Below, piece after piece: positions 1 through 60,948 of a DNA stretch of 60,948 nucleotides. The position numbers and the translations under genes are program-made. The notes beneath the pieces were generated by a model. The model searched no databases. It saw only the letters and a program-made list of their open reading frames with translations, and was not told the DNA's origin. The DNA comes from Verrucomicrobiota bacterium (GTDB lineage: Bacteria; Verrucomicrobiota; Verrucomicrobiia; Limisphaerales; CANJSG01), in NCBI GenBank assembly GCA_038209745.1, contig JBBQXJ010000018.1, positions 1-60,948 of the forward strand. Reading direction: 5' to 3'. Numbering within the stretch: the stretch's first letter is position 1; each line of letters starts with the position of its first letter.

Positions 1-155
1 GAGAGAGGGGACAGAAGATTTGAAGACCGGAGAAATCCGCCGCGCCCGCCGTCCTCACCAGAACTAGATCGCCGGCCACATGGAACCGCGCGATCTGTTT
101 GTTCCCGCTCAAACTGCCGACTTGGCCCTCCCTTCAGGCCAGTCGACCGGGTCGA

Positions 156-302
156 TCACTGGTTCTGCGGAGGGGCTGGGTCGGAGTTTTCTGACGGCGG
201 TGCTTTGGCGGATTCGACCTTGCGACGGAGCTTGTCCTGCTTCTTAGCCTTCTTGTCCAATTCCCGCCGCCGCTTTTCAAACTGATAGTTGGGTGATGCC
301 AT
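156..302 (-). CDS. Small basic protein, 48 aa (MASPNYQFEKRRRELDKKAKKQDKLRRK...), not in the ORF track
   Basis: Hand translation ATG(302)..TGA(156). The PNYQFEKR.RE..KK pattern resembles a widespread small hypothetical family (recalled, not searched). Confidence 0.65.
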   Translation of the reverse strand: MASPNYQFEKRRRELDKKAKKQDKLRRKVESAKAPPSENSDPAPPQNQ

Positions 303-538
303 GCTCGGAACTTTACTCCGAATTCATGGGGGGGGTGCAAGTCTAGTGACGCGAAGCGCCTCATTCCGGCCATTTTCCATGAAGAAACGGGTGCGTTTGT
401 AGCGTGCCGCGTCGTTCGAGTGGTCTTTACGAGGAGAAGTCGGGATCGCGGCAGAAGCCAATCGTCCTCAAGCGAGCGAACCGAGAGTCGCGGGTGGAAA
501 CCGATTGCCGGACCGGGGCTGGGTCGCAAACTGAGCCC

Positions 539-1426
539 ATGACCCGCCGCCAGTTTCTCGCCACCGGCGCCGCCGGATTGGCCGGACTCTCCTCCGCTCC
601 CGAGCTGCTTTCCGCCGAGGCCGGAGGCGTCCGGAACAAGATCATCGGCTTCACCAAGCCTTTCGACAGCCTCAGCCCGGAAGCCACGGCCGATCTCGTG
701 GCGGACGTCGGCTGGGACGGCGTGGAGCTGGGGATCCGCAAATATCGAGGCCACGTGCAGCCGGAGAAGGTGGACGACGATTTGCCGCGCATGGCCGAGG
801 CGTTCAAGCGGCGGGGCCAGGAGATCACCATCGCGACCACGGAGATCACGGAACTGAGCCCCTTGAACGAGCGGGTGCTTCGGGCCGTGGCCAAGTCGGG
901 CATCGGGCTCGTGCGGCTGGGGTTCTTCCACTACACCAAGGATCCACCGTTGGAAAAGCAGCTCGCGGAGGTGGGCGCGCGGCTCAAGGACGTCGCCGCT
1001 CTTTGTCGGGAGCTCGGGCTGAAGGCGGGGTTCCAGAACCACTCCGGGGTGGACATGGTGGGCGCGGGTATTTGGGACGCGTGGTCGGCGATCAAGGCTC
1101 TGCCGGAGATCGGATTCTGCTTCGACATCGGCCACGCAACGGTCGAAGGCGGTCTCTCTTGGCCGACGGAGGCGCGGTTGGCCCGGCCGAAGTTTGTGGC
1201 GGTCTATCTGAAGGATTTTCTCTGGAAGAAGGGCGCAAAGGGATGGGACGCGAAGTGGGTTCCGCTGGGCGAGGGCATGGTGGATCCGGAGTTCTTCAAG
1301 TGGCTTCGGTCGACGAACTACACCGGCCCGATCTGCCAGCACCACGAGTATGACTATGGTTCCGGAGAAGTGCTGCGGAAGCATCTGAAGGACGACTTCG
1401 CCACTTTGAAGCGGTGGTTGGCGTAG
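539..1426 (+). CDS. Tat-exported sugar-phosphate isomerase/epimerase (xylose isomerase-like TIM barrel)
   Basis: MTRRQFL twin-arginine leader from ATG 539; GWDGVEL, QNH, FDIGH, LKD and PLGEG motifs. Confidence 0.85.
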   Translation: MTRRQFLATGAAGLAGLSSAPELLSAEAGGVRNKIIGFTKPFDSLSPEATADLVADVGWDGVELGIRKYRGHVQPEKVDDDLPRMAEAFKRRGQEITIATTEITELSPLNERVLRAVAKSGIGLVRLGFFHYTKDPPLEKQLAEVGARLKDVAALCRELGLKAGFQNHSGVDMVGAGIWDAWSAIKALPEIGFCFDIGHATVEGGLSWPTEARLARPKFVAVYLKDFLWKKGAKGWDAKWVPLGEGMVDPEFFKWLRSTNYTGPICQHHEYDYGSGEVLRKHLKDDFATLKRWLA

Positions 1427-1667
1427 AATGCGAAAACGAGGGGAGGGGAGCCGGAGGACCGAGTTGCGGGCGATGGATCGGCTTCGAAATGGTGGGCTTC
1501 GTCATCGTGCCGGATCGTCCGAAGCGGCGTCCTTCCTCCAGGGCCGTCCATGACAAAACAGTCATCCCATCTTCAAGCTCCGTTCATCTTTGTGGGCCAC
1601 GCTGGGACCGTTGGAAACGAATCCAAAGGCACATCAATCCACCAACATCTAAATACAATACCCTGTT

Positions 1668-2153
1668 ATGAAGCTGAACAGAATCATCCGCCACACCGCC
1701 GCGTTCGCCCTCTCCGTCGGTCTCGCCGCTGCGGCGCTCGCCGGCGAAGAAGTGAAGATCACGATGGACAAGGTTCCCGCCGCCGTGAAGGAAGCCGTCA
1801 AGGCCTACGCGACCGGGACCGAGATCAAAGGCATCGAAGAGAGCGACGTGGACGGCACGAAAGTCATCGAGTTCGACATCGAGAAGAACGGCAAGGCGTC
1901 CGAAATCGCCTTCCGTCCGGACGGAAGGCTTTTCAGCACGGAGAGCGAGGTCGCGCTGGCCGATCTGCCCGAGGCCGTTCAGAAAACCATCGCCAAGAAG
2001 AGCAAGAAGGCCACGGTTGGAAAGCCCGACAAGGTCGTCCAGGAAGGCAAGACCACTTACGAGGTCGTGATCGCTAAGAAGGGCAAGAAGATCGAGTATA
2101 CGATCACGCCCGAGGGCAAAATCATCAGCCAGGAAGCGGCCGGCAAGGACTAG
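1668..2153 (+). CDS. Secreted PepSY-like/BLIP-like repeat protein
   Basis: Signal peptide ending ALA; two VPAAVK/LPEAVQ...YE...PDG/PEG repeats. Confidence 0.75.
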   Translation: MKLNRIIRHTAAFALSVGLAAAALAGEEVKITMDKVPAAVKEAVKAYATGTEIKGIEESDVDGTKVIEFDIEKNGKASEIAFRPDGRLFSTESEVALADLPEAVQKTIAKKSKKATVGKPDKVVQEGKTTYEVVIAKKGKKIEYTITPEGKIISQEAAGKD

Positions 2154-2313
2154 GCCGGACAGGCTCCCGGAAACCGGGCCGCGTCGGGATTTCGGCGCGG
2201 CCCGACCCGCTGGGATGGAACGGACGGCGGGGGTGGAGCGAGGATCCAGCCAGCCCCCGAAGTCTGGGCGATTCCCGGTGGCGGGCGTGGTTCGGTCCAG
2301 CCAGACTCGTCCC

Positions 2314-4134
2314 GTGGCCGGCCTCGTTTCCCAGCACGTTCTCGAGCAGATTCGTCATGCCAGCGACATCGTGGATGTCGTGGGCGGCTATGTGCCGTTG
2401 AAGCGCGCGGGGGCGAACTTCCAGGCGCTCTGTCCGTTCCACAAGGAGAAGACCCCGAGCTTCAATGTGAACCCCTCGAAGCAGACCTACCACTGCTTCG
2501 GTTGCGGCAAGGGCGGCGACGTCTTCCGCTTCATCCAGGACTACGAGACGCTGCCCTTCATGGACGCGGTGCGGCGGTTGGCGGAGCGCGCGAAGATCCC
2601 GCTGGATATGGACAACAACCCCGCCGCCCAACAGGCGCGGGCGGTGAAGGACACGCTGCTCCAGATCCACGAGCAGATCACCCAGCGCTGGCAGGCCGCG
2701 CTCACCCAGGAAGGGGGCCAGATCGCCCGCGACTACATCGCCAAGCGGCAGATTTCGCCCGAAGCGATCGAGCTCTTCCGGATCGGCTATGCGCCGGATT
2801 CGTGGGACGACACGATCAACTGGGGCCGGAGCAAGGGCTACGAATCGGCGATCCTCGAACAGGCGGGCTTGGTGGTCCGCAAGGAAGACAGCGACCGTTC
2901 CTACGACCGGTTCCGCGGCCGGCTGATGTTCCCCATCTGCGACGAACAGGGGCGCGTGATCGGCTTCAGCGGACGCGTCCTGACCGGTGACGAGAAGACG
3001 GCGAAATATTTGAACTCGCCGGAGACGCCGCTCTTCACCAAGGGCCGCGTCATCTTCGGCTTGGACAAGTCGAAGCGTGCGATTCTCGACGCGAAGACGG
3101 CCATCGTTTGCGAGGGCCAGTTGGATCTGATCGCGTGTTTCATGGCAGGGGTGAAGAACGTCGTGGCGCCGCAGGGCACGGCCTTCACGCCGGACCAGGC
3201 GCGCGTGATCAAGCGCTACGCGGACGAGGTGGTGCTGTGTTTCGACGCGGACAACGCGGGCCAAAACGCGGCGGCGAAGGCGTTGGATCCATTGCTGGCC
3301 GCCGGACTCAGCGTGCGGGTCATGAGCATCCCGAGCGGGAAGGATCCGGACGAGTTCATCCGTGAAAACGGCGGCGACGCCTTTGCGGAGCTCGTGGGAA
3401 ATGCGGGCGGGTTCTTCGACTGGTATCTGGACCGGTTGGCCGCGACGAACGATCTGTCGTCGGACAAAGGCCGGGTGGCCGTGGTGCGGGCGATGTCGGA
3501 AGCCGTCCACAAGGCCGGCAGCGGCGTGCTCTACGACACCTATGCCCAGAAGACCGCGCTGCGGCTGGGGGTGTCGCCCGACTCGATGCGGATGGAGTTC
3601 CGCAAGGCCGGCCGAACGGCCGCTCCGGCGCCGCTGCCCATGGAGGACGAGGAGTTCGAGGGATCCTTCGAGGAGCAGGAGGTGCTGAAGGCGCCGCCGT
3701 CCGAGGAACTGCTGCTGCGGCTCTTGTTGGAGCACGACGACCTCGTCGAGCAGGTGGAGCCGCTTTTGAAGTTGGAATGGTTTACCCACGATGTCGCCCG
3801 CTCGGCGGTCGAGCTGCGGTTTGGCCTGTGGCGCGAAGGCTCGTGGCATGGCGCGGCGGCGTGGATCGGGCCGATGGAGGGTGGACCGCTTCTCAGCCTG
3901 TTGACGGAAACCCTGGCCTCGCCGGTGCCCGCGGGCGATCCGGCGGCGATCGTCTTCGGCGCGCAAAAGCGGGCGGGGATCCTGTCCATCCTACGGGACA
4001 AGTTCGTGGACGCGCAGATCGCGACGATCAGCCAGCGTCTGCGCGATCCGGAGTTGGCGGACGAAGACGCGGACCATCTGACGCGCCACAAGCTGGAGCT
4101 GCGGCTGTTGAAGGGTCAACCGCTGGGAGAATGA
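2314..4134 (+). CDS. dnaG: DNA primase
   Basis: CHC2 zinc finger CPFH..CFGC, FRGRLMFPI, KYLNSPET, TOPRIM EG..D and FDAD; GTG start at 2314 inferred. Confidence 0.97.
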   Translation: MAGLVSQHVLEQIRHASDIVDVVGGYVPLKRAGANFQALCPFHKEKTPSFNVNPSKQTYHCFGCGKGGDVFRFIQDYETLPFMDAVRRLAERAKIPLDMDNNPAAQQARAVKDTLLQIHEQITQRWQAALTQEGGQIARDYIAKRQISPEAIELFRIGYAPDSWDDTINWGRSKGYESAILEQAGLVVRKEDSDRSYDRFRGRLMFPICDEQGRVIGFSGRVLTGDEKTAKYLNSPETPLFTKGRVIFGLDKSKRAILDAKTAIVCEGQLDLIACFMAGVKNVVAPQGTAFTPDQARVIKRYADEVVLCFDADNAGQNAAAKALDPLLAAGLSVRVMSIPSGKDPDEFIRENGGDAFAELVGNAGGFFDWYLDRLAATNDLSSDKGRVAVVRAMSEAVHKAGSGVLYDTYAQKTALRLGVSPDSMRMEFRKAGRTAAPAPLPMEDEEFEGSFEEQEVLKAPPSEELLLRLLLEHDDLVEQVEPLLKLEWFTHDVARSAVELRFGLWREGSWHGAAAWIGPMEGGPLLSLLTETLASPVPAGDPAAIVFGAQKRAGILSILRDKFVDAQIATISQRLRDPELADEDADHLTRHKLELRLLKGQPLGE

Positions 4135-4147
4135 CGCCGCGCCCGTC

Positions 4148-7100
4148 CTACGGGCGCACTTGGAGACGGATGATGCCGGAGTTGGATTGCGCAGCGGACG
4201 GGAGTTCCAGCTCACCCACGGTGTTGGTCGCGCGCAGCCAATCGCGGAGAATGTTCCAGGTGGCCAGGTCGGTGGTCTGCTGGAGCCGGTAGGAAAGACC
4301 GATGGTCTGGGACCAACGCAACACGACGCCGTTGGCGGAGGCCATGGGTTCGGCGTCGAGCGACAGAAAGGATGCCGGATCCTTCGGATCGGTGCCGGCG
4401 AGGAATTCGTCGCGGTCCGAAAACCCGTCGTGGTCGGAATCGCGCGAGGGCGGATAGACGGGATCGACCTTGCCGAAGTGGGCCATTTCCCAGAGGTCGG
4501 AGATGCCGTTGGTGTTGGAGTCGGGGAAGACGTAGTTCGCCGAGAAGGTCGCGGTGCCGTCCTGCACCAGCGTCTGGGTGGCGGGTGGCGGCGTCAGGTA
4601 GTTCGTCACGGTGTTCCACGTGAGGGTGTAGTCGCCGGGCGGCACGTTGGTGAAGCCGACTCTGTAGCCGGCGCCGACGAGATTGGTGGGACCGGCCAGC
4701 GTGAAGGTCGCCTGCGAGAGGTTGTTGGTCACTCGGATCACGCTGCCTGTCTTGGGGTCGACGGTCTCGATGCGGACGTCGTCGACCAGCCAGCCCGGGC
4801 GGTTCTCGGGCGAGAAGGAGAGCAATTCGTAGTAGAACGCGATGCGGACGACGCTGCCCACGTAGGGCGTCAGGCTGAGCACGTGCTCTTCCCAGCCGGC
4901 GCTCGATGGATTCGAGGAGAGATCCTCGAGGAGGATCCAGGCAGCACCGCTGTTGGTGGTGATGTAGACTTGGGCGATCTCGCCGATGTCCGAGCTATAC
5001 GCGGGGAAACCATAGGCGGTCTGGAACCGCAGGGTCGAGGCGGCCAGGCCGTTGAGATCGATGCCGGGGGCGATGAGCATGGAATGGGACTGGTCGTAGC
5101 TGCCGCCCATGAGATTGATGCCCCAGACCTTGCTGCCGGAATAGGCCGTCACGCCGAGCGGGCCGGACGGTGTGCCGAGCTCCCAGCTCTTGGAGGAGCC
5201 TTCGCCGTCCACGACCGTCCAGTTGGTCGCGGAGTTCTCCAGGTTGTCGAACCACGGAGGGACGATCGGTTTCAGGGTGCGTAGGGTGTAGAGGCGGCCG
5301 CCGTTGTTATCGACCACGGTGTTGCCCGCCTCGTCGCGGCTGACGAGCTGGTAGTAGTAGAGCCGGTCGGGAGCCAGACCCGAGAGGGAGAGCGTGTGGA
5401 CGACGTCGAAGTCGGCCGTGTATTCCGTCCGTCCGAGGAACGTCGATTCTCCGTACTGGACCAGCGCATCGGCGGCCTCGTCGGTGTTCCAGCCGATGAC
5501 GGCCTCGCCGTATTCCACCTGGATGTTCCGGCCGGTGATGACCGGCGGGGCGACGTCGACCACGGCCCGGGCGCGCACGGTTTGGCCGGCGGAGGCGTCG
5601 GCGTATTCGATCCAGAGGTCGTCACCGGCAGCGGCGCGGAGACGGTTGCCGCTGGGAGTGCTGCTGCCGGGGTCGATCGGCACCGTGCCTCGGAACAATC
5701 CTTTGCGGACCGTCTCGTGCAGGACCACGGCGACGCCGTTGGTGAGCGTGGTGCTGAAGGCCTTGACGGTGACGCTGCCAGTGCCGGCGAGGTCTTCGTC
5801 GCCCACTTCCACGATCATCTGCGAGGGCAGGGTGTAGGCGCCACGATCGAGGGCGAGGTTGCCGATGCCGTTGAGTCCGGGCACGAGGAAGCTCAGGGCG
5901 CGTCCCAGCACGGTGGATCGGTTGTCCGGCGCGGGATCGGTCATTGAGATCGCCTCCAGCGGGAACGACATCAACAGCGTGCGGTTGGTGCTGTCCTGGC
6001 CCACGCGGGGAAACCGGACTCCGCCCGCCTGGAAGCTCGCGGTGTCGAGGAACACCGGAGCGGCATTGGTGTAGGCGTGGACCGTATCGGACACGTCGGG
6101 GCCGAGATCGAGGGCCTCGAAGCTGGGGAACCGGGTGTAGTCGAGGCTGAGGAGCATGCCGGACGAAACCGGATCGCCGTCCACCCCTTCGACCTGGGGC
6201 AGTTTCACGTCGGCATTGAACGAGCGGACCTTGAAGACATTGGTCACGAAATTGAACGCCCCGTCGTTGGTCAGGCGGCTGAGGATCTCCATCGAAGCCA
6301 TCATGAAGGAGCCGCCCGTGTTGAGGTAGTTCGTGATGGCGGTGCGCTCGGACAGGTTGAGGGAGTTGTTCGGCACCCAGAAACTGTCGTTCACGCGCCA
6401 GAGCACGCAGCGGAAGGGCGAGAGGTCGGCGGCGGTGGGCGAGCGGCCCTGGTCCGCGACGTTCCAGACATCGAAGCCCACGCCGATCTGCCGCAGCGCG
6501 TCGGTGTATTCGCTCACGGGAATGGGCGCCGTGTCGTCCAGTCCGCCGCTGTCGGCGTAGCTGTTCACCACCAGCACCGGCGGAGCGCCCAGCGCGATGA
6601 GACTGAAGAGCTGACCTGCGTTGTCGTTGGTCCGGATGTTGCCCGCCTCGTCCGAGGAAACGACGTAGAACTGATAGCTTTGATTGCGCTCCAGTTTGGA
6701 CAGCGGGACGGAATGGGACGTGGCGAATCCGCGATTCGTGACGAGCTGGGTGACCGTTCCGGCCGGGCCGAAGACAACCAGGGAGGTGGCCGGTTCGTCC
6801 GTGGTCCAGTGTACGGCGGTGCGGCCGAACTGCGCGTCCGTCCCGACCGCGCCGATGACCGGGGCGGTGAGATCGGCGACCGCATGGGCGGTGCGGGCCA
6901 GCGCCGGGCTGGCATCCTGGTAGGTGGCCGTGATCGCACCGCCGTCGGCGATCTGGAGACGGCCATCGACGGCGGCGGCTCCGAGAACGGTCGCGATGGA
7001 ATTGGTGAAGACGCCGCCGGTGCCGCTGGCGACGAGGGTGATCGATTCGCCGGCGGTTTCGATCGAGCTGCTGATCAGGACGCTCGCGGTCGGATGGCCG

Positions 7101-9274
7101 GCGAGATCCGGATCGATGAGCTTGAGGCGGATCGTGTCGGGTGCGCGGTAGGCGCCGCGATCCATGAAGACCACGCCCACGCCGGGCAGCGGCAGATCGC
7201 CGGAGGCCACGAGGGCGAAGTCCTGGTCAACCGCCGCCGTGTCGCCGCGGGCGTCGTCGATCACGGCATGGGCGCGGATGCGGACGATGTATTCACCCGC
7301 GGGCGGTTGGGAGAGTCGGACGGCCTCGACGTTGTTGATGCGGTCCGGAGAACCGCCGGGCACGGATTCACCACGATCGAAGACGTTGCCGCGGAGAATT
7401 TCTCCATTGGGCGTGACGACTTCCAGATCGAGGTCGTTGACCAGCGCGGGAATGACGGCGGGAAAACCGGGCACATCGGTGTAGGCGAGGGTGATCTTCA
7501 GCGGTTCACCGGAAGTGGCCACGGTGACGCGGTGTTCCCAGACGGCGCCCTGGACCAGGGTGTTCGTCTCCTCGACGAAGTCGTGCCGACGCGGCGAACC
7601 GATCAACTTGGTGAGATCCACACGGCCCCAGCCTTCGTCCTGGTTGGGCGTCGGCCCGGTGCCCCAGAAGTCGTCCATGTCCTGCGCGCTGTCGATGAGC
7701 GCCGCTTTCACCAGCGCTGGCGAAGGCGTCGCCCCGTTGTGGGTCTCGCGGTAATACTGCACGAAGACGGCGGCGGCCCCGGAGACGTGGGGCCCGGCCT
7801 GGCTGGTGCCGCCCTGATATTGGTAGTTCGCGGAGATCGCGCCCCAGGCGTATTGGTCGGTGGCGGAGGAAGATTGCAGCGAGGCGATCCAGGTGCCGGG
7901 CGCGGTGACGTCGGGCTTGATCCGGCCGTCCTCGGCGGGGCCGCGACTGGAGAAATCGGCCATCGCATTGATGTCGTCCACGTAGACCAAAAGATCGGGG
8001 CGATCATTTTCCGATGCGCCGGTGGCGATGACGTTCTTGGCGACGGCGGGCGAGCCGATGGTCTGGTTGCCGGGACCGGCGTTGCCGGCGGAGAATTCGA
8101 GGATGTAGGGCTGGTCGCCGGGTGTCTCAGCGTCGGCGTCGCGGACCAGACCGTCGAATTCCCGGGCGGAAAGATCGTAGCGGCCCTGGGTGTCGTCGCC
8201 CCAGGAATTCGACCCGATGACGGCTCCGGCTCGGACGGCGTCGCGGGTGAGGATCCCCATCGTGGCGGGCGGTTCATAGCCGCCGACGGCGTCGAAAATC
8301 CGCTGGGCGACGATGCTCGCGCCGGGCGCCACGCCCAGGCCGTAGAGGAAGCCTTTGTCGTCCACTTCGCCCAATGAACCGTTGCCCGCGATGATCCCGG
8401 AACAATGGGTTCCGTGGCTGTGCTCGTCCGCCGCGCTGTCGAGCGCGCCATAGAAGAAGAAGGCCGGCGTGCGCCCGAAGAGATCAGGATGCATCGTTGC
8501 GGCGATCCCGTCGTCCAGGCCGCTGTCCGCCACCGCGACCGTCACGCCCGCGCCGTCGAAGCCCAGCTGGTTCACGGCCGAACGGGTGCCGGGAGTGCCC
8601 GTCGAACCGCCCACGATCTTGGAGGACACTTCGTCGAAGAGGGTCGGCCGGGGCGTGTTTTCGATCCAGAGGACGGCGTCGGAGGAGGCGAGCCGGGCCA
8701 GTTGAAGGCCGGTGACATTCGCTTCCAGAACGACGCCCCAACGCGACGCGCTGGCGACGCGGACGGACTTGAGAATCTGGCGCAAACCCGCGAGGTCGGC
8801 GTTCGAAGGCTTGGGCGGAAGCAGGATGCGGACGGGCGCGGTGCCGTTCAGCGCCGGGAGCCGGATGCCGCGGAAGACCTTGTGCGCGGGACGGTAGTCG
8901 CCCACCCACTGGACAAAGGGAAGGGCCAGGAGGCGGGAGGACGAGACTCCGTTCATCCGGGCGACGAAGGTGTCGGTCGGCACGCTTTGGAGGAGTTCCA
9001 CGCCGTTCGTCCGGAGCGTCTCGCGCCAGACGGGTTCGAGAGGGCCGGTGAATTGGAGGAGGCGGAGCCCGGTCAGCGGAGGCTGCGCGAGTGAAGTTTG
9101 AGCGACGAGCGACTTGGCCGGCGGGGAGAAGGTCTCGTTGCGGAGACGGACGGGCTTCGAATCGGCGGCGAGAGACGACACTGCGGCCGCGCCCAAGAGG
9201 AACAGCAGGGCCCAACAAACACCACGCCGGGAGATCACGGAGGAAACTGTAGAGTCGGGAATCGTCGGACACAA
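4148..9274 (-). CDS. Large secreted S8 (subtilisin-like) serine peptidase with FN3-like and other accessory domains
   Basis: Catalytic triad motifs VADSG, HGTH, GTSQAGP; signal peptide; two WTTDE/WNTDE FN3-like modules; DSDHDG..D..E...GTDP Ca-binding-like motif. Confidence 0.92.
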   Translation of the reverse strand: MCPTIPDSTVSSVISRRGVCWALLFLLGAAAVSSLAADSKPVRLRNETFSPPAKSLVAQTSLAQPPLTGLRLLQFTGPLEPVWRETLRTNGVELLQSVPTDTFVARMNGVSSSRLLALPFVQWVGDYRPAHKVFRGIRLPALNGTAPVRILLPPKPSNADLAGLRQILKSVRVASASRWGVVLEANVTGLQLARLASSDAVLWIENTPRPTLFDEVSSKIVGGSTGTPGTRSAVNQLGFDGAGVTVAVADSGLDDGIAATMHPDLFGRTPAFFFYGALDSAADEHSHGTHCSGIIAGNGSLGEVDDKGFLYGLGVAPGASIVAQRIFDAVGGYEPPATMGILTRDAVRAGAVIGSNSWGDDTQGRYDLSAREFDGLVRDADAETPGDQPYILEFSAGNAGPGNQTIGSPAVAKNVIATGASENDRPDLLVYVDDINAMADFSSRGPAEDGRIKPDVTAPGTWIASLQSSSATDQYAWGAISANYQYQGGTSQAGPHVSGAAAVFVQYYRETHNGATPSPALVKAALIDSAQDMDDFWGTGPTPNQDEGWGRVDLTKLIGSPRRHDFVEETNTLVQGAVWEHRVTVATSGEPLKITLAYTDVPGFPAVIPALVNDLDLEVVTPNGEILRGNVFDRGESVPGGSPDRINNVEAVRLSQPPAGEYIVRIRAHAVIDDARGDTAAVDQDFALVASGDLPLPGVGVVFMDRGAYRAPDTIRLKLIDPDLAGHPTASVLISSSIETAGESITLVASGTGGVFTNSIATVLGAAAVDGRLQIADGGAITATYQDASPALARTAHAVADLTAPVIGAVGTDAQFGRTAVHWTTDEPATSLVVFGPAGTVTQLVTNRGFATSHSVPLSKLERNQSYQFYVVSSDEAGNIRTNDNAGQLFSLIALGAPPVLVVNSYADSGGLDDTAPIPVSEYTDALRQIGVGFDVWNVADQGRSPTAADLSPFRCVLWRVNDSFWVPNNSLNLSERTAITNYLNTGGSFMMASMEILSRLTNDGAFNFVTNVFKVRSFNADVKLPQVEGVDGDPVSSGMLLSLDYTRFPSFEALDLGPDVSDTVHAYTNAAPVFLDTASFQAGGVRFPRVGQDSTNRTLLMSFPLEAISMTDPAPDNRSTVLGRALSFLVPGLNGIGNLALDRGAYTLPSQMIVEVGDEDLAGTGSVTVKAFSTTLTNGVAVVLHETVRKGLFRGTVPIDPGSSTPSGNRLRAAAGDDLWIEYADASAGQTVRARAVVDVAPPVITGRNIQVEYGEAVIGWNTDEAADALVQYGESTFLGRTEYTADFDVVHTLSLSGLAPDRLYYYQLVSRDEAGNTVVDNNGGRLYTLRTLKPIVPPWFDNLENSATNWTVVDGEGSSKSWELGTPSGPLGVTAYSGSKVWGINLMGGSYDQSHSMLIAPGIDLNGLAASTLRFQTAYGFPAYSSDIGEIAQVYITTNSGAAWILLEDLSSNPSSAGWEEHVLSLTPYVGSVVRIAFYYELLSFSPENRPGWLVDDVRIETVDPKTGSVIRVTNNLSQATFTLAGPTNLVGAGYRVGFTNVPPGDYTLTWNTVTNYLTPPPATQTLVQDGTATFSANYVFPDSNTNGISDLWEMAHFGKVDPVYPPSRDSDHDGFSDRDEFLAGTDPKDPASFLSLDAEPMASANGVVLRWSQTIGLSYRLQQTTDLATWNILRDWLRATNTVGELELPSAAQSNSGIIRLQVRP

Positions 9275-9429
9275 GGAGGGGACTTGGGATGTGGAGGGCG
9301 GACGGTCACGTCCGCGCTCCGGGCCATTGCCCGAAGGTGAACTTGTGGCAGTTTCACTTTGTCGGTTCGCCTGGACCGCCGTTGTCTGGGCGGTTCAACG
9401 AAGATCGGTCCAACGAAAGGCCGTATTGT

Positions 9430-9609
9430 ATGATCGCAATCAAACAGCTCGATCTCAGCTTCGGAGGACGCCGCAACATCCGGGTCCGTCGCCCGAAACA
9501 CGTCAGCCCTCCGCGCGCCGAGTGGTGGTTCCAGCGGATGCGCGAAGCGGTGGAATGCTCCGCCGCGTCCGTCATGGTGCCCGGCGGATCCGACCCCCGC
9601 TCCCGCTGA
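9430..9609 (+). CDS. Small hypothetical protein (QLDLSF...RAEWWFQRMR)
   Basis: ATG 9430, 59 aa, divergent from the S8 gene; the WWF..MR motif resembles small Verrucomicrobia hypotheticals (recalled). Confidence 0.5.
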   Translation: MIAIKQLDLSFGGRRNIRVRRPKHVSPPRAEWWFQRMREAVECSAASVMVPGGSDPRSR

Positions 9610-9698
9610 CGCGGCGGTCCGAAGCCTCGCATATCCGCCAACCTTCCGAGGCGGGTTTCAAACTTGAAGGCCCGATTCGTCCCCGTAGTTTCGTCCTC

Positions 9699-11201
9699 AT
9701 GTTCCATTCTTCGGGGCGATGGTTCGGAGGTCCTTTCGCGCGGTTCAATCGTTTGTTGCTCAAGGGCCACGCGTTGGTCTGGGCGGCGTTGTGGGCTTGG
9801 TGTGTGGCGGAGCCGGGCAGGGCGGAGGAGCCGATCTTCCGCGGGAGTCCTGCGAAGCAGGTGATTCTGGAGAACTGGAACAAATCCGGCTGGGCGTTCT
9901 ACTCGGGCACGAACCGGGCGTTGATCGAGGAACAGATGGGTCCGGATATCGCGGTGCCGGCCTTGGTCTCGATCATGCAGGATTCGGATTGGCTGGGGTC
10001 GTCGACCTATCGGGACCTCTGGACCAAGATGCCGGATTCCATCCGGAGAACGATGCAACCTCCGCGAGGCTATTCCCGAGCGGAACGCGCCCTGTTTATC
10101 CTTGGTCAGTTCGGACCTTGGGCCAGCAATGCCATTCCGGCGCTGGTGCGAGAATTCGAGGGGGGGCGACGACGAGAGGAAACTCGCGGTCGCGGGTGCG
10201 CTCATCGAGATGGCACCGGCTTCCGCAACGGCTGCCGACATCATGGGCCAGAAGCTGGTCGCGGCGGGCCCGGAATCGAAGATCGGGATTCTGCGGCTTC
10301 TGCAACAACTCGGACCGCTGGCTCAAGCCGCCATTACCGAAATCCGCGTCCAAACCCAGGATCGGACGAACGGAGTCCGAGCGGAGGCAGCGTGCGCGCT
10401 GTGGTTGGTTGCGCGGGACACCAACTCTGTGCTAGCCGCCTTGCGCCCGTTGATCCTCGCCGCCGCTCCCGAGACGGCGAATGCGGTGGCAAGGACGCTG
10501 GATGAGATGGGACCGGCGGCGAGGCCGCTGGGACTCGATGTGCTGGCGTCGATTCCGAAGTGGCCGGCCAGCGAGCGGAACGAGATCTTCATGGCGCTGG
10601 GACGTGTCGCGGGTCCGAGGCCCGGGGTCATGGCGTTTCTTCGGTCGACGATTGCGCCGGGATCGACGGAGCCGCCCGAGGCGCTCCGGGCCGCCGTCCT
10701 TGCTCTGGGAGACATTGGGCCGGCGGCGGGAGATTTGGTGCCGGCCTTGATCGCGCTTTGGAATCGGCAGCCACCGTTGTCCTTCGATCAGAAGATGGAC
10801 CGGCAGGAGGCTCCCGTTCGGAATCTGGTCGCGGCCATTATCCAGAGCCTCGGGAAGATTGGTTCCGCCGCGCAACCCGCGCTGCCCATGCTGGAGGAGG
10901 TCTGGCGTCCAAGGGTCAAAAGCCTTTGATCGGGGGCAGCGGTCTGGCGGTCCAGGCGGCGGTCGCGATCTGGCAGATCGACCAGGGGAAGACCCATTCC
11001 GCAGTGGATCTCATCCATGATTGGCGGGAATCGGCGGGTCCGACCTATGAACGGATGGCGACCCGGCGCATCGGTCTGCGGCAGCAGTTGGAGACGTTGT
11101 GGACCTATCAGCCCGAGCTGGTAGAGCTGCTCAAGCAAGGGGATCCCGACTATCTGCGCCGGTTGACCGAGCTGCGCGAGTCCGCCCGGTCGAAGTGGTA
11201 G
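9699..11201 (+). pseudogene. HEAT-repeat protein interrupted by two frameshifts (pseudogene or sequence error)
   Basis: HEAT-like units (AIPALV, LGPLAQAA, MGPAA, IGPAA..VPAL, IGSAA..ALP) continue across three ORF pieces; +1 shift at G7 10160-10166 and -1 shift near 10899. Confidence 0.7.
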
Positions 11202-11431
11202 GCGTTCTTTGTGGGCGCGGGCTGCGAGGAAACGAGTGGGACGTGGCATGGGCGAGGAGGATGATCGCCGGGGATTCCTGGATGCGCGGCCGTTGTCGAC
11301 GGAAGCAATAACGGTGGGCGCCCGGATTTTGCCATGACGGCGATCATGGAGCGCGGCATGTCGATCCGGCGGGGCGGTGGATCTCAACCTTCCGCTTGCG
11401 GTCGTTGGCTGCGCCACTCACCTTTCGCCGC

Positions 11432-12382
11432 ATGGCCGCAACGTTGTCTCCCGCCGCATCCCCCGCCGGCCAGCGTTCCTTCGTGGATCCCGCCGCGCTG
11501 ATGCGGTTGAAGAATCTCGAACTTCGCGCCCGCGTCGTGGTGCAGGGTTTCTGGAGCGGGCTTCACCGGAGCCCCTACCATGGTTTCTCCGTCGAATTCA
11601 CCGAATACCGGCCGTATGTCGTGGGCGATGATCCGCGTTATCTCGACTGGCGGCTGATGGCGCGGACGGACCGCTACTACATCAAGAAGTTCGAGGACGA
11701 GACGAACCTGCCTTGCCACGTCCTGCTGGATCTGAGCCCGTCGATGGCCTTTGGCTCGGTCGGATACCGTAAGCGCGACTATGCCGCGACCTTGGCCGCG
11801 ACCTTCGCCCAGTTCCTCCACCAACAAGGGGACGCCGTGGGGTTGCTCAGTTTCGACGAGGGGATCCGCGACCACTTGCCCGCGCGGCATCGGCCGGGGC
11901 ATTTGCGGCAGCTGATGTTGGCGTTGGAAAAGCCTTCGGAAGCGAGAACCACCAGCCTCGACGCACCGTTGCGCCGGATCGTGGAACTGGTCCGAAGGCG
12001 GGGCTTGATGGTGGTGATCTCCGATCTGCTGGCCCCGATCGATCAATTGCAGAACAGCCTTGGCCATCTCGCGGCCTGCGGGCATGAAGTGGAAGTGTTC
12101 CAAGTGCTGGATCCGGCGGAGCTGACCTTCCAGTTCGGCAAGTCCGCGCGGTTCGAGGACATGGAGTCGGGGCTCGATCTCTACGTGGATCCGGCCGCGA
12201 TCCGTGAAACTTATCTGCAAGGAATGCGTCGCCATCAGGACGCGGCACGAGCGGCCTGCGAAACGCACGGCATCGCCTTCCATGTGGTGACCACGGACAA
12301 GCCGCTGGAACTGGCCCTGTTTGATTTCCTGCGCGACCGCGAACGGCGCGGACCGATCACGCGACGGAGCATCCGGAAGTAG
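11432..12382 (+). CDS. DUF58 family protein (MoxR-associated)
   Basis: G.HRS..HG.SVEF.EYR.Y..GDD.R..DW, KKFEDET, D.S.SM and ISD motifs. Confidence 0.93.
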   Translation: MAATLSPAASPAGQRSFVDPAALMRLKNLELRARVVVQGFWSGLHRSPYHGFSVEFTEYRPYVVGDDPRYLDWRLMARTDRYYIKKFEDETNLPCHVLLDLSPSMAFGSVGYRKRDYAATLAATFAQFLHQQGDAVGLLSFDEGIRDHLPARHRPGHLRQLMLALEKPSEARTTSLDAPLRRIVELVRRRGLMVVISDLLAPIDQLQNSLGHLAACGHEVEVFQVLDPAELTFQFGKSARFEDMESGLDLYVDPAAIRETYLQGMRRHQDAARAACETHGIAFHVVTTDKPLELALFDFLRDRERRGPITRRSIRK

Positions 12383-12395
12383 GACGCTGCTTTTG

Positions 12396-12541
12396 CCCGC
12401 AGACCACGCGGAAGACGCGGATGGAAGAAACCTTGGCCCGGAACAACCACAGATGAACACAGATCAACACAGATGGCCGACAGAGCGGGGTGGCTTTCGA
12501 TTGCGGGCCCTACCTTCCGTGTTTTCCGCGTGTTCCGTGGG
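12396..12541. repeat. Nested palindromic repeat: 9-mer-repeat inverted arms enclosing a half copy of the AACCACAGAT family (12445-12474)
   Basis: cccgcagaccacgcggaagacgcgga pairs imperfectly with ttccgtgttttccgcgtgttccgtggg; the inner aaccacagatgaacacagatcaacacagat matches 52595 and 58131. Confidence 0.75.
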
Positions 12542-12556
12542 TATCCTAGGTAGCCA

Positions 12557-14647
12557 ATGAACTTCCTCGCGCCACTCTTTCTCGCCGGAGCCGCGGCCAT
12601 CGCGCTGCCGATTCTGCTGCATCTCATCCGGCGCACGGAGCGGGCGCGGATCCCCTTCAGCTCGCTGATGTTCCTGAAGCAGACGCCGCCGACGGTCACG
12701 CGACGGAGCCGGCTGGAGAATCTGCTGCTGCTGCTGCTGCGGTGCCTGGCTTTCGCGCTGATCGCGCTCGCGTTTTCCCGGCCCTATTTCCAGCAGGCGA
12801 TGACCGCCGCCACCCCCGTCACCGAACGCCGCCGGACCGTCGTGCTGATCGACACCAGCGCCTCGATGCGGCGCGAGCCGCTTTGGTCGGACGCGGTGGC
12901 TGCGGCTCGGAAAGCCTTCGAGCAACCGGTCGATGAGCTGGCGGTGGTCGCTTTCGACCGTCAACCGCGCGTGTTGTTCGGCTTTCAACAATGGACCGCC
13001 GCTCCGTCCGGCAACCGGGCGGCCACGGCGCTCGGGGTTCTGGAGGACGTGAAGCCGGGCTGGACCGGCACCCATCTCGGCAACGCGCTGGTGCGGGCGG
13101 TCGAGATGCTGGAGGAGGGCACGGATCTGCCGACGCGGCGCCGGATCGTGCTGATCAGCGATCTCCAGGAAGGCGCGAGCCTCGACGGTTTGCAGGGCTT
13201 CGACTGGCCGGAAGGCGTGGAAGTGGAACTCGTGGCGCTCCAGCCGAGCGCCTTGGGCAATGCCAGCCTCCAGCCCATCGCCGACAGCTCGACCGCGACC
13301 GCGACCGCGACTGGTCCGGCGACGGCGTTGAAGGTGCGGCTGCACAACGCGGTGGATTCCAAGACCGATCAGTTCAAGCTCCGTCTCGAAGGGGATCCAC
13401 AGGCGGTCGACGCCTATGTGCCGGCGGGCCAGAGCCGGGTCGCCACCTTGGCCCTGACGAACCGCGTCGCCTCCACCAATGGTTCCGGAAAAGCGGTCGT
13501 GTTGACCGGCGATGCGCAGCCGTTCGACGATCAGTTGTTTCTCCAGCCGGAAAGCCAGGAGCGGCTGAAGGTCGTCTATCTGGGCGACGACGATCCCAAG
13601 GATTCGGCGGGTCAGCTCTATTATTTGCTGCGCGCGTTTCCAGAGTCGCGCCAGCGCCGGGTCGAGGTGGTCCGGATTCCGCTGAACCAGCCGTTGGTGG
13701 CGGCCGAGTTGCAGCAGGCGGCGATGATCGTGGTCGGCGGAGTTCTCGGAGAAGCTCAGTCCCAGACCGTCAAGGGAGTCCTGGAAGCAGGAGCCACGGT
13801 CCTGTGTCCCATGGTCTCGCCGGCTTCGGCCGCCGAGGTGGGTGCGCTGCTGGGGCAGGAGTGGCCGGCTTCGGCGGAAAACGGGACGCGCTACGGATTG
13901 CTCGGCCAGATCGATTTCCAGCACCCGCTCTTCGCGCCCTTCGCCGACGCGCGTTTCAGCGACTTCACCGGGATCCATTTCTGGAAGTATCGGAAGCTCG
14001 ATCTCTCGTCGATTCCGTCCGTGAACCTGCTGGCGAAGTTCGACACCGGAGAACCGGCGCTGGCCCAGATTCCGGTCGGAAGCGGGACATTGCTGGTCCT
14101 CGGCTCAACGTGGCGGCCGGCCGACAGCCAGTTGGCGCTGTCCTCGAAGTTCGTCCCGTTGCTGGGTGGGATGCTGGAGCTGGGCCGGACGCGGGCGCCG
14201 TTGGCCACCCAATTTGCCGTGGGCGACACGGTGCCGCTGCCGACCAACGGGGTCGGCGCTGTCGGATTGTCCGTGACGCTTCCCGATGGCAAGACGATGG
14301 CTCTGGGAGCGGGCGCGAGCCGGTTTTTGGCCACCGATCAGCCGGGATTCTACCGGGTGGCCGGCGCGGACAAGGTCTATGCGTTCGCCGTGAATCTCCC
14401 GCCGGAAGAGAGCCGGACGGCTCCCATGGCGGCGGACGTTCTGCCCAATCTCGGTGTGCCGGTGAAGGCACCGACTTCGACGTCTGTCCAACGGTCCGGC
14501 TCGACGAGCCAGACCACCCTGGCGGCGGTGGAACTTGAAAGCCGGCAGAAGGTCTGGCGCTGGTTGATTTTTGGGGCGTTGGGCGTCGTGGTGTTGGAGA
14601 CATGGGTGGCCGGACGACTGAGTCGGGTGACACCTGCAACCGCATGA
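12557..14647 (+). CDS. BatA/VWA domain membrane protein
   Basis: N-terminal MNFLAP..LPILLHL..FSSLMFL..LLLLLR BatA motif, DTSASM MIDAS, ISD, C-terminal W..L...E TM segment. Confidence 0.88.
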   Translation: MNFLAPLFLAGAAAIALPILLHLIRRTERARIPFSSLMFLKQTPPTVTRRSRLENLLLLLLRCLAFALIALAFSRPYFQQAMTAATPVTERRRTVVLIDTSASMRREPLWSDAVAAARKAFEQPVDELAVVAFDRQPRVLFGFQQWTAAPSGNRAATALGVLEDVKPGWTGTHLGNALVRAVEMLEEGTDLPTRRRIVLISDLQEGASLDGLQGFDWPEGVEVELVALQPSALGNASLQPIADSSTATATATGPATALKVRLHNAVDSKTDQFKLRLEGDPQAVDAYVPAGQSRVATLALTNRVASTNGSGKAVVLTGDAQPFDDQLFLQPESQERLKVVYLGDDDPKDSAGQLYYLLRAFPESRQRRVEVVRIPLNQPLVAAELQQAAMIVVGGVLGEAQSQTVKGVLEAGATVLCPMVSPASAAEVGALLGQEWPASAENGTRYGLLGQIDFQHPLFAPFADARFSDFTGIHFWKYRKLDLSSIPSVNLLAKFDTGEPALAQIPVGSGTLLVLGSTWRPADSQLALSSKFVPLLGGMLELGRTRAPLATQFAVGDTVPLPTNGVGAVGLSVTLPDGKTMALGAGASRFLATDQPGFYRVAGADKVYAFAVNLPPEESRTAPMAADVLPNLGVPVKAPTSTSVQRSGSTSQTTLAAVELESRQKVWRWLIFGALGVVVLETWVAGRLSRVTPATA

Positions 14648-14788
14648 GCGGAAAGAGAGTCATGATGAAGATGATCGAAAAAGCCCCGAATACTCGACCT
14701 GGCTCGGCCGCCGCCGGGAACGGTTCATTTTCGGTATGCGCGCAATCGATCGTTGCCGGCCCGGGCCGGCTGACACGGAGCCAATGAC

Positions 14789-17700
14789 ATGATCGACCCA
14801 AACCTTCGTCGCCATCTCGAACCGGTCCTTCGTCGCGTCCGTAGCGCCCGGTTCCTGCGACGGCTGATGGTGCTGTGGCTGGCGCTGGCCGGGGCGGCGG
14901 TTCTGGCCATCGGGATCGAGATCGTGGCGGGCATCAGCCTCAACGCCTTGGTGCCGGTGTTTCTCTTGGCCGGCGTCTTCGGGGTCCTCTACCTCGCGGT
15001 CAGCACGCAGTTCTGGACGCCGGATCTGCGGGGAATCGCCCGCCGGGTGGAACAGGCCAATCCGCAGCTGAACTCGATGTTGCTCACCGCCGTGGAGCAG
15101 AAGGCGGATCCGATCACCGGCGAATTCTCCTTCCTCCAGCTCCGCCTGGTCCGCGAAGCCGTCGGGGCCGCCATGGAGCACGATTGGTCGAAGTCCGTCA
15201 CGGGCCGGTCCTTGAATCTCTGGCGTCTCGGCCAGTTCGGCACGATGGGCGTCGCGGCCATCGCGGTCTGGATGCTCTATCTGAACACGTCGCCGGGCGC
15301 CTCGGGGAGCAAGTTGATGGCGCTGGTCCGGGGCATCGAAGTGACCCCGGGCAACGTGCGGGTGGAGAAGGGTTCGAGCCTCGTGGTGCTGGTCAGGTTC
15401 AGCGGCGCCGTGCCGCCCGAGGCGACTCTCGTCTATCAAACGGGCGCCAACACCAAGCGGATCGCGCTGTCCCGCAACCTGAGCGATCCCGTCTTCGGCG
15501 GGACGATTCCCGAGGTGAAGGAGGACGCGCTCTACCGCATCGAGTATCGCGGCAAGGCGACGGAGGATTACCGGGTCCAAACCTTCGAGCATCCCCGGCT
15601 GAACCGGGCCGATGCGGACATCCGCTTCCCGGCCTACACGCGGCTCGGCGAGAAGCAGGTGCCCGACACGCGTCGCATCAGCGCGGTAGAAGGTTCGGCC
15701 GTGAGTCTGGAGCTTCTCCTGAACAAGCAGGTCCGCACCGCGCAGTTGATCGGCCGCGACAAGTCGGTGGTGGATCTGGCCGTGGCGACGAACCGCGCGG
15801 CGGCCACGCTGACGAACTTCGCCCTGAACAAATCCCAAACCTACGAGTTGAACCTGGTCGATGCGGAAGGACTGACCAACAGGGTGCCAACCCAGTTCGT
15901 GCTGGAGGCGATCCCCAACCGTCCGCCGCAGACGAAGTGGATCTCGCCCAAGGGCGACCAGCGTCCGTCCGCGTTGCAGGAGCTCACCTTCTCCGCCGAG
16001 TCGCAGGACGACTTTGGGCTGATGGGCTACGGCTTCACCATCGATCTGCCGGACGGCACCCGGCGTGAAGTTCGCCTGGCCGGGACCAACGAGACGCCAG
16101 CCGACGCCGTGTCCGTGCTGGCGATGCCCTTGGTGGCGGGCGGAAACGAGAAGCGGACGTTTTCCGCGCCACTGTCGTTGGAAAAGGTGGGGGCCATGCC
16201 CTCCGACCTGCTCTCGTGGCACGTGTGGGCGGAGGACATTGGACCCGATGGATTGGTGCGGCGCACCGATGGCGACCTCTTCTTCGGCGAGGTTCGGCCC
16301 TTCGAGGAGATTTTCCGCCAAGCGCCTCCGCAGGATCCCAAGCAGCAGCAGCAACAGCAGCAACAACCGCAGGGCAGTCCGGCGTCGAAGCTGGCCGATC
16401 TGCAAAAACAGATCATCAACGCCACTTGGAAGCTGATCCGCGAAGAGACGGGCGCGAAGCCGTCGAAGAAATACGGGACCGATGTGGCCGTGGTGGCGGA
16501 TTCCCAGCAGAAGGCCCGTGAACAGGCGGGAGAACTCCCGGTGCGTCCGGGCGACGCGGCCCAGGAGCGTCTGGCGAAACAGGCCGTGCAAAGCATGGAC
16601 GAGGCGATCGGCCGATTGGACGAGGCCAAATCCGCGACGGCGAAGCTGACCGACGCGTTGGTCGCCGAGCGGGCCGCCTATCAGGCTCTGCTGAAGCTGG
16701 CGCCGAAGGAAACACAGGTCACCCAGGGTAAGGGCGGCGGCGGTGGCGGCGGTGGGCAAAGCCAGGAGCAGCTCGACCAATTGGAACTCAGCAAATCCGA
16801 GAACCGCTACGAGACCCGGTCACAGGCCCAGCAGCAGCGTTCACCGGAACAGCAGGAAAGTTTGGACCTGCTCAATCGATTGAAGGAATTGGCCGAGCGC
16901 CAGCAGGACATCAACGAGAAGCTGCAGGAGATGCAGAACGCCCTGGCCGCCGCCAAGACGGAGGAGGCCCGCGAGGAAGCCCGGCGCCAGCTCAAGCGGC
17001 TGCAGGAGGAGCAGCGCGACCTTTTGGCCGAGGCCGACGCCGCCCGCCAGCAGACCGAGCGTTCGGAGCAGCCCGACCGGTTCGCCCAGGAACGGAAGCA
17101 ACTCGAGCAGACCCGCGAGGACATGCAGAAGGCGTCCGATGCGTTGCAGAACCAGGAGGTTTCACGCGCCTTGTCATCCGGCACCCGCGCCGAGAGACAG
17201 CTCGCGGAAACACGGGACGAACTTCGCCGCCGATCCGCCGGACAGTTTACCGAGGAAATGCGCCGGATGCGCAGCGAGGCCCGGGATCTGGCCGAACGCC
17301 AGCAGCAGCTCACGCAGGCACTGGCGGGAGAAAAAGCCGAGACGCGGCGTTCGCTCAGCGACACCCCGGACACGTCCAAGCTTGAGCAGACCTTGGAACA
17401 ACAACGCTCTGGTCTGACGAATCTCGTGCAGCAGATGCGCGACATGACGCGCGAAGCCGAAGCGACCGAGCCCCTGTTGGCCAAGGGCCTCTACGAAACG
17501 CTCCGCGAACACCGACCGACGGAGGTCGAGCAGGAGTTCGACTTCGCGCGGCAGATGATCGAGCGAACCTTCAACCGCGAGGCCAGCCTCCTGACCGAAA
17601 AGACCGGCCGCAGCATCGACTCCTTGCGCAAGGGCGTGGAACGGGCCGCCGAGAACGTGCTGGGTGACGAAGCCGATTCGCTGCGCCAAGCCCAGAGCGA

Positions 17701-18616
17701 GATCGACGATCTGGCCCAGATGTTGCGCAACGAACTCGCAGCGGCCGGCCGTGGGACCAACGAACTGGCCGACGCTGGAACCGGGCAATCGGGTCAACCC
17801 CGGCAAGCCCCGGGTGCCGGCCAAAAGCCTTCCGACGAGCCCGGCCAACAGGGTCAACAGGCTGGGCAAGGGCAGCAAGGGCAGCAAGGGCAGCAAGGGC
17901 AAGGCGGTGCGGCCGGTAGCCAGGGCGAGCAGGCCAAAAATGGTCAACCGGGTGAGGAGCCAGGCCAGCAACCCGGACAACAGGGCAAGGGCGGACAGGA
18001 TCGCAAGGGCAAGGAAGGCCAAGGTGGCCAAGGTGGTCGGCAAGCCTCGACTCCCGGTCAAGGAAAAGGCCAAGGGGCCGGCCAGTCGGATCAGCCCTCG
18101 GATCAACGCGGACAAGGTTCCCAGCCGGGCCGTGGCCAGGGTCAGGGTCAGGGTCAGGGTCAGGGTCAGACCGCCGGCGGTGGACGGAGTGGCGGCGGCG
18201 GTCAGCAGGCCAACGATTTCAGCCGACTCTTCAATCAGAACAACCAGGGCGGCTCCGAAGGCGGCGGCAACGGCGGCGGCCCCATCACCGGGGAAGGCTA
18301 CCGCGACTGGGTTCGGCGTTTGAGCAATGTGGAAGAGATGGTCGGCGAACCGCAGCTGCGGGAGGAACTCGCCCGCGTCCGCGACCGCGTCCGTGGTTTC
18401 CGGACGGAATTCCGCAACGGCGAGACCAAGCCGCATTGGGACATGGTGTCCGACACCGTCCTCAAGCCCCTCCTCGAAGTCCGCGCCCGCGTGGCCGAGG
18501 AACTGGCCAAGAAACAGTCCCGCGAAGCCGTCGTGCCCATCGACCGCGACCCCGTTCCGGTCCGCTACTCCGAAGCCGTCCGCAAATACTACGAACGCCT
18601 CGGCAAAGAGGAGTGA
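14789..18616 (+). CDS. Large membrane-anchored coiled-coil protein with Gly/Gln-rich tail (DUF4175-like)
   Basis: N-terminal TM helices, DDFGL motif, long Q/E-rich coiled coil, terminal DPVP.RY...VR.YYERL; follows DUF58/BatA. Confidence 0.8.
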   Translation: MIDPNLRRHLEPVLRRVRSARFLRRLMVLWLALAGAAVLAIGIEIVAGISLNALVPVFLLAGVFGVLYLAVSTQFWTPDLRGIARRVEQANPQLNSMLLTAVEQKADPITGEFSFLQLRLVREAVGAAMEHDWSKSVTGRSLNLWRLGQFGTMGVAAIAVWMLYLNTSPGASGSKLMALVRGIEVTPGNVRVEKGSSLVVLVRFSGAVPPEATLVYQTGANTKRIALSRNLSDPVFGGTIPEVKEDALYRIEYRGKATEDYRVQTFEHPRLNRADADIRFPAYTRLGEKQVPDTRRISAVEGSAVSLELLLNKQVRTAQLIGRDKSVVDLAVATNRAAATLTNFALNKSQTYELNLVDAEGLTNRVPTQFVLEAIPNRPPQTKWISPKGDQRPSALQELTFSAESQDDFGLMGYGFTIDLPDGTRREVRLAGTNETPADAVSVLAMPLVAGGNEKRTFSAPLSLEKVGAMPSDLLSWHVWAEDIGPDGLVRRTDGDLFFGEVRPFEEIFRQAPPQDPKQQQQQQQQPQGSPASKLADLQKQIINATWKLIREETGAKPSKKYGTDVAVVADSQQKAREQAGELPVRPGDAAQERLAKQAVQSMDEAIGRLDEAKSATAKLTDALVAERAAYQALLKLAPKETQVTQGKGGGGGGGGQSQEQLDQLELSKSENRYETRSQAQQQRSPEQQESLDLLNRLKELAERQQDINEKLQEMQNALAAAKTEEAREEARRQLKRLQEEQRDLLAEADAARQQTERSEQPDRFAQERKQLEQTREDMQKASDALQNQEVSRALSSGTRAERQLAETRDELRRRSAGQFTEEMRRMRSEARDLAERQQQLTQALAGEKAETRRSLSDTPDTSKLEQTLEQQRSGLTNLVQQMRDMTREAEATEPLLAKGLYETLREHRPTEVEQEFDFARQMIERTFNREASLLTEKTGRSIDSLRKGVERAAENVLGDEADSLRQAQSEIDDLAQMLRNELAAAGRGTNELADAGTGQSGQPRQAPGAGQKPSDEPGQQGQQAGQGQQGQQGQQGQGGAAGSQGEQAKNGQPGEEPGQQPGQQGKGGQDRKGKEGQGGQGGRQASTPGQGKGQGAGQSDQPSDQRGQGSQPGRGQGQGQGQGQGQTAGGGRSGGGGQQANDFSRLFNQNNQGGSEGGGNGGGPITGEGYRDWVRRLSNVEEMVGEPQLREELARVRDRVRGFRTEFRNGETKPHWDMVSDTVLKPLLEVRARVAEELAKKQSREAVVPIDRDPVPVRYSEAVRKYYERLGKEE
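18138..18169 (+). repeat. Coding tandem repeat (CAGGGT)n encoding GQ repeats; CAAGGGCAG repeats also near 17867-17903
   Basis: cagggtcagggtcagggtcagggtcagggtcag read directly. Confidence 0.85.
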
Positions 18617-18634
18617 TCGGGTCGAAGCAGATTG

Positions 18635-18659
18635 GAGGCGAACTCCCGTCCGCCTCTAC
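18635..18659 (-). repeat. GTAG-type REP-like hairpin
   Basis: The reverse complement begins GTAGAGGCG and forms an imperfect stem gaggcg..cgcctc. Confidence 0.45.
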
Positions 18660-18737
18660 GGGGCCGTTCTCGTCTTGGCGTCCCCCTTCAATTCGTCACT
18701 GGATTCGATCCGGGCGGCTTCCTAGTGTTTCCCCCGC

Positions 18738-19811
18738 TTGAAACCCGACACCTCGCACCCGACGCCGGCGCAGCTCGGCTACCACATGCCCGCCGAATGG
18801 GAGCCGCACGCCGGCACCTGGTTCACTTGGCCGCGGCGGGAGGGCATCAGCTTCCCGGATAAATACGACACCGTTCCGCCCGTCTACGCCGCGCTGATCA
18901 AGGAACTGGTCCAAGTGGAGGACGTGAACATCAACGTCTGGCACGTGGAGATGGAGCAATGGGTGCGTGGCCTTTTGGCGAAGGACGGCGTGCCGCTGGA
19001 CCGGGTCCACTTCCACCATTTCCCCGCCTACGAACCCTGGTGCCGCGACCACGGTCCGATCTTCCTCGTCCGCGACGATGGCAGGGCGGACCCGCCGGTT
19101 CGCCAACGCGCCGTGGTGGATTGGGACTACAACGCCTGGGGCGGGAAGTATCCGCCCTATGACCTGGACGACGCGGTCCCGCAACATGTGGCCAAGCTGC
19201 GCGGGCTGCCGCTCTTCTCCCCCGGCATCGTCTTGGAAGGCGGTTCCATCGAGGTGAACGGCTGCGGCACCGTCCTCACGACCGAGGCGTGTCTGCTGAA
19301 TCCGAACCGCAATCCGGAGCTCTCCAAGGCCCAGATCGAGCGGTATTTGAAGGACTATCTCGGCGCGACGAACATCCTCTGGCTGGGCGACGGCATCGTG
19401 GGCGACGACACGGACGGCCACATCGACGACCTGTCGCGCTTCGTCAATCCGACCACGATCGTCACCGTGGTGGAGGCGGATCGGCTGGATGAGAATTTCC
19501 CCATGCTGGACGAGAACCTGAAGCGGCTCCGGACGCTCACGGACCAGGAGGGCCAACCGTTCCGCATCGTGGAGCTGCCCATGCCCGGCCGGGTGGAACA
19601 GGACGGGCAACGGCTGCCCGCCAGCTACGCCAACTTCTACGTCGCCAACCAGCGCGTCCTCGTCCCGACCTACCGGAATCCGCAGGACGAGGTCGCCCTC
19701 GAAATCCTCCGGCGCGAGTTCCCGGACCGGAAGGTCGTGGGGATCGATTCCATGGAACTCATCTGGGGTTTGGGCTCCTTCCACTGCATCAGCCAGCAGG
19801 AGCCGGTGTGA
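18738..19811 (+). CDS. Agmatine deiminase / peptidyl-arginine deiminase family protein
   Basis: MPAEWEPH, WCRDHGP, LEGGSI, DTDGHID, ASYANF and GSFHCISQQ motifs. Confidence 0.93.
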   Translation: MKPDTSHPTPAQLGYHMPAEWEPHAGTWFTWPRREGISFPDKYDTVPPVYAALIKELVQVEDVNINVWHVEMEQWVRGLLAKDGVPLDRVHFHHFPAYEPWCRDHGPIFLVRDDGRADPPVRQRAVVDWDYNAWGGKYPPYDLDDAVPQHVAKLRGLPLFSPGIVLEGGSIEVNGCGTVLTTEACLLNPNRNPELSKAQIERYLKDYLGATNILWLGDGIVGDDTDGHIDDLSRFVNPTTIVTVVEADRLDENFPMLDENLKRLRTLTDQEGQPFRIVELPMPGRVEQDGQRLPASYANFYVANQRVLVPTYRNPQDEVALEILRREFPDRKVVGIDSMELIWGLGSFHCISQQEPV

Positions 19812-19861
19812 GGGAGTTTGCTCTGGTTTCCGTCTGAAGGCTCCTTCCACTATCCCGCGCC

Positions 19862-20668
19862 ATGAGACAACTCGTCACCAAGCTGTCGCGCTCGGCCGTG
19901 CTCCGGAAACTGGTCCGGTCGCTCCGGCTCAATCGGCTGGGCAACGCTTGGCTCCGAAAGTTTCCGAGCATCAAGACGCTGCCGGGTTCCGGGATTCGGT
20001 ATCGGGCGACGCGCTTGGAGAGCATTCCGCTGGCGGTGGAGATGTTGGAGAAGAACGCGCTGTATGATGCCAGCCTTCTTCCGAAGGGATTCACCACCTT
20101 CGTCGATCTCGGCTGCAACGTGGGCTATTTCAGCTGTTGGTTGATGCACCTGGCTGAAGGACGAAAAGTAAAAGGCCTGATGGTGGACGCAAATCCCGAG
20201 GCGGTCAGCGAGGCGGCGTGGCATGCGCAGGCCAACGGCATGGCCGACTTGCACGGGTTGAACGGGATCGTCGGAGAGGGAGTCGTCGGGTCGGAAGCCG
20301 AGTTCTACCTCTACGAGTCGAACATCTGCTCCACCAGCCATCTGCCCGACATCCAAGTCATGGGATTGACAGGCGAATGGAAAAAAATCCGGGTGCCGTG
20401 CCTGAGCATCACCGACGAATGGTCGCGGCGATTCGGACGCGAGCGCTGCCACGTTTTGAAACTGGACGTCGAGGGGTCCGAGCTGCGGTTTCTGCGAGCC
20501 GAGGCTTCGTTTCTCGAATTGTGCGACTCGGTTCTGGTGGAGTGGCACAAATGGGAAGTTGGCTTTTCCGAACTGTCTTCGGTTTTAGGGGAAAAGGGAT
20601 TCCGGCACGTCAAGACCTTGGAGGAAGGGGAGCAGATGGGGACCGCGTTCTTTGGCCGAGGCAATTAG
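19862..20668 (+). CDS. FkbM family methyltransferase
   Basis: VDLGCNVG, LKLDVEGSE and VEWH motifs. Confidence 0.85.
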   Translation: MRQLVTKLSRSAVLRKLVRSLRLNRLGNAWLRKFPSIKTLPGSGIRYRATRLESIPLAVEMLEKNALYDASLLPKGFTTFVDLGCNVGYFSCWLMHLAEGRKVKGLMVDANPEAVSEAAWHAQANGMADLHGLNGIVGEGVVGSEAEFYLYESNICSTSHLPDIQVMGLTGEWKKIRVPCLSITDEWSRRFGRERCHVLKLDVEGSELRFLRAEASFLELCDSVLVEWHKWEVGFSELSSVLGEKGFRHVKTLEEGEQMGTAFFGRGN

Positions 20669-20793
20669 ATTCATGGATCGGGACGGCTACGGCAGATGGG
20701 GTTACGCCACGAAATCGAATAAAGATTTGAAGATTTGAATCGACATGCCTCGATCAGTTGGTAAGCCATTCACTACCAATCAAGGAGGAAATC

Positions 20794-23700
20794 GTGAACG
20801 CTACTCAAACCAAATCAAAACCCCAAAAAGCTGGCTTTGCCGTATTTATCTTTCTCGTTGCGTTTATTTGCACGCTGGGATCGTCGGCGGTGGCCGCGTC
20901 CTGCGCGGACGGCCTGTCAGGCGTCGCAGGTTGGTGGCCGGGCGACGCCAATGGAACCGATCTGACCTCCAAGAATCCGGCCATTCTGACCAATGGGGTC
21001 GCCATTGTTCCTGGATTGGTTGGGTCCGCCTTCAGCTTCGACGGAGTGAACGATTACATCGTCGTCCCGAAGTCGGCGTCCATGAACGTCGGGACCAACG
21101 GCGGGTTCACGGTGGAAGCTTGGGTCAATCCGGCCAATGTCGGAGGGGCGATGCCGGTCTTCGAATGGAGCTGGATTCCGGGAGCCGAAGTTGGGGTGCA
21201 TGTTTGGCTAAACCAAGCGCAGTCGGGAGACGTCTTCGCCAACATTCTGGATTCTGTTCCGAACGGACACACTATCACGTCTCCCGGCGGAGTAGTTCAT
21301 GCCGGCGTCTACCAGCATGTCGCCGTGACCTATGACCGTGGATCAGGAATCGCCAAGATTTATGTTAACGGTTCCAACGTGGTCTCGGCCACTTTGGGTA
21401 GTTTCATTCCAAACACCGACCGCGATTTATTGATCGGAAAGCGGATCGACGGAGGGGCCGGATATGTTTTTTCGGGGCAAATCGACGAGCCCACGGTCTT
21501 CGGGCGCGCGCTCTCTGGCTCCGAGATTCAATCGATCTATTTGGCCGGAAGCAGCGGCAAGTGCGCTTTGAGCGCGCCCCAGTTGGTTCAGAACGACTTT
21601 TCCAGCGAGTTCGGGAATGCGGCCAATCCGAATGGCCGTTGGAGCTACGGGTCTAAACCGACCCTGGGAGGAATGTTCGCCTTGATGGCCACCAAAGGGT
21701 CCGTTCCGGGAAACAATGGCGCCTACGTTCAGTATTGGCAGGTTGCACCCTCGGTCGAGCCCACCATTTTCCACAACACCAATGCAATCGCGGTCACCTT
21801 TTCCGGCGGACAGGTGGCCCCGGGTGAAACCTACATGTATTCCGGGTCTGCGGGCGAAACCAACAAGTTCGGGGTGGTTCGCTATACTGTTCCTTCTTCG
21901 GGTGACTATCGGGTCATTGCATCAGGGCGGCCTGTCTACAACTCGGCCGCTGCCGGCCAAGGTGACACTGACTTTCATCTGGTCCGCAACGGAGTTGAAA
22001 TTTTCGGACAGAACGTGCCGGCGATGGGCTTGGTGGCGTTTTCCAACGTGGTCAATCTCGCGACCGGTGACGTTGTCGAGATTGTGCTCGGACCAGGCCT
22101 TGATGGCCAAGGAGGCTACGCGGGTTCCGGTCTCAAACTGGATTTGTCGCTCGCGCAGATTTCATCCAGTCCCACGGCGCCGTCAATTGTCACTCAGCCC
22201 GTTGGTTCGACCAACACGGTTGGGGCTTCTGCGACGTTGAGCGTCTTGGCGGCCGGAAGTTCGCCCTTGGCCTATCAGTGGTTCAAAGGTGCGGCCTCCA
22301 TCTCCGGAGCGAACGATGCCTCGCTGTCCCTTGCCAATCTCCAGTTGGCCGATTCCGGTGGCTATATGGCGGTGGTCACCAATTCCTCCGGTTCGGTCAC
22401 GAGCACCGTTGCTTCTGTTGTCGTAAATCACCCGCCAGCCATCGAAGCGAACTTCTCTGGCGCATTCTCGACTCGGGCCAATCCGAATGGCCTTTGGAGC
22501 TACGGTTCGAAACCGACTTTGGGAGGAGATTTTGCCCTGATGACCACCCAAGGAGCCGTTCCCGGAAACAATGGGGCGTATCTCCAGTATTGGCAGGTCG
22601 CTCCTTCGGTCGAGCCCACCATTTTCCACAACACCAATGCGATCGCGGTCACCTTCACCGGGGGACAGGTGGCTCCGGGCGAAACCTACATGTTTTCGGG
22701 TTCCGCGGGCGAAACCAGCAAGTTCGGTGTGGTTCGATACATGGTTCCAGAATCTGGGACATATACGGTCGTCGCGTCGGCACGTCCTGTTTACGATTCG
22801 GCGGCCGCCGGGCAGGGAGACACCGATTTCCACCTGGTCATCAATGGCACGGAGCTCTTCGGACAGAATGTGCCGGCGATGGGGCAGGTGGCATTTTCCA
22901 ACGTGGTCAATCTAGCGATGGGTGACCTTATCGAACTTGTGCTCGGACCAGGCCTTGATGGGATGGGTGGTCACGCAGGGTCCGGGTTGAAGCTCGACCT
23001 CGCACTCAGGCAGCTTTTGACCCAATCGCTCCCGGTAGTTCTTGTCCATCCGCTGGGGTCCACCAACCAGATTGGCGGGTCGGCGGCACTAAGCGTTTTG
23101 GCTGCTGGTTCTGAACCTCTGACCTACCAATGGCGGAAAGACGGTCAGCCGCTCTCCGGTGCGACCAATTCTTCTTTGATCTTTGGAAATCTGGCCGTGG
23201 CGGATTCGGGAACCTATTCGGTGGTGGTGAGCAACGCGCTCGGATCGGTGACCAGCCAAGGTGCCGGCTTGCTGGTGTTGAACGAAGCCAGCTTGGTGCT
23301 TCCGAACATCTACGAGCACACGGACGATGGTTACAACTCCGGTCATTTGGACGAGGTCAACACCCGGTGGCAGACCGTCTATGGAGCGGACCAGTTTCCG
23401 CAGCATCCCATCACGATTCATGAGATTCGCTACCGGCCCAGTCGCGTCTCGGGAAAAGCCTTCTCCACCACGATCCAGAACCTGCAGATCAACCTGTCCA
23501 CCTCACAGAAGGCGCCGAATGCCCTGAGCAGAACCTTCGCGGAAAACCTGGGCACGGACGACACCGTTGTCTTCCATGGTGCGATCACGCTATCCAGCGG
23601 CTTTGTATCGACGCCCGCAGGTCCGAAGGAGTTCGACATCGTCATCCCGCTTGCGACGCCGTTCTTCTACAATCCTGCGGCGGGGAACCTCCTGTTGGAT

Positions 23701-25749
23701 CTTCGCAATCCCGATGGGTCCTCCATGGCGTCGCGGATCGATGCGGGAACCTCCCAGTCGGACTCCGCCAGCCGCGTGTGGTCCCGGGTTCCAGATCTGG
23801 TGGCCCTCACCGGTGACAACAATGCCGAGATCATCCAGATCCGCTATTCCACCGAGCCGACTTCGCCCACGGCTCCGATCATCCTCGTCCAGCCGATTGG
23901 ATCAACGAACGACGTTGGTTCGTCCGCGAGTTTGGCGGTGACGGCCTACGGGAGCGCACCATTGGCATACCAGTGGCGGAAAGATGGGCAACCGCTCGCG
24001 GGTGCGACCAATTCGTCACTGGCCTTGTTGGCCCTGCAAGTTAACCAAGCCGGTAGCTACTCCGTCGTGGTGACCAATGCGCTCGGTTCGGTGACGAGCA
24101 GCAACGCGTTGGTCGCGGTCGTTCTGCTGCCGCCCTACATTGTCGTCCAGCCGGCTGACCAATCGAAGACCGTCGGCACGACGGCCGCCTTCTCTGTGAC
24201 GGCCGGAGGAGCGAAGCCGCTGGCCTATCAATGGTTCTTCAATGGAAACATGCCGTTGGCCGACGGCACCAATGCTTCGCTCGCACTGACCAATGTCGGG
24301 CCTGCTTCGGTGGGCGACTACTCGGTGGTGGTGGCGAATGGACTCGGAATGGCGACGAGCTCGGTCGCGAAGCTGACCGTATCCTATCCGCCGGCGCTGA
24401 TCAGCATTGCGGGCGCGGATGGGAACGCGGGCTCGGAGATTTCCCTGCCGGTGACGATCCGGGCCAACGGCAACGAGAATTCCCTCAGCTTCAGCCTCAG
24501 CTACACGCCGAGCCGCCTCCAGTTTGCCGGGGTGAGCCTCGGATCTGGAGCGATCAATGGATCCATCCTGGTCAACACCAGCCTGACCAACATCGGCCGG
24601 GTCGGAATCGCGTTCGCCATGGATCCCAATGCAACTTTCAACGGAGGGACCCAGCAAGTGGTGGTCGTCCGCTTCAATTCGACGTCGTTCATCAGCGGGG
24701 CACCGATTACGACCACGGTTTCGTTCACCGCAAGCCCGGTCCCCCAAGTATTGACCGATGCGACTGCGGCCACCCTGCCGAGGACCTTCTCATCGCCCGC
24801 CCAGGTGCTGCTCCGGCCGTCGCCGATCGAGGGCGACGTCTATCCCCGTCCCGCCGGCAACCGGATCTTGGACATCAGCGACTGGGTGCAGGTGGGCCGG
24901 TTCGTGGCCGGTCTGGATCAAGCGGCGTCGGCCGAGGAGTTCCAGCGGATCGACTGCGCACCACGCGCTATTCGGGGCGATGGACAGTTGAAGGTGACGG
25001 ACTGGGTCCAGGCGGGCCGGTATGCGGTGGGACTCGATCCCGTGACCGCGGTCGGCGGGCCGAAGGCGCTCGTCGTGCAGGCCAGCGCGCCGGCGGTCGG
25101 CCGCTCGCGGGTCTCGCCGATGTCGACGCGCACCCTGAAAGCGATGAACGGCTCGGCGGTCCAGGGATTGACCGTCACGGTGCCGGTCGTCCTCGAGGCG
25201 CAGGGAGATGAAAACGCGGTTGGATTCAGCCTGAGCTTCGATACCAACGCGTTCAGCTACGTGTCGGCGGCCAAGGGCTCGGCCTTCGGCAACGGGTCGA
25301 TCCAGATCAACGCCCTGCAAGGCGATGCGGGTCGGGTCGGTGTCGTGGCGGCGCTCCCATCGGGCGCTGTGCTTCCGGCTGGATCGGCCGAGGTGGCCAC
25401 CGTCACCCTGCGGGCCAAGACGCCCGAAGCAGGCAACTACGCCGTCTCCTTGGGCAACGTCCCGCTGGCAATCGGGGTGTCGGACGCCCTGGCCAACGAA
25501 CTCACGGCGGTGCCGATGGCGGCCTCGGTCGCGGTCAATCCGGTTCCAAACCTCACGGCCTTGAAGTCCGGGGGAATGCTGAAGCTGTCGTGGCCGACGT
25601 GGGCCGATGGTTTCGGACTGCAAAGTGGCGGATTGGGTGGCAACGCCTGGACGAACCTTTCGGCCTCTCCAACGACCAACGGCGGCTCGATCGAAGTGGT
25701 GCTGCCGCTGTCGGGCGAGCCGGCGTTCTTCCGCCTGCAGCATCCATGA
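20794..25749 (+). CDS. Large surface protein: LamG, duplicated beta-rich module, four Ig-like domains, cohesin-dockerin-cohesin-like C-terminus
   Basis: AAGGAGG then GTG 20794; WWPGD, FSFDG, TVEAWV, HVAVTYD, G.IDE LamG motifs; four YQW...Y..VV.N Ig motifs; two D.....DWVQ.GR repeats flanked by cohesin-like VPV..E..F.L.F/Y units. Confidence 0.85.
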   Translation: MNATQTKSKPQKAGFAVFIFLVAFICTLGSSAVAASCADGLSGVAGWWPGDANGTDLTSKNPAILTNGVAIVPGLVGSAFSFDGVNDYIVVPKSASMNVGTNGGFTVEAWVNPANVGGAMPVFEWSWIPGAEVGVHVWLNQAQSGDVFANILDSVPNGHTITSPGGVVHAGVYQHVAVTYDRGSGIAKIYVNGSNVVSATLGSFIPNTDRDLLIGKRIDGGAGYVFSGQIDEPTVFGRALSGSEIQSIYLAGSSGKCALSAPQLVQNDFSSEFGNAANPNGRWSYGSKPTLGGMFALMATKGSVPGNNGAYVQYWQVAPSVEPTIFHNTNAIAVTFSGGQVAPGETYMYSGSAGETNKFGVVRYTVPSSGDYRVIASGRPVYNSAAAGQGDTDFHLVRNGVEIFGQNVPAMGLVAFSNVVNLATGDVVEIVLGPGLDGQGGYAGSGLKLDLSLAQISSSPTAPSIVTQPVGSTNTVGASATLSVLAAGSSPLAYQWFKGAASISGANDASLSLANLQLADSGGYMAVVTNSSGSVTSTVASVVVNHPPAIEANFSGAFSTRANPNGLWSYGSKPTLGGDFALMTTQGAVPGNNGAYLQYWQVAPSVEPTIFHNTNAIAVTFTGGQVAPGETYMFSGSAGETSKFGVVRYMVPESGTYTVVASARPVYDSAAAGQGDTDFHLVINGTELFGQNVPAMGQVAFSNVVNLAMGDLIELVLGPGLDGMGGHAGSGLKLDLALRQLLTQSLPVVLVHPLGSTNQIGGSAALSVLAAGSEPLTYQWRKDGQPLSGATNSSLIFGNLAVADSGTYSVVVSNALGSVTSQGAGLLVLNEASLVLPNIYEHTDDGYNSGHLDEVNTRWQTVYGADQFPQHPITIHEIRYRPSRVSGKAFSTTIQNLQINLSTSQKAPNALSRTFAENLGTDDTVVFHGAITLSSGFVSTPAGPKEFDIVIPLATPFFYNPAAGNLLLDLRNPDGSSMASRIDAGTSQSDSASRVWSRVPDLVALTGDNNAEIIQIRYSTEPTSPTAPIILVQPIGSTNDVGSSASLAVTAYGSAPLAYQWRKDGQPLAGATNSSLALLALQVNQAGSYSVVVTNALGSVTSSNALVAVVLLPPYIVVQPADQSKTVGTTAAFSVTAGGAKPLAYQWFFNGNMPLADGTNASLALTNVGPASVGDYSVVVANGLGMATSSVAKLTVSYPPALISIAGADGNAGSEISLPVTIRANGNENSLSFSLSYTPSRLQFAGVSLGSGAINGSILVNTSLTNIGRVGIAFAMDPNATFNGGTQQVVVVRFNSTSFISGAPITTTVSFTASPVPQVLTDATAATLPRTFSSPAQVLLRPSPIEGDVYPRPAGNRILDISDWVQVGRFVAGLDQAASAEEFQRIDCAPRAIRGDGQLKVTDWVQAGRYAVGLDPVTAVGGPKALVVQASAPAVGRSRVSPMSTRTLKAMNGSAVQGLTVTVPVVLEAQGDENAVGFSLSFDTNAFSYVSAAKGSAFGNGSIQINALQGDAGRVGVVAALPSGAVLPAGSAEVATVTLRAKTPEAGNYAVSLGNVPLAIGVSDALANELTAVPMAASVAVNPVPNLTALKSGGMLKLSWPTWADGFGLQSGGLGGNAWTNLSASPTTNGGSIEVVLPLSGEPAFFRLQHP

Positions 25750-25779
25750 TTCGGTGTCGGTTGTGTGTTGTCTGACGCG

Positions 25780-25818
25780 AAGCCGCGTGCCGGAAACGGT
25801 GCGCGGCTTTTCCGTTTT
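25780..25818 (+). terminator. Intrinsic terminator
   Basis: aagccgcgtgccg-gaaa-cggtgcgcggctt followed by a T-rich tail. Confidence 0.75.
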
Positions 25819-25858
25819 GAAAATCCCCGCCGGTGGATAGTTTGTGGCTGTGCCTGTG

Positions 25859-26626
25859 ATGCTCAACCCTGCCCTCAACGCCTTCGTCGATCGTTTCGCG
25901 ACCGAGCAGGTCTTCGGGCAGGCGCTTGTCTCCCGGTCCGGGGCCGGATTCGAGTTGAGGCATGTGGAGGATCGGTCCGTCGAGGGTTTAAAGCGGTGTT
26001 CACTGAAGGAATTGCGGACTCTGGCGCAGTTCACGACGGCGGGCGCATTTCGACCGATGAAGTCCGCGCCGACGCTGCGTCGAGGCTGGCAGTGGGTCGC
26101 TCCGAATTCGTCGGCACTGGCGGAGGGTCTCGATACGCTCTATCCGGGGGCGCTGGCGGATTGGTTCGCGGCGGACCAACCAGAGTCGTCTGTGACCGAC
26201 TTCCGGGCCTTCATGGATCGACAGACTGGGATGTATCGAACCGCTGCGATGTTGTCCGACCCACAGGCGGCAAGGGTTACGGCGGCGTGCTGCGCGCCCT
26301 CGCTCTGTCTGAAACGGCGGCTGTGGACGGTCCCGGGGCTTGAGCCGGACGCGCCCGGAGCGAAGAGCCTGATCCCTTGTCTGGAAGCCTGTGCGTTGTT
26401 TCTCGAGTTCGCGCGGAAGGCGATGCGGATCGAGCAGGAAGAGGGAATAAGCCTGGTCGTCGCGCCCTCTGACTTGGCGACCATCCGCGCTGCCCTGGTC
26501 GCCGCCGCTGGCATGGCGGCGTCCCGCGAGGGCGATGTCGCTTCGGCGGAGAATCCTCGGCGGGCGCTGTTGGCGCTGGCCAAACTTGGCGAATTGTCGG
26601 CTCCGCCGGTTGTTTCCGGCGAGTAG
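25859..26626 (+). CDS. DR2241 family protein
   Basis: G.FRP.KSAPTL.RGW, LYPGA, RQTGMY, CC....CLKRRLW and IPCLEAC motifs. Confidence 0.8.
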   Translation: MLNPALNAFVDRFATEQVFGQALVSRSGAGFELRHVEDRSVEGLKRCSLKELRTLAQFTTAGAFRPMKSAPTLRRGWQWVAPNSSALAEGLDTLYPGALADWFAADQPESSVTDFRAFMDRQTGMYRTAAMLSDPQAARVTAACCAPSLCLKRRLWTVPGLEPDAPGAKSLIPCLEACALFLEFARKAMRIEQEEGISLVVAPSDLATIRAALVAAAGMAASREGDVASAENPRRALLALAKLGELSAPPVVSGE

Positions 26627-26669
26627 AAGATCCAAACGACCCTGACCGACCCATCAATTGATCGAATCC

Positions 26670-27758
26670 ATGAAAAATGTTGCTCTCTTCCTCCGCCGGC
26701 TTGTGGCCGCTGCGGCGATTCTGTCCTCCGTGAACGGCATGGCTGCCGACGATGCCACGTCCGACTCCGATGCCGCCTGGCAGGAGTTGCGCAAGGTCAC
26801 GGTGCTGCCTTCGCCGCCGGCTGGTTGGCAAACCGAGAGACCGGCCAAAGCCGACATGGACGCGTTCATGGCCCAACGGGGAGAAGCCGCCGAGAAGGCC
26901 GCCACCGCCGCCAAGGAATTCGCGGCTAAGTTTCCCTCAAGCACTCGTGCGGCGGACGCCAAGCGGATCGAGAGCGACATGACCCGGCTGGCCGTGCAGT
27001 TGGGCCGGACCAATCTGGTGGACCAAGCCGCCACCTTCACCGCCGAACGTCTGAAGGACCCGACAATGTCCGACGACCAGAAGTTCACGGAAGCGCTCCA
27101 GATGGAGGAGCGGAAATTCCATGATTCACTGGAGACGGACCGGGCCAAATACATGGACTCGTTTCTGGCGGCCGTGGTTCGGCTGCAGAAGGACTTTCCC
27201 AAGGCGGAGCAGGCGGATCAACTCCGGTTGATGGTCGCCTCCAGCCTGGCGCCCGAGAAGGCGAAGGAGATCGCCAAGGATCTGGTCGCCTCGTCGAACC
27301 CGCAGGTCAGCGGCTCCGCCAAGGCCCTGCTCAAATCGCTCGACGCCGTGGGCAAGCCGGTCGCCATCAAGTTCACCGCGGTCGACGGCCGGGAAGTGGA
27401 CCTCGCCAAGATGAAGGGGCAGGTGGTTCTGCTGGATTTCTGGGCCACTTGGTGCGGGCCGTGCATCGCTGAACTGCCCAATGTCAAAGCCGCCTACGGT
27501 CGGCTCCATCCCAAGGGATTCGAGATCCTCGGGATCAGCTTCGACGAGGACAAAGGCGCCTTGGAAAAGATGCTGAAGAAGGAAAACATGACCTGGCCGC
27601 AGTATTTCGACGGCGAAGGCTGGTCCAACAAGTTCGGCCAGGAGTTCGGAATCACGGCGATTCCCGCGATGTGGCTGGTGGACAAGAAGGGTCTGCTCCG
27701 TGACACGAACGGCCGCGAGGATCTGGAGGCGAAGGTGGAGAAGATGCTCGCCGAGTAG
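26670..27758 (+). CDS. TlpA-family thiol:disulfide oxidoreductase, exported
   Basis: LLDFWATWCGPC, signal peptide, IP cis-Pro motif. Confidence 0.92.
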   Translation: MKNVALFLRRLVAAAAILSSVNGMAADDATSDSDAAWQELRKVTVLPSPPAGWQTERPAKADMDAFMAQRGEAAEKAATAAKEFAAKFPSSTRAADAKRIESDMTRLAVQLGRTNLVDQAATFTAERLKDPTMSDDQKFTEALQMEERKFHDSLETDRAKYMDSFLAAVVRLQKDFPKAEQADQLRLMVASSLAPEKAKEIAKDLVASSNPQVSGSAKALLKSLDAVGKPVAIKFTAVDGREVDLAKMKGQVVLLDFWATWCGPCIAELPNVKAAYGRLHPKGFEILGISFDEDKGALEKMLKKENMTWPQYFDGEGWSNKFGQEFGITAIPAMWLVDKKGLLRDTNGREDLEAKVEKMLAE

Positions 27759-27778
27759 ATCGTGAACCGATGATCAGG

Positions 27779-27820
27779 ACGGGAAGGCGGAATCCGGTTT
27801 CGCCTTCCCGTTCCGCTTTT
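27779..27820 (+). terminator. Putative intrinsic terminator
   Basis: acgggaaggcg ... cgccttcccgt 11-bp stem followed by tccgctttt. Confidence 0.6.
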
Positions 27821-27841
27821 CAGAGGCTAGACCACCGGCAC

Positions 27842-28240
27842 ATGCACGATCTGCTCTGGTTCCACGACAAGTTTCTCGGGGTCGACTGGCACCCTTGGAA
27901 AATGGTGGGCTGGCTGGGGAACGTGGTCTTTTCCACCCGCTTCCTCGTCCAGTGGTACGCCACGGAAAAGCGCAAGGAAGTGACCGTGCCGCTGGCGTTC
28001 TGGTGGCTGAGTCTCGTCGGCTCGCTGCTGCTGCTGGCCTATGCGTTGGTCTGGGAGAAGAGTTCGGTCTTCATCTTTGCCTACGCCTTCACCTGGATCC
28101 CCTACGTCCGGAACATCGTCATCCATCGGCGGCATGACGACGCGAAAAAGACCTGCGCCGGCTGCGGTCACAGGTCTTTGCCGAAAGCCAACTACTGTTA
28201 CCACTGCGGCGTGGAGCTCCCGTCCGTCGCAGAGGGTTGA
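27842..28240 (+). CDS. Lipid-A-disaccharide synthase N-terminal (LAB_N) domain protein with C-terminal zinc ribbon
   Basis: G..G...F..RF.VQW..TEK....VP..FW..SL.G motif; CxxC...CxxCG tail. Confidence 0.85.
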   Translation: MHDLLWFHDKFLGVDWHPWKMVGWLGNVVFSTRFLVQWYATEKRKEVTVPLAFWWLSLVGSLLLLAYALVWEKSSVFIFAYAFTWIPYVRNIVIHRRHDDAKKTCAGCGHRSLPKANYCYHCGVELPSVAEG

Positions 28241-28241
28241 A

Positions 28242-28625
28242 CTACCTGCCGGGAGCGGGGGATACGGCGGGGGCTTCCTTCGAAACGGCGGCCGAACTGA
28301 TGCCGTATTTGGTCAGGATCTGGACGAAATCGGGGTTCGTCTTGGAGAAGACGATCAGCTGGTTGATCAGTCCCTTGATCTGGACCGCCTCGCCTTCGTT
28401 GAAGTTCTTGGCGGCGGCTTCGAACTGGGGAACCGCCTCGGCGTTGGCGCTCCGGAGGATCCGCATCTGCTTGAAAAGGAGGATGTTGATCCCGATCGTC
28501 GCGACAAGCACCGTGGTGATCAGCCCGTTCAGGAGCATTCGTGTGGATTGGACCTCCGCGTTGAGCGCGGAGAGGGAATGACCTTCACCGTGGGAGGAGG
28601 ACGGGACATCGTTGGAGGTGCTCAT
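28242..28625 (-). CDS. Hypothetical single-TM protein
   Basis: 127-aa ORF with a hydrophobic helix and FSKTNP...IL.KYGI motif. Confidence 0.7.
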   Translation of the reverse strand: MSTSNDVPSSSHGEGHSLSALNAEVQSTRMLLNGLITTVLVATIGINILLFKQMRILRSANAEAVPQFEAAAKNFNEGEAVQIKGLINQLIVFSKTNPDFVQILTKYGISSAAVSKEAPAVSPAPGR

Positions 28626-28626
28626 G

Positions 28627-28899
28627 CTATTGGCGGGGGGATTCGGCCGAGGCGGGCGTGGGCTTGATCCCGAACTGTTGGAGCACGGGGATGATGGTCG
28701 GGTTTTTTCGGCTATAGACCGCAGCGTCCTCGATCAACTTGGTCGTCATCTGGCGGAACTTTTGGACCTCATTGATCTGCTGCTGAAGGCCCTGCTGCTC
28801 GTTCATGGCCGAGAGGGTCATGAGCGAGAGTGCCACCGTGAAAACGGCGCTCACCAGGGTCAGCCCCAGAAGCATGAATCCCATTGTGTGTCCTTTCAT
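28627..28899 (-). CDS. Hypothetical single-TM protein, paralogous to 28242-28625
   Basis: 90 aa from ATG 28899; YSRKNP...VL.QFGI motif; ends 1 nt before the next start. Confidence 0.7.
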   Translation of the reverse strand: MKGHTMGFMLLGLTLVSAVFTVALSLMTLSAMNEQQGLQQQINEVQKFRQMTTKLIEDAAVYSRKNPTIIPVLQQFGIKPTPASAESPRQ

Positions 28900-29022
28900 A
28901 CGTCGGGGGAAGGTAGGGAGGGGCTTTGGGCCTTTCAACCGGAATCGGGACGGTTCCATAGGTGGGCGGCGTTCCCTTTGTTGCGGAATTTCCCGGCGGT
29001 CGTCTAGGCTCGGCGGACTGAC

Positions 29023-32000
29023 ATGATCGAGATCCCGAAGGCCTACGAGCCCCAGTCCGTTGAATCGAAGTGGTATGAGTTCTGGGACCAGAACGGCTGC
29101 TTCACCGCAGATCCCGCCCGCGTATCCGACGCCCGCCCGGCCTATTCCATCGTCATCCCTCCGCCCAACGTCACCGGCGTCCTCACCCTCGGCCACGTCC
29201 TGAACAACACGATCCAGGACATCCTCGCCCGGAAGGCCCGCATGGACGGCAAGGAGGTCCTCTGGCTCCCCGGCACCGACCACGCCGGCATCGCCACCCA
29301 GAACGTCGTCGAGAAGACCCTGAAGAAGGCCGGCGAAATCAAGCACCGCGACGACCTCGGCCGCGAGGCGCTCGTGGCGCGCATCTGGGAGTGGAAGGAG
29401 AAATACGGCGGCATCATCCTCAAGCAGCTTCGCGCGCTCGGCGCCTCCTGTGACTGGACCCGCACCCGCTTCACCATGGACCCGGAGTATTCCCGCTGCG
29501 TCCAGAAGGTCTTCGTCGATCTCTACAAGAAGGGCCTGATCTACCGCGGCAAACGCATGGTCAACTGGTGCCCCGGCTCGCTCACCGCGTTGTCCGACGA
29601 GGAAGTGACCATGAAGGAGCAGAAGGGCTTCATGTACTATTTCCGCGTGGAAGTGGTGGAGCTAGTGGCCCAGCCGGCCTCGGCTGTTGACCCTGCGGGC
29701 GGGGGGGGGCTCAGCACGGACCCAGGCGAGGGCGCCTGTGCCACTAGCCAAACCCTAGCCATCAAGCCCACGGGCATCTTCCTCACCATCGCCACCACCC
29801 GTCCGGAGACCATCCCGGCCGACACCGCCGTGGCGGTGAATCCCAAGGACCCACGCTACCAGCACCTCATCGGCAAACACGTCATCAAGGCGCTGCCACT
29901 GGATGTGCCGAAGGAATTGCGCGTCATCCCGATCATCGCGGATGAACACGTGGACTTCGAGTTCGGCACCGGCGTGCTGAAGGTCACGCCTGCGCACGAC
30001 AAGGCGGACTACGAGATCGGCCTGCGGCACAAGCTGCCGGTCATCGACGTGCTCACGCCGGACGGAAAGATGACGGCCGAAGCCGGCGCCGATCTGGCCG
30101 GACTGGACCGCTTCGTGGCACGCAAGAAATCGGCGGAACTGTTGGAAGCCGCCGGCGCGTTGGAAAAGGCCGAGCCCTACACGAACAACGTGGGTTTCAG
30201 CGAACGCGCCGATGTGCCCATCGAACCGCGCCTGAGCGAGCAATGGTTCCTCAAGTATCCCAGCGTGGAGGCGAGCAAGGCGTGCGTGGTCTCGGGAACG
30301 GGGAGCACAGGCGCCCCGCCTGTTGCCGACCGCGCCCTCGCGGTCGGCGCGGGAGCCGCGCAGGCGGACGGAGCATCGGTTGTCGGAGCGCGTGCCGGAG
30401 TCGAAGGCGGGGCGCCGGGGACGGCGCCCGGGGCGGGCGCGGTCCCCGGCGCGGATGCGATGCGGTTCTATCCGGATCGCTGGGCCAAGGTCTATGACCA
30501 CTGGATGGGCGGCATCCAGGACTGGTGCATCAGCCGCCAGCTCTGGTGGGGGCACCGGATTCCGGTGTGGACGTTGCCGCTACACGTCTCAGGAAATGAA
30601 GTCGCCCAGCAATTGAGAGACTATTTCAAGGAGTGGGGCATCCCAAGTGAGTATGTGTTCATTGAGGTTATCCAATCCAAACCAGACTGCGGAGATACGA
30701 TTCGCTTTCTGACGAGCAGTGATGAGGCCGACGCAGCCTCAGCGAAACTCAACAGCTTTTTTCAGTTCGGTAAGTTTGACGCTTCGCTCCACGAGGGATT
30801 CCCGACGGCGCACGCCAAAGATTTGGCGAGAGCAATAATGGATGGGCCTGCCGCACATCAGGCGACCCAAGACCCCGACGTCCTGGACACTTGGTTCAGC
30901 TCCTGGCTCTGGCCGTTCGCCACGATGGGCTGGACGGGCGACAAATCCCAAGACTCCAAGAACCCAACCCTCCAGGCGTTCTACCCCACGACCGATCTCG
31001 TCACCGGGCCGGACATCATCTTCTTCTGGGTCGCCCGCATGATCATGGCCGGCTACGAGTGGATGGGCGATCTGCCGTTCCGGAACGTCTATTTCACCGG
31101 CATCATCCGCGACAAACAGGGCCGCAAGATGTCGAAGTCGCTCGGCAACTCGCCCGACCCGCTCGATCTCATTTCCCAGTATGGCGCCGACGCGCTGCGC
31201 TTCGGCGTGATGCGCGCCGCGCCGCTCGGCCAGGACGTGCTCTTCGACGAACAGACCGTCGAACTGGGTCGCAACTTCTGCAACAAGCTCTGGAACGCCT
31301 GCCGCTTCCGCCAGATGCAGGGCGGCGCAGGCCTAGTGGCCCAGCCGCCCTCGGCTGAATTGGTAGTGGGGCAGACGCCTTCGTCTGCCTCGGTCCAACA
31401 GGCGCCCCGGCCTGTTGACCCTGAGAATGGAACAGCCGGGGGCGCCTGTGCCACTACGTCGACCGGCGACGACGTCTGCGGCGAGATCGATCCCACGCTC
31501 CTCACCTCGGACGACAAGTGGATCCTGCTCCGGCTCGACCAGGCCATCCGCGAAGTCACCCAGGCCTTCGCCGATTACAAGTTCAGCGACGCCACGGCCA
31601 CGCTCTACCGCTTCTTCTGGAGCGAGTATTGCGACTGGTATGTCGAGGCTTCGAAGGCCGCGTTCTACGGCACGGACGACACCCTCAAGGCCAACAAGCT
31701 GGCGGTGATCGACTTCGTCCTCGGCCATCTGCTGCGCGTCTTCCATCCGTTCCTGCCCTTCATCACCGAAGAGCTGTGGCACAGCATGGGATTCTCCAAG
31801 GAAATGCCCGAAAGCCAGGGCGGCAAGACCATCATGTTCGCCGCGTGGCCCAAGCCTTTCACCGACGAAGAGAAGAGCTACTTCCAGCTGGACGACGCGG
31901 CCGACACGATCGCCCAGGCGAAATACGATCTCGTGGTCCTCGCCCGCGCGCTCAAGCGCGACTGCAACATCGATCCTGCCAAGCGGGTGAAGTTCGTCGT

Positions 32001-32367
32001 GCGACCGGCTGGGCCGATGCCTGCGGCCGAGGTCGAGGTGCTGCGCATCCTGCTCAGCGCCGAGTCGCTGGACGTTGTTGGTTCCGATTGGCAGCCGGAG
32101 AAGGGGACGCCGATGAAGGCCAATGCGCTGGGCGAACTCTACCTGCCGCTGACCGGCTTGATCGACTTCGCCGCCGAGCGGGTGCGATTGACCAAGGAAC
32201 TGGAGAAGATCGCCTCCGAGATCGAGAAGGTGCAGTCCAAGCTGGCCAACCCTAACTTCGCCCAGAAGGTGCCGGCCAAGGTGCTGGAAGAACACCAGCT
32301 GCGCCTCGCCGATTGGCAGGCCAAGGAAGGGCAGATCCAGGCGGCGCTGGCGAGTTTGCCGGAGTAG
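29023..32367 (+). CDS. valS: Valine--tRNA ligase, with four in-frame insertions
   Basis: PPPNVTG, TLGH (HIGH variant), DHAGIATQ, TTRPET, DWCISRQLWWGH, DVLDTWFSS, KMSKS, C-terminal coiled coil. Confidence 0.98.
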   Translation: MIEIPKAYEPQSVESKWYEFWDQNGCFTADPARVSDARPAYSIVIPPPNVTGVLTLGHVLNNTIQDILARKARMDGKEVLWLPGTDHAGIATQNVVEKTLKKAGEIKHRDDLGREALVARIWEWKEKYGGIILKQLRALGASCDWTRTRFTMDPEYSRCVQKVFVDLYKKGLIYRGKRMVNWCPGSLTALSDEEVTMKEQKGFMYYFRVEVVELVAQPASAVDPAGGGGLSTDPGEGACATSQTLAIKPTGIFLTIATTRPETIPADTAVAVNPKDPRYQHLIGKHVIKALPLDVPKELRVIPIIADEHVDFEFGTGVLKVTPAHDKADYEIGLRHKLPVIDVLTPDGKMTAEAGADLAGLDRFVARKKSAELLEAAGALEKAEPYTNNVGFSERADVPIEPRLSEQWFLKYPSVEASKACVVSGTGSTGAPPVADRALAVGAGAAQADGASVVGARAGVEGGAPGTAPGAGAVPGADAMRFYPDRWAKVYDHWMGGIQDWCISRQLWWGHRIPVWTLPLHVSGNEVAQQLRDYFKEWGIPSEYVFIEVIQSKPDCGDTIRFLTSSDEADAASAKLNSFFQFGKFDASLHEGFPTAHAKDLARAIMDGPAAHQATQDPDVLDTWFSSWLWPFATMGWTGDKSQDSKNPTLQAFYPTTDLVTGPDIIFFWVARMIMAGYEWMGDLPFRNVYFTGIIRDKQGRKMSKSLGNSPDPLDLISQYGADALRFGVMRAAPLGQDVLFDEQTVELGRNFCNKLWNACRFRQMQGGAGLVAQPPSAELVVGQTPSSASVQQAPRPVDPENGTAGGACATTSTGDDVCGEIDPTLLTSDDKWILLRLDQAIREVTQAFADYKFSDATATLYRFFWSEYCDWYVEASKAAFYGTDDTLKANKLAVIDFVLGHLLRVFHPFLPFITEELWHSMGFSKEMPESQGGKTIMFAAWPKPFTDEEKSYFQLDDAADTIAQAKYDLVVLARALKRDCNIDPAKRVKFVVRPAGPMPAAEVEVLRILLSAESLDVVGSDWQPEKGTPMKANALGELYLPLTGLIDFAAERVRLTKELEKIASEIEKVQSKLANPNFAQKVPAKVLEEHQLRLADWQAKEGQIQAALASLPE
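29661..29748. repeat. In-frame palindromic element in valS (GTGGCACAGGCG family)
   Basis: Terminal arms gctagtggcccagccggcctcggctg / caggcgagggcgcctgtgccactagc are complementary at 22 of 26 positions. Confidence 0.9.
30300..30447. repeat. In-frame palindromic element in valS (GGGGAGCAC...GTCCCC type)
   Basis: Hairpins acaggcg-ccc-cgcctgt and gccgaccgcg-ccct-cgcggtcggc; encodes an Ala/Gly/Pro-rich insert. Confidence 0.8.
31333..31457. repeat. In-frame compound palindromic element in valS (GTGGCACAGGCG family)
   Basis: Begins ctagtggcccagccgccctcggctg, ends ggcgcctgtgccactac, and shares ctgttgaccctg with the 29661 copy. Confidence 0.9.
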
Positions 32368-32405
32368 GCCTCTCGGACCGTTTGAGAGTCCGGTCTGTCG
32401 GCAGG

Positions 32406-32555
32406 GGTAGCGCGATCGCTCCGGCCGAGCCGTCGTTTGATCTGCTGACGACGGGACCGCAGCTCGGGCGACTCCGGAGCGTTCCGGAGTCGCCCGTGAA
32501 GCCGGCTCGGACCTCATCCGCCCCAAGGCGGCTTGGCCGGAGCCGTCGCCCTACC
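32406..32555. repeat. REPIN-like doublet (GGTAGGGCGACGGCTCCGGCC family) between valS and ileS
   Basis: Inverted arms ggtagcgcgatcgctccggccgagccg / cggcttggccggagccgtcgccctacc; the right arm matches 55946-55970 at 24 of 25 positions. Confidence 0.8.
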
Positions 32556-32624
32556 TGCCGCCTCGTATTTGCCCTTTGATGCCCCGAATAGGGGTTGGTA
32601 GCGTCCGCCCTCCGATTCCGCCGT

Positions 32625-35609
32625 ATGGACTACAAGAACACGCTGAACCTTCCGCAGACCGGCTTCGCCATGAAGGCCGACCTGGTGACCCGCGAACCGC
32701 AGCGCCTCGCCCAGTGGGAGACCGCCGATCTCTACGGCCGCATCCGCGCCGCGCGCGTCGGTCGCGAGAAGTTCGTCCTGCACGACGGCCCGCCCTTCGC
32801 CAACGGCGATGTCCACGTCGGCACCGCGCTGAACAAGATCCTCAAGGACATCATCATCAAGTTCCGCACCCTGGAGGGGATGGACGCGCCCTACGTGCCT
32901 GGCTGGGACTGCCACGGCTTGCCCATCGAGTCCAAGGTCACCCAGGAACTTCGCGCCGCCGGCCACACCGATGCCGACGCGGCCACGATCCGTTCCGCCT
33001 GCGACGCCTATGCGCGCAAATACATCGATCTGCAGCGCGGCCAGTTCAAGCGCCTCGGCGTGCTGGGCGATTGGGAGAATCCCTACCTCACGCTGGACAA
33101 GACCTACGAAGCCGAGGAGCTGCGGATGTTCGCCGACATCGTGGAGAAGGGCTTCGTCTATCGCGGCAAGAAGCCGGTCTATTGGAGCATCCCGTTCAAG
33201 ACCGCGTTGGCCGAGGCCGAGGTGGAATACGCCGACCACGTCAGCCAGAGCGTCTATGTGAAGTTCCCCGTCGTCGGCACGCCCAACACCTGGGTGCTGA
33301 TCTGGACGACGACGCCGTGGACGCTGCCCGCGAACCTCGCCGTCGCCTTCAATCCGCGCCTCTTCTACTCCTGCGTCTCCGGTCCGGACGGCAGCTACTA
33401 CATGGCGAACGATCTGCTCGGAACGGTCAGCGAAAAGCTCGGCTGGTCCGCCTATCAGATCCAGCACACCGCGTCGGCCGCGGAACTGGCCGCGCTGGAA
33501 TACCGCCATCCGTTCTGCGCCCGCACCGGCCAGCTCTTCCCCGCCGACTTCGTGGAGAACAGCACCGGCACCGGCTTCGTCCACATCGCGCCCGGCCACG
33601 GCATGGACGACTACCAGCTCGGTCTGAAGGTCGGCCTGCCGGTCTATTGTCCGGTGAACGACGAAGGCAAACTCGCCCCGACCGACGATTTGCCAGCGGA
33701 TCAGCAATTGCCTGAATCGCTCGTCGGCAAATCCGTTCTTTCCAAAGGCGGCCGTTCCGATGCGAACGACGCCGTGCTGGCGTTGTTGACCGAGAAGAAC
33801 GTCCTCGCCCATCGCGAAGACTATTCCCACAGCTACCCGCACTGCTGGCGCAGCAAGACGCCGATCATCTTCCGCGCGGTCGACCAGTGGTTCATCAAGA
33901 TCGATCACGAAGTCGGATCCCCGATGCTCGATGCCGGATCTGGTATCGGGAACCAGGCATCCGGGATGACGTTCCGGCAAATGGCCCTCTCCGAGATCGA
34001 TCGGGTGAAGTGGATTCCCGACTGGGGCATCAACCGCATCAAGGGCGCCGTGCAGACGCGCCCCGATTGGTGCATCAGCCGCCAGCGCACCTGGGGCGTG
34101 CCCATCCCTGCGTTCTACGACGCGGACAAGACCCCGATCCTCAATGCCGAGATCATCCGCAACGTCGCGAAGCTGATCGAGGAACACGGTTCCAACGTAT
34201 GGTTCGCCAGCTCGTTCGAAGAACTCTGGGCCAAGGTGAAGCCCACCGATTGGACCGGTTCGATGCCTGTCTCCAAGTCGTCCGACACGCTCGACGTGTG
34301 GATTGATTCCGGCAGCTCCAGCCGCGCCGTTCTGATGAAGCGCGAGGAGTTGCAGCATCCTCCGGGCGCCGCGCCCAAGGACACCTGGCAGGCCGACGTC
34401 TACCTCGAGGGCTCCGACCAGCACCGAGGCTGGTTCCAGTCGTCGCTCTTGCTCTCGCTCGCCGGGAATGGCGCCGCGCCCTACAAGACCGTCTTGACGC
34501 ACGGCTTCATGGTGGACGAAGACCGGGAGAAGATCTCCAAGTCCAAGCAGGGGGCCGGCGGCTATCAGAAGCCCCAGACCGCCGACCGTTTCGTCAAAGA
34601 CTACGGCGCCGACGTGATCCGTCTCTGGGTCGCCTCGCAGGACTATCGCAGCGACATCGTGGTCAGCGAGGAACGGCTCAAGAAAGTCGGCGAGACCTAC
34701 CGCAACATCCGCAACTGCCTGCGCTACCAGCTCTCGAACCTCTACGACTTCAATCCAGGCGGAGCGGCCGGCTCTGGCTCTGGTAGTGGCACAGGCGCCC
34801 CCGCCTGTGACCCAGTCCGGCAGGCGCCCCCGCCTGCCGAAGCTACTGCGGGCGGACAGGCCGTTTCCGACGACCAGTTGACCGGATTGGACCGGTGGAT
34901 TCTCGGCGAGTTCGCCGTGTTGGAAGCCGACGTGAAGGCCGCCTACGACGCCTACGAATTCCACATCGTCTATCAGAAGCTCAGCCAGTTCGTCGCGGTG
35001 CAGCTCTCCTCCATCTACCACGATGTGGTGAAGGACCGGCTCTACACCGACGCCGCGAATTCCCCCCGTCGCCGCAGCACCCAGACGGCGCTGCACCGGA
35101 TCATCAGCGGCCTTTGCCAGATGCTGAGCCCGATGCTCGTCTTCACCGCCGACGAAGCCTGGGAAGCGATCCCCGGCAAGCCGACCGCCAGCGTGCACGA
35201 AAGCGAATGGACGCCCTCCGCGCCCGCCAGCACGGAAGCGACCAAGCTCGATTGGCAGACGATCTTCCGCATCCGCGAGCAGGTCCTGCCGGTGCTGGAA
35301 AAGCAGCGTCAGGCGAAGGTCATCGGCAAGTCGCTCGAAGCCGTCGTCTACCTGAACCTCGCGGCCGAGGAACAGGCCATCGGGAGCCGTTTGGCCGCCG
35401 AGCTCACGGAAATATTGAACGTTTCCGCCGTGGTCTTCGGCGCTCGGGCGGCCGGCGACGAATCCACCGATCCGATCGTCGCTCGCCACAGCCAGGAAAC
35501 CGGTCGCGTGAAGTGCGACCGCTGCTGGCATTGGGAGAACGACGTGGGCCAGAACGCGGAGCATCCGACCCTGTGCGGTCGCTGCGTCGTGGCGGTGAAG
35601 TTGAGCTGA
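32625..35609 (+). CDS. ileS: Isoleucine--tRNA ligase (type 1), with two in-frame insertions
   Basis: LHDGPPFANG, HVGT, GWDCHGLPIE, WTTTPWTLP, DWCISRQR, EGSDQHRGWF, KISKS, C-terminal CDRC..CGRC zinc finger. Confidence 0.98.
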   Translation: MDYKNTLNLPQTGFAMKADLVTREPQRLAQWETADLYGRIRAARVGREKFVLHDGPPFANGDVHVGTALNKILKDIIIKFRTLEGMDAPYVPGWDCHGLPIESKVTQELRAAGHTDADAATIRSACDAYARKYIDLQRGQFKRLGVLGDWENPYLTLDKTYEAEELRMFADIVEKGFVYRGKKPVYWSIPFKTALAEAEVEYADHVSQSVYVKFPVVGTPNTWVLIWTTTPWTLPANLAVAFNPRLFYSCVSGPDGSYYMANDLLGTVSEKLGWSAYQIQHTASAAELAALEYRHPFCARTGQLFPADFVENSTGTGFVHIAPGHGMDDYQLGLKVGLPVYCPVNDEGKLAPTDDLPADQQLPESLVGKSVLSKGGRSDANDAVLALLTEKNVLAHREDYSHSYPHCWRSKTPIIFRAVDQWFIKIDHEVGSPMLDAGSGIGNQASGMTFRQMALSEIDRVKWIPDWGINRIKGAVQTRPDWCISRQRTWGVPIPAFYDADKTPILNAEIIRNVAKLIEEHGSNVWFASSFEELWAKVKPTDWTGSMPVSKSSDTLDVWIDSGSSSRAVLMKREELQHPPGAAPKDTWQADVYLEGSDQHRGWFQSSLLLSLAGNGAAPYKTVLTHGFMVDEDREKISKSKQGAGGYQKPQTADRFVKDYGADVIRLWVASQDYRSDIVVSEERLKKVGETYRNIRNCLRYQLSNLYDFNPGGAAGSGSGSGTGAPACDPVRQAPPPAEATAGGQAVSDDQLTGLDRWILGEFAVLEADVKAAYDAYEFHIVYQKLSQFVAVQLSSIYHDVVKDRLYTDAANSPRRRSTQTALHRIISGLCQMLSPMLVFTADEAWEAIPGKPTASVHESEWTPSAPASTEATKLDWQTIFRIREQVLPVLEKQRQAKVIGKSLEAVVYLNLAAEEQAIGSRLAAELTEILNVSAVVFGARAAGDESTDPIVARHSQETGRVKCDRCWHWENDVGQNAEHPTLCGRCVVAVKLS
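34783..34847. repeat. In-frame palindromic element in ileS (GTGGCACAGGCG family)
   Basis: gtagtggcacaggcgccccc is the exact 20-nt reverse complement of 31438-31457 in valS; two caggcg-ccc-cgcctg-type hairpins. Confidence 0.9.
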
Positions 35610-35648
35610 AGCGGGTTCGTTTGCGAAGCGGCGGAGCTTTTGGGGAAG

Positions 35649-35708
35649 GCGTTCTGGAGTCGGACAGGCGCTCGAAAAGCGTCGGAGCGCCGGCTCAGAC
35701 CAGGACGC
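35649..35708. repeat. Degenerate GCGTCTTGGA..TCCAAGACGC family palindrome
   Basis: gcgttctgg ... ccaggacgc arms; resembles the 49565 element. Confidence 0.5.
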
Positions 35709-35783
35709 TGCGCGACGTCGGTGTCGGCCACCCTATCTTCCCGCGTGACGCGTCCGCCTCCCGGTTCCATTGTCCGCCCGCAC

Positions 35784-36197
35784 ATGGATATCCAGATTGC
35801 AGCTTTGTGTGACGCCGCCAGCGACTACGGCGGCAAGCTGTGCGTGCTCGGGGCTTTCGACTCCCTGCTCACGCAGAACTTTCCGGCGCTGCATCCCCAG
35901 TGCGCCATCGCGCTGCGCATCGTCTTCGAGAAGATCGAAGAGGGTCAGCACAAGCTCCGTATCGCGCTGGTGGACGACGACGGCGGCTCCGTCATGCCGC
36001 CGATCGAACTGCCGGTGAACGCCGGGGTGCCGCCGGACGCGTCGTTCGTTTCCCAGAACATCATCGTCAGCATCCAGCAGCTGAAGTTCGAACGGGCTGG
36101 CACCTATTCCATCGAGATCGCGGTCGATGACCGGCACCAGAAAAGCATTCCGCTGGCGGTCCGCCAGTTCGCTCCGCAGCAGTCTCCTCAACCATGA
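35784..36197 (+). CDS. Conserved hypothetical protein (DUF6941-like)
   Basis: LCDAA...GKL..LG.FD and F...G.Y.I motifs; ATGA overlap with holB. Confidence 0.75.
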   Translation: MDIQIAALCDAASDYGGKLCVLGAFDSLLTQNFPALHPQCAIALRIVFEKIEEGQHKLRIALVDDDGGSVMPPIELPVNAGVPPDASFVSQNIIVSIQQLKFERAGTYSIEIAVDDRHQKSIPLAVRQFAPQQSPQP

Positions 36198-37228
36198 CGT
36201 TTGCCGGGCTTCCAGCCGAACAGCAGCAGGCCGCTTCGGTCCTCCAGCGCAGCTTGGAACGGGGACGTCTGGGGCACGCCTACTTGTTCGTTGGCGCGGT
36301 GCAGGAGCCGCTGGAACACGTGGCCGCCGCGCTCGCGGGGACCTTGAACTGCCTCCAACCGGTGCGTCGCGGCCCCGATGGTCCGGCGGTGGATGGCTGT
36401 GGCCAATGTTCCTGCTGCCGGCGCATCGCCGGAGGCAATTTTCCCGACGTCTCCTGGGTGCGTCCGGAGTCCAAGACGCGGATCATCGGGGTGGACCAGA
36501 TCCGGGAGCTCATCCACACGATGAACCTCAAGCCCTCGGAGGGTCGGTTCAAGATCGGGATCATCGCGGGCGCGGACCGGATGCCGGCCGCTGCGGCGAA
36601 CGCCTTTCTCAAGACGCTGGAGGAACCCCCTTCGGGTTCCGTGCTCCTGCTGTTGTCCACGGAGCCGCACCGGCTGCTGGAGACCATCTTGTCCCGCTGT
36701 CTGAGATTGAACGTCGGCGGGGAACGCACGCTCGACGCGGCGGAGATCGAATGGCTCAACGGCTTCGCCCAAAAGGCGCAGCAGGAAGGCGGCGGGCTCT
36801 TCGGGCGCTATCAACTGCTCGAGACGCTCACCCTTCGGCTCGGGGAGATGAAGGAGAAGATCGAGGAACGGCTGACCGCCGCGTCGCCGCTCCAGCGTTT
36901 CGACGATGCCGACAAGAGCCTGCGGGAGAAATGGGAAGAGGAACTCGCGGCCGCCATCGAGGCCGAGTACCGCGGACAAAGGTCCGAGATGCTGGGTCTC
37001 CTCCAGCGCTGGCTGCGCGACGTCTGGATCCACACTTTGCCGTTGGCGGAACGCGACCTGCAGGTGCCGCCTTTGGCCGAAGCCTCGGCCACGGTCGCCC
37101 GTCGGCTCACGCCGCAGAAGGCGCTGGAGAATCTCCAGGCCATCGAGACGCTCCAGCGCACGCTCTTCACGAACGTGCAGGAAGCGTTGGCCTGCGAAGT
37201 GGGTTTCCTGCGGCTGCGCCTTTCGTGA
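36194..37228 (+). CDS. holB: DNA polymerase III subunit delta'
   Basis: HAYLF, C..CG.C.CC zinc site, ANAFLKTLEEP, LLETILSRC. Confidence 0.93.
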   Translation: MTFAGLPAEQQQAASVLQRSLERGRLGHAYLFVGAVQEPLEHVAAALAGTLNCLQPVRRGPDGPAVDGCGQCSCCRRIAGGNFPDVSWVRPESKTRIIGVDQIRELIHTMNLKPSEGRFKIGIIAGADRMPAAAANAFLKTLEEPPSGSVLLLLSTEPHRLLETILSRCLRLNVGGERTLDAAEIEWLNGFAQKAQQEGGGLFGRYQLLETLTLRLGEMKEKIEERLTAASPLQRFDDADKSLREKWEEELAAAIEAEYRGQRSEMLGLLQRWLRDVWIHTLPLAERDLQVPPLAEASATVARRLTPQKALENLQAIETLQRTLFTNVQEALACEVGFLRLRLS

Positions 37229-37337
37229 GCGGGTTGTTTTGATCGCCTCGTTTGACGGCGTCCCGCCGTTGCGGGCACGCTGGGCCATCTTTGCGGGGGA
37301 TGGCGCGCGTTTGCCCTCCGCGCTACTGTTTTTAAAG

Positions 37338-38963
37338 ATGAAACACTTCCTCCCTGTCATCGCCGGATGTCTCGCGTTGCTCGTCGCCGGATGCGGCCCC
37401 AAGAGAACGCGGGCCGAGAACGCCGTCGACCAGCAGATCCTTCTGCTCGGCAACGGAGCCGAACCCCAGGGGCTGGACCCGCACCGGGTCGAGGGCATCA
37501 CGGAACACCACATCCTCATGGCGCTGAGCGAAGGATTGGCCGGGGCGGATCCGAAGACGTTGGAGCCCAAGCCGGGACAGGCCGAGAGCTGGGAGATCTC
37601 CCCGGACAAGAAGGTCTACACGTTCCACCTCCGGAAGAACGCCATCTGGTCCAACGGCGATCCCGTCACCGCCGACGACTTTGTCCAGTCCTACATCCGG
37701 ATCCTCACTCCCTCCTTGGGCTCCCACTACGCCGAGATGCTGCACTGCATCAAGAACGCGAAGGCCTTCAATCACGGCGAGATCAAGGATTCGTCCCAAC
37801 TGGGGCTGCGGGCGATCGACGCCAAGACGCTGGAAGTCACCCTCGAATGCCCCACCCCTTATCTGTTGAGCATGATCGCGCTCCACTACACTTGGTGGCC
37901 CGTCCACATGGCGACGATCCGCAAGTTCGGCGATCCCTATTCGCCCGGAAACACGGATTGGACCCGCCCGGAAAACATGGTCTGCAACGGACCGTTCGTC
38001 CTGACCGTGTGGAAACCGAGCAACATCCTCAGCGTCCGTCGCAACACGAACTACTGGAACACGGCCAACGTGAAGCTCAACGGGATCGACTTTTTCCCCA
38101 TCGAAAGCTATGACAGCGAAGAGCGGAGCTTCCGGGCCGGCCAGTTGCACCAGACCGAGAGCCTGCCCCAGGCCAAGATCGATGTTTACAAGAAGGACAA
38201 CCCCGGCGTCCTGCGTCTCGATCCCTACCTCGCGAACTACTTCTACCGGATCAATGTCACCGACCCCGTGTTGAAGGACAAACGCCTCCGCCACGCGCTC
38301 AGCCAAGCCATCGACCGCAAGGCCATCGTGGACTCCGTGGCCCGGGGCGACCAGCAGGCCGCCTTCGCTCTGACACCGCCCGACACCGCCGGATACACGC
38401 CCCGCGCCCAGCTCAAGTTCGACATCGACGGAGCCAAGAAACTCCTCGCTGAAGCCGGTTATCCCGATGGGAAAGGACTTCCTCCCATCGAGATCCACTA
38501 CAACACCTCCGAAGGCCACAAGGCCATTGCCGAGGCCATCCAGCAGATGTGGAAGAAGAACCTCGGCATCGAGGTCACCCTGCGGAACGAAGAGTGGAAG
38601 GTCTACATGGCGACCCAGAACCAGACCAACTACATGATCAGCCGCGCCGGTTGGACCGGCGACTACATCGACCCCAACACCTTCCTCAGCACCTTCCTCT
38701 CCTATGCCGGCAACAACCGCACCGGCTGGAACAATCCGGAGTATGATCGCCTGGTCGAGGCCGCCGCCTGCATGGCCGACGAAAAGGAACGCTACGAAAC
38801 CTTTCAAAAGGCCGAGGCCATCCTGCTCGACGACCTTCCCCTCATCCCCATCTACTATTACACCCGCGTCCATCTCATGAGCGCCGTGGTGAAGGGAAGC
38901 TATCCCAACCTCCTGGACATCCATCCCTACCAGGACATCTACCTGGAAGCGCCGGCGAAATAG
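37338..38963 (+). CDS. Oligopeptide ABC transporter substrate-binding lipoprotein (OppA-like)
   Basis: LVAGC lipobox; EP..LDP, WSNGDPVTA.DF, NGPF and R.GW.GDY.DP family-5 SBP motifs. Confidence 0.93.
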   Translation: MKHFLPVIAGCLALLVAGCGPKRTRAENAVDQQILLLGNGAEPQGLDPHRVEGITEHHILMALSEGLAGADPKTLEPKPGQAESWEISPDKKVYTFHLRKNAIWSNGDPVTADDFVQSYIRILTPSLGSHYAEMLHCIKNAKAFNHGEIKDSSQLGLRAIDAKTLEVTLECPTPYLLSMIALHYTWWPVHMATIRKFGDPYSPGNTDWTRPENMVCNGPFVLTVWKPSNILSVRRNTNYWNTANVKLNGIDFFPIESYDSEERSFRAGQLHQTESLPQAKIDVYKKDNPGVLRLDPYLANYFYRINVTDPVLKDKRLRHALSQAIDRKAIVDSVARGDQQAAFALTPPDTAGYTPRAQLKFDIDGAKKLLAEAGYPDGKGLPPIEIHYNTSEGHKAIAEAIQQMWKKNLGIEVTLRNEEWKVYMATQNQTNYMISRAGWTGDYIDPNTFLSTFLSYAGNNRTGWNNPEYDRLVEAAACMADEKERYETFQKAEAILLDDLPLIPIYYYTRVHLMSAVVKGSYPNLLDIHPYQDIYLEAPAK

Positions 38964-38989
38964 GTCCCTCCTTTTCAGCCGTTTCTGGC

Positions 38990-39023
38990 AGAGCGCGGCC
39001 CGAGGGCCGCGCTCTTTGCTTTT
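38990..39023 (+). terminator. Intrinsic terminator
   Basis: agagcgcggcc-cgag-ggccgcgctct followed by ttgctttt. Confidence 0.8.
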
Positions 39024-39185
39024 ACGGAACGCGCCCCATCGCCCTCGATTGGGGCACCCCGTGTCTTGCCGCGTCCCGGACCCTCCACAGTCGGAGTGGC
39101 GTCCGCCTTGCTACGTTCTCACGGAGTCCGGATCCGCGCTGTGCTGTCACTGTCTTTTCCCGGGCAAATCCGAGAACCGAATCCC

Positions 39186-40439
39186 GTGAAACGTCCCGTC
39201 AGCCACCGCCGCAACCGCATCCTCGCAAGAGGGATGGGGGTTGTCGCGGGATCGGGCGCGGTGGGCGCCCTGCTCGCGCTTGTTCCTTGCGGCCTTCATG
39301 CGGCCTCGTTGGGACAGGACGGGGATGGAGATTTTTCTGCCGGGAGCCAGGAGGCAGAATCGAGCTGGTTCTCGATCCCGGAAACTTCGGCCGAGGCTCC
39401 GACCCGGCCTCTGCGACTCTCCTCCGGTCCGATCAAGCGCGGAACCGGCGGCGTGATCGGAGCGATCAACGGGCAGTTCTTCGAGACGAACGGCCCGGTC
39501 AGCTTCTCCGTCCAGGCTTGGCTTCCGCACGAGACCCATCCCGGGTCGCGCCGTTATTCGGTGGACCACATCGAGGGCGGTCTCACCGTCGATCTGGTGC
39601 CCTGGGCCAAGATGCGTTTGGGCCACTTCGACGCGCTCGGTGGACGCGAGGAATTCGTCGCCATCCAGCAATACTCCTATTTCGAGTTCAACCCGCCCGC
39701 CCAGCAGATGATGTTGGAGCGGCTGGCCTCCCCGGGACAGTCCGACGCCATGACCCGCCATCTGTTGCCACGGGGCGCCGGGGCCTTCTCCGAGTTGGGC
39801 TTTCAGGTCTACGACTCGATGGACACGGAAGACTGGGAAAACTCCTACGCCGTGATGCTTGGCAATGGAGGGAGGTTCTCCGGCGCGGAATACGCGTTTC
39901 AACCGGAGCTCACGGGCTACTGGTCGTCCACTTGGTTGTCGGGGGATTGGCGTTCTCCCGGTGACGGACTGAAGCTGTTTGGCTGGGGACAGCGAGGGGA
40001 ACGCGAAGTGTCGGCCGCTGGAGCCGGCCTCTCCTTCCAGTCGCGCTGGGGAATGGGCACGAGCTTTCGGCGGGGGCGATGGCGCTCTTCGCTGGAGTAT
40101 ATCGGCGCGGGCGGGTTGAGCTCCACCCACGGTTTCGCGGGCGGCGCGACCTTGCCCAGCGGCTCGGGAACGACCTGGGGTTGGTCGTGGGACACCGCCT
40201 ACCAGGTTCATCCCCTTTGCGAACTGGCGCTGCGTTTCGACGAGGTGTTCCGAAATTTCGGCGACGTCCGTGGTCGTCTCGACACGCTGACCTTCGGAGC
40301 GCAGGTGTTGCTGGGGAAGGACCTCCGGGGTCTGCTCAACTACGAGCTGCATTGGCCGGAGGGACTGGGTTCCGGGTCGTCGGATCGGGGAACGGGAATC
40401 GAGCATCTGATCGCGGCCCAGTTGGCGTTCAGTTTTTGA
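39186..40439 (+). CDS. Putative outer-membrane beta-barrel/porin (start uncertain)
   Basis: Signal-like leader, alternating amphipathic strands, terminal AQLAFSF. Confidence 0.6.
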   Translation: MKRPVSHRRNRILARGMGVVAGSGAVGALLALVPCGLHAASLGQDGDGDFSAGSQEAESSWFSIPETSAEAPTRPLRLSSGPIKRGTGGVIGAINGQFFETNGPVSFSVQAWLPHETHPGSRRYSVDHIEGGLTVDLVPWAKMRLGHFDALGGREEFVAIQQYSYFEFNPPAQQMMLERLASPGQSDAMTRHLLPRGAGAFSELGFQVYDSMDTEDWENSYAVMLGNGGRFSGAEYAFQPELTGYWSSTWLSGDWRSPGDGLKLFGWGQRGEREVSAAGAGLSFQSRWGMGTSFRRGRWRSSLEYIGAGGLSSTHGFAGGATLPSGSGTTWGWSWDTAYQVHPLCELALRFDEVFRNFGDVRGRLDTLTFGAQVLLGKDLRGLLNYELHWPEGLGSGSSDRGTGIEHLIAAQLAFSF

Positions 40440-40465
40440 AGCCGTCGGCGCTCCGAGACCCACGG

Positions 40466-40494
40466 AAAAGGCGCGAACCTTGCGGTTCGCGCCT
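40466..40494 (-). terminator. Intrinsic terminator of fba
   Basis: aggcgcgaacc-ttgc-ggttcgcgcct with a T4 tail on the minus strand. Confidence 0.75.
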
Positions 40495-40520
40495 CTCGTG
40501 TTTCAAAGGGTGCTCGCGGT

Positions 40521-41486
40521 TCAGTCGAAGGCGTGACCGGCGCAGCAGAGGACGTCGCGGATCTTGTGGCGGACGAGTTCCTTCACTTTGGACCGGGCCG
40601 GGGCGAGATACTTGCGCGGATCGAACTCCTTTGGATTTTCCGCGAAAACCTTGCGGATGGCCGCAGTCATGGCCAAGCGGAGATCGGTGTCGATGTTGAC
40701 CTTGGTGCAACCGATTCGGCGGGCGATCTCGATGTCGGCTTCGGGCACGCCGGCGGTCTCTTCTCCCATCGCGCCGCCGTATTTGTTGATCTCCTGCGCG
40801 AGTTCCTTCGGCACCGATGAGGCACCGTGGAGCACGAGCGGGTAGTCGCCCATGCCGGCGTCGAGCAAGGCCTTCTTGATGGCCTTGAGGCGTTCCAGGT
40901 CGAGATGCTGTTCGCCCTTGAACTTATAGGCGCCGTGGCTGTTGCCGATGGCGACCGCGAGGGAGTCGACGCCGGACTGGCGGACGAACTGGACGGCCTC
41001 TTCAGGATGGGTGTAGGCGCCGCCTTTGGAGTAGCTGCCGCCTTCCTCACCGTCGTCGTGCTGCGCGCCGACCAACATGCCGAGTTCGCCCTCGACCACG
41101 CAGTTGTGCTTGTGGGCGTAGTCCACGACCTTGCGGCAGACTTCCACGTTCTTCTCGAACGGGTCGTGGGAGGCATCGATCATGACACTGGTGAAGCCTT
41201 CGTCGATGCACTGCTTGCAGAGCTCGAAGCTGTCGCCGTGGTCCAGATGGACGGCGATGGGGATGGTGCTGAGGCTGACGGCGGCTTCGATGAGCTTCTT
41301 CAGATACACGGGGTTCGCATAGTCGCGCGCGCCCTTGGAGATCTGGAGCATGACGGGAGCCTTTTCCTCTTCGCAGGCTTCGATGATGGCCTGGAGAAGC
41401 TCCATGTTGTTCACGTTGAAGGCGCCCAGGGCATATTTGCCCTTCAGCGCCTTGGCGAAGAGGTCTCGAGTGTGGGTCAGTGGCAT
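40521..41486 (-). CDS. fba: Class II fructose-1,6-bisphosphate aldolase
   Basis: GAFNVNN, HLDHG, SVMIDAS, VEGELG, IGNSHG, LHGASS, KVNIDTD. Confidence 0.96.
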   Translation of the reverse strand: MPLTHTRDLFAKALKGKYALGAFNVNNMELLQAIIEACEEEKAPVMLQISKGARDYANPVYLKKLIEAAVSLSTIPIAVHLDHGDSFELCKQCIDEGFTSVMIDASHDPFEKNVEVCRKVVDYAHKHNCVVEGELGMLVGAQHDDGEEGGSYSKGGAYTHPEEAVQFVRQSGVDSLAVAIGNSHGAYKFKGEQHLDLERLKAIKKALLDAGMGDYPLVLHGASSVPKELAQEINKYGGAMGEETAGVPEADIEIARRIGCTKVNIDTDLRLAMTAAIRKVFAENPKEFDPRKYLAPARSKVKELVRHKIRDVLCCAGHAFD

Positions 41487-41696
41487 AAGCTAGATGGAAG
41501 AATTCCGACTTAACGGCGGATCAAAACAGGAGCGGAAGTTAGGAGTCGGACTTCTAAATTGGAAACACTTTTGTCGCCCTCTCCCGTTCCTGCTCATTTG
41601 CGTCGACGCGGATTCTGCCTTCCTTTAGATACGGTTTTCAACTTGGCGTGGTTCGGCACCGTTTGATTGAAGCGGGGCCGCCCAGCCCGGTCGCAT

Positions 41697-42308
41697 ATGA
41701 GCCACCAGCTGAAACGAGTCGAATCCGAAGAGCGCGCGCGGGTCAATGGGCACCCCGGATGCGTCGTTTGGCTCACGGGACTCAGCGGCTCGGGCAAGTC
41801 GACTGTTTCCACCGCGCTGGAACGCCACTTGTTCAACGGCGGTCGGCAGGTCTATGTGCTCGACGGCGATACCCTCCGGAACGGATTGAGCAAGGATCTT
41901 GGGTTCTCCCCGGACGCCCGAAAGGAGAACATTCGCCGCGCCGCCCAAGTCGCCGCCCTGTTCGCCAATGCCGGCATGATCAGCATCGGCGCCTTCATCT
42001 CCCCCTATCGTTCAGAGCGGGAACTGGCCCGTTCGCTCGTGCCGCCCGGGCGTTTCATCGAGGTCTATCTGGATGCGTCGGTCGCGGTCTGTGAACGCCG
42101 CGATCCCAAAGGCCTCTACGCCAAGGCTCGGGCCGGCTTGATCCCGGAGTTCACCGGCATATCCGCTCCCTATGAACCGCCAAGAGCCCCGGAATTGAGC
42201 CTCAAGACCGACCTGCTCTCGGTGGAGCAGTGCGTCGCCGGGATCGTCGCCAAGTTGGAGGCGGTGGCCGAAGGGTTGTGGACCTTCCGAAGTCGCGATG
42301 GCGTTTAA
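41697..42308 (+). CDS. cysC: Adenylyl-sulfate kinase
   Basis: WLTGLSGSGKST, LDGD, ENIRR, RDPKGLY, FTGISAPYE. Confidence 0.95.
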   Translation: MSHQLKRVESEERARVNGHPGCVVWLTGLSGSGKSTVSTALERHLFNGGRQVYVLDGDTLRNGLSKDLGFSPDARKENIRRAAQVAALFANAGMISIGAFISPYRSERELARSLVPPGRFIEVYLDASVAVCERRDPKGLYAKARAGLIPEFTGISAPYEPPRAPELSLKTDLLSVEQCVAGIVAKLEAVAEGLWTFRSRDGV

Positions 42309-42624
42309 CGGGAAGCTCCTCTTCCTGAATCGGATGTAATTGATTTTCTGTCGACCCCTGCGGTCTTGGACGCTGGGCTTGGGTCATGGCCTTCACCGGC
42401 TGGTTTCTGGAGTTTTTTGAGGCCGTTGCCCCGCAGCTCTTTCCGCCATCGTGTGGTAGGCGCATTCGTCCGACCTTCCACGGCGAGTCCAGTCCTGCGG
42501 GACTACGCCCGGCTCGCCGTCGATCAGGTGACGGCGCAGAATTGGCCCAGGCCCGTTTTATCCCCTTTTCTCCGACGATTTGCTTTCCGACAACCTTCCC
42601 CGCACTGTCTGGCCTGCGTTCAAA

Positions 42625-44037
42625 ATGAACTCTGATACCCGTCCGCCACTCGACATCCGCGCGTTGCTCAAGCAACACGAAGGCCGCAACTACGACCTGC
42701 ACTCGGCCCACGTCAATCCGGCCAACGTCCGCACGCTGCGCACCATCGGTTTCGACCGCTGCTACACGCGTGCCGAAGGTCCGTATCTCTGGGACGTCGA
42801 AGGCACCAAGTATCTCGACCTGCTCTCCGGCTACGGCGTCTTCAGCCTTGGCCGGAACCACCCCGAAGTCCGCCAGATCCTCAAGGACTTCATGGACGCC
42901 GACTACTCCAGCCTCGTGAAGATGGAGGCCCCTCTTCTCAGCGGCTTGCTGGCCGAGGACCTGAAGAAGCGGATGCCCAACCAGCTCGACATGGTGTTCT
43001 TCACCAACTCGGGCGCGGAAGGCGTCGAGACCGCGATCAAGTATGCCAAGTGCGCCACGGGCAAGCCGGCGATCCTCCACTGCCAAAAAGCCTTCCACGG
43101 CCTGAGCTACGGCTCCCTCTCCGTGAATGGCGACGACAGCTTCCGGAGCGGCTTCGGCCCCTTCATGCCGGACTGCCGGATGATCCCGTTCAACGATCTC
43201 GACGCGCTGGAAAAAGAGCTGAAGAAAGGCGACGTCGCCGGCTTCGTGGTGGAACCCATCCAGGGCAAAGGCGTCAACATTCCCGCTCCAGGCTATCTGC
43301 GCGACGCCATCGCGCTCTGCCGGAAACACGGCGCCATCTTCATCGACGACGAAGTCCAGACCGGCATGGGCCGCACCGGCAAGTTCCTCGCCATCGAGCA
43401 TGAGGGGCCCGGCATGGATCCCGACATCGTCGTCCTCTCCAAGGCGCTCTCCGGTGGCTACGTGCCCGTCGGCGCCGTGCTCTCGAAGAAGTGGATCCAC
43501 GAGAAAGTCTTCTCCTCCATGCAGCGTTCGGTGGTGCATTCCTCGACCTTCAGCCAGGGCAGCTTCGCCATGGCCGCCGGGCTGGCCGCGCTCGACGTCA
43601 TCGACCGCCACGGCTTGATCAAGCAGGCCGAAATCCGCGGCAACCAGATTGGCGAAGGCGTGGCCGCGATGATCCCGCGTTTCGAGTTCCTGAAGGGTGT
43701 CCGTTGGCGCGGCTTGATGGTCGGCATCGAGTTCGGTTCGCCGCGTTCACTGACGCTGAAGGCTGCGTGGACCATTACCCACGGTCTCGACAAAAGCCTC
43801 TTCCCCCAGGCGGCGATCATTCCGTTGATGGACAAGCACCACATCATCACGCAGGTCGCCGGGCACGCCATCGACGTGCTCAAGCTCCTCCCGCCGCTGG
43901 TCATCAGCGACGACGACGTGCAGTGGTTCCTGAAGTCGTTCGAGGAAGTGATGGTCCAGATGCACAAGTTCCCCGGCCCCGCCTGGGACGTGCTCATGGA
44001 CATCGGCAAGAACGCGCTGACATCGCGGGCGAGGTAG
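42625..44037 (+). CDS. Class III PLP aminotransferase, HpnO-like
   Basis: NSGAE, AFHG, EPIQG, DEVQTGMGRTG, SKALSGG; M.R.VVH.STF resembles aminohopanoid synthase HpnO. Confidence 0.85.
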   Translation: MNSDTRPPLDIRALLKQHEGRNYDLHSAHVNPANVRTLRTIGFDRCYTRAEGPYLWDVEGTKYLDLLSGYGVFSLGRNHPEVRQILKDFMDADYSSLVKMEAPLLSGLLAEDLKKRMPNQLDMVFFTNSGAEGVETAIKYAKCATGKPAILHCQKAFHGLSYGSLSVNGDDSFRSGFGPFMPDCRMIPFNDLDALEKELKKGDVAGFVVEPIQGKGVNIPAPGYLRDAIALCRKHGAIFIDDEVQTGMGRTGKFLAIEHEGPGMDPDIVVLSKALSGGYVPVGAVLSKKWIHEKVFSSMQRSVVHSSTFSQGSFAMAAGLAALDVIDRHGLIKQAEIRGNQIGEGVAAMIPRFEFLKGVRWRGLMVGIEFGSPRSLTLKAAWTITHGLDKSLFPQAAIIPLMDKHHIITQVAGHAIDVLKLLPPLVISDDDVQWFLKSFEEVMVQMHKFPGPAWDVLMDIGKNALTSRAR

Positions 44038-44040
44038 AAG

Positions 44041-44210
44041 GTAGGACAGGCTTCCAGCCTGTTCCGCCACACCGGTAGGGCTGCGTTGCCGCGCAGCCCA
44101 AACATCCGCAGGAAACCAGCGCAGAGCCGTTTCCGATTCCCCTCATTCGAGCGCCTGCCGAGTCGAGTGGTTCTCTTCAGCCCCAGGGTCAGGCTGAAAG
44201 CCTGACCTAC
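44041..44210. repeat. GTAG REPIN-like doublet with a nested second REP (44074-44099)
   Basis: gtaggacaggcttccagcctgt / gtcaggctgaaagcctgacctac; inner ggtagggctgcgttgccgcgcagccc. Confidence 0.8.
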
Positions 44211-44575
44211 TCTGGTGGCGGATCAATCGAGTGCCCCGGCACCGAGCAACGCGGCGGCTCACCGACTGTCGTGACCGAGTAGGTGCCGCCCGCCGGACAG
44301 GTGAGTTCCACGTTGATCAACGGGCCGATCATCTTGTTCGTGCCGCCAGAAATGTCGGCGAATGCGATTCGGTTGGTCGCGGCCAATTTGTTCTCCAAGG
44401 CATACATCTCGATTGCTCCTTCGATCTGCTTGAGGTTCGCGATGCAGACGTTTTGCTTTCTGAAGGGTGAATCGCGCCTAGGAGGAACGGCAAAGTTGGG
44501 AACAACGACCAAAGCTCCGACGACGAGAACCACGGCGACAATCCCGATCTTCATTCCGCTGCTGAGCGATTTCAT
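44207..44575 (-). CDS. Pilin/pseudopilin-like small protein, copy 2
   Basis: TM helix, VVPNF, CIANLKQIEGA, CPAGGTY and PRCS motifs. Confidence 0.75.
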   Translation of the reverse strand: MKSLSSGMKIGIVAVVLVVGALVVVPNFAVPPRRDSPFRKQNVCIANLKQIEGAIEMYALENKLAATNRIAFADISGGTNKMIGPLINVELTCPAGGTYSVTTVGEPPRCSVPGHSIDPPPE

Positions 44576-44627
44576 GGCGGATGAAACATTCGTTTCGCGG
44601 AATAGTTTCCGGTCTCTGCGCGCAATC

Positions 44628-44960
44628 TCACAGCGAGTGCCCGGGAATCGAGCATCGCGGCGGTTCTCCAACGGTGGTGACCGAGTAGACACCGCCTGCC
44701 GGACAGGTCATCCCGGCGTTGATCAGCGGGCGAATCGGCTTTTCCTGGCCGCCTGACAGATCCGTGATGGAAACTCGATTGGTGGGCTCCAGCTTGTTCT
44801 CCAGCGCATATAGCTCGATCGCGCCCTGGACCTGTTTGAGGTTGGCGACGCAGGCGTTGGTGCACGGTGTTGTCCGCGCTTTGATGATGTTGGGGATGGC
44901 CACCGCGGCCAGCAAAGCTCCTCCCGCCAAGACGATTCCAGTTGTGATCTTCCAGCCCAT
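44628..44960 (-). CDS. Pilin/pseudopilin-like small protein, copy 1
   Basis: LLAAVAIPNIIKAR, CVANLKQVQGA, CPAGGVY and PRCS motifs. Confidence 0.78.
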   Translation of the reverse strand: MGWKITTGIVLAGGALLAAVAIPNIIKARTTPCTNACVANLKQVQGAIELYALENKLEPTNRVSITDLSGGQEKPIRPLINAGMTCPAGGVYSVTTVGEPPRCSIPGHSL

Positions 44961-45084
44961 GCCGTTCTGAACACCTCCGGCCGTTCAAAGTTCCGTCGGT
45001 AACGAAAGACGAGAACGCTTCAACGCGAAGTCCACGGATACGAGCACCGGTGAAGCTCCTTCACCGAGGAAACTGCGGCGTCCT

Positions 45085-46098
45085 TCAGCCTCGGAAGCTC
45101 GCCAGCAACTCTTCGGGCGTGACCGTCGCGGTGCCTACCTTGCCCACCACCACGCCGCTGGCGTGGTTGGAGAAGATCGCGGCCTCGATCGGCGAGGCTC
45201 CGGCGGCGATGGCGGCCGTGAAGGTGGCGATGACCGTGTCGCCCGCGCCGGACACGTCGAAGACTTCCTGCGCGACGGTTGGGATGTGGAACGGCTTTTC
45301 GTCGCGACGACAGAGCAGCATGCCCAGCTCGCTCAGGGTGATCAGCAGCAGCGCGGGCTGGATCTCGCCCAGCAGCTTCTCGGCGACGCTGAGCAACGCC
45401 TCGTCCTTGAGCGGATCGGTGGCGCGCCGTTGGTCGGAAATGCCGGCCAGCTCGAAGGCTTCTTTGCGGTTGGGAGTGATGAGCGAGACGCCCGAGATGT
45501 CCACCTTGTGCACGGGTTTCGGATCGAGGCTCAGCCAGATGCCGCGCGGTCGGCAGAGCGCCTTCAGCTCGTCCAGCAGCGGCTGCGTGACGACGCCCTT
45601 GCCGTAGTCGCCGATGATGATGGCGTCCGTCTTGGGCAGGGCCGCTTCGATGGCGGCGAGCAGCCGGGACGTTTCCTTGAGCGTGAGATCGTCGCGGGTT
45701 TCGCGGTCGAGCCGGACGACCTGCTGCTGCTGCGCGACGATCCGGGTCTTGATCGACGTGTTGCGGCCGACGATGGCGAGCAGCCCTTTCGAAACGATGG
45801 CCTGCTCGGTCAGCAGCTTGCGGAACTTGAGCGCGGTCTCGTCCTTGCCGACGGCGCCGAAGAGCTCCACGGGCGTCTTCAATTCGGCGAGATTGCGGGC
45901 CACGTTGGCGGCGCCGCCCGGCATGAAACTCTCGCGGTCGAACTCGACCACCGGCACCGGCGCTTCCGGCGAGATGCGGGTAACCCGGCCCCAGACGAAC
46001 TGGTCCAGCATCACGTCGCCGACCACGAGGACGCGGGCTTTCGTGAGCTTCTTGAGGAGGTCTTTGACGCGGGCGAGCGGAAGGGTGGGATGGCTCAT
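45085..46098 (-). CDS. rfaE1: D-glycero-beta-D-manno-heptose-7-phosphate kinase (stand-alone RfaE domain I)
   Basis: GDVMLD, RISPEAPVPV, GGAANVA, DYGKG, TPN..E, DVSGAGDT. Confidence 0.92.
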   Translation of the reverse strand: MSHPTLPLARVKDLLKKLTKARVLVVGDVMLDQFVWGRVTRISPEAPVPVVEFDRESFMPGGAANVARNLAELKTPVELFGAVGKDETALKFRKLLTEQAIVSKGLLAIVGRNTSIKTRIVAQQQQVVRLDRETRDDLTLKETSRLLAAIEAALPKTDAIIIGDYGKGVVTQPLLDELKALCRPRGIWLSLDPKPVHKVDISGVSLITPNRKEAFELAGISDQRRATDPLKDEALLSVAEKLLGEIQPALLLITLSELGMLLCRRDEKPFHIPTVAQEVFDVSGAGDTVIATFTAAIAAGASPIEAAIFSNHASGVVVGKVGTATVTPEELLASFRG

Positions 46099-46113
46099 GA
46101 AGAAGATCAGGAA

Positions 46114-46896
46114 TCAGTTGAGGAACGCAGTCAGCGGGCTGGTCGGACTGGCGGTGTCGAGCGGCGCGCCGAGGCCGAGCTCGTAGGCGTCGCGGCCGGC
46201 TTCGACCGCCATCTTGAAGGCGCGCGCCATGCGGTTCGGATCATGGGCGATGGCGATGGCGGTGTTGACCAGGACGGCGTCGGCCCCGAGCTCCATCGCT
46301 TCCGCCGCGTGGCTGGGCGCGCCGATGCCGGCATCGATCACGACCGGCACGGTGGCCTGCTCGATGATGATCCGGAGCTGGCTGCGCGTCTCGAGTCCGC
46401 GATTGGATCCAATGGGCGAGCCGAGCGGCATGACCGTGGCCGTGCCGACATCCTGGAGCCTCCTGGCCAGCACGGGATCGGCGTTGATATAGGGCAGCAC
46501 CACGAAGCCTTCCTTCACGAGAATCTCGGCGGCCTTCAACGTCTCCACCGCATCCGGCAGCAGGTAGCGCGGGTCGGGATGGATCTCGAGCTTGATCCAC
46601 TTGGGCAGTCCAGCGGCGGCCGCGAGGCGGGAAAGGCGGACGGCTTCCTCGGCGTTCATCGCGCCGGAGGTGTTGGGCAGCACGAGGTATTTCGTCGGGT
46701 CGATGAATTCCAGGATGTTCGCGAAGGGATCCTTCTTGCCGGACAGATCCGCTCGGCGCAGGGCGACCGTGACCATCTGGGTGCCGCTGGCCACGAGCGC
46801 GTCGCGCATGGCTTCGGGCGCGGAAAATTTGCCCGTGCCCAGAAAGAGGCGGGACGAGAACTCACGACCGGCGATGACCAACGGCTTCAGCGACAT
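46114..46896 (-). CDS. thiG: Thiazole synthase
   Basis: [40 protein letters not shown]. Confidence 0.96.
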
Positions 46897-46973
46897 GACG
46901 GGGAATGATGGAAGCGGGCCAAGCGGCTTGTCGAGTGGCGGCTTGATCGGCTGCGCTTTGGAATCGATGGACA

Positions 46974-48929
46974 GTGAACGGGGCAAATGACACAACCGAC
47001 CCCGTGATCTCCCGAGCGTTCGCCTGGCTGTTTCCGGTCGTCGGTCTGCTGATGTTCGCCGGCTCTGCGGCGGGTGCGGAGCCCGAGGGATCGCCGCCAC
47101 CCCAAGGAGCGGCGCTGCTCAAGACGGACATCATGGGCGTGTTCGCCCATCCCGACGACGAGACCGGCGCCGCGGCGACCTTGGCCTACTACGCCAGAGG
47201 ACGTGGCTCCGTCGTGGCGAACGTCTACTGCACGCGCGGTGAAGGCGGCGGGAACATGGTCGGCACCCAGGCGGGCGCGGCTTTGGGCGCGCTGCGCGAA
47301 GCCGAGCTGCGCGATGCCCTCGGGATCCTGGGCGTGCGTTACGGCTACTTTCTGGATCGGCTCGACTGGGCCTACACCGAGAGCGTGGCCGCCACCCTGG
47401 AGAAGTGGGGCAAGGAGGAAACCCTGGAGCGGCTCGTCCGTCTGGTGCGGGCGTTGCGCCCGGAGATCATCGTCACCATGAATCCCGCGCCTTCGATGGG
47501 GCAGCACGGGCACCATCAGGCGGCCGGCATTCTGGCCACGGAAGCCTTCACCGCCGCCGCCGATCCCAACCGATTCCCGCTTCAGCTCAGCAAGGAAGGC
47601 CTGTCGGTGTGGCAGCCGCGAAAGCTCTTCTACGGCGGCACCGCCGGGACCGTGGTCTCCGCCATCACGGTCAATGAGCCTTTACCGGACGGCCGGACCC
47701 CGGCGCAGATCGCGGCGAAGGCGCTGGCCAACCATCGCTCGCAGGCCTTCGGCAACATGGGGAATTCGCCGTGGATGCAGCGGCCCCAGCGCTTCTCGCT
47801 CGTGAAATCGATGGTGCCGATCGCCGGCACGGAGACCGACCTGCTCGCCGGTCTGCCGCAGACGGAATTGACGGCCGTCCCCTTTCCTCCGGTTCAGGCG
47901 AAGTCCGAGGGAAGCCCGACCCTTGAGTTCGTTCCGCGTCCCGCCTTTGCTAACTATCGGCAGTGGGTGAGGGAGCAAGGCATCGAACACGTGGCCACCC
48001 AGTTCCAGGCCAACCTGCCCCTCGTCGCGGGCGAGCCCAACCTTCTGGGCCTGCAGCTCGACAATCCCGGCTCCACGGAGCTGGCCGGCGATCTGGTTCT
48101 CGACGTCCCCGCCGGATGGAGCATCGAGCCGGCGACGCAGCGGGTCCGCGTGCCGGCCCATTCGATGGCCACGTTGCAGGCCCGCGTCACCCCGCCGCCC
48201 GGTCTTCCGCCGGACGGGAAACTAGCCGCCACTGTTGCTTCGGGTGACCGCAAGGCGGAGGCCGTCGCCATCGGCCACTCCGTCCCGCATGCGCGGATCG
48301 TCCGGCTCAAAACCGGCCCCGTGCTTGATGGAACCGGAGCTGGCTGGGACTCCATCGCTCCCCTCGTCGTTTCCTCCACCAATCTCGTCCAGGGCAAAGC
48401 CGACGGCGACGCGGACAGCAGCGCGCTCGTCCGGCTCGCGCATGACGGGGCGACCCTGTTTGTGGACGTGGGCGTGCGGGACGACGTCGTCGTTTCCAAC
48501 ATCGCGCCCAACGACATCAAGGGCCATTGGCGCAGCGACTCGGTGGAGATCTGCCTCGATCCCGCCGTGGGCGCCGAACACACCATGGGCTGCTACAAGC
48601 TCGGCATCTTCCCCTTCGACACGACCGGCGTGGTCCGGGCCGCCCGCGACGCCGACGCCGACCAGGGCCCGGTGGAGGAGACCGCGCCCCGCACACGCCT
48701 CGTGTCGCGCCGCGTCGCCGGAGGCTATCGCATCCAGGCCGCCATTCCCTTTGCGGAAATCGGGATCAAGCCCGGACAGACCCGGATCGGCTTCAACGTG
48801 ATCGTCTACGACGGCGACAAACGGGACGCCGCCTTGGGCGAGAACATCAACAAGTCGCGCATCGCCTGGGCCCCCAGCCCCGGCGTGCAGGGGCGCCCCG
48901 AAGACTGGGGCCGCCTCGATCTGGAGTAG
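46974..48929 (+). CDS. Exported PIG-L/LmbE family deacetylase with C-terminal CBM9-like sugar-binding domain (start uncertain)
   Basis: AHPDDE, TRGEGG, R..E and HGHH motifs; C-terminal V.V.DD, DSVE, IPF, GFN...D.D. Confidence 0.85.
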
Positions 48930-49009
48930 GTCGAAGCGCGCGTCTCGGTCGGAGCCCGTCTTTTCCGGAGATGCTCAGGGCGTTCGCCTCGCTCCGCTCG
49001 AATCGGGGT

Positions 49010-49032
49010 CGGCTCGGCGAGCCGTCCCTACC
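49010..49032 (-). repeat. GTAG-type REP
   Basis: The reverse complement ggtagggacggctcgccgagccg contains the hairpin cggctc-gcc-gagccg. Confidence 0.7.
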
Positions 49033-49130
49033 TCGGTTGCAGGCACGCCCCAGGCTATCGAACCTGGCTAGCGGAAAGGGTATGTCGCTGGCGAGATGCC
49101 AGCGCGTTTGTCGAACGAAGCGAGTTTTCC

Positions 49131-49517
49131 ATGAACACCAAATACATCCTTCGCGCTCCACGCGGCGGCCAGCGGCCCGATCCAAGTGGGCGGAATGCTG
49201 ACCAATATGGCGACGGGCGGTCTCCAACGGCCTGTTCACCGTCAGGCTGGACTTCGGCGGTGTATTTGCGGGGGCGGACCGGTGGTTGGAGATCGGCGTG
49301 GGGACGAATGGTTCTGGCGTCTTCGCGGCCCTGCCGATCAGCCGGAGGAACTTCTAGGGCGACGCGGCCACGCCGCACGTCGGCCCTGGCGGCCATCCAG
49401 GGCTTGAACCAAAAGCTTACGGACGAACTGAAACGGCGCGACGCCGAGAACTCTGCGTTGAAGGAACGGCTGGAAAAGCTGGAGCAGTTGATCGAAAACA
49501 AGGGACAAGCCCGATGA
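49131..49517 (+). pseudogene. Collapsed remnant of a secreted fibre-like protein (S74 chaperone-type C-terminus)
   Basis: Out-of-frame fragments FALHAAASGPIQVGGMLTN (49150) and VSNGLFTVRLDFG..DRWLEIGV (49220), then ALAAIQGLNQKL..ENSALKERLEKLE coiled coil. Confidence 0.7.
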
Positions 49518-50104
49518 AAAACAGCCCCCCGAACTTGGCAGCCAGCCACCGCCCGTCGCGCAGCGTCTTGGACTGCGGCGGTGCTCCGCCGCTTTCGAGC
49601 GGCGCTGGAGCCACGTCCACCCCCCAAAGCGCCGCAGCGGCGGCGCAGTCCAAGACCTGGCGGAGCCTCGTGGCCACGCTCCTGTTCCTGGGCGGAACGA
49701 CGGGCACGTTCGCGCAGACCTATTCCATCCCGTGGTCGAAGATCGCGGGCGGCGGCGGCACCAGCACCGGCGGCGTCTATGCCGTCACCGGCACCATCGG
49801 CCAGCACGATGCCGGGACCACCATGACCAATGGAGCCTATGCGTTGACCGGCGGATTCTGGAGCCTCGTGCAGGTGGTGCAGACGCCGGGCGCGCCGCAC
49901 TTGAGCATGACGCTGACCACGACGAACACCGCCGTGGTCGCCTGGTCCACCGCGTCTTCCACGGGATTCATCCTCCAGCAGGCGACGGACCTGACGACGG
50001 CCGATTGGACCAGCGCTCCCGCCCCACAGGACGACGGGACGAACAAGCGGCTGATCGTCGCTCCGCCGGTCGGCACCCGGTTTTATCGGCTCTTCAAACC
50101 CTGA
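49514..50104 (+). CDS. Secreted protein (YSI.W..I.GGGGTSTGG.Y...GTIGQ type) with a palindrome in its leader
   Basis: ATGA overlap with the upstream remnant; Gly-rich N-domain; C-terminal RFYRL. Confidence 0.8.
   Translation: MKNSPPNLAASHRPSRSVLDCGGAPPLSSGAGATSTPQSAAAAAQSKTWRSLVATLLFLGGTTGTFAQTYSIPWSKIAGGGGTSTGGVYAVTGTIGQHDAGTTMTNGAYALTGGFWSLVQVVQTPGAPHLSMTLTTTNTAVVAWSTASSTGFILQQATDLTTADWTSAPAPQDDGTNKRLIVAPPVGTRFYRLFKP
49565..49656. repeat. In-frame palindromic element in a signal-peptide region
   Basis: Perfect 13-bp inverted repeat gtcttggactgcg / cgcagtccaagac, with inner gcggcggtgctccgccgc hairpin. Confidence 0.88.
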
Positions 50105-50116
50105 CCCACCTTGGCC

Positions 50117-50857
50117 ATGCCGCTTCGGAATCTCTTCGCGTTGGTCGTTCTCCTCGTGCTCGGGAATTCCTTGGCCCTCGCGGCGGATTCGGATCCTGCC
50201 CACCGGGATTCCACTGCGACCAAGCCGCTGCCCTGGCCCGACGGCGTGATTCCCTACGACCTTTCAAAGTTGACGGAAGAGCAACAAGCGACCGCGCGAC
50301 AGGCGATGCAGCGTTGGGAGGAGACGGGCGCGAAAATCCGCTTCGTCCAACGCACCCGCGAAGAGTCCTACGTCCAGTTCACTGGCAAGACGGACGCGGG
50401 CAACAACACCAGCCACATCGGCTACGCGCCCGGCAAGAGGGTGGACGTCAACATCACGGCTTTCTGGTGGCGGCAAGGGGAGTGGATGCCGGCCCACGAG
50501 CTCGGGCATGTCCTCGGCTTTTTCCATGAACATCAGCGGTGGGATCGAGACCAGTTCGTCACCATCCACTATGAGAACATCAAGGAAGGCCGCGCCTTCG
50601 ACTACGACTGGATTCCGCGGACGAACTGGATCACCGGCGCCACCGCCTACGACTACCGTTCGATCATGCACTACCGCGTCTGTTGGGCGGGCAAGTGCGA
50701 GTCGGAATGCAAGGACGGCCAGGGCGACAGCCCGTGCGCGGTGATCGATCCGGTCGGCCCGGAATACGACGGGGTGATCGGTCAATGGGGCGACAACCGC
50801 ATCAGCGCCGGCGACGGGGAGAAGGCGCGGTCGGTCTATGGCGTCAAGAAGCCGTAA
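50117..50857 (+). CDS. Secreted astacin-family (M12A) metallopeptidase
   Basis: HELGHVLGFFHEH zinc motif, R.DRD, YDY.SIMHY Met-turn, W..G.IPY. Confidence 0.9.
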   Translation: MPLRNLFALVVLLVLGNSLALAADSDPAHRDSTATKPLPWPDGVIPYDLSKLTEEQQATARQAMQRWEETGAKIRFVQRTREESYVQFTGKTDAGNNTSHIGYAPGKRVDVNITAFWWRQGEWMPAHELGHVLGFFHEHQRWDRDQFVTIHYENIKEGRAFDYDWIPRTNWITGATAYDYRSIMHYRVCWAGKCESECKDGQGDSPCAVIDPVGPEYDGVIGQWGDNRISAGDGEKARSVYGVKKP

Positions 50858-50946
50858 CCGCCGAGGTGACGCGGTGGATCTTTTGGGAATCGCTTCAGCC
50901 GATCCGTCCGCCTCCCGGCCTCGGCGGCGACAAGGTCCGCCCAGGA

Positions 50947-51600
50947 TTACGCCGTCCGGTCGATCCAGTCGTCCTGGGTTTTCCAGAACCGTTCCACCAC
51001 CGCGACTACTTCGGCCGAATCGATTTGGCGGAAGAGGTCGGCCAGGATTTCACGGCTGCGATCCGTGCCGGCCGGACCGCGTTGTATCAGGCGACCGATG
51101 AGATGCGTCGCGCGACGGACATCCCCGCTGGCTTCGTCGGCGGAGGCCAGGCCCGCGGAGGCGATGGCGGCCTGAATGTCGGACAGAGAGAGCCCTTCCA
51201 ACGCTTCCCGGAAAACCGTCGCCCGGGCCGAACTGTCAAAGCCCGGCGCGCCGAAAACCTCCGACAGCTGGCGGACGAGCGACGCGTCGCCCGTCTCGGG
51301 CAACGGAGTGGGGAAGGGGACTTCGACGGACGGATCGTGAACCGCTGCCACCAGGCCACCGTTCGATCCAGCCGAACGGCCGAGCGTGAACTCCACCGTC
51401 ACGCGGTGTGCGAGTTCGGGATGCGCCACCGCGTCCGAGGCTTCCATGACGCGCCAGGCGCCCGCCTCCAGCACGACCTTCAGTTCCAGCGCCGCACGAT
51501 CCGCCTCCAGCCGCCAGGGTGCGGGCAGGGCGGCGTCGGTCGCGAGCGCGTCGGCGAGGTCGCTGCGTAATTGGGCGAGGGCATCCTTCAGCGGTTGCAT
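50947..51600 (-). CDS. Hypothetical protein
   Basis: Long ORF filling the gap, GC-rich third positions, no recognised motif; start inferred. Confidence 0.6.
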   Translation of the reverse strand: MQPLKDALAQLRSDLADALATDAALPAPWRLEADRAALELKVVLEAGAWRVMEASDAVAHPELAHRVTVEFTLGRSAGSNGGLVAAVHDPSVEVPFPTPLPETGDASLVRQLSEVFGAPGFDSSARATVFREALEGLSLSDIQAAIASAGLASADEASGDVRRATHLIGRLIQRGPAGTDRSREILADLFRQIDSAEVVAVVERFWKTQDDWIDRTA

Positions 51601-51781
51601 GGGACCGAGCCTAGCACGATGGGCCAAGCCGAAGACAACGTGGCGAATTCCCGGTTGGGCCGGTGTGCTTCCGCCGCCCGGCTGCCGCATCAAAGCAAGC
51701 GCGAGGAACACATCGCCCTACCCATCATCCGCCGCCGTTCCGCTTGAACCGGGCGCGCCTCCCGCCAACACTCCGCACCAC

Positions 51782-52579
51782 ATGAACCGCATTGTCGCGC
51801 GCTTCCAGTCGCTCCGTCAGGAGGGGAAGAAGGGTCTCGTCGTCTACCTCGGCGCGGGCGATCCCGACCTCCAGGCCACGGAGGACCTCACCGTCGCCTT
51901 CGACCGGGCCGGCGCCGACGTGGTGGAACTGGGCGTGCCCTTCAGCGATCCGTTGGCCGACGGCATCGTCAACCAGCTCGCCGCCCAGCGCGGGCTCGAA
52001 TCCGGCACCACCCCGCCCAAGGTGCTGGAAACCGTCCGCCGCATCCGCGCCCGCTCGCAGGTGCCGGTCGTGCTCTACGTCTATTTCAACATCCTGCATC
52101 GGCACGGCTTCCAGCGGTTCATCGACGACTGCGCCGCCGCCGGGGTGGACGGTCTGCTGGTGCTGGATCTGCCGCCCGAGGAATCCGAGAACTACGAGGC
52201 CATGATGGCGGCCGCCGGCCTCTGCAACATCTACCTCATGGCCCCCACCACGCCCGAGGCCCGGATGGAGATCATCGCCAAGCGCGCCCGCGGCTTCATC
52301 TACTACGTCTCCCGCGAAGGCGTGACCGGCATGCAGAGCAAGGTGGCCGACACCATCGCGGACATGACCGGCAAGATCCGCGCCCACACCGACCTGCCCA
52401 TCGCCATCGGCTTCGGCATCTCCGATCCCGAACAGGCCAAGGCCGTGTCGCAGTTCGGCGAAGCCGTCGTGGTCGGCAGCGCCATCGTCAACCGCATCGC
52501 CGAACTTGGGAAGAAACCCGAGCTGGTTCCGAGCGTGGCGAGCTTCGTCGAGAGCTTGGCGAAGGGGATCAAGGCGTAG
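51782..52579 (+). CDS. trpA: Tryptophan synthase alpha chain
   Basis: AGDP, ELGVPFSDPLADG, DLPPEE, APTT, YYVS..GVTG, GFGIS, VVVGSA. Confidence 0.97.
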   Translation: MNRIVARFQSLRQEGKKGLVVYLGAGDPDLQATEDLTVAFDRAGADVVELGVPFSDPLADGIVNQLAAQRGLESGTTPPKVLETVRRIRARSQVPVVLYVYFNILHRHGFQRFIDDCAAAGVDGLLVLDLPPEESENYEAMMAAAGLCNIYLMAPTTPEARMEIIAKRARGFIYYVSREGVTGMQSKVADTIADMTGKIRAHTDLPIAIGFGISDPEQAKAVSQFGEAVVVGSAIVNRIAELGKKPELVPSVASFVESLAKGIKA

Positions 52580-52594
52580 CGTGTCGTTCTTCTT

Positions 52595-52695
52595 AACCAC
52601 AGATGAACACAGATAGACACAGATGTTTGACCATGAAGGGCGGCCCCGTCCCTAGCCTTTCCCCCATCTGTGTGAATCTGTGTCCATCTGTGGTT
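52595..52695. repeat. AACCACAGAT-family palindromic element (three 10-mers per arm)
   Basis: aaccacagatgaacacagatagacacagat / atctgtgtgaatctgtgtccatctgtggtt. Confidence 0.9.
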
Positions 52696-52732
52696 GAACC
52701 CCTTTCCCTCCTTCCGATTTAACTCCGACCTT

Positions 52733-52846
52733 ATGGCGACCAACAGAACCACCAAGCCGTGCTCCGCGCAGAAGAGTCTCGCTGTCGCCAGTGCCCAGCG
52801 TGGGGGCTTCGTCGAGAGCCTCGCCAAGGGAATCAAGACAGCCTAG
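52733..52846 (+). other. Chimeric 37-aa mini-ORF: manC-like 5' end fused to trpA-like 3' end
   Basis: MATNRTTKPCSAQK..GFVESLAKGIKTA*, versus ManC MATKKSPKPTSAKN and TrpA SFVESLAKGIKA*. Confidence 0.8.
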
Positions 52847-52855
52847 CTTCCCTCC

Positions 52856-53101
52856 ATGAACGCGACCGTCACCTTGGAAGTGCCCGAAGAAGCCCTCCGG
52901 CTCTTCGGCGGCGACCGTTTCGGCGAGGAGATGTTGGAGGCGGCGGTGGTCCGTTGGTTTGAGGAAGGACGTCTGAGCCAAGGGCAGGCGGGGCATCTCC
53001 TGAAACTTACGCGGGGCGAGTTTTTCGACGTTTTGGAACGCCACCAGGTGTCTCCCGTTCAACTGGACGAAGCGGAGCTGGAAGCCGAATTGCGCGGATG
53101 A
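52856..53101 (+). CDS. UPF0175 family putative antitoxin
   Basis: 81 aa; F..GRLSQGQA..L....R.EF...L motif; ATGA overlap with the next gene. Confidence 0.85.
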   Translation: MNATVTLEVPEEALRLFGGDRFGEEMLEAAVVRWFEEGRLSQGQAGHLLKLTRGEFFDVLERHQVSPVQLDEAELEAELRG

Positions 53102-53586
53102 CCGACCACTGGGTCATGAACGCCTCGCCGGTGATCCTGCTCTCCCGAGTGGGGCTCATCGGCTTGGTTCCATCCCTTTGTCGCAAGCTTTCCATTCCAT
53201 CCGGGGTCATCGCCGAGGTTTCCCGTGGCGTGGCGGCGGATGCAGGCCGAACCTGGCTTCAAGCCAAGGGCAGCGCCTACATCGTTTCGGTCCCGGCTCT
53301 TTCCCCGGAAATGACCGGTTGGAACGGAGGCCCCGGCGAGGCCGAGGTGATTTCATACGCACTCCAGCAAGGCGGTGCCTCCGTCGTGCTGGATGACTTG
53401 GCGGCTCGACGCATGGCCCGACGTCTTGGGCTGCCACTCATCGGATCGGTCGGCGTGATCCTGCGCGCCAAGGAGCAGGGACTTGTCCCCAAGGTGCGAC
53501 CCTTCCTGGAGAAGCTCCGTGGCGGTGGCGGCTACCTGAGCGAGAACATCCTCCAGCAAGCTTTGAAGAAAGCCGGCGAACTCTGA
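53098..53586 (+). CDS. DUF3368 / PIN-like putative toxin
   Basis: V.NASP.I.L, GE.E.I..A, LDD..AR..A..LG...GS.G...AK..G, terminal AGE. Confidence 0.87.
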   Translation: MTDHWVMNASPVILLSRVGLIGLVPSLCRKLSIPSGVIAEVSRGVAADAGRTWLQAKGSAYIVSVPALSPEMTGWNGGPGEAEVISYALQQGGASVVLDDLAARRMARRLGLPLIGSVGVILRAKEQGLVPKVRPFLEKLRGGGGYLSENILQQALKKAGEL

Positions 53587-53596
53587 GATTTTTCCT

Positions 53597-54745
53597 ATGG
53601 CGACCAAGAAATCCCCCAAACCCACCTCCGCAAAGAACGATCGCTACGTCATCATCATGGCCGGCGGCAAAGGCGAACGTTTCTGGCCCGTGAGCCGCAA
53701 CGCCACGCCCAAGCAGCTCATCACCCTCCTCGGCAAACGCTCCTTCCTCCAGCAGGCCGTCGACCGCTGCCTCGCCCTCGTTCCCGCGAAGAACATTCTC
53801 ATCATCACCAACGCCGTCCAGGCCAAGGCCGTGGCCAAGCAGCTGCCCAAGCTGCCCAAGGCCAACATCGTCGCCGAACCCGTCGGCCGCGACACCTGCG
53901 CCGCCGTGGCGTTGGGCGCGGCCATCGTGGGCGCGCGTTCCACCACCGCTGTCATGGCCGTGCTGCCCGCCGACCACGTCATTCCCGAGGAGAAGAAATT
54001 CCAGCAGGTGCTGAACGACGCCTTCGACCTCGCGTCGCGCGGCCAGGTGATGGTCACCATCGGCATCAAGCCCACCGAACCCGCCACCGGCTACGGCTAC
54101 ATCCACACCGGCAAACTGCTGCCCGCGCCCGAAGGCGTGAAGCCCTACAAGACGAAGTTCTTCAAGGCCGAGCGCTTCGTGGAAAAACCGGACCTGGAGA
54201 AGGCCGAGGAATACGTCGGCAGCGGCGAGTATCGTTGGAACGCCGGCATGTTCATCTGGTCCTTCGTCACCGTCACCCAGGGCCTCCAGGCGCACGTGCC
54301 CGAATTGGCCGAAGCCTGCCAACGCTGGTTCAAGGTTGCCAACCAGCCCGTCAAACTGGCCAAGCTGTTGGCCAAGGAATATCCGACCATCAAGAAGATC
54401 TCCGTGGACTTCGCCCTGATGGAAAAGGCCCACAACGTGGTCTGCGCCGACGGCTCCTTCGCCTGGGACGATCTCGGTGCCTGGACCGCGCTCCCGCGCC
54501 ACATGAAAGCCGACGCCGAAGGCAACTGCGCCCAGGGCGAACTGGTCCACATCGACGCCGCCCGCAACATCGTCTTCGACACCCGGACGAAGAACCGCAC
54601 CCCGATCTGCCTTGTGGGGGTGAAGGACTCGATCATCGTCCAGACCGACGACGCGACCCTCGTCGCCGCCAAGAGCGAAGCCCAGAAGATCAAGCAGCTC
54701 GTCGCCAAGCTCACCGCCGACAAGAAGCTCTCGAAGCTGGTGTGA
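53597..54745 (+). CDS. manC: Mannose-1-phosphate guanylyltransferase
   Basis: IMAGG.GERFWP.SR...PKQ, EP.GRDT, PADH, TGYGYI, FVEKP, WNAGMF, IS.DFA.MEK, W.DLG.W. Confidence 0.94.
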   Translation: MATKKSPKPTSAKNDRYVIIMAGGKGERFWPVSRNATPKQLITLLGKRSFLQQAVDRCLALVPAKNILIITNAVQAKAVAKQLPKLPKANIVAEPVGRDTCAAVALGAAIVGARSTTAVMAVLPADHVIPEEKKFQQVLNDAFDLASRGQVMVTIGIKPTEPATGYGYIHTGKLLPAPEGVKPYKTKFFKAERFVEKPDLEKAEEYVGSGEYRWNAGMFIWSFVTVTQGLQAHVPELAEACQRWFKVANQPVKLAKLLAKEYPTIKKISVDFALMEKAHNVVCADGSFAWDDLGAWTALPRHMKADAEGNCAQGELVHIDAARNIVFDTRTKNRTPICLVGVKDSIIVQTDDATLVAAKSEAQKIKQLVAKLTADKKLSKLV

Positions 54746-54794
54746 GCGGGTCGAGGCGGGGCGAAGCCCCCTTTGAACCGAACACCGAAGTTCA

Positions 54795-54922
54795 AACCGC
54801 CAATCTTCGCCAATAGAGGCAAATCTGAAGCCCATTGTGTCGAAGAAACCGTGACCGGTTTTGTGCGGACGGCGCGACCGAAAACCTTTGTTATCAGAGT
54901 GGATCAGCGCCTATCAGCGGTT
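54795..54922. repeat. Degenerate 10-mer-arm palindrome (AACCGC type), related in architecture to the AACCACAGAT family
   Basis: aaccgccaatcttcgccaat ... atcagcgcctatcagcggtt, between convergent genes. Confidence 0.55.
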
Positions 54923-54991
54923 CAAAATCGGTTTCCAGGTTGAAGGGTGACCCCCTATCCGGACCGCTGCACTGGCAGTCGATTCGAGGAA

Positions 54992-55546
54992 CTAGGCCGC
55001 CTTGACCAGGTGGCGCTTGTTCCGTCCGAGCATCGCGACCGCCAGACAACCGACCGCAGCCAAGCTGGCGGTGGTGGGTTCCGGGACCGGGCCGACGGCA
55101 ATTCCAGGCAAACCGATTAGACTGGCCGGAACGGTTGGAGGCTTAGCTGAATTGTCACCAAGAAGAACGCTGATGTTCGAAGTGGATCCCTTGCTCGAAG
55201 CCGTTTCGTAGTTGGGAGCATCCTTCCAGGCCCGCATTTGAACGAGAGCCGTCGATCCGCCGGGGAGGCTGGTGGTGACAATGGAGGCCACCACATAGCC
55301 AACCCCCGCATCGGACCGGAGGGCCACCGGGGAACCGGCCGCAACCAGCGAACCAGCATTGGCTCCGACATAGAGCTGGACAAAATAACCGTCCGCACCG
55401 GACACCCCGATTCCGGTGTCGGCGTAATAGACCTTCGAGTCCACCGATCCGGTGATCTTGGTGGCGAAGTTGATGGTCCCTTGGGAGAAGCCCGAGAAGG
55501 ATGCGAGCGTGGCGAGGGCCAGCAGGAATGATTTGAACGAGTTCAT
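54992..55546 (-). CDS. PEP-CTERM sorting domain protein
   Basis: Signal peptide, QGTINF, QMRAW, terminal VPEPTT + TM + basic tail. Confidence 0.9.
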   Translation of the reverse strand: MNSFKSFLLALATLASFSGFSQGTINFATKITGSVDSKVYYADTGIGVSGADGYFVQLYVGANAGSLVAAGSPVALRSDAGVGYVVASIVTTSLPGGSTALVQMRAWKDAPNYETASSKGSTSNISVLLGDNSAKPPTVPASLIGLPGIAVGPVPEPTTASLAAVGCLAVAMLGRNKRHLVKAA

Positions 55547-55945
55547 GGGGGTGGGTGGTTGTTTCGGGATGCAGGTTCTTTGGTGTCGCGTTTTTGGATG
55601 GATCCTTTAGTGGTTTGATGGGTGGGCCAACGCCGCTTCGCGTGCAAGGAGATTCTCGGTTTACTGGTTTTGGAAATCGCTTCGGCGTCAACACGACCGA
55701 GGCCCTGAAGATCTGACCGCTCGTCGCAAAGCTCACGGCTGAAAGGAAGCCGGTGCCAGCGCCCTACCTCTTTTCTGGGGAACACCCCCGGTGTTCCATC
55801 ATTCTTCCCAAGGTTGCGCAGACCGCGCTATCTCGAGTCATCGATGAAACCCCAATGGTGTGGATTTTTATATGTTCCCCCGCCGTAGACGCTGCGCGCC
55901 AACACCGGGCTGGATGATCCAATCCCTTCGGGATATAGAGGCGAT

Positions 55946-56096
55946 GGTAGGGCGACGGCTCCGGCCGAGCAGCCTGGGGATGAACTCGGTTCTTGAAGGC
56001 GAGATGGGCAGCTCCTGAACGCCCTGCTGTCTCCAGAGCAGCTGCCCCGTCGTCAGCGGATCAAACGGCGGCTTCGCGGGATCCAGCGCTTTACCC
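55946..56096. repeat. REPIN-like doublet, same family as 32406-32555
   Basis: ggtagggcgacggctccggccgagc, with a degenerate partner ending gctttacc. Confidence 0.7.
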
Positions 56097-56104
56097 GCCA
56101 CGAA

Positions 56105-58315
56105 CTACTCCAGGACGAAACTCGCGTCGGAGCGCAGCCGGACGGCGTCGGGCATTTTCTGCGGATTGAGCCGGACGAGGACGCGGTGTTTGCCGGCGGC
56201 GAGGTCGGTCTTGGAATCGCCGGCATCACCGATCTTTTTCCCGTCGACCCAAAGTTCCGCAGCGGGCGCTTCGAGCTGGAACTTCACTGGGCCGGCTTGG
56301 GCGAGGTTGATCTCGGTGGCGGCGCAGATGGCCAAGGTGCCGACCCACGCATCGCGCCGGGTCGATTCTTCGATCAACGGGCGGGTGAGCTGGCCGTTGA
56401 CGAGGGAGAAGGTGTCGCTCCAAGGGCTACCAGTGAGCGGGGCGTCCCAGATGAGGTGGCTGCGGCCGTTTTGCTGGTCGGTGTGGGACAGGGCGAAGAG
56501 GCGCCACTTGCGGGCCACGCCGCCTTTCGACGCGTCGAAGTCGCCGGGTTTGCCGAGGCGAGAGAGGAAGGCGAAGAGGTCGAGCTGTTCCTGCGCGTTT
56601 AGGGCGTCGAGCAGGCCGGAGGGCATGAGCGACACGGCGGACTGTTCGCGCTTGGCCACGTCCGCTTTGGGCACGGACTGTTCCTGGCCGGCGGCGTTCC
56701 GGAGGACGATCTCCTGCGAGGTTTCGCGGGCGAGCGTTCCGCTGAATTCGTCGCCGCCCTTGGTCGTTAGAATGAGCGCGGAGTAGCCCTCCTTGATCTT
56801 GGCGTTGGGCAGGAGGACGGATTCGACGAGGTAGTCGATGGGCGCGCTGGCGCCGATGCTGGTCATGTCGGGGCCGACCTTGCCGCCGGCGCCGCCAATG
56901 GCGTGGCAGCTCGTGCAGGCGAGATTGGCGCGGCGGAAGACCATTTCGCCACGATGCGGATCACCCGTGGCGGCGGCCTTGGCGGCGAGATCCTTGATGA
57001 GCTGCGCGGTGAAGGTCTGGGTGTCGGCGGACAGGCCGGACGACTTGGCCAAGGCAGTGACGAGCTCGAGATCGCTGCGGCCGCCTTCGCGGGCGACGCG
57101 CATGCCGGCGCGGGCGGCGGCTTGGGGAAGGCCGCTCTCGGGCAGGGCTTCGGCAATGGCCTTGCCGGCACCTTTCACGCTCAGCACAGAACGCCAGAAA
57201 TCCTGGGCCTGGGTCTCGTCGTTGAGCGAACGGGCGACATCGACGATGGAGGGGACGGCGTGTCCGAGATTGAGCGCGGCAAACGAGGCGACGGCTTGCC
57301 GACGGACATCGGCCGGCTGGTCGGCGGCGCTGAGTTTGGCCAGCGCATCCAACGCGCCGGGGCCGCCGATGGAACGGAGGGTGTCGAAGGCGGCCGACCG
57401 GGTCGCTGCGGACGAATTCGGTGCGCCCGCGAGCTGGACGATCTTCGCGAAGTGCGGACCGACATCCTTCCATTCACCGGCGAGCTTCAGGGCTTCGATC
57501 CGGACAGGCTCGGAAGCGGAGTCGAAGAGTTGGCCGAGGCCGGTGGTGGAGCCGGCCGGTTTGAGTTTGCGGATGCGGGTGGCGTCGGTCAGGGAACGAA
57601 GCGCGCGCGCGGCGGCGGTGTCGCTGAAGCCACCGTTGAGGGCCTGGGTGAAAAGCGTGCTCAGTTCGGTCGGGGTGCCGGCGGCGCCGATGAGCTCGAT
57701 CCAAGGGCCGGAGCCTTCGCGGTCGAGCGCGGCTTTGGAGGCGAACTGGCCGAGGACGCGGCTGGCTTGTTCGGGTCGGATGGAACGGAGGGCGAACTCG
57801 AGCTGCTTCTCGTGGCCGGCGGGTTTCCAGGACCCGTCCTGGAGCGCGGCGATCCAGGGTTCCGACAGGTCGTTGATCGTGAGCCAGAGCGCGTAGTCGA
57901 GCGTCGGATCCATGGGCTGGTCGAGCACGCCCAGCGCGACGGCGGCGGATTCGGCGGTGGGGATCTTGGCGAGGGCGCGGAGGGCTTCGAGCCGGACCTT
58001 GGGCGAGGTGTCGTGGACCAACACGGACAAGGTGTCGAGGCGGGCATCTCGGGGCTCGGCGGCGGAGCCGGTAAGCGCGATCGCGAGCGTTAGTGACAGT
58101 GCGAGACGGGGAACAAGGCTAGCCCTTTTCAACCACAGATGGACACAGATGAACACAGATCCGAAGCGACGGACCCCCGCTTGGATGGAACTCATGGGCA
58201 GTCTCGAATGGGTTCCAGGATACGCCTGCGCTTTCCCCATCGGTGCGAATCTGTGTCCATCTGTGGTTTCAGACGGGGTGTGCCGGCTCAGAGGTTTCAT
58301 GGGTGAGGTGGACAT
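56105..58315 (-). CDS. HEAT-repeat/c-type cytochrome protein (C-terminal half of a PVC-type heme-binding protein)
   Basis: GD..RG..VF, CTSCH heme motif, GPD...IG, P...IK.GY, S.MP.GL; has its own hydrophobic leader. Confidence 0.88.
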   Translation of the reverse strand: MSTSPMKPLSRHTPSETTDGHRFAPMGKAQAYPGTHSRLPMSSIQAGVRRFGSVFICVHLWLKRASLVPRLALSLTLAIALTGSAAEPRDARLDTLSVLVHDTSPKVRLEALRALAKIPTAESAAVALGVLDQPMDPTLDYALWLTINDLSEPWIAALQDGSWKPAGHEKQLEFALRSIRPEQASRVLGQFASKAALDREGSGPWIELIGAAGTPTELSTLFTQALNGGFSDTAAARALRSLTDATRIRKLKPAGSTTGLGQLFDSASEPVRIEALKLAGEWKDVGPHFAKIVQLAGAPNSSAATRSAAFDTLRSIGGPGALDALAKLSAADQPADVRRQAVASFAALNLGHAVPSIVDVARSLNDETQAQDFWRSVLSVKGAGKAIAEALPESGLPQAAARAGMRVAREGGRSDLELVTALAKSSGLSADTQTFTAQLIKDLAAKAAATGDPHRGEMVFRRANLACTSCHAIGGAGGKVGPDMTSIGASAPIDYLVESVLLPNAKIKEGYSALILTTKGGDEFSGTLARETSQEIVLRNAAGQEQSVPKADVAKREQSAVSLMPSGLLDALNAQEQLDLFAFLSRLGKPGDFDASKGGVARKWRLFALSHTDQQNGRSHLIWDAPLTGSPWSDTFSLVNGQLTRPLIEESTRRDAWVGTLAICAATEINLAQAGPVKFQLEAPAAELWVDGKKIGDAGDSKTDLAAGKHRVLVRLNPQKMPDAVRLRSDASFVLE
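58131..58268. repeat. AACCACAGAT-family element of 138 bp (46 codons), in frame in the leader of 56105-58315
   Basis: aaccacagatggacacagatgaacacagat / atcggtgcgaatctgtgtccatctgtggtt. Confidence 0.9.
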
Positions 58316-58320
58316 GGGAT

Positions 58321-60723
58321 TCAGCGGCTGAGTTGGCGGGCGGCGGCAGTGCGGAGTTCCGGGTTCTTGTCGCGGGCGACGGCGGCGACGAGTTCGGCGT
58401 CGGGCTGCTCGAAGGCTTCATACAGCCACATCGCTTCGAGCTTGGCGCGGGGATCGGTCTGCTGGGCGAGCCACGGTTTTACGGAGGCGAGCACCCTGTC
58501 GGCGCCCATTTGGCGGAGGACGACGCGGGACTGTTCCTGTTCCCAACCGTTCTTGGACAGCGTGCCGTCGAGCAACTCCGAGACCGACCGCTTGGTGAGA
58601 TCCGGAGCCTTGACGGCCCTGGTGCCTTTCACCGCCACGCGCCAGATGCGGCCGTGTTCCTTGTCGCGGCGCGGGTCGCGGAAATCCACTTCGCCGTGCT
58701 GGATGATGGGGTTCGACCAGTCGGCGATGTAGAGCGCGCCGTCGGGTCCGAAGCGCAGGTCGATGGGACGGAAGGTGACGTTGGTCGAGCGGAGCAGATC
58801 GGGCATCTCCTTGGTCTGATAGCTGGAGCCCACTTCGTTCATCTTGAAGCGGACGACGCGGTGCGCGCGGAAGTCGCAGGTGATGGCGTCGCCCTGCCAA
58901 TCAGCGGGGAAAGCCGGGCTGTGGACGAGTTCGAGACTGGCGAACTTCGGATAGTTCCCCGCGCTGATGCTGTCGGCTTCGCGGCGCATGTCGGAGTAGG
59001 TGAAGTAGGTCGCGCCCTCCATGATGTGGTAGACGCCCTTGCCGCCAGCGCCGTCGGTGAAGAACTCGTTGCCGTATTGGTCCCAGTGATGGCCCCAGGG
59101 ATTGCAGCCGCCCTTGGCGAAGACCTCCAGCCGCCACGTGTCGGGATTGAAGCGCCAGATGCCGCCGCTGTTCAGCGTGCGCACGCCCCACGGCGTCTCG
59201 ATGTGGGTGTGGGTGTAGATCGACTGGTTGAAATACATGTGGCCGTCATAGCCCCAGCGCAGGGTGTGCAGATTGTGGTGCGTGTCCTCGGTGCCGAAGC
59301 TGGAGAGCACGATGGTCTTCTTGTCCGAGACGCCGTCGCCGTTCGTGTCGGCGAAGTGGAGGAGCTGATGGCTGGCGGCCACGTAGCAACCGCCGCGATC
59401 ATCGGGCAACACGCCGGTGGGAATGACAAGGCCGACGGCGAAGGTCGTGTGCTTGTCGGCGACGCCGTCGCCGTTGGTGTCCTCCAGCACGACGATGGAA
59501 TCGGTGGCGGGCTGGCCGGGAGCGATCAAGGGATAGACCTCGGACGACGCGATCCAGAGCCGGCCGCGCGCGTCCCAGTTCATCTGAATGGGCTTGTGGA
59601 GCAGCGGATTCTCGGCCCAGAGGGTGGCTTCAAAGCCATCGGCGATGTCGAAGGTGGGCGTCGGCTGTTCGGTCTTCGGTTGGGGGACGGAGTGCTGGGC
59701 GGCGGCTTCGGCGGCGAGCAGATCCTTCACTTCCTGGACCGTGGCGGGATCCTGATGCTTCAGGTCGCGCAGCTTGGCGATGCGCGCATCCCAAGCGGCG
59801 ATGAGAGGGTCGAACTTGGGAATCTCGGCGCCGTTCTGGCCTTGCTCGTGTTTGCGGAAGCCGAAGAGGTAGGTCCAGTTCTCGGGACGCCAACGGTGGA
59901 AGAAGAGCTCGTTCTTTTTGAGGATGGCGGAATGGAGGAGTTCCTCTTCCTCTCGTGGACCGACGGTCAGGTTGCCGGAAAGGTCTCTCACGCTCTGCTG
60001 CGCCACGAGATCATTGCCTGACGGCGTCAAATTGACGCCGTCCTCGCTTCGCCCCGCCCCCGCCGGTTGGACGTCGTATTTCATCGGTCCAGCCGGCACG
60101 TTGAAGCTGACAAATCGGGCATTCCGGTCAGTGGCGATTCCTTGGACGGCTTGTTGCACCCGATGGCGGCGAGTGTTGTCGGCGTCAATCTCAGGGAAAG
60201 ACCCGGAGCGTCCTGGCCAATTCAGCGTCGGCCCCATCAACACAAACCTCACCTTCTGCCCGCTGACCTCGTCGATGGCGTCCATCAGCGTGCCTAGGTC
60301 TTTCTTGAACTTCTCCAGCTTGGCCGGTTGGTCTTCGGGTTTGGTCTCCGCCAGTTCCAGCGCCTCGGTCATGCCGTAGCTGAGGAAGGCGACGGTGGGC
60401 TTCACCAGGGCGACCTGTTCCTTGACCCGCTTGAGCCATTCGGTCTCGGGCTTGTTCCAGTCGAAGCTGGCGCGGGCCCGGCCCATCGGCGAATCGGCGG
60501 CCCAGCCGAGATTGCGGAAGGTGACGTTGCGGGCGGGGAAGGCGGCGGTCAGACGCGTCTCGATCCAGCCGTAGTCGCCTTCGCGCTCGAAGAAGGTGTC
60601 GCCGATGAAGAGCACGCGGTCGCCGTCCTTCAGCTCGAAGGGCTCGGCGGCATGGATCGAACGCGGGCAGAAGAGAGCCAGGACCAAGAGCAGGCCGGGC
60701 AGGATGCGGGTGAGCGGTTGCAT
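58321..60723 (-). CDS. SGNH-like + beta-propeller dehydrogenase-domain protein (N-terminal half of a PVC-type heme-binding protein)
   Basis: Signal peptide from ATG 60723; FRNLGW, KPIQMNWD.RGRLW, LEDTNGDG.ADK, EDTHH, FRP.D...GPDGALY.ADW, HGRIWR. Confidence 0.88.
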   Translation of the reverse strand: MQPLTRILPGLLLVLALFCPRSIHAAEPFELKDGDRVLFIGDTFFEREGDYGWIETRLTAAFPARNVTFRNLGWAADSPMGRARASFDWNKPETEWLKRVKEQVALVKPTVAFLSYGMTEALELAETKPEDQPAKLEKFKKDLGTLMDAIDEVSGQKVRFVLMGPTLNWPGRSGSFPEIDADNTRRHRVQQAVQGIATDRNARFVSFNVPAGPMKYDVQPAGAGRSEDGVNLTPSGNDLVAQQSVRDLSGNLTVGPREEEELLHSAILKKNELFFHRWRPENWTYLFGFRKHEQGQNGAEIPKFDPLIAAWDARIAKLRDLKHQDPATVQEVKDLLAAEAAAQHSVPQPKTEQPTPTFDIADGFEATLWAENPLLHKPIQMNWDARGRLWIASSEVYPLIAPGQPATDSIVVLEDTNGDGVADKHTTFAVGLVIPTGVLPDDRGGCYVAASHQLLHFADTNGDGVSDKKTIVLSSFGTEDTHHNLHTLRWGYDGHMYFNQSIYTHTHIETPWGVRTLNSGGIWRFNPDTWRLEVFAKGGCNPWGHHWDQYGNEFFTDGAGGKGVYHIMEGATYFTYSDMRREADSISAGNYPKFASLELVHSPAFPADWQGDAITCDFRAHRVVRFKMNEVGSSYQTKEMPDLLRSTNVTFRPIDLRFGPDGALYIADWSNPIIQHGEVDFRDPRRDKEHGRIWRVAVKGTRAVKAPDLTKRSVSELLDGTLSKNGWEQEQSRVVLRQMGADRVLASVKPWLAQQTDPRAKLEAMWLYEAFEQPDAELVAAVARDKNPELRTAAARQLSR

Positions 60724-60830
60724 GGGCTGGTGGTGAGAGACGTCGGCGAGCCTTGCGGCATTCGAGAGGAGGCGCAAGCCGGACCAAGAACGATGTATCG
60801 AATCCGGCCGGCAGAGGCACTTTTGAGGTG

Positions 60831-60852
60831 GGACTGCGCTGCCGCGCAGTCC
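60831..60852. repeat. REP-like hairpin, same family as 44074-44099
   Basis: ggactgcgc-tgcc-gcgcagtcc. Confidence 0.65.
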
Positions 60853-60948
60853 TGATCTCCGTCCCAAGCGCAGCGCGGGACGAACCAGACCCTCTGCCGG
60901 GACAGGCCCATTGAAACGAGGGAGCCCCTCACCCGGGTTTCAGCCACC

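Follow-up and report, generated by a model that had tools for sequence, protein, structure and literature searches.

Classical REPINs are extragenic, and the classical RAYT is a free-standing gene encoding 150–330 aa. The REPIN-RAYT systems, or REPtrons, are reportedly those of Nunvar 2010, Bertels & Rainey 2011 and Ton-Hoang 2012, and the structure PDB 4ER8 is that of Messing 2012. Within genes, the closest described repeats are those of Opitutus terrae, for which passages of Di Nocera, De Gregorio & Rocco (2013, BMC Genomics 14:522, PMC3733652) report about 70 intragenic GTAG REPs (GTAG-17, -18 and -19), alongside REPs that lie within genes for tRNA synthetases in another three species, and a degeneracy of the head that includes GTGG in O. 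terrae. Many of the O. terrae copies are in frame, add 7–50 aa, and often lie in large replication or repair proteins (PMC3733652, as far as those passages go). In-frame REPs within genes are therefore not new in themselves, and a sequence-only reading of the DNA described here, which took coding insertions to be known mainly from Rickettsia, was mistaken on this point. The Rickettsia palindromic elements (RPE) themselves (Ogata 2002; Claverie & Ogata 2003, both as reported in passages of PMC3733652) occur in frame in functional genes, including those for DnaE and tRNA-modifying enzymes.

The window, by which we mean the whole stretch of DNA analysed, comprises 60,948 nt of the forward strand of contig JBBQXJ010000018.1, from assembly GCA_038209745.1 of a Verrucomicrobiota bacterium (4.58 Mb in 140 contigs, 63% G+C). 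The features relevant to the repeat family described here, family A, are as follows.

29023..32367, + strand: valS, valyl-tRNA synthetase, 1114 aa (open reading frame and translation)
29661..29766, + strand: valS site 1, family A REPIN-like insert, aa 214–249 (motif matches, inverted repeat)
30298..30456, + strand: valS site 2, insert of ~53 aa, 82% G+C (contains one copy of a second repeat family, family B)
31327..31461, + strand: valS site 4, family A composite insert, aa about 769–813 (motif matches)
32625..35609, + strand: ileS, isoleucyl-tRNA synthetase, 994 aa (translation; Pfam tRNA-synt_1, Anticodon_1, zf-FPG_IleRS)
34761..34859, + strand: ileS family A insert, aa 713–744 (unit match to consensus, empty site in relatives)
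29663 (+), 29736 (−), 31334 (+), 31446 (−) and 34784 (+): matches to TAGTGGCMCAG (pattern search of the window)

All five TAGTGGCMCAG matches fall within valS or ileS; 0.01 were expected in the window, and five were reached in 0/100 shuffles. A motif search of the 60,948 nt found no family A copy between genes, so the sequence-only reading was right to report none in the window, but intergenic copies are present elsewhere in the genome. The same reading had recognised repeat copies in both synthetase genes; these are indeed there, although comparison with relatives carries the inserts slightly beyond the cores it delimited, to approximately the limits listed above. Profile scans identified tRNA-synt_1, Anticodon_1 and Val_tRNA-synt_C domains in ValRS, and comparison with T. 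thermophilus ValRS (1GAX) gave five matching blocks with four inserts between them; it is because of these four sites that the protein exceeds its shortest relatives (881–886 aa) by ~230 aa. Both reading frames remain open despite the inserts, and both enzymes retain their catalytic motifs, so the protein surface probably accommodates the inserts as loops. An AlphaFold2 model of full ValRS (16-sequence alignment; mean pLDDT 54, pTM 0.37) was too poor to place them, and in it aa 219–242 and 767–819 come out as coil of low confidence, with modelled strands or helices on either side.

The individual inserts differ in layout. valS site 1 encodes LVAQPASAV..GEGACATSQTLAIK, ending ..GEGACATS, has inverted arms (29661–29686 and 29723–29748) with 85% complementarity, and is an internally deleted form of a longer element found at the equivalent position in congener G005. 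Site 4, encoding LVAQPPSAELVVGQTPSS..GGACATT (LVAQPPSAE..GGACATT), is a composite in which two direct head-plus-hairpin units are followed by a hairpin and, beyond a spacer, by an inverted hairpin-plus-head. The ileS insert (..GSGSGSGTGAPACDPVRQAPPPAEATAGG.., or GSGTGAPACDP) uses a reading frame other than that of the valS copies; in it a head-plus-hairpin is followed by a spacer and another hairpin, which is the layout of the left end of the RAYT cassette described below. Its 24-nt unit at 34784–34807 has 0 mismatches to the family A consensus, and the insert shares 96.5% identity over 57 nt with a copy in leuS and 89% over 56 nt with the left flank of the RAYT. The ileS arm shares an exact 21-mer with the reverse complement of the valS site 4 arm, a match noticed over 20 nt in the sequence-only reading, whose translated peptides (LVAQP...GACAT in valS, GSGTGAPACDP in another frame of ileS) and observation that no stops or frameshifts result agree with ours. 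valS site 2 has family B arms at 30412–30430 and 30434–30452, 95% complementary, and by alignment its insert is also present in congener G004. Site 3 (30574–30858) was considered as repeat-derived and rejected, as it has no second copy anywhere in the genome. Neither a target-site duplication nor a defined target sequence was visible at valS site 1 or ileS; target-site duplication is, to our knowledge, not expected of Y1 enzymes. The insert junctions have drifted.

Across the genome, the family A unit has a (G/C/T)TAG-TGGC head and, after it, a hairpin with a 6–7-bp stem (CAGGCG-N4-CGCCTG). Allowing ≤4 substitutions from the 24-nt consensus, 29 units were found at 19 loci in 4.58 Mb, compared with a single match in the reversed-genome control. 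Copy number is low by the standards of REP families. Units begin with TAG in 16/29 cases (preceded by G, C or T), CAG in seven, TGG in five and AAG in one, so that a GTAG-like head, with degeneracy, stands beside the stem as in GTAG-type REPs. They occur singly, in direct pairs or in inverted pairs of 34 to about 140 bp, the inverted pairs being those of valS sites 1 and 4 and of C37, C4:86526, C48, C3 and C25, and intergenic copies have inverted-repeat architecture like that of the genic ones. As single-stranded DNA, four elements fold well below shuffled sequence (z = −5.8 to −9.0, including ileS at −5.8 and valS site 4 at −7.3, −43.9 kcal/mol); valS site 1 is the exception, with a weak z of −2.2. 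The family thus resembles the O. terrae GTAG REPs, as described in the passages cited, in being made of short stem-loops with GTAG-type heads, single or dimeric, and both hosts are Verrucomicrobia. A stem-loop palindrome, dispersed multiple copies, presence and absence among relatives and a flanked RAYT are all as in REP/REPIN families, and the valS and ileS segments belong to one such GTAG-headed family; the departure is one of location, 21/29 units lying within coding-like frames with Pfam-supported products, for which published precedents exist.

Comparison with relatives revealed that the sites are occupied only in some lineages. valS site 1 is empty (27–28 aa between anchors) in 13/27 aligned rows, including congeners G001, G002, G003 and G004; the ileS site is empty, with its flanks adjacent, in 13/16 relatives, and in congener G006 holds a longer family A element; the leuS copy is absent from G003 and G005. 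The valS, ileS and leuS segments are therefore insertions. Site 4 of valS holds 18–21 aa in 14/24 rows, family A being present also in G005, and a different palindromic element in G004 and G001c. Many additional family A copies are found in congeners. The four valS sites are hypervariable, relatives having different repeat families, different domains or no insert there, and that they can be filled by unrelated repeats or by whole domains hints that essential enzymes share permissive sites which insertions use again and again. When the window was compared with a contig from another metagenome run (X1), 13/19 differences fell within the inserts of sites 1 and 2, indicating that the inserts evolve under relaxed constraint.

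Coding DNA in this genome is not purged of family A copies. The 21 intragenic units (72%) lie in frame within 14 genes, whose coding status was judged by a GC3 > GC1 > GC2 pattern in open frames and by Pfam matches, and their share equals that of random genome positions (2198/3000, 73%). Reading frame is preserved by every coding copy. Hosts include ValRS, IleRS, LeuRS, DnaE, MutS, SMC, RapA, aconitase and pyruvate carboxylase; with synthetases accounting for only 3/14, and with intergenic copies besides, the earlier suggestion that synthetase genes are a special target does not hold. Family B provides an internal control for exclusion from genes within the same genome: its 24-nt core has 26 copies (0 in the control), of which 3/26 are intragenic, against 21/29 for family A, so exclusion of REPs from coding DNA is set by the repeat family and not by the host. 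As in O. terrae, the coding copies of family A are in frame, and the two genomes have hosts in common: an AcrB-type pump, a DEAD helicase, a UTP-glucose-1-phosphate uridylyltransferase-like protein and dnaE2 (PMC3733652, Additional file 3 part 1). The encoded peptides differ, O. terrae having VAGVADPGPGSASPA, VGPALAAG and GTGVPPV/HGRDARAT in the parts of that paper considered, where family A yields VVAQAPPPV, GSGTGAPAC and GGGACAT from its three frames; and Additional file 3 part 1 gives no synthetase hosts for O. terrae, where family A has three. The residues encoded by the three frames are all small and flexible.

Genic copies of family A are almost confined to very long proteins, with 19/21 coding units in open frames of ≥900 aa (21% of random coding positions), and use only 3/5 stop-free frames, 7/7 opposite-strand units being in one frame. 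Both biases might be expected had the inserts been co-opted and kept by selection, whether as DNA or RNA structures (affecting transcription or translation pausing or mRNA stability, or serving as gyrase or IHF-like sites) or as peptide loops altering the synthetases; the refilling of slots by different repeat families in different lineages would fit too, as would the fact that published REPs play such roles outside genes (Di Nocera 2013, PMC3733652, in the passages cited). Yet presence and absence vary among congeners with no compensation visible, substitutions cluster in the inserts, and valS site 1 has survived internal deletion with only a weak fold. We therefore regard co-option as unlikely, and the inserts are most likely tolerated passengers rather than new functional modules.

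A candidate for the enzyme that mobilises family A is found on C11, again within a gene.

C11:4518–5147: RAYT, Y1_Tnp domain, 210 aa (Pfam match inside a long open frame)

This RAYT lacks a start and a stop codon of its own, being an internal in-frame domain of a UDPGP-like protein of ~1400 aa, and has family A units and hairpins in inverted orientation on either side, at about 4463–4514 and 5149–5200. It scores 28 bits against Pfam Y1_Tnp (cut-off 23) and 58 bits against NCBIfam REP_Tyr_transpos, under the cut-off of 80. Its HUH motif (N126-H127-V128-H129) and Y187-I188 (the tyrosine of RYIxENP) are invariant in 15 embedded homologues and align with those of E. coli TnpA-REP (4ER8), which is also its best PDB match by sequence (E = 0.0037) and the top Foldseek match of its model (pLDDT 79; E = 1.6e-5, with a TM-score of only 0.42/0.53). 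Three further Y1_Tnp loci in the genome (C137, C12 and C23) were set aside as the cognate enzyme because family A units are absent nearby, although any of them might still be what mobilises family A. Judged from its flanking repeats and by analogy with published REP/RAYT pairs, the C11 RAYT is most likely the cognate enzyme of family A. Its bracketing by inverted family A units makes the short elements look like the two ends of the cassette with the enzyme missing, much as REPINs stand to a REPtron.

The account that we favour, and consider very probable as a whole, is that the family A copies are REP/REPIN elements, that the C11 RAYT is their likely cognate enzyme and that the inserts are tolerated as passengers. 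The RAYT would cut and rejoin hairpin-bearing single strands, thereby copying family A to new places. In this genome a copy that lands in a gene persists when it is read in one of the three used frames, comprises a multiple of three bases and falls within a large protein's variable loops or linkers. Placement of the RAYT inside the UDPGP-like protein would give it both expression and protection from deletion. It is quite unlikely, in our estimation, that family A spread instead by homologous recombination, gene conversion or another Y1 transposase, the embedded RAYT being an inactive, domesticated relic: the three further Y1_Tnp loci offer other candidates, turnover of the dnaE and valS slots could be conversion, and the RAYT falls under the NCBIfam cut-off, but the C11 RAYT alone is flanked by family A units, its HUH motif and tyrosine are invariant across the 15 homologues, and in relatives the flanking repeats switch along with the embedded RAYT lineage. 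A motif-flanked RAYT, the empty sites in relatives, the genome-wide copies and contigs from other sequencing that carry the inserts support the central claim of the sequence-only reading, that a REP-type mobile family adds in-frame peptides to housekeeping enzymes.

One DNA unit read in three frames, on both strands and in unrelated proteins, indicates homology at the level of DNA and not of protein. This matters since the peptides are of low complexity, all relatives are hypervariable at the insertion sites and the genome has 63% G+C, so that the segments could be taken for lineage-specific Gly/Ala/Pro-rich linkers, made by slippage or protein-level selection and alike in DNA through base composition and codon bias. 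The frame and orientation data already contradict such an origin, as do the exact 21-nt match in opposite orientation, the near-identity of the ileS and leuS copies, the excess of units over the control, the matching inverted-repeat architecture of intergenic copies and the family A units flanking the RAYT; we judge it very improbable.

Contigs from three other metagenome runs (X1, X4 and X9), which may share one sampling campaign, span the inserts. X1 contigs cross valS sites 1 and 4 gap-free (the latter over 31270–32918), and the ileS insert is spanned by contigs from all three runs. A one-base omission at 34810/34811 was considered as an ileS frameshift and rejected: it fits contigs of the copies in leuS or on C11, each of them a C shorter, and long contigs are gap-free there. 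The 15 listed joints that might represent excision or empty sites (there are 92 more) all have sides of <40 nt and resemble the synthetase genes of other organisms; contigs miss rare variants. Six RNA runs contained ≤0.11 of sampled words, and contigs of RNA run X20 were 90–95% like the window, as expected of relatives' sequence, with one match ending at 29666. Since contigs of other runs span the inserts gap-free, since orthologous inserts occur in G005 (valS) and G006 (ileS) and since frame is kept in all copies, it is hardly credible, for all that the assembly is in 140 contigs and relatives' assemblies often break inside valS, that metagenome assembly or binning mis-threaded repeats into these genes.

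The arrangement of the C11 RAYT is not confined to this genome. At least 305 long public proteins contain embedded RAYT domains, which cluster by host gene; the hosts are the UDPGP-like enzyme, a DinG/Rad3-type helicase and DnaE, with PriA, HsdR, pyruvate formate-lyase or AlaRS in occasional cases. No description of an in-frame RAYT inside a host gene was found by literature searches or in passages of PMC3733652, PMC6006769 and PMC5581495. Surveys of the RAYT transposase family dropped unexpectedly long proteins (Quentin 2018), which may explain why embedded RAYTs were missed.

Family A and its RAYT thus share features with several known systems. Like REPIN-RAYT systems and REPtrons, they combine inverted REP pairs with one HUH/Y1 transposase flanked by matching repeats, the fold and catalytic motifs of which match 4ER8; unlike the classical form, the repeats are 72% intragenic and the RAYT lies inside a protein of ~1400 aa. 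Like RPE, family A palindromes lie in frame in genes and are tolerated as extra peptide segments, but RPE-4 and RPE-6 are CGTC-type according to PMC3733652, so that their heads differ, and we do not class family A as an RPE. The RPE host moreover belongs to another phylum and is an intracellular parasite whose genome is reduced, and the passages of that paper report no associated RAYT. Like inteins, the embedded RAYT cassette is a selfish in-frame coding insert in essential proteins (DnaE, helicases), inherited with the host gene. Unlike inteins, it has no Hint match (none in Pfam scans of 14 repeat hosts and 19 embedded-RAYT hosts), its junctions are encoded by the repeats and there is no sign of protein splicing; the RAYT domain presumably stays in the mature host protein.

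What is less expected here is a transposase as an in-frame insert of a housekeeping protein, an arrangement shared by at least 305 public proteins. We suggest, tentatively and at slightly less than even confidence, that a REPIN-RAYT lineage of the Verrucomicrobiota has become a resident of genes, its transposase being made only as an in-frame domain of essential proteins and inherited long-term with the host gene, while its repeats colonise loops of long housekeeping proteins at an approximately unpurged rate. Such a refuge would be intein-like but would dispense with splicing: imprecise deletion would kill the host gene, and expression would come free. If the embedded domains are active, they would represent an undescribed route of persistence for a mobile-element enzyme and would supply the core proteins of replication and repair with new domains.

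The motif TAGTGGCMCAG matched the window five times against 0.01 expected, and 5/5 matches lay inside valS or ileS, where the sequence-only reading had placed palindromic repeat copies. In valS each of the two segments forms an inverted-repeat pair; in ileS a second hairpin comes after a head-plus-hairpin unit. An exact 21-mer of the ileS arm recurs as its reverse complement in a valS arm. Single-strand DNA folds of the elements at valS site 1, valS site 4 and ileS (z = -2.2, -7.3 and -5.8, respectively) complete the evidence on which that observation is confirmed. The class I signature motifs, as read from the translations, are kept in both enzymes (TLGH and KMSKS in ValRS, HVGT and KISKS in IleRS). 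Features in and outside the window are as follows.

29023-32367, strand +: valS, 1114 aa, Pfam-supported
30298-30456: valS site 2 insert, holding one copy of another repeat family (family B); core 24-mer 30424-30447, inverted arms 30412-30430 / 30434-30452
30574-30858 (aa 518-612): valS site 3, hypervariable, between the conserved RIPVW and QDPDVLDTWF motifs
32406-32432 / 32529-32555: arms of spacer inverted repeat 1, 85% complementary
32452-32478 / 32483-32509: arms of spacer inverted repeat 2, 78% complementary
32625-35609, strand +: ileS, 994 aa, Pfam-supported
C11:4463-5200 of this genome, G000 (locus L062, about 1385-2126), strand -: RAYT cassette, outside the window

A REP/MITE family had been proposed, and the repeat belongs to a GTAG-headed REP family (family A) with copies genome-wide: a search of the genome (4.58 Mb, 140 contigs, 63% G+C) recovered 29 units at 19 loci with ≤4 substitutions from the 24-nt consensus, against one in the reversed-genome control. 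Twenty-one units lie inside open frames whose G+C pattern is that of coding DNA and whose products are clear from Pfam, namely three synthetases (ValRS with three units, IleRS, LeuRS), DnaE, MutS, SMC, RapA, a UvrD/AddA-like helicase-nuclease, a DEAD/DUF3516 helicase, aconitase, pyruvate carboxylase, an AcrB-type pump, an ABC ATPase and a UDPGP-like protein. The remaining 8 units, at 5 loci, are intergenic or in unclear sequence, and include textbook inverted pairs (for example on contig C37, 113 bp, z = -9.0) and, on contig C48, a minimal hairpin of 34 bp. Units on the same strand as the gene are read as VVAQAPPPV (6 units) or GSGTGAPAC (8 units), and those on the opposite strand as GGGACAT (7 units); the TAG-containing frame is a stop, and two more open frames are unused. 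A repeat at the protein level is ruled out, since one DNA unit is read in three frames.

Placement was scored with one classifier for random positions and both families, a position being intragenic if it lay, away from the frame ends, in a spanning open frame of ≥150 aa with GC3 > GC1 > GC2. Family A units were intragenic in 21/29 cases (72%) and random genome positions in 2198/3000 (73%), so family A is not excluded from genes at all. Family B, whose core lies in valS site 2, was intragenic in only 3/26 copies (12%) and is like classical extragenic REPs in placement. The proteins that host family A are very long, 19/21 units lying in frames of ≥900 aa, compared with 21% of random coding positions. 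The suggestion that synthetases are a special target was not supported: class I synthetases make up 3/14 host genes, which is above chance, yet the hosts are mostly other large proteins, and the broader pattern is one of large multidomain housekeeping proteins rather than synthetases.

Comparison with relatives, in which empty sites were sought, establishes that the valS and ileS segments are insertions. ValRS was aligned over 27 rows (23 complete or near-complete genes, the rest fragments), and four insertion hot spots account for its length range of 881 to about 1400 aa within the order. Site 1 (aa 214-249) is empty in 13/27 rows, including congeners G001, G002, G003 and G004; the element there, bounded at the nucleotide level by GTGGTGGAG on one side and CCC..GGC..TTC on the other, is an internally deleted form of a longer family A element that congener G005 has at this position. 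At site 4 (aa about 769-813), 14/24 rows measure 18–21 aa; G005 also has family A there, and G004 and G001c have a different palindromic element. The flanks of IleRS aa 713-744 are adjacent in 13/16 relatives, with G002 and G011 uninformative at this site, and congener G006 has a longer family A copy there. Against T. thermophilus ValRS (1GAX), five blocks aligned and 4/4 inserts fell between them.

The inserts are borne out by other sequence data: in three sediment-metagenome runs (X1, X4 and X9, possibly of one campaign), Logan contigs run gaplessly across each insert and its flanks. Compared with one 1205-nt X1 contig, the window shows 19 differences, 13 of them within the inserts at valS sites 1 and 2, which points to relaxed constraint in the inserts.

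The site 2 insert of ValRS (82% G+C) is shared with congener G004, and 23/26 genome copies of family B lie outside coding-like frames. Site 3, at 52% G+C against 64% for the gene, is single-copy in the genome, and its sequence and length (40–226 aa) differ in every relative. Different repeat-encoded peptides also fill sites 1, 2 and 4 in relatives such as G027, G030, G011 and G001c (for example ..LSPxGGEGxGEG.., ..GSAGVPPA..AGRMPALP.. and ..EVGGMRYEG..HTSSLIPHTS..), so the slots turn over between repeat families. At sites 2 and 3, two relatives (G035, locus L024; G009, L029) carry in frame a match of ~200 aa to Pfam LPD3 (large polyvalent protein-associated domain 3), a family known in polyvalent proteins of phages and conjugative elements; here a whole mobile-element domain occupies slots used by repeats. 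Similar sequence is found at site 3 in G030 and G029. Two more inverted repeats, not of family A, lie in the valS–ileS spacer (32406-32555). Relatives' assemblies often end exactly at repeat copies inside valS or ileS (G005 C69:1-51 and several congener valS contigs), and insert counts from draft genomes are therefore lower bounds.

A RAYT flanked by the motif was sought, and one was found. Four loci in the genome matched Pfam Y1_Tnp, and of these only C11:4518-5147 has family A flanks, with head-plus-hairpin-plus-hairpin on one side and the inverted counterpart on the other; the cassette is the valS element architecture with an enzyme in the middle. The 210-aa domain looks catalytically intact, its HVH and the Tyr of RYIxENP being invariant in 15 homologues. 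It matched E. coli TnpA-REP (4ER8) in sequence (E = 0.0037) and as a predicted model (pLDDT 79; Foldseek E = 1.6e-5, TM 0.42/0.53), and scored 58 bits with NCBIfam REP_Tyr_transpos, below the 80-bit cut-off. It has neither start nor stop codon of its own and shares the frame of a 1405-aa UDPGP-like housekeeping protein, where it occupies the linker joining the two halves. Among 41 genomes searched, the gene carries the cassette in G000, G002, G004, G005, G006, G020, G035, G071, G102 and G080; congeners G001 and G003 have a short native linker instead, and the cassette is also absent in about 18 others. The earlier interpretation is partly supported: it stands as to a mobile REP family inserted in frame, now with a cognate-type RAYT, and is not supported as to synthetases.

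The embedded arrangement recurs in relatives and public proteins. Across 121 genomes from the order, the best-matching homologues of the RAYT domain all fell in long open frames (641–1446 aa), and those at ≤ about 42% identity mostly in frames of 215–400 aa, the size of free-standing RAYTs. Pfam hosts of 19 frames comprised UDPGP-like proteins, DinG/Rad3-type helicases, PriA, HsdR, a DUF1156 protein, pyruvate formate-lyase (PFL) and AlaRS. Among public proteins exceeding the query in length, at least 305 matched at E ≤ 1e-10, some with pipeline names such as ‘Rad3-related DNA helicase/REP element-mobilizing transposase RayT’; taxon labels, where present, were mostly Verrucomicrobiota (Limisphaerales, Chthoniobacteraceae). 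When 120 of these, among the matches listed, were pooled with 20 loci from this analysis, the domain was internal (≥60 aa on both sides) in 128/140, and hosts were DinG-like (53), UDPGP-like (53), DnaE (18) and others (16). A quick maximum-likelihood tree of 136 domains, related sequences that are not independent, grouped by host gene with 10 label changes against 63.9 in shuffles, a pattern that fits prolonged stays within a given host gene and rare jumps between hosts. Inverted repeats of ≥20 nt, longer than any shuffle and in several cases with GTAG-type heads, flank 10/16 embedded RAYTs examined; among the same 16, flanking repeats were no longer than shuffles in the PFL, AlaRS and DUF1156 cases, one HsdR and one UDPGP.

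Repeats inside genes are real here, but known in kind. In the parts consulted, Di Nocera et al. 2013 (PMC3733652) define GTAG- and CGTC-tagged REPs, report that three other species have REPs in tRNA synthetase genes, and describe Rickettsia RPEs as the CGTC counterpart; family A is alike in kind, differing in repeat sequence and in its new hosts. Full-text searching of the literature turned up no account of a RAYT embedded in frame in a host gene. Quentin et al. 2018 (PMC6006769) discarded unexpectedly long proteins from their survey, ascribing them to gene fusions or annotation errors, and a term search of Bertels et al. 2017 (PMC5581495) returned no mention of fusions. We propose that the C11 RAYT, translated as part of its host protein, would mobilise family A via single-stranded hairpin intermediates, in-frame copies being presumably tolerated passengers in surface loops, and that residence inside essential genes would shield both repeats and RAYT from deletion. 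It is the in-frame transposase, together with the absence of coding-DNA avoidance, that sets this case above a routine REP report.

Follow-up and report, generated by a model that had tools for sequence, protein, structure and literature searches.

We identified, within the valyl-tRNA synthetase gene (valS) of a Verrucomicrobiota bacterium, a 99-codon segment that appears to be one allele, of a family designated F1, of an exchangeable accessory domain in a surface connector of ValRS, carried by Verrucomicrobiota and Planctomycetota; the reading overall, in which a conflict drives the exchange, has in our view an even chance of being correct. The window, by which we mean the whole stretch of DNA analysed, is 60,948 nucleotides in length. 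The protein encoded by the host gene (Table 1) was identified as ValRS by TIGR00422 (889.8 bits against a cut-off of 612.1, NCBIfam). The insert occupies window positions 30571-30867, corresponding to 99 in-frame codons (valS codons 517-615), with GHRIPVW directly before and QDPDVLDTW directly after it, a count and a pair of exact borders that bear out the first-pass annotation of this DNA. That annotation had also given a G+C content of about 51 % (138/270) over 30571-30840, and our recount returned the same 138/270; GC of the whole insert is 52.9 % and that of the genome 63.3 %. The described contrast between a GC3-poor insert and a GC3-biased gene was equally evident, G or C occupying the third position of 59/99 codons in the insert, 34/38 directly upstream, 138/153 downstream and 191/208 in the valS N-terminus, or approximately 0.9 in the flanks. 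As a whole, the observation of a low-GC segment of 99 codons inside valS is confirmed. The same valS also carries three REP-like inserts at other sites.

Table 1 Features of the valS slot and its surroundings (window coordinates)
Feature	Position	Strand	Basis
valS, valine--tRNA ligase, 1114 aa, host gene of the slot	29023..32367	+	ORF call, domain families, NCBIfam
Upstream conserved flank WCISRQLWWGHRIPVW, presumed recombination anchor	30523..30570	+	DNA near-identity, from which we infer the anchor role
15-nt palindrome CACCGGA-T-TCCGGTG, 1-nt centre	30553..30567	.	Read from sequence
Cassette core, ValRS 517-580, predicted beta-alpha-beta-beta-alpha	30571..30762	+	AlphaFold2, VIA-align, profile comparison
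Cassette C-terminal helical extension (predicted), ValRS 581-615	30763..30867	+	AlphaFold2, profile comparison
Downstream conserved flank QDPDVLDTWFSSWLWPFATMGW, presumed recombination anchor	30868..30933	+	Flank DNA comparison

Nearly all of the sequences compared derive from metagenome assemblies, in which mis-joins may occur at conserved motifs, the places at which contigs from many organisms accumulate. An assembly chimera, an intein or an intron is nevertheless an extremely improbable origin for the segment. Numerous independent assemblies have F1 in frame at the identical site, and a contig from a public sediment run (X1, which may be the source sample itself) extends over 30544-30921, across the downstream junction, with 5 differences. 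X1 was the only run to cover the insert, with a contig depth of 12 compared with 38-44 for the contigs of the flanks, and the assembled contigs of two further runs (X9 and X12) contained near-identical flanks with most of the insert uncovered. This coverage is only a hint of within-species polymorphism, as holes and contig depths prove nothing. No listed contig joined near-identical flanks through another allele, and no long near-identical piece was found in the RNA run. With regard to protein splicing, the insert begins with Thr-Leu and ends with Gln-Ala-Thr, confirming the reported lack of intein termini; it has neither a Cys/Ser start nor a (His)-Asn end, it has no Pfam match, the whole ValRS matches nine Pfam families none of which is an intein, and the predicted fold is an alpha/beta plait instead. 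A self-splicing intron or other structured RNA was likewise rejected (folding z = 0.26, no Rfam match). The earlier remark that the segment is not palindromic agrees with the repeats listed (20 of 57 direct-repeat families and 25 of 42 inverted pairs), none of which falls in the insert. A REP/REPIN/RAYT cassette was set aside as the insert has no listed repeat, a single genomic copy and no match to Y1_Tnp.

To place the segment among relatives we examined 157 loci, 11 of which were incomplete and 4 of which lacked the motif, leaving 142 delimited slots and, following the removal of 4 duplicates, 138. The motif pattern fetched mostly Verrucomicrobiota, including Limisphaerales and Pedosphaera records, and the nearest sequences in the ValRS tree were congeners together with other verrucomicrobial records. 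Within ValRS the slot separates the editing domain from the second half of the Rossmann fold, a position that corresponds to the CP2, or second zinc-knuckle, connector of class Ia synthetases such as T. thermophilus ValRS (1GAX). The same connector comprises 32 residues in 1GAX (416-447, read from the alignment), 45 residues in a plant ValRS and fewer than 45 (18-44) in 75 of the 138 verrucomicrobial-type loci, in keeping with the earlier statement that it is usually a few tens of residues long. It was longer in the remaining 63. The resulting long inserts, 103 in number once 40 database proteins had been added and one plant ValRS (P0034) left out of the clustering, formed 62 BLAST clusters including 47 singletons. 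Six congeners yielded three complete slots, while one slot ran off the locus and two genomes had no valS match; the complete slots measured 89, 85 and 71 residues compared with 99 here (n = 3), and BLAST among these four inserts gave no significant match (best E 5.5). Six inserts of approximately 200 residues were present among the 138 loci, the one tested being LPD3 (PF18798, E 2.2e-14), and one locus, L040, had a 284-residue slot insert judged by eye to be RAYT-like. Inserts of 49-125 residues had a mean GC3 of 0.53 compared with 0.83 in their flanks, and 47 of 52 were lower by at least 0.1, indicating that low GC3 belongs to the slot across the group and not to one genome. Insert GC3 correlated with that of the host (r 0.48, n 52, kin not being independent).

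The history of the allele departs from that of the gene. F1 was present in none of the six congeners (0/6), yet a search of 400 genomes of the order placed it in two other families (one match being partial, at a contig end), and a relative of F1 is present in a Planctomycetota ValRS. Three weak F1 matches (E 5.8e-4 to 3.4e-3) in which the valS motif was absent were set aside. The insert is identical to that of P0003 at 64/98 positions, where the C-terminal part matches at 148/269, and to that of P0006 at 59/98, where the C-terminal part matches at 235/270; insert identity is therefore independent of backbone distance. On a backbone tree of 104 rows, from which slot and flanks had been removed, F1 underwent 7 changes of state. 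A clade of the six verrucomicrobial F1 carriers was rejected (p-AU 7.6e-7) on a backbone tree of 33 rows hand-chosen from the 104, and the insert tree in turn rejected two backbone clades (p 0.007 and 0.003), these two groups having been named after viewing the trees. FastTree and LG+G4 trees were used. Differences between sister genomes point in the same direction. L052 and L099 share 95.9 % identity over 1344 backbone nt and have slots of 82 and 19 residues respectively; L069 and L093 share 92.9 % over 1317 nt and have slots of 52 and 91 residues, and the 91-residue insert has a homologue in another family. On sequence comparison, turnover of the slot is recent, sister genomes that are 93-96 % identical differing there. 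Mosaic genes and replacement islands are recognised by divergent content between near-identical flanks and by a phylogeny incongruent with those flanks, and the segment shows both. The dissimilar congener inserts, the incongruent trees and the sister-genome differences support the first-pass proposal of a swappable cassette exchanged between conserved flanks; conservation of length and sequence across the clade, named beforehand as the result that would speak against it, was not seen among the relatives compared.

The insert is predicted to fold into a small domain, as had been suggested. AlphaFold2 modelling from 11 sequences (pLDDT 83.2, pTM 0.76) gave a strand, a helix, two strands, a helix and a helical tail, and these elements recur in the full-length model (overall pLDDT 61.9). 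The predicted order within the core is that of an alpha/beta plait (ferredoxin-like, RRM/ACT-type), and the helical extension (581-615) is typical of F1 and of planctomycete-type alleles. Among solved structures the nearest were alpha/beta plaits, RRM and ACT domains included (best Z 5.0, rmsd 2.5, 62 aligned; VIA-align); since a Z of at most 5.0 is below the level of kinship, this likeness denotes a common arrangement only. A Foldseek search with the insert model, viral fold library included, gave no match at E 0.001 or below. Profile comparison of F1 with the other inserts returned a probability of 57 % (E 1.1e-4 over 30 columns), and the F1 profile scored at least 5 bits on 12 of 78 other inserts compared with 0/78 reversed and 0/78 shuffled controls. 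A C-terminal strand-helix motif is shared by most of the other long alleles, with L at -7 in 51/78, G at -3 in 54/78 and T at -1 in 56/78. On the basis of this motif and of the weak profile matches the allele pool looks like a single fast-diverging domain superfamily native to PVC ValRS, and a common ancestor of the long inserts is likely. Such ancestry would be expected had there been a single ancestral insertion followed by fast vertical divergence and repeated deletion, with no exchange, most long inserts sharing the motif and the weak match to F1. That account is however very unlikely, as insert identity does not drop with backbone distance, the AU tests reject congruence both ways and dissimilar alleles reside in genomes that are 93-96 % identical.

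The insert has a net charge of -6, and 92 of 96 long inserts are net negative with none positive, although kin are not independent in this count; CxxC is absent from all 96. The first-pass annotation had raised the possibility of diversifying selection, but an excess of amino-acid change was not seen within families: of 12 pairs, 6 (F1 not among them) gave a dN/dS of 0.11-0.22 and the other 6 were synonymously saturated. The one F1 pair for which there is DNA is saturated (pN 0.38, pS 0.95). To judge from the estimable pairs, selection within the insert families is purifying, and the low dN/dS within families places the diversity between allele families. There were no stops in 182 delimited inserts, a count from which frameshifted inserts would escape by the method of delimiting. 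Alternatively, the alleles might spread as adaptive modules that tune the enzyme in its editing, its contact with the tRNA acceptor stem, its stability or its binding of partners. The location of the slot next to the editing domain, the RRM and ACT domains among the nearest folds and the CP2 of LeuRS, which, from the title of a study cited in PMC4138327, reportedly has a role in activation and editing, all accord with tuning. We consider it quite improbable, given that the fold likeness is one of general arrangement, that 92/96 alleles are acidic and would be poor at binding tRNA, and that 62 clusters exceed what kinetic tuning would need.

The sequences flanking the slot are Trp-rich motifs of the catalytic core. 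Codons -19 to -10 upstream showed 0-3 differences per 30 nt in 18/18 pairs, other families included, and exact runs of at least 20 nt were shared with the window upstream in 47/62 and downstream in 27/62 long-insert carriers. Shared exact runs of that length should suffice for RecA-type recombination. The DNA identity of the flanks thus appears high enough for homologous recombination within them, which is very probably the route of exchange. The flanks are no better conserved in DNA than other valS motifs (median exact run 26 upstream and 17 downstream compared with 22 and 18 in two controls), leaving homogenisation of the flanks by hitch-hiking unsupported.

The junctions have features of their own. 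The palindrome immediately upstream of the slot (Table 1) arises from the choice of codons for HRIPV and ends 3 nt before the swap boundary. The first downstream codon is CAA in 49 of 61 long-insert genes compared with 235 of 756 Gln codons elsewhere in them, and the junction ATT is found in 50/59 compared with 267/1096 elsewhere, so that otherwise rare junction codons in long-insert genes produce the 15-base palindrome just before the boundary. Allowing one C/T variant, the palindrome is present in 31/63 long-insert but 5/75 short-connector genes, while GATC within 30 nt of the junctions shows the reverse (7/63 and 36/75 respectively). These biases, the non-preferred junction codons and the RAYT-like cargo in the valS and alaS slots of relatives could be taken to indicate a selfish or site-specific system, in which a nuclease or recombinase reads the junction palindrome and delivers cargo in the manner of the REP/RAYT units at other places in this genome. 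Such a system is improbable here. Neither the junction codon bias, over 11 independent pairs (median p 0.125-0.5), nor a 12-nt junction motif overlapping the palindrome was significant in independent-pair tests, and L052 and L099 differ in the slot yet both are without the palindrome. The insert, moreover, is single-copy in the genome, has no enzyme fold and no RNA structure, and replaces the connector rather than being added to it; the repeats listed include neither terminal repeats nor a target duplication. Palindromic 4-mers were not avoided within inserts (mean observed/expected 0.88 compared with 0.85 in the core).

F1 homologues were found solely at this ValRS site in the searches that we ran. 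The term foreign, applied to the segment in the first-pass annotation, is accurate insofar as the segment is foreign to this valS lineage; it does not fit a domain that was found only inside ValRS and whose GC3 partly tracks that of the host. Viral contigs gave 22 pattern matches to the insert, none of which was confirmed, 50,697 phage records contained no homologue and the best match in PHROGs (E 0.016) came from 1/11 members. A search of 1.84 billion representatives returned 4 matches, three of them ValRS fragments and the fourth a repeat protein, rejected because its score comes from its 25 repeats. One of 763 candidate short free-standing proteins matched, and it was a ValRS fragment; the F1 profile detected only its own genome among 400 phylum-wide genomes. 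The ESM Atlas contributed one row at 0.75, which is a lead only, and a metagenome scan with the F1 pattern gave a single match, discarded as it lies outside any valS frame. Searches of this kind are of limited reach for a divergent 99-residue domain. As no phage or free-standing donor was found, low GC need not imply a low-GC donor, and with the GC3-host correlation this makes partner-less, drifting DNA a better fit than one AT-rich source. The low GC3 would result from DNA that seldom meets a homologous partner in the population and so escapes the forces keeping core genes GC-rich; that core genes are GC-richer than accessory genes is stated in PMC5303225.

A blind scan of the genome identified 22 internal low-GC3 segments among 2029 high-GC3 ORFs. 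The five strongest fell in LysRS, AlaRS, ThrRS, GlyRS and ValRS, with IleRS and LeuRS lower among the 22, and synthetases account for approximately 1 % of ORF codons (12,136/1,202,808, a rough figure as 2/20 frames were mis-picked); the rank of the valS insert, 5th of 22 among 2029 ORFs, exceeds chance. No comparable low-GC3 segment was seen in gyrB, secA, dnaK, recA or two genes of the fusA/lepA family, and the GC3 dips of uvrA and dnaE are linker-like. Since none of the scanned ORFs was recognised by motif as rpoB, rpoC, gyrA or groEL, a restriction to synthetases rests on one 92 %-complete genome. Within the genus the lysS slot measured 143, 131, 129, 112, 20 and 20 residues (16/25 loci delimited), that of thrS 116, 91, 91, 79, 79 and 59 (18/23 delimited) and that of alaS 113, 82, 225 and 234 (13/20 delimited), and the 113-residue alaS insert was met again in another family. 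The glyS gene departs from this pattern: its low-GC stretch corresponds to a domain that is present in relatives too, here longer and divergent in sequence (4/20 loci delimited), and a non-homologous swap was rejected for that gene. The presence of low-GC3 slots in several synthetases suggests a previously undescribed pressure, possibly from phage, on the surface of these enzymes.

We propose that incoming valS DNA of other species would recombine within the Trp-rich motifs on both sides of the slot, which are near-identical in DNA across families, and thereby replace the whole connector. Frequency-dependent selection exerted by proteins that bind the synthetase surface, candidates being toxins and phage modifiers of the T4 Vs kind, would then maintain the diversity of alleles, with the acidic domain serving as a changing shield or decoy. 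To our knowledge no binder, phage or toxin has been described for this domain. A co-folding model of T4 Vs and residues 1-860 of E. coli ValRS scored 0.03, which is uninformative either way. Once exchange is granted, the arguments for and against a conflict as its driver weigh about equally; conflict with a phage or toxin, taken by itself, we place just below the halfway mark. It is narrowly favoured as it would account for the number of alleles that coexist, for the length of time over which they persist and for the concentration on synthetases, and as a phage protein modifying host ValRS, the product of T4 vs, is known (PMC13716836). A wider and more tentative reading, which we hold to be rather less likely than not, is that PVC bacteria swap surface modules of several essential synthetases in the manner of antigenic variation, by way of conserved catalytic motifs and out of a pool common to different families and phyla, and so evade or decoy phage modifiers or toxins.

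The serious rival to a conflict driver is somewhat unlikely in our judgement. It holds that shuffling in a tolerant loop needs no driver: the conserved flanks admit DNA of distant species, the slot takes nearly any stable acidic domain, alleles drift and selection only purges misfolded forms. A short connector evidently suffices in 75/138 loci, including that of a sister 95.9 % identical to a long-insert carrier, and the slot also accepts LPD3 (6/138 loci) and the RAYT-like cargo of L040. The REP-like inserts elsewhere in the same valS and the many indels of PVC proteins (PMC3000692) also fit such tolerance. Left unexplained by it, however, are the ranking in which the top five among 2029 ORFs are all synthetases, with gyrB, secA, dnaK and recA clean, and the 63/138 long inserts, with saturated synonymous sites, that have not collapsed.

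Synthetases are regarded as conserved markers, and any transfer of them as one of entire genes; in valS a sub-gene domain turns over between genomes that share more than 90 % identity, and it crosses families. Should conflict drive the exchange, the role of phage modification of ValRS, given as unknown in PMC13716836, would become testable with a natural series of alleles, and the alleles could be used as bait to fish for unknown antagonists. Were the resemblance to antigenic variation genuine, the allele pools would indicate that a class of synthetase-targeting proteins awaits discovery. Were the exchange neutral, the slot would offer a natural experiment on why non-recombining DNA loses GC when it lies within a GC-rich gene, and phylogenies inferred from whole synthetase genes would call for caution.

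Swappable synthetase cassettes were not described in the literature covered, which lay mostly outside subscription journals and supplements. Mosaic genes and replacement flexible genomic islands are familiar from penA/pbp mosaics and from O-antigen-type replacement loci. The slot has in common with them exchange via conserved flanks, a GC content below that of the core (as noted for accessory genes in PMC5303225) and incongruence with the host phylogeny. It differs in that the unit is one domain inside an essential cytoplasmic translation enzyme, in that the valS alleles are non-alignable or absent rather than point variants, and in that exchange spans families, probably phyla, and affects several synthetases of one genome. 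The CP2/zinc-knuckle insertions of class Ia synthetases (1GAX) share its position and variable length, but known CP2 variants are taken as inherited lineage traits, whereas here a 50-120-residue alpha/beta domain, as predicted, changes between sister genomes. Work on indel evolution in PVC bacteria (Kamneva et al. 2010, PMC3000692) concerns the same superphylum and insertions in conserved proteins, but its main text does not contain 'valyl', 'aminoacyl' or 'GC content', and the synthetase example in that text is a C-terminal deletion of MetRS in Chlamydia. REP/RAYT and LPD3 cassettes use the same slot in some relatives; compared with REP/RAYT, the insert is without palindromic ends, is richer in AT where they are GC-rich, takes the place of the connector and had no non-ValRS homologue in our searches. 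T4 Vs (the tau peptide) is a phage protein that acts on ValRS and matters for phage fitness in minimal medium, according to PMC13716836, the system being that of E. coli. In its mode of exchange the valS slot resembles a mosaic or replacement locus reduced to the scale of a single domain, sited at a class Ia connector whose variability is already known.

Besides valS, the four strongest internal low-GC3 segments of the genome (G000) were every one located in a synthetase gene (lysS, alaS, thrS and glyS), and variation within the genus was found at the slots of lysS, thrS and alaS. One relative, G001, carries two thrS copies (contigs C75 and C45) with 79-residue inserts unlike each other, and another, G023, has two valS-like matches (C251:15915-16439 and C274:319-825); these doubled sequences may represent paralogues, contamination or co-binned alleles.

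Within the valS insert itself, a contig from the public sediment run X1 showed three listed differences from the window, at 30792, 30812 and 30861, of which, with codons read by hand, one is silent and two change amino acids in the direction of the residues found in homologues. Directly downstream of the slot, around TGDKSQDSKN, we observed a 6-residue indel in several families, which may reflect co-transfer with recombination tracts. Both valS and ileS also contain in-frame, translated, palindromic and GC-rich REP-like units, whose end motif occurs 13 times genome-wide, and nested inverted repeats with 27-nt arms lie in the intergenic stretch between the two genes.

Coordinates of low-GC3 segments, repeats and the indel
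Feature	Location (for low-GC3 segments, of the whole ORF)	Gene	Codons of the segment
Low-GC3 segment	G000:C6:46395-48344	lysS	339-463
Low-GC3 segment	G000:C3:29551-32571	alaS	419-545
Low-GC3 segment	G000:C32:42333-44552	thrS	336-421
Low-GC3 segment	G000:C56:27119-29008	glyS	120-218
REP-like unit	window 29661-29748	valS	
REP-like unit	window about 30290-30455	valS	
REP-like unit	window 31331-31456	valS	
REP-like unit	window 34770-34836	ileS	
6-residue indel	window 30939-30956 region	valS	
Nested inverted repeats	window 32406-32555	valS-ileS intergenic	

Synthetase slots of relatives hold other cargo. Inserts of ~200 residues occupy the ValRS slot at six loci (L018, L021, L025, L026, L041 and L074) and appear to be placed within the short connector rather than substituting for it; that of L021 matches LPD3 (PF18798). 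RAYT / Y1_Tnp-like domains, an assignment confirmed here by Pfam for P0018 only and taken from precomputed annotation for P0050, lie in-frame within synthetases in these two database proteins, in the ValRS slot of locus L040 and in the AlaRS slots of L237 and L240.

Follow-up and report, generated by a model that had tools for sequence, protein, structure and literature searches.

How the beginning of a downstream gene can come to lie directly before the end of an upstream one is the question raised by the trpA-manC interval of this Verrucomicrobiota genome (here G000). In the window, i.e., the whole stretch of 60,948 nucleotides that was analysed, the elements follow one another from 5' to 3' as trpA, a hairpin of a dispersed repeat family, the native manC leader, about 42 nt of a manC start, the last 56 nt or so of trpA, a UPF0175/DUF3368 toxin-antitoxin (TA) pair and manC (Table 1). 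This order, apart from the leader, had been given in a preliminary description, together with a unit of trpA end, spacer and manC start that occurs twice with differing content and an open 37-codon ORF across the junction. Pfam searches and repeat analysis confirmed the order, both flank pieces were found to be duplicated in direct orientation, and the junction frame is open as described. The DNA of the functional trpA and manC genes is 88-90% and 87-89% identical, respectively, to that of five relatives of the same genus (G001, G003, G004, G005 and G006); the further genome G011 belongs to another family of the same order.

Table 1. Features of the trpA-manC interval, in positions of the window.
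Feature	Position	Strand	Evidence
trpA (tryptophan synthase alpha), functional copy	51782..52579	+	Pfam Trp_syntA, E 1.2e-81
trpA 3' end copy 1, in use	52526..52579	+	repeat families D2 + D11
Hairpin of a dispersed palindromic repeat family	52595..52695	.	31-nt arms, 90% complementary
Copy of the native manC leader	52696..52732	+	alignment to relatives' leaders
Dead copy of the manC start (manC' 5' fragment)	52733..52773	+	76% over 42 nt vs 53596-53637
Seam manC'/'trpA	52774..52790	+	multiple alignments; joint blurred by decay
'trpA 3' end copy 2, displaced	52791..52846	+	own stop codon 52844-52846; local alignment
37-codon junction ORF, judged non-functional	52733..52846	+	ORF listing; without Pfam family
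UPF0175 antitoxin gene	52856..53101	+	Pfam E 8.1e-19
DUF3368 (COG2405, PIN-like) toxin gene	53098..53586	+	Pfam E 6.3e-13
manC (mannose-1-phosphate guanylyltransferase-like), functional copy	53597..54745	+	Pfam NTP_transferase 6.8e-43, ManC_GMP_beta-helix 6.4e-13

The repeat of the manC start (52732-52773 against 53596-53637) is 42 nt long, and the repeat of the trpA end falls into a main block of 32 nt (52806-52837 against 52542-52573, 88% identity) and a second block of 13 nt (52791-52803 against 52526-52538, 85%), which is one base out of register and thus indicates a 1-nt deletion in the scar copy. The local alignment of the trpA-end copy, with this deletion, scored 30 over 48 columns and that of the manC-start copy scored 22; neither score was reached in 1000 mononucleotide shuffles (0/1000 each), nor in a second set of shuffles (0/300 for either piece). 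The similarity to manC, which might have been a chance match, is therefore significant against shuffled controls. As a manC start the fragment is clear over about 42 nt, but the next 15 nt or so up to the seam are weakly manC-like. Both trpA ends encode FVESLAKGIK, and the differences inside this motif are all synonymous, in agreement with the preliminary description. The new joint sets the manC start directly before the trpA end, weak likeness to manC reaching to about 52786 and weak likeness to trpA beginning at about 52785; both parents show a patchy, G+C-rich likeness at the seam, where decay blurs the joint and no clean microhomology is visible. About 56 nt of trpA were duplicated, not deleted, next to the anchor, and the orphan, displaced 3' end sits downstream of a trpA with a replacement end. 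By the count on the multiple alignment, decay seems to have gone further in the manC' part than in the 'trpA part, and this inequality counts against a single event followed by equal neutral decay.

The DNA between the two trpA-end repeats is made up of a repeat hairpin of the genome itself, the native manC leader and the manC start, and is not foreign element DNA. The hairpin has its arms at 52595-52625 and 52665-52695, and the segment 52580-52735 folds at -55 kcal/mol (z -7.6; 0/200 shuffles as stable). Its family has 27 strict arm matches on 17 contigs of this genome, related copies are present in relatives, and G003 carries a hairpin at the same place. An Rfam scan of 51000-55500 returned only a microRNA-family match on the hairpin (29 bits, E 0.015), which falls short of the gathering score of 100 and which we took as chance.

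The trpA and manC genes are adjacent in at least 29 of 40 relatives, with varied small cargos in the gap. Relatives had been predicted to hold alleles with a single cargo and with other cargos, and they were found within the genus: the slot is empty in G006, holds only the hairpin in G003, only the TA pair in G001, a cargo Y in G005, and the antitoxin gene plus Y in G004. The toxin gene of G004 is truncated, and a trpA-end remnant sought between it and cargo Y was not found. In G001, and in part in G004, no scar accompanies the TA pair, which comes immediately after the true trpA stop (starting 9 nt past it in both genomes) and is immediately followed by manC; G011 also carries a scar-free TA pair at the same junctions, with 53% (antitoxin) and 48% (toxin) amino acid identity to the pair in the window. 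Internal copies of the flanks were present in only one of the seven cargo-bearing slots examined, that of G000, and none was found in the other six (G001, G004, G005, G011, G029 and G035), in which all scores fell within those of shuffles. The genes flanking the trpA-manC block in G000 differ from the neighbourhood common to all five congeners, which indicates that the local history is more complex than one event.

The trpA ends and manC starts could be assigned to lineages in part: tails, codons and leader match different relatives, but percent identity does not discriminate among them. Against the six genomes, the trpA part of the scar gave 45-49 matches over 57-62 aligned bases and the manC part 37-43 matches over 49-56 aligned bases; assignment of the scar halves by percent identity was rejected because these values are nearly flat, and indels, tails and the leader were relied on instead. 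The Leu and Ala codons of trpA end copy 1 match those of G005. Copy 2 has the codons found in G001, G004 and G006, and its last 15 nt including the stop, together with the bases up to the antitoxin start, are the same as the true trpA end of G004. The leader copy is identical to the leader of G003 at 34 of 38 aligned bases and to the empty-slot leader of G006 at 28 of 37, and is unrelated to the sequence preceding the working manC in G000 and G001. The manC' fragment has the N-terminal form that is 6 nt longer and common to G000, G001 and G004; this form differs from that of G003, the sole hairpin-type relative, which points to a donor or ancestor outside the sample. The cargos, tails and synonymous states of the two units thus match different relatives, although the overall identities are flat and later exchange could mimic such a pattern. 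Exchange between lineages does happen at this locus, as columns 421-660 of the trpA alignment are 98-99% identical to G005 and 90-97% identical to the others.

We consider it probable, with appreciable room for doubt, that the scar is the new joint of a duplication involving two alleles, by which alternative versions of the slot came to lie in tandem, manC head to trpA tail. The first unit would be the hairpin version (trpA end, hairpin, native leader, manC start) and the second the TA version (trpA end, UPF0175/DUF3368, manC start). This reading is based on the match of each half to a real allele, i.e., the trpA-hairpin-leader-manC order of G003 and the TA genes after the trpA stop in G001 and G004, and on the synonymous codons of different relatives carried by the two trpA ends. 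One illegitimate join would have linked manC at about +45 to +60 with trpA at about -56, and homologous exchange in the shared flanks would have completed the topology. In the simplest route, a fragment of the other allele running from trpA-3' to manC-5' would have been circularised and would have entered by a single crossover (Campbell-type); the product would be no different if linear DNA had come in by an equivalent unequal exchange. The TA version would have been resident and the hairpin version incoming, and the retained 56 nt of trpA would keep the native upstream sequence of the antitoxin gene. A site-specific recombinase would be unnecessary for these steps. No recombinase or transposase family was found by Pfam in the 15 ORFs scanned at 42.5-60.9 kb of the window, so the earlier statement that no integrase or IS lies nearby holds as far as these ORFs go, and none of the recombinase families was found in slot-cargo ORFs of relatives (Y of G005, five ORFs of G035 and one of G029). 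The proposal that a fragment was circularised or duplicated and integrated by homology accordingly agrees with the unit present twice, with the single alleles of relatives and with this negative result; the intermediate may have been circular or linear, and the sequence alone fits both.

The same topology, exactly that of a tandem-duplication joint, could have arisen in situ, if trpA -56 to manC +45/60 was duplicated within one chromosome by an illegitimate join between sister strands and ordinary homologous recombination with another allele later exchanged what one unit contained. Homologous exchange is active at the trpA-manC locus, and the two copies of a displaced gene end at C75, elsewhere in this genome, are closer to each other than to relatives, which indicates that duplication within the lineage does occur. 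We nevertheless regard this history as rather unlikely. It needs two events, the second through a flank of only about 45-60 nt, its intermediate with two identical units of 0.3-0.9 kb would collapse easily, and the synonymous states and tails of the two trpA ends match different relatives.

Integration by a site-specific enzyme, with the trpA 3' end as the attachment site and the repeats as the left and right sites of a decayed or trans-mobilised element, would agree with other loci of the genome, where displaced 3' ends flank small cargos (ORF6N at C56, ParE at C75 and PIN at C39). In three congeners the end of a gene that we take to be purB is also present a second time, and this copy begins with a similar left edge. 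An attachment-site model, however, leaves the hairpin, the manC leader and the manC start unexplained, since the DNA between the repeats is not foreign; no recombinase family occurs nearby or in the scanned slot-cargo ORFs, and the trpA-end duplicate is found only in G000. Such an origin seems to us quite improbable.

Could the seam be an artefact, formed when the hairpin allele of one strain and the TA allele of a second, co-occurring strain were mis-chained or falsely joined across the dispersed hairpin? The assembly is a draft of 140 contigs with 2.6% estimated contamination, and contigs built from short k-mers break at the hairpin, so that no contig bridging trpA, hairpin and scar exists in runs X1, X2 or X15. 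Run X4, which has zero differences, has no contig over 52749-52870, but such a hole proves nothing. On the other hand, the preliminary description had left mis-assembly to be decided from reads, and the seam lies inside single contigs from three independent sequencing runs of different studies, each with its own variants, in which hairpin arm, leader, manC', 'trpA, TA genes and manC follow in one piece. The contigs of X1 (2748 nt) and X2 (2909 nt) cover 52671-54000 and that of X15 (420 nt) covers 52669-53088, all about 1-3% different from the window. Depth agrees on the two sides of the hairpin (36 on the trpA-side and 32.8 on the scar-side contig in X1, 19.7 and 20.3 in X2), and the joint of a simple single allele was reported in none of four runs. 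Moreover, the scar halves are diverged and carry indels, hence are not copies of the working genes, and a graph bubble gives no path from a manC start back to a trpA end. An assembly chimera is thus highly improbable. An exact-match scan of metagenome contigs with a 22-nt seam pattern gave no match, which is evidence neither way as records of this or very near genomes were possibly excluded.

That the junction ORF is a functional small gene, e.g., a leader peptide or a third TA component, is scarcely credible: its frame is indeed open from a manC-type ATG with a native leader to a trpA-type stop 9 nt before the antitoxin gene, but it has no Pfam family, is missing from all TA-bearing relatives and altogether from the five congeners holding the locus, is shifted relative to trpA by the 1-nt deletion in the upstream part of the trpA-derived piece, and has none of its three listed variants (runs X1 and X2) at a third codon position but every one at the first or second, against 8/8 third-position variants in the antitoxin gene. 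The junction ORF looks unconstrained. Scans of 52300-53800 for sigma-70 promoters and intrinsic terminators found none, and say little for this organism with their E. coli-type consensus.

The TA genes themselves look to be under constraint, from the bias of variants to third codon positions (8/8 of those listed across runs in the antitoxin gene, 3/4 of those listed in the toxin gene). They are small, adjacent and co-directional, the antitoxin stop overlaps the toxin start, and their Pfam matches exceed the curated cut-offs (UPF0175, 67.5 bits against 27.9; DUF3368, 48.8 bits against 27.3). PMC5499597 describes COG2405/DUF3368 as a putative toxin of TA systems whose sole partner is UPF0175, and reports UPF0175 only next to COG2405. 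Sharing the domains, adjacency and overlap of these type II pairs, the pair in the window is unremarkable, with a toxin that is putative. The preliminary description had read the scar as showing how the TA pair entered the gap, and this does not hold, because the pair sits scar-free in G001, partly in G004, and in G011, and because, between G000 and G001, its DNA identity of 83-86% does not exceed the 87-89% of the genes on either side, which argues against recent import. In the manC tree G000 lies outside the other five congeners (97% support), which likewise makes the TA pair more likely the resident; the branching of the trpA tree is weakly supported (42-55%), so the polarity rests on the manC tree and the outgroup state. 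From these comparisons, the TA pair is probably the older resident of the slot and the hairpin segment the newcomer, a polarity that is not proven.

Rather than a new mobile system, the seam is a legible trace of recombination, of a familiar kind and with a class of mechanism that is already known. Jackson et al. are said to have described 3'-end displacement by homology-facilitated illegitimate recombination in 2009. The integrative element e14 in icd of E. coli lies in the 3' end of a conserved gene and leaves a pseudo-end, and our locus likewise has a working gene end with a diverged duplicate end downstream; here, however, an integrase was not found in the ORFs scanned, and what separates the repeats is chromosomal sequence native to a relative. 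As to joints of the tandem-duplication or Campbell type, an E. coli test described in PMC3240628 gave duplication of the homologous segment, of 109-950 bp, in 56 of 60 clones after single-crossover entry of a circular molecule. The direct-order duplication of flanks and the joint of downstream start to upstream end are the same in our case, but the homology used would have been as short as about 45-60 nt, neither a vector nor a replicon is involved, and the units differ in content and synonymous states, which suggests that two alleles were joined. According to the same source, classical one-sided illegitimate recombination is expected to delete target DNA, whereas here about 56 nt of trpA were duplicated. 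At Rhs and T6SS effector-immunity loci, displaced 3' ends with orphan ends are ascribed by Kirchberger et al. (2017, PMC5361080) to homology-facilitated illegitimate recombination. There as here a new end brings its downstream DNA along, the old end is displaced but survives further downstream with its companion genes, an integrase is unnecessary and modules can stack; in our case the target is a pair of housekeeping genes instead of a polymorphic toxin, and the incoming piece includes the start of the downstream gene.

In an uncultured sediment bacterium, the scar preserves the topology of a single natural recombination event, probably one between alternative alleles of a conserved intergenic slot; it would show how two alleles merged and does not show how the TA pair arrived. 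As a general recombinase-free route for stacking cassettes between conserved genes, which had also been proposed, it is weak, with internal flank copies in one of seven cargo-bearing slots. The arrangement suggests the idea that an addictive gene pair may favour stacking over replacement. It is possible, though unlikely, that TA addiction biased the allele exchange, a clean swap to a TA-less allele being lethal and only the rare recombinant that kept the pair, joined upstream of the native 56-nt leader of the antitoxin gene, surviving. If so, TA pairs would turn replacement into stacking at conserved slots, the manC'-'trpA seam would be the footprint of that filter, and the better preservation of 'trpA than of manC' would reflect a TA promoter or operator inside the 'trpA piece. 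Given its adjacency across the relatives and its varied small cargos, the trpA-manC slot is a tidy natural system for the turnover of accessory genes between core genes without the enzymes of mobile elements.

The repeat search, the alignments and the shuffle controls confirmed that the trpA end and the manC start each occur twice around the trpA-manC gap (the slot), as the preliminary description had proposed. The manC start at 53596-53637 recurs at 52732-52773 (42 nt, 76%, repeat finder), and the trpA end at 52542-52573 recurs at 52806-52837 (32 nt, 88%), the latter repeat continuing as 52791-52803 against 52526-52538 with the register off by one base. The local alignment scores were 30 for the trpA-end copy and 22 for the manC-start copy, neither of which was equalled in 1000 mononucleotide shuffles or in a second control of 300, so that the manC-like similarity is significant against shuffled sequence. 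The peptide FVESLAKGIK is indeed common to the trpA end in use (copy 1) and the displaced one (copy 2), with synonymous codon differences, and a 1-nt deletion shifts the frame upstream of it in copy 2. The likeness of the dead manC start to manC is clear over about 42 nt and weak over the next 15 nt or so, and the alignments place the seam between it and trpA copy 2 within 52774-52790, its exact base not being fixable.

Features of the trpA-manC locus in the window
Feature	Position	Strand	Pfam assignment
trpA	51782-52579	+	Trp_syntA, E 1.2e-81
Hairpin, 101 nt	52595-52695		
37-nt stretch, then ATG	52696-52732	+	
37-codon junction ORF	52733-52846	+	
UPF0175 gene (antitoxin)	52856-53101	+	UPF0175
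DUF3368 gene (toxin), overlapping the UPF0175 gene	53098-53586	+	DUF3368
manC	53597-54745	+	NTP_transferase and ManC beta-helix domain

The junction ORF is probably not a gene. Its 37-aa product has no Pfam match, it is missing from every relative bearing the toxin-antitoxin (TA) pair, and the variants listed in it (52781, 52782 and 52805) all fall at codon position 1 or 2. The variants listed lie at third codon positions in eight of eight cases in the antitoxin gene and in three of four in the toxin gene, these positions being arithmetic from coordinates and the counts covering only the listed variants, beside which five more exist. DUF3368 (COG2405) has been classified among the putative toxins as PIN-like, and UPF0175 has been reported solely from genes adjoining it (PMC5499597); neither of the two papers that a search for both families gave concerns the trpA-manC locus. 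Strict matches to the hairpin arms number 27, on 17 contigs of this genome (G000), and the dispersed repeat family to which the hairpin belongs is also abundant in relatives. A repeat arm is also found at about 58115-58165, translated in the N-terminal extension, in the 5' part of a 736-aa ORF (56105-58315, minus strand), an indication that the gene in fact begins further downstream.

The locus was found in five of six same-genus genomes, and the hairpin-only, TA-only and other-cargo alleles that had been predicted were found among these congeners. G003 carries trpA, a hairpin of the same family, a leader identical to 52693-52732 at 34 of 38 positions, and manC; G001 carries the TA pair without a scar, 9 nt after trpA and 10 nt before manC; G005 carries an ORF, Y, alone, for which no Pfam family was found; and the slot of G006 is empty, with about 25 nt from the trpA stop to the manC ATG. 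The slot of G004 holds the antitoxin gene, about 42-45 nt of the toxin gene and the unrelated 390-codon ORF Y, and is a second, different one-sided outcome, Y being joined within the toxin gene and the antitoxin orphaned. At this locus (L013 1552-1900) the antitoxin gene is intact and the toxin remnant is fused to the region upstream of Y. The true trpA tail of G004, including the stop, equals that of the scar copy, and the bases after it are nearly identical too. Outside the genus, at least 24 further families have matches to trpA and manC on the same contig, about 2 kb apart or closer; with the five congeners this makes at least 29 of 40 relatives among the matches listed. The gaps are mostly of an estimated 0-260 nt, with larger cargo in three genomes (G011, G029 and G035). 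The cargo of G035 (L025, about 1.6 kb) is low-GC DNA with several small ORFs, one of which runs in the opposite direction and encodes a DUF2283 protein, and the apparent gaps of G036 (L026) and G034 (L028) are long Lys/Ala/Pro-rich N-terminal extensions of manC, not cargo.

The scar had been read as a record of how the TA pair entered the slot, but the pair is probably an old resident, as it occupies the same slot in G011, which belongs to another family, and stands scarless in G001. The G011 pair starts 9 nt past the trpA stop and lies about as close to manC at its other end, its toxin end and the following bases resembling those of G000; the amino-acid identities between G011 and the window are 53% (antitoxin), 48% (toxin), 75% (trpA) and 79% (manC). 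Between G000 and G001 the antitoxin (85.8%) and the toxin (82.6%) are not above trpA (88.9%) or manC. A manC tree for which three further families served as the outgroup separates G000 from a group of the other five congeners, G000 branching outside it (97% support); the trpA tree gives no resolution. Together, the G011 pair, the G000-G001 identities and the manC tree favour by parsimony an ancestor that had the TA pair, which G003, G005 and G006 later lost or had replaced. The scar trpA end would then be the old, formerly functional one, which had stood before the antitoxin all along, and the added stretch would comprise trpA end copy 1, the hairpin and the leader through the dead manC start. 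We infer this polarity, and the mirror case, a hairpin-type recipient with an incoming TA allele, yields the same product.

The structure is a duplicated interval from trpA -56 to manC +45/60 with contents differing between the units, and every route to it requires one illegitimate join of a manC start to a trpA end together with homologous exchange in the common flanks. A circularised fragment of the other allele could have entered by a single crossover in the trpA end (about 56 nt) or the manC start (about 45-60 nt). Linear DNA could instead have paired by homology at one end, with an illegitimate join at the other, i.e., by homology-facilitated illegitimate recombination. One-sided recombination has been tested in E. 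coli, where 56 of 60 clones yielded a duplication-diagnostic PCR product; the authors ascribe the duplications to single crossovers of circular molecules, true one-sided events being expected to delete target DNA (PMC3240628). This result favours the circular route, the one first proposed, over the classical form of the linear one. A duplication of the interval in situ with a later cargo swap in one unit would require two events, one of them through a very short flank, and the two trpA ends match different relatives in synonymous states and tails: copy 1 has the Leu and Ala codons of G005, and copy 2 those of G001, G004 and G006 with the tail of G004. A trpA tract at 52200-52440 (alignment columns 421-660) is 98-99% identical to G005 against 90-97% to the other congeners and looks, from the alignment, like a recent import by homologous recombination. 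It indicates that inter-lineage exchange is active at the locus and supports a two-allele origin, but the argument from allele differences is weakened because later exchange could have made them. The DNA likeness of G000 to the five congeners begins 3 nt before the trpA ATG (51779) and ends at about the manC stop (54746-54763); the congeners share one neighbourhood, whose G000 counterparts lie inside contigs C34, C105, C55, C45 and C93 at 71-86% identity, so the trpA-manC block stands in a different context in G000.

The trpA-end repeats might also be taken for attachment sites, but between them lie the genome's own hairpin type, the native manC leader and a manC start, for which such a model does not account. 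In line with the first remark that no integrase or insertion sequence is nearby, Pfam matched neither a recombinase nor a transposase family in the 15 ORFs scanned at 42.5-60.9 kb, and the ORFs scanned from other slot cargos (Y of G005, five of G035 and one of G029) likewise gave none.

The genome is a 140-contig draft, so the question of an assembly artefact matters. At least 50% of the sampled words of 52300-53900 were present in 20 listed sequencing runs from 19 studies, and the contigs of four runs were aligned to the locus. Single contigs of runs X1 (2748 nt) and X2 (2909 nt) span 52671-54000 with 13 and 14 differences, respectively, and a 420-nt contig of X15 spans 52669-53088 with 12. 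Three independently assembled populations, each with variants of its own, thus contain the seam in the order hairpin arm, leader, dead manC start, trpA copy 2, TA pair and manC. The short-k-mer contigs of those runs end at the hairpin, a dispersed repeat, and none of them links trpA to the scar. Depth on the two sides of the hairpin is concordant (36 and 32.8 in X1, 19.7 and 20.3 in X2), no joint of a simple single allele was reported in the contigs of the four runs, and G003, independent of the G000 assembly, has the hairpin immediately 3' of trpA. An assembly chimera of two strains, named at the outset as what could overturn the observation, is very improbable.

Stacking had been offered as a recombinase-free way of adding cassettes between conserved genes, but among seven cargo-bearing trpA-manC slots internal copies of the own flanks occur in G000 only, which shows that scar-forming stacking is not the usual mode of cargo change here; the other six slots fit scarless exchange via conserved flanks. 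A genome-wide self-comparison (per-contig blastn, 199 direct-repeat pairs kept at 60-6000 nt apart), filtered for one copy at a long-ORF edge and the other in a short ORF, gave five loci including the trpA-manC scar. At three of the other loci a 3' end has been displaced behind a small cargo (an ORF6N gene, a ParE-like pair or a PIN gene), and none of them showed a recognisable downstream-gene start. On contig C56 (L032) the last 90 nt or so of a 444-aa gene, presumably purB, occur at 31111-31196 and 31811-31896 with 90.7% identity, an ORF6N-domain gene lying between them and a low-GC ORF after the second. G003 (L041) and G004 (L045) also have two end copies of this gene with similar left edges and other spacing; the gene end looks like a recurrent hot spot, possibly a site-specific one. 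On C75 (L031) a 396-aa gene has a second copy of its end (5955-6001 and 6510-6556), which follows a ParE-like toxin gene and another small ORF; the copies are closer to each other than to the gene ends of the five congeners. A 701-aa gene on the minus strand of C39 (L033) likewise has its end in two copies (973-1058 and 163-248, 86 nt, 90.7%), the duplicate lying behind a PIN-domain gene that has a possible antitoxin upstream.

The closest known kinds are duplication or single-crossover joints (PMC3240628), followed by the 3'-end displacement arrays of Rhs and T6SS effector-immunity loci, in which an incoming end and module shift the previous end, together with its companion gene, further downstream without an integrase and for which one-sided illegitimate recombination has been proposed (PMC5361080). 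The scar differs in that its target is a housekeeping gene pair, in that a downstream-gene start is included, which fixes the topology, and in that one stacked unit is a TA pair. The boldest reading, a rather improbable one, is that the addictive TA pair selected for stacking over replacement and that the control region of the pair lies in the retained trpA piece. The scar is real and informative, and the class of mechanism behind it is already known.
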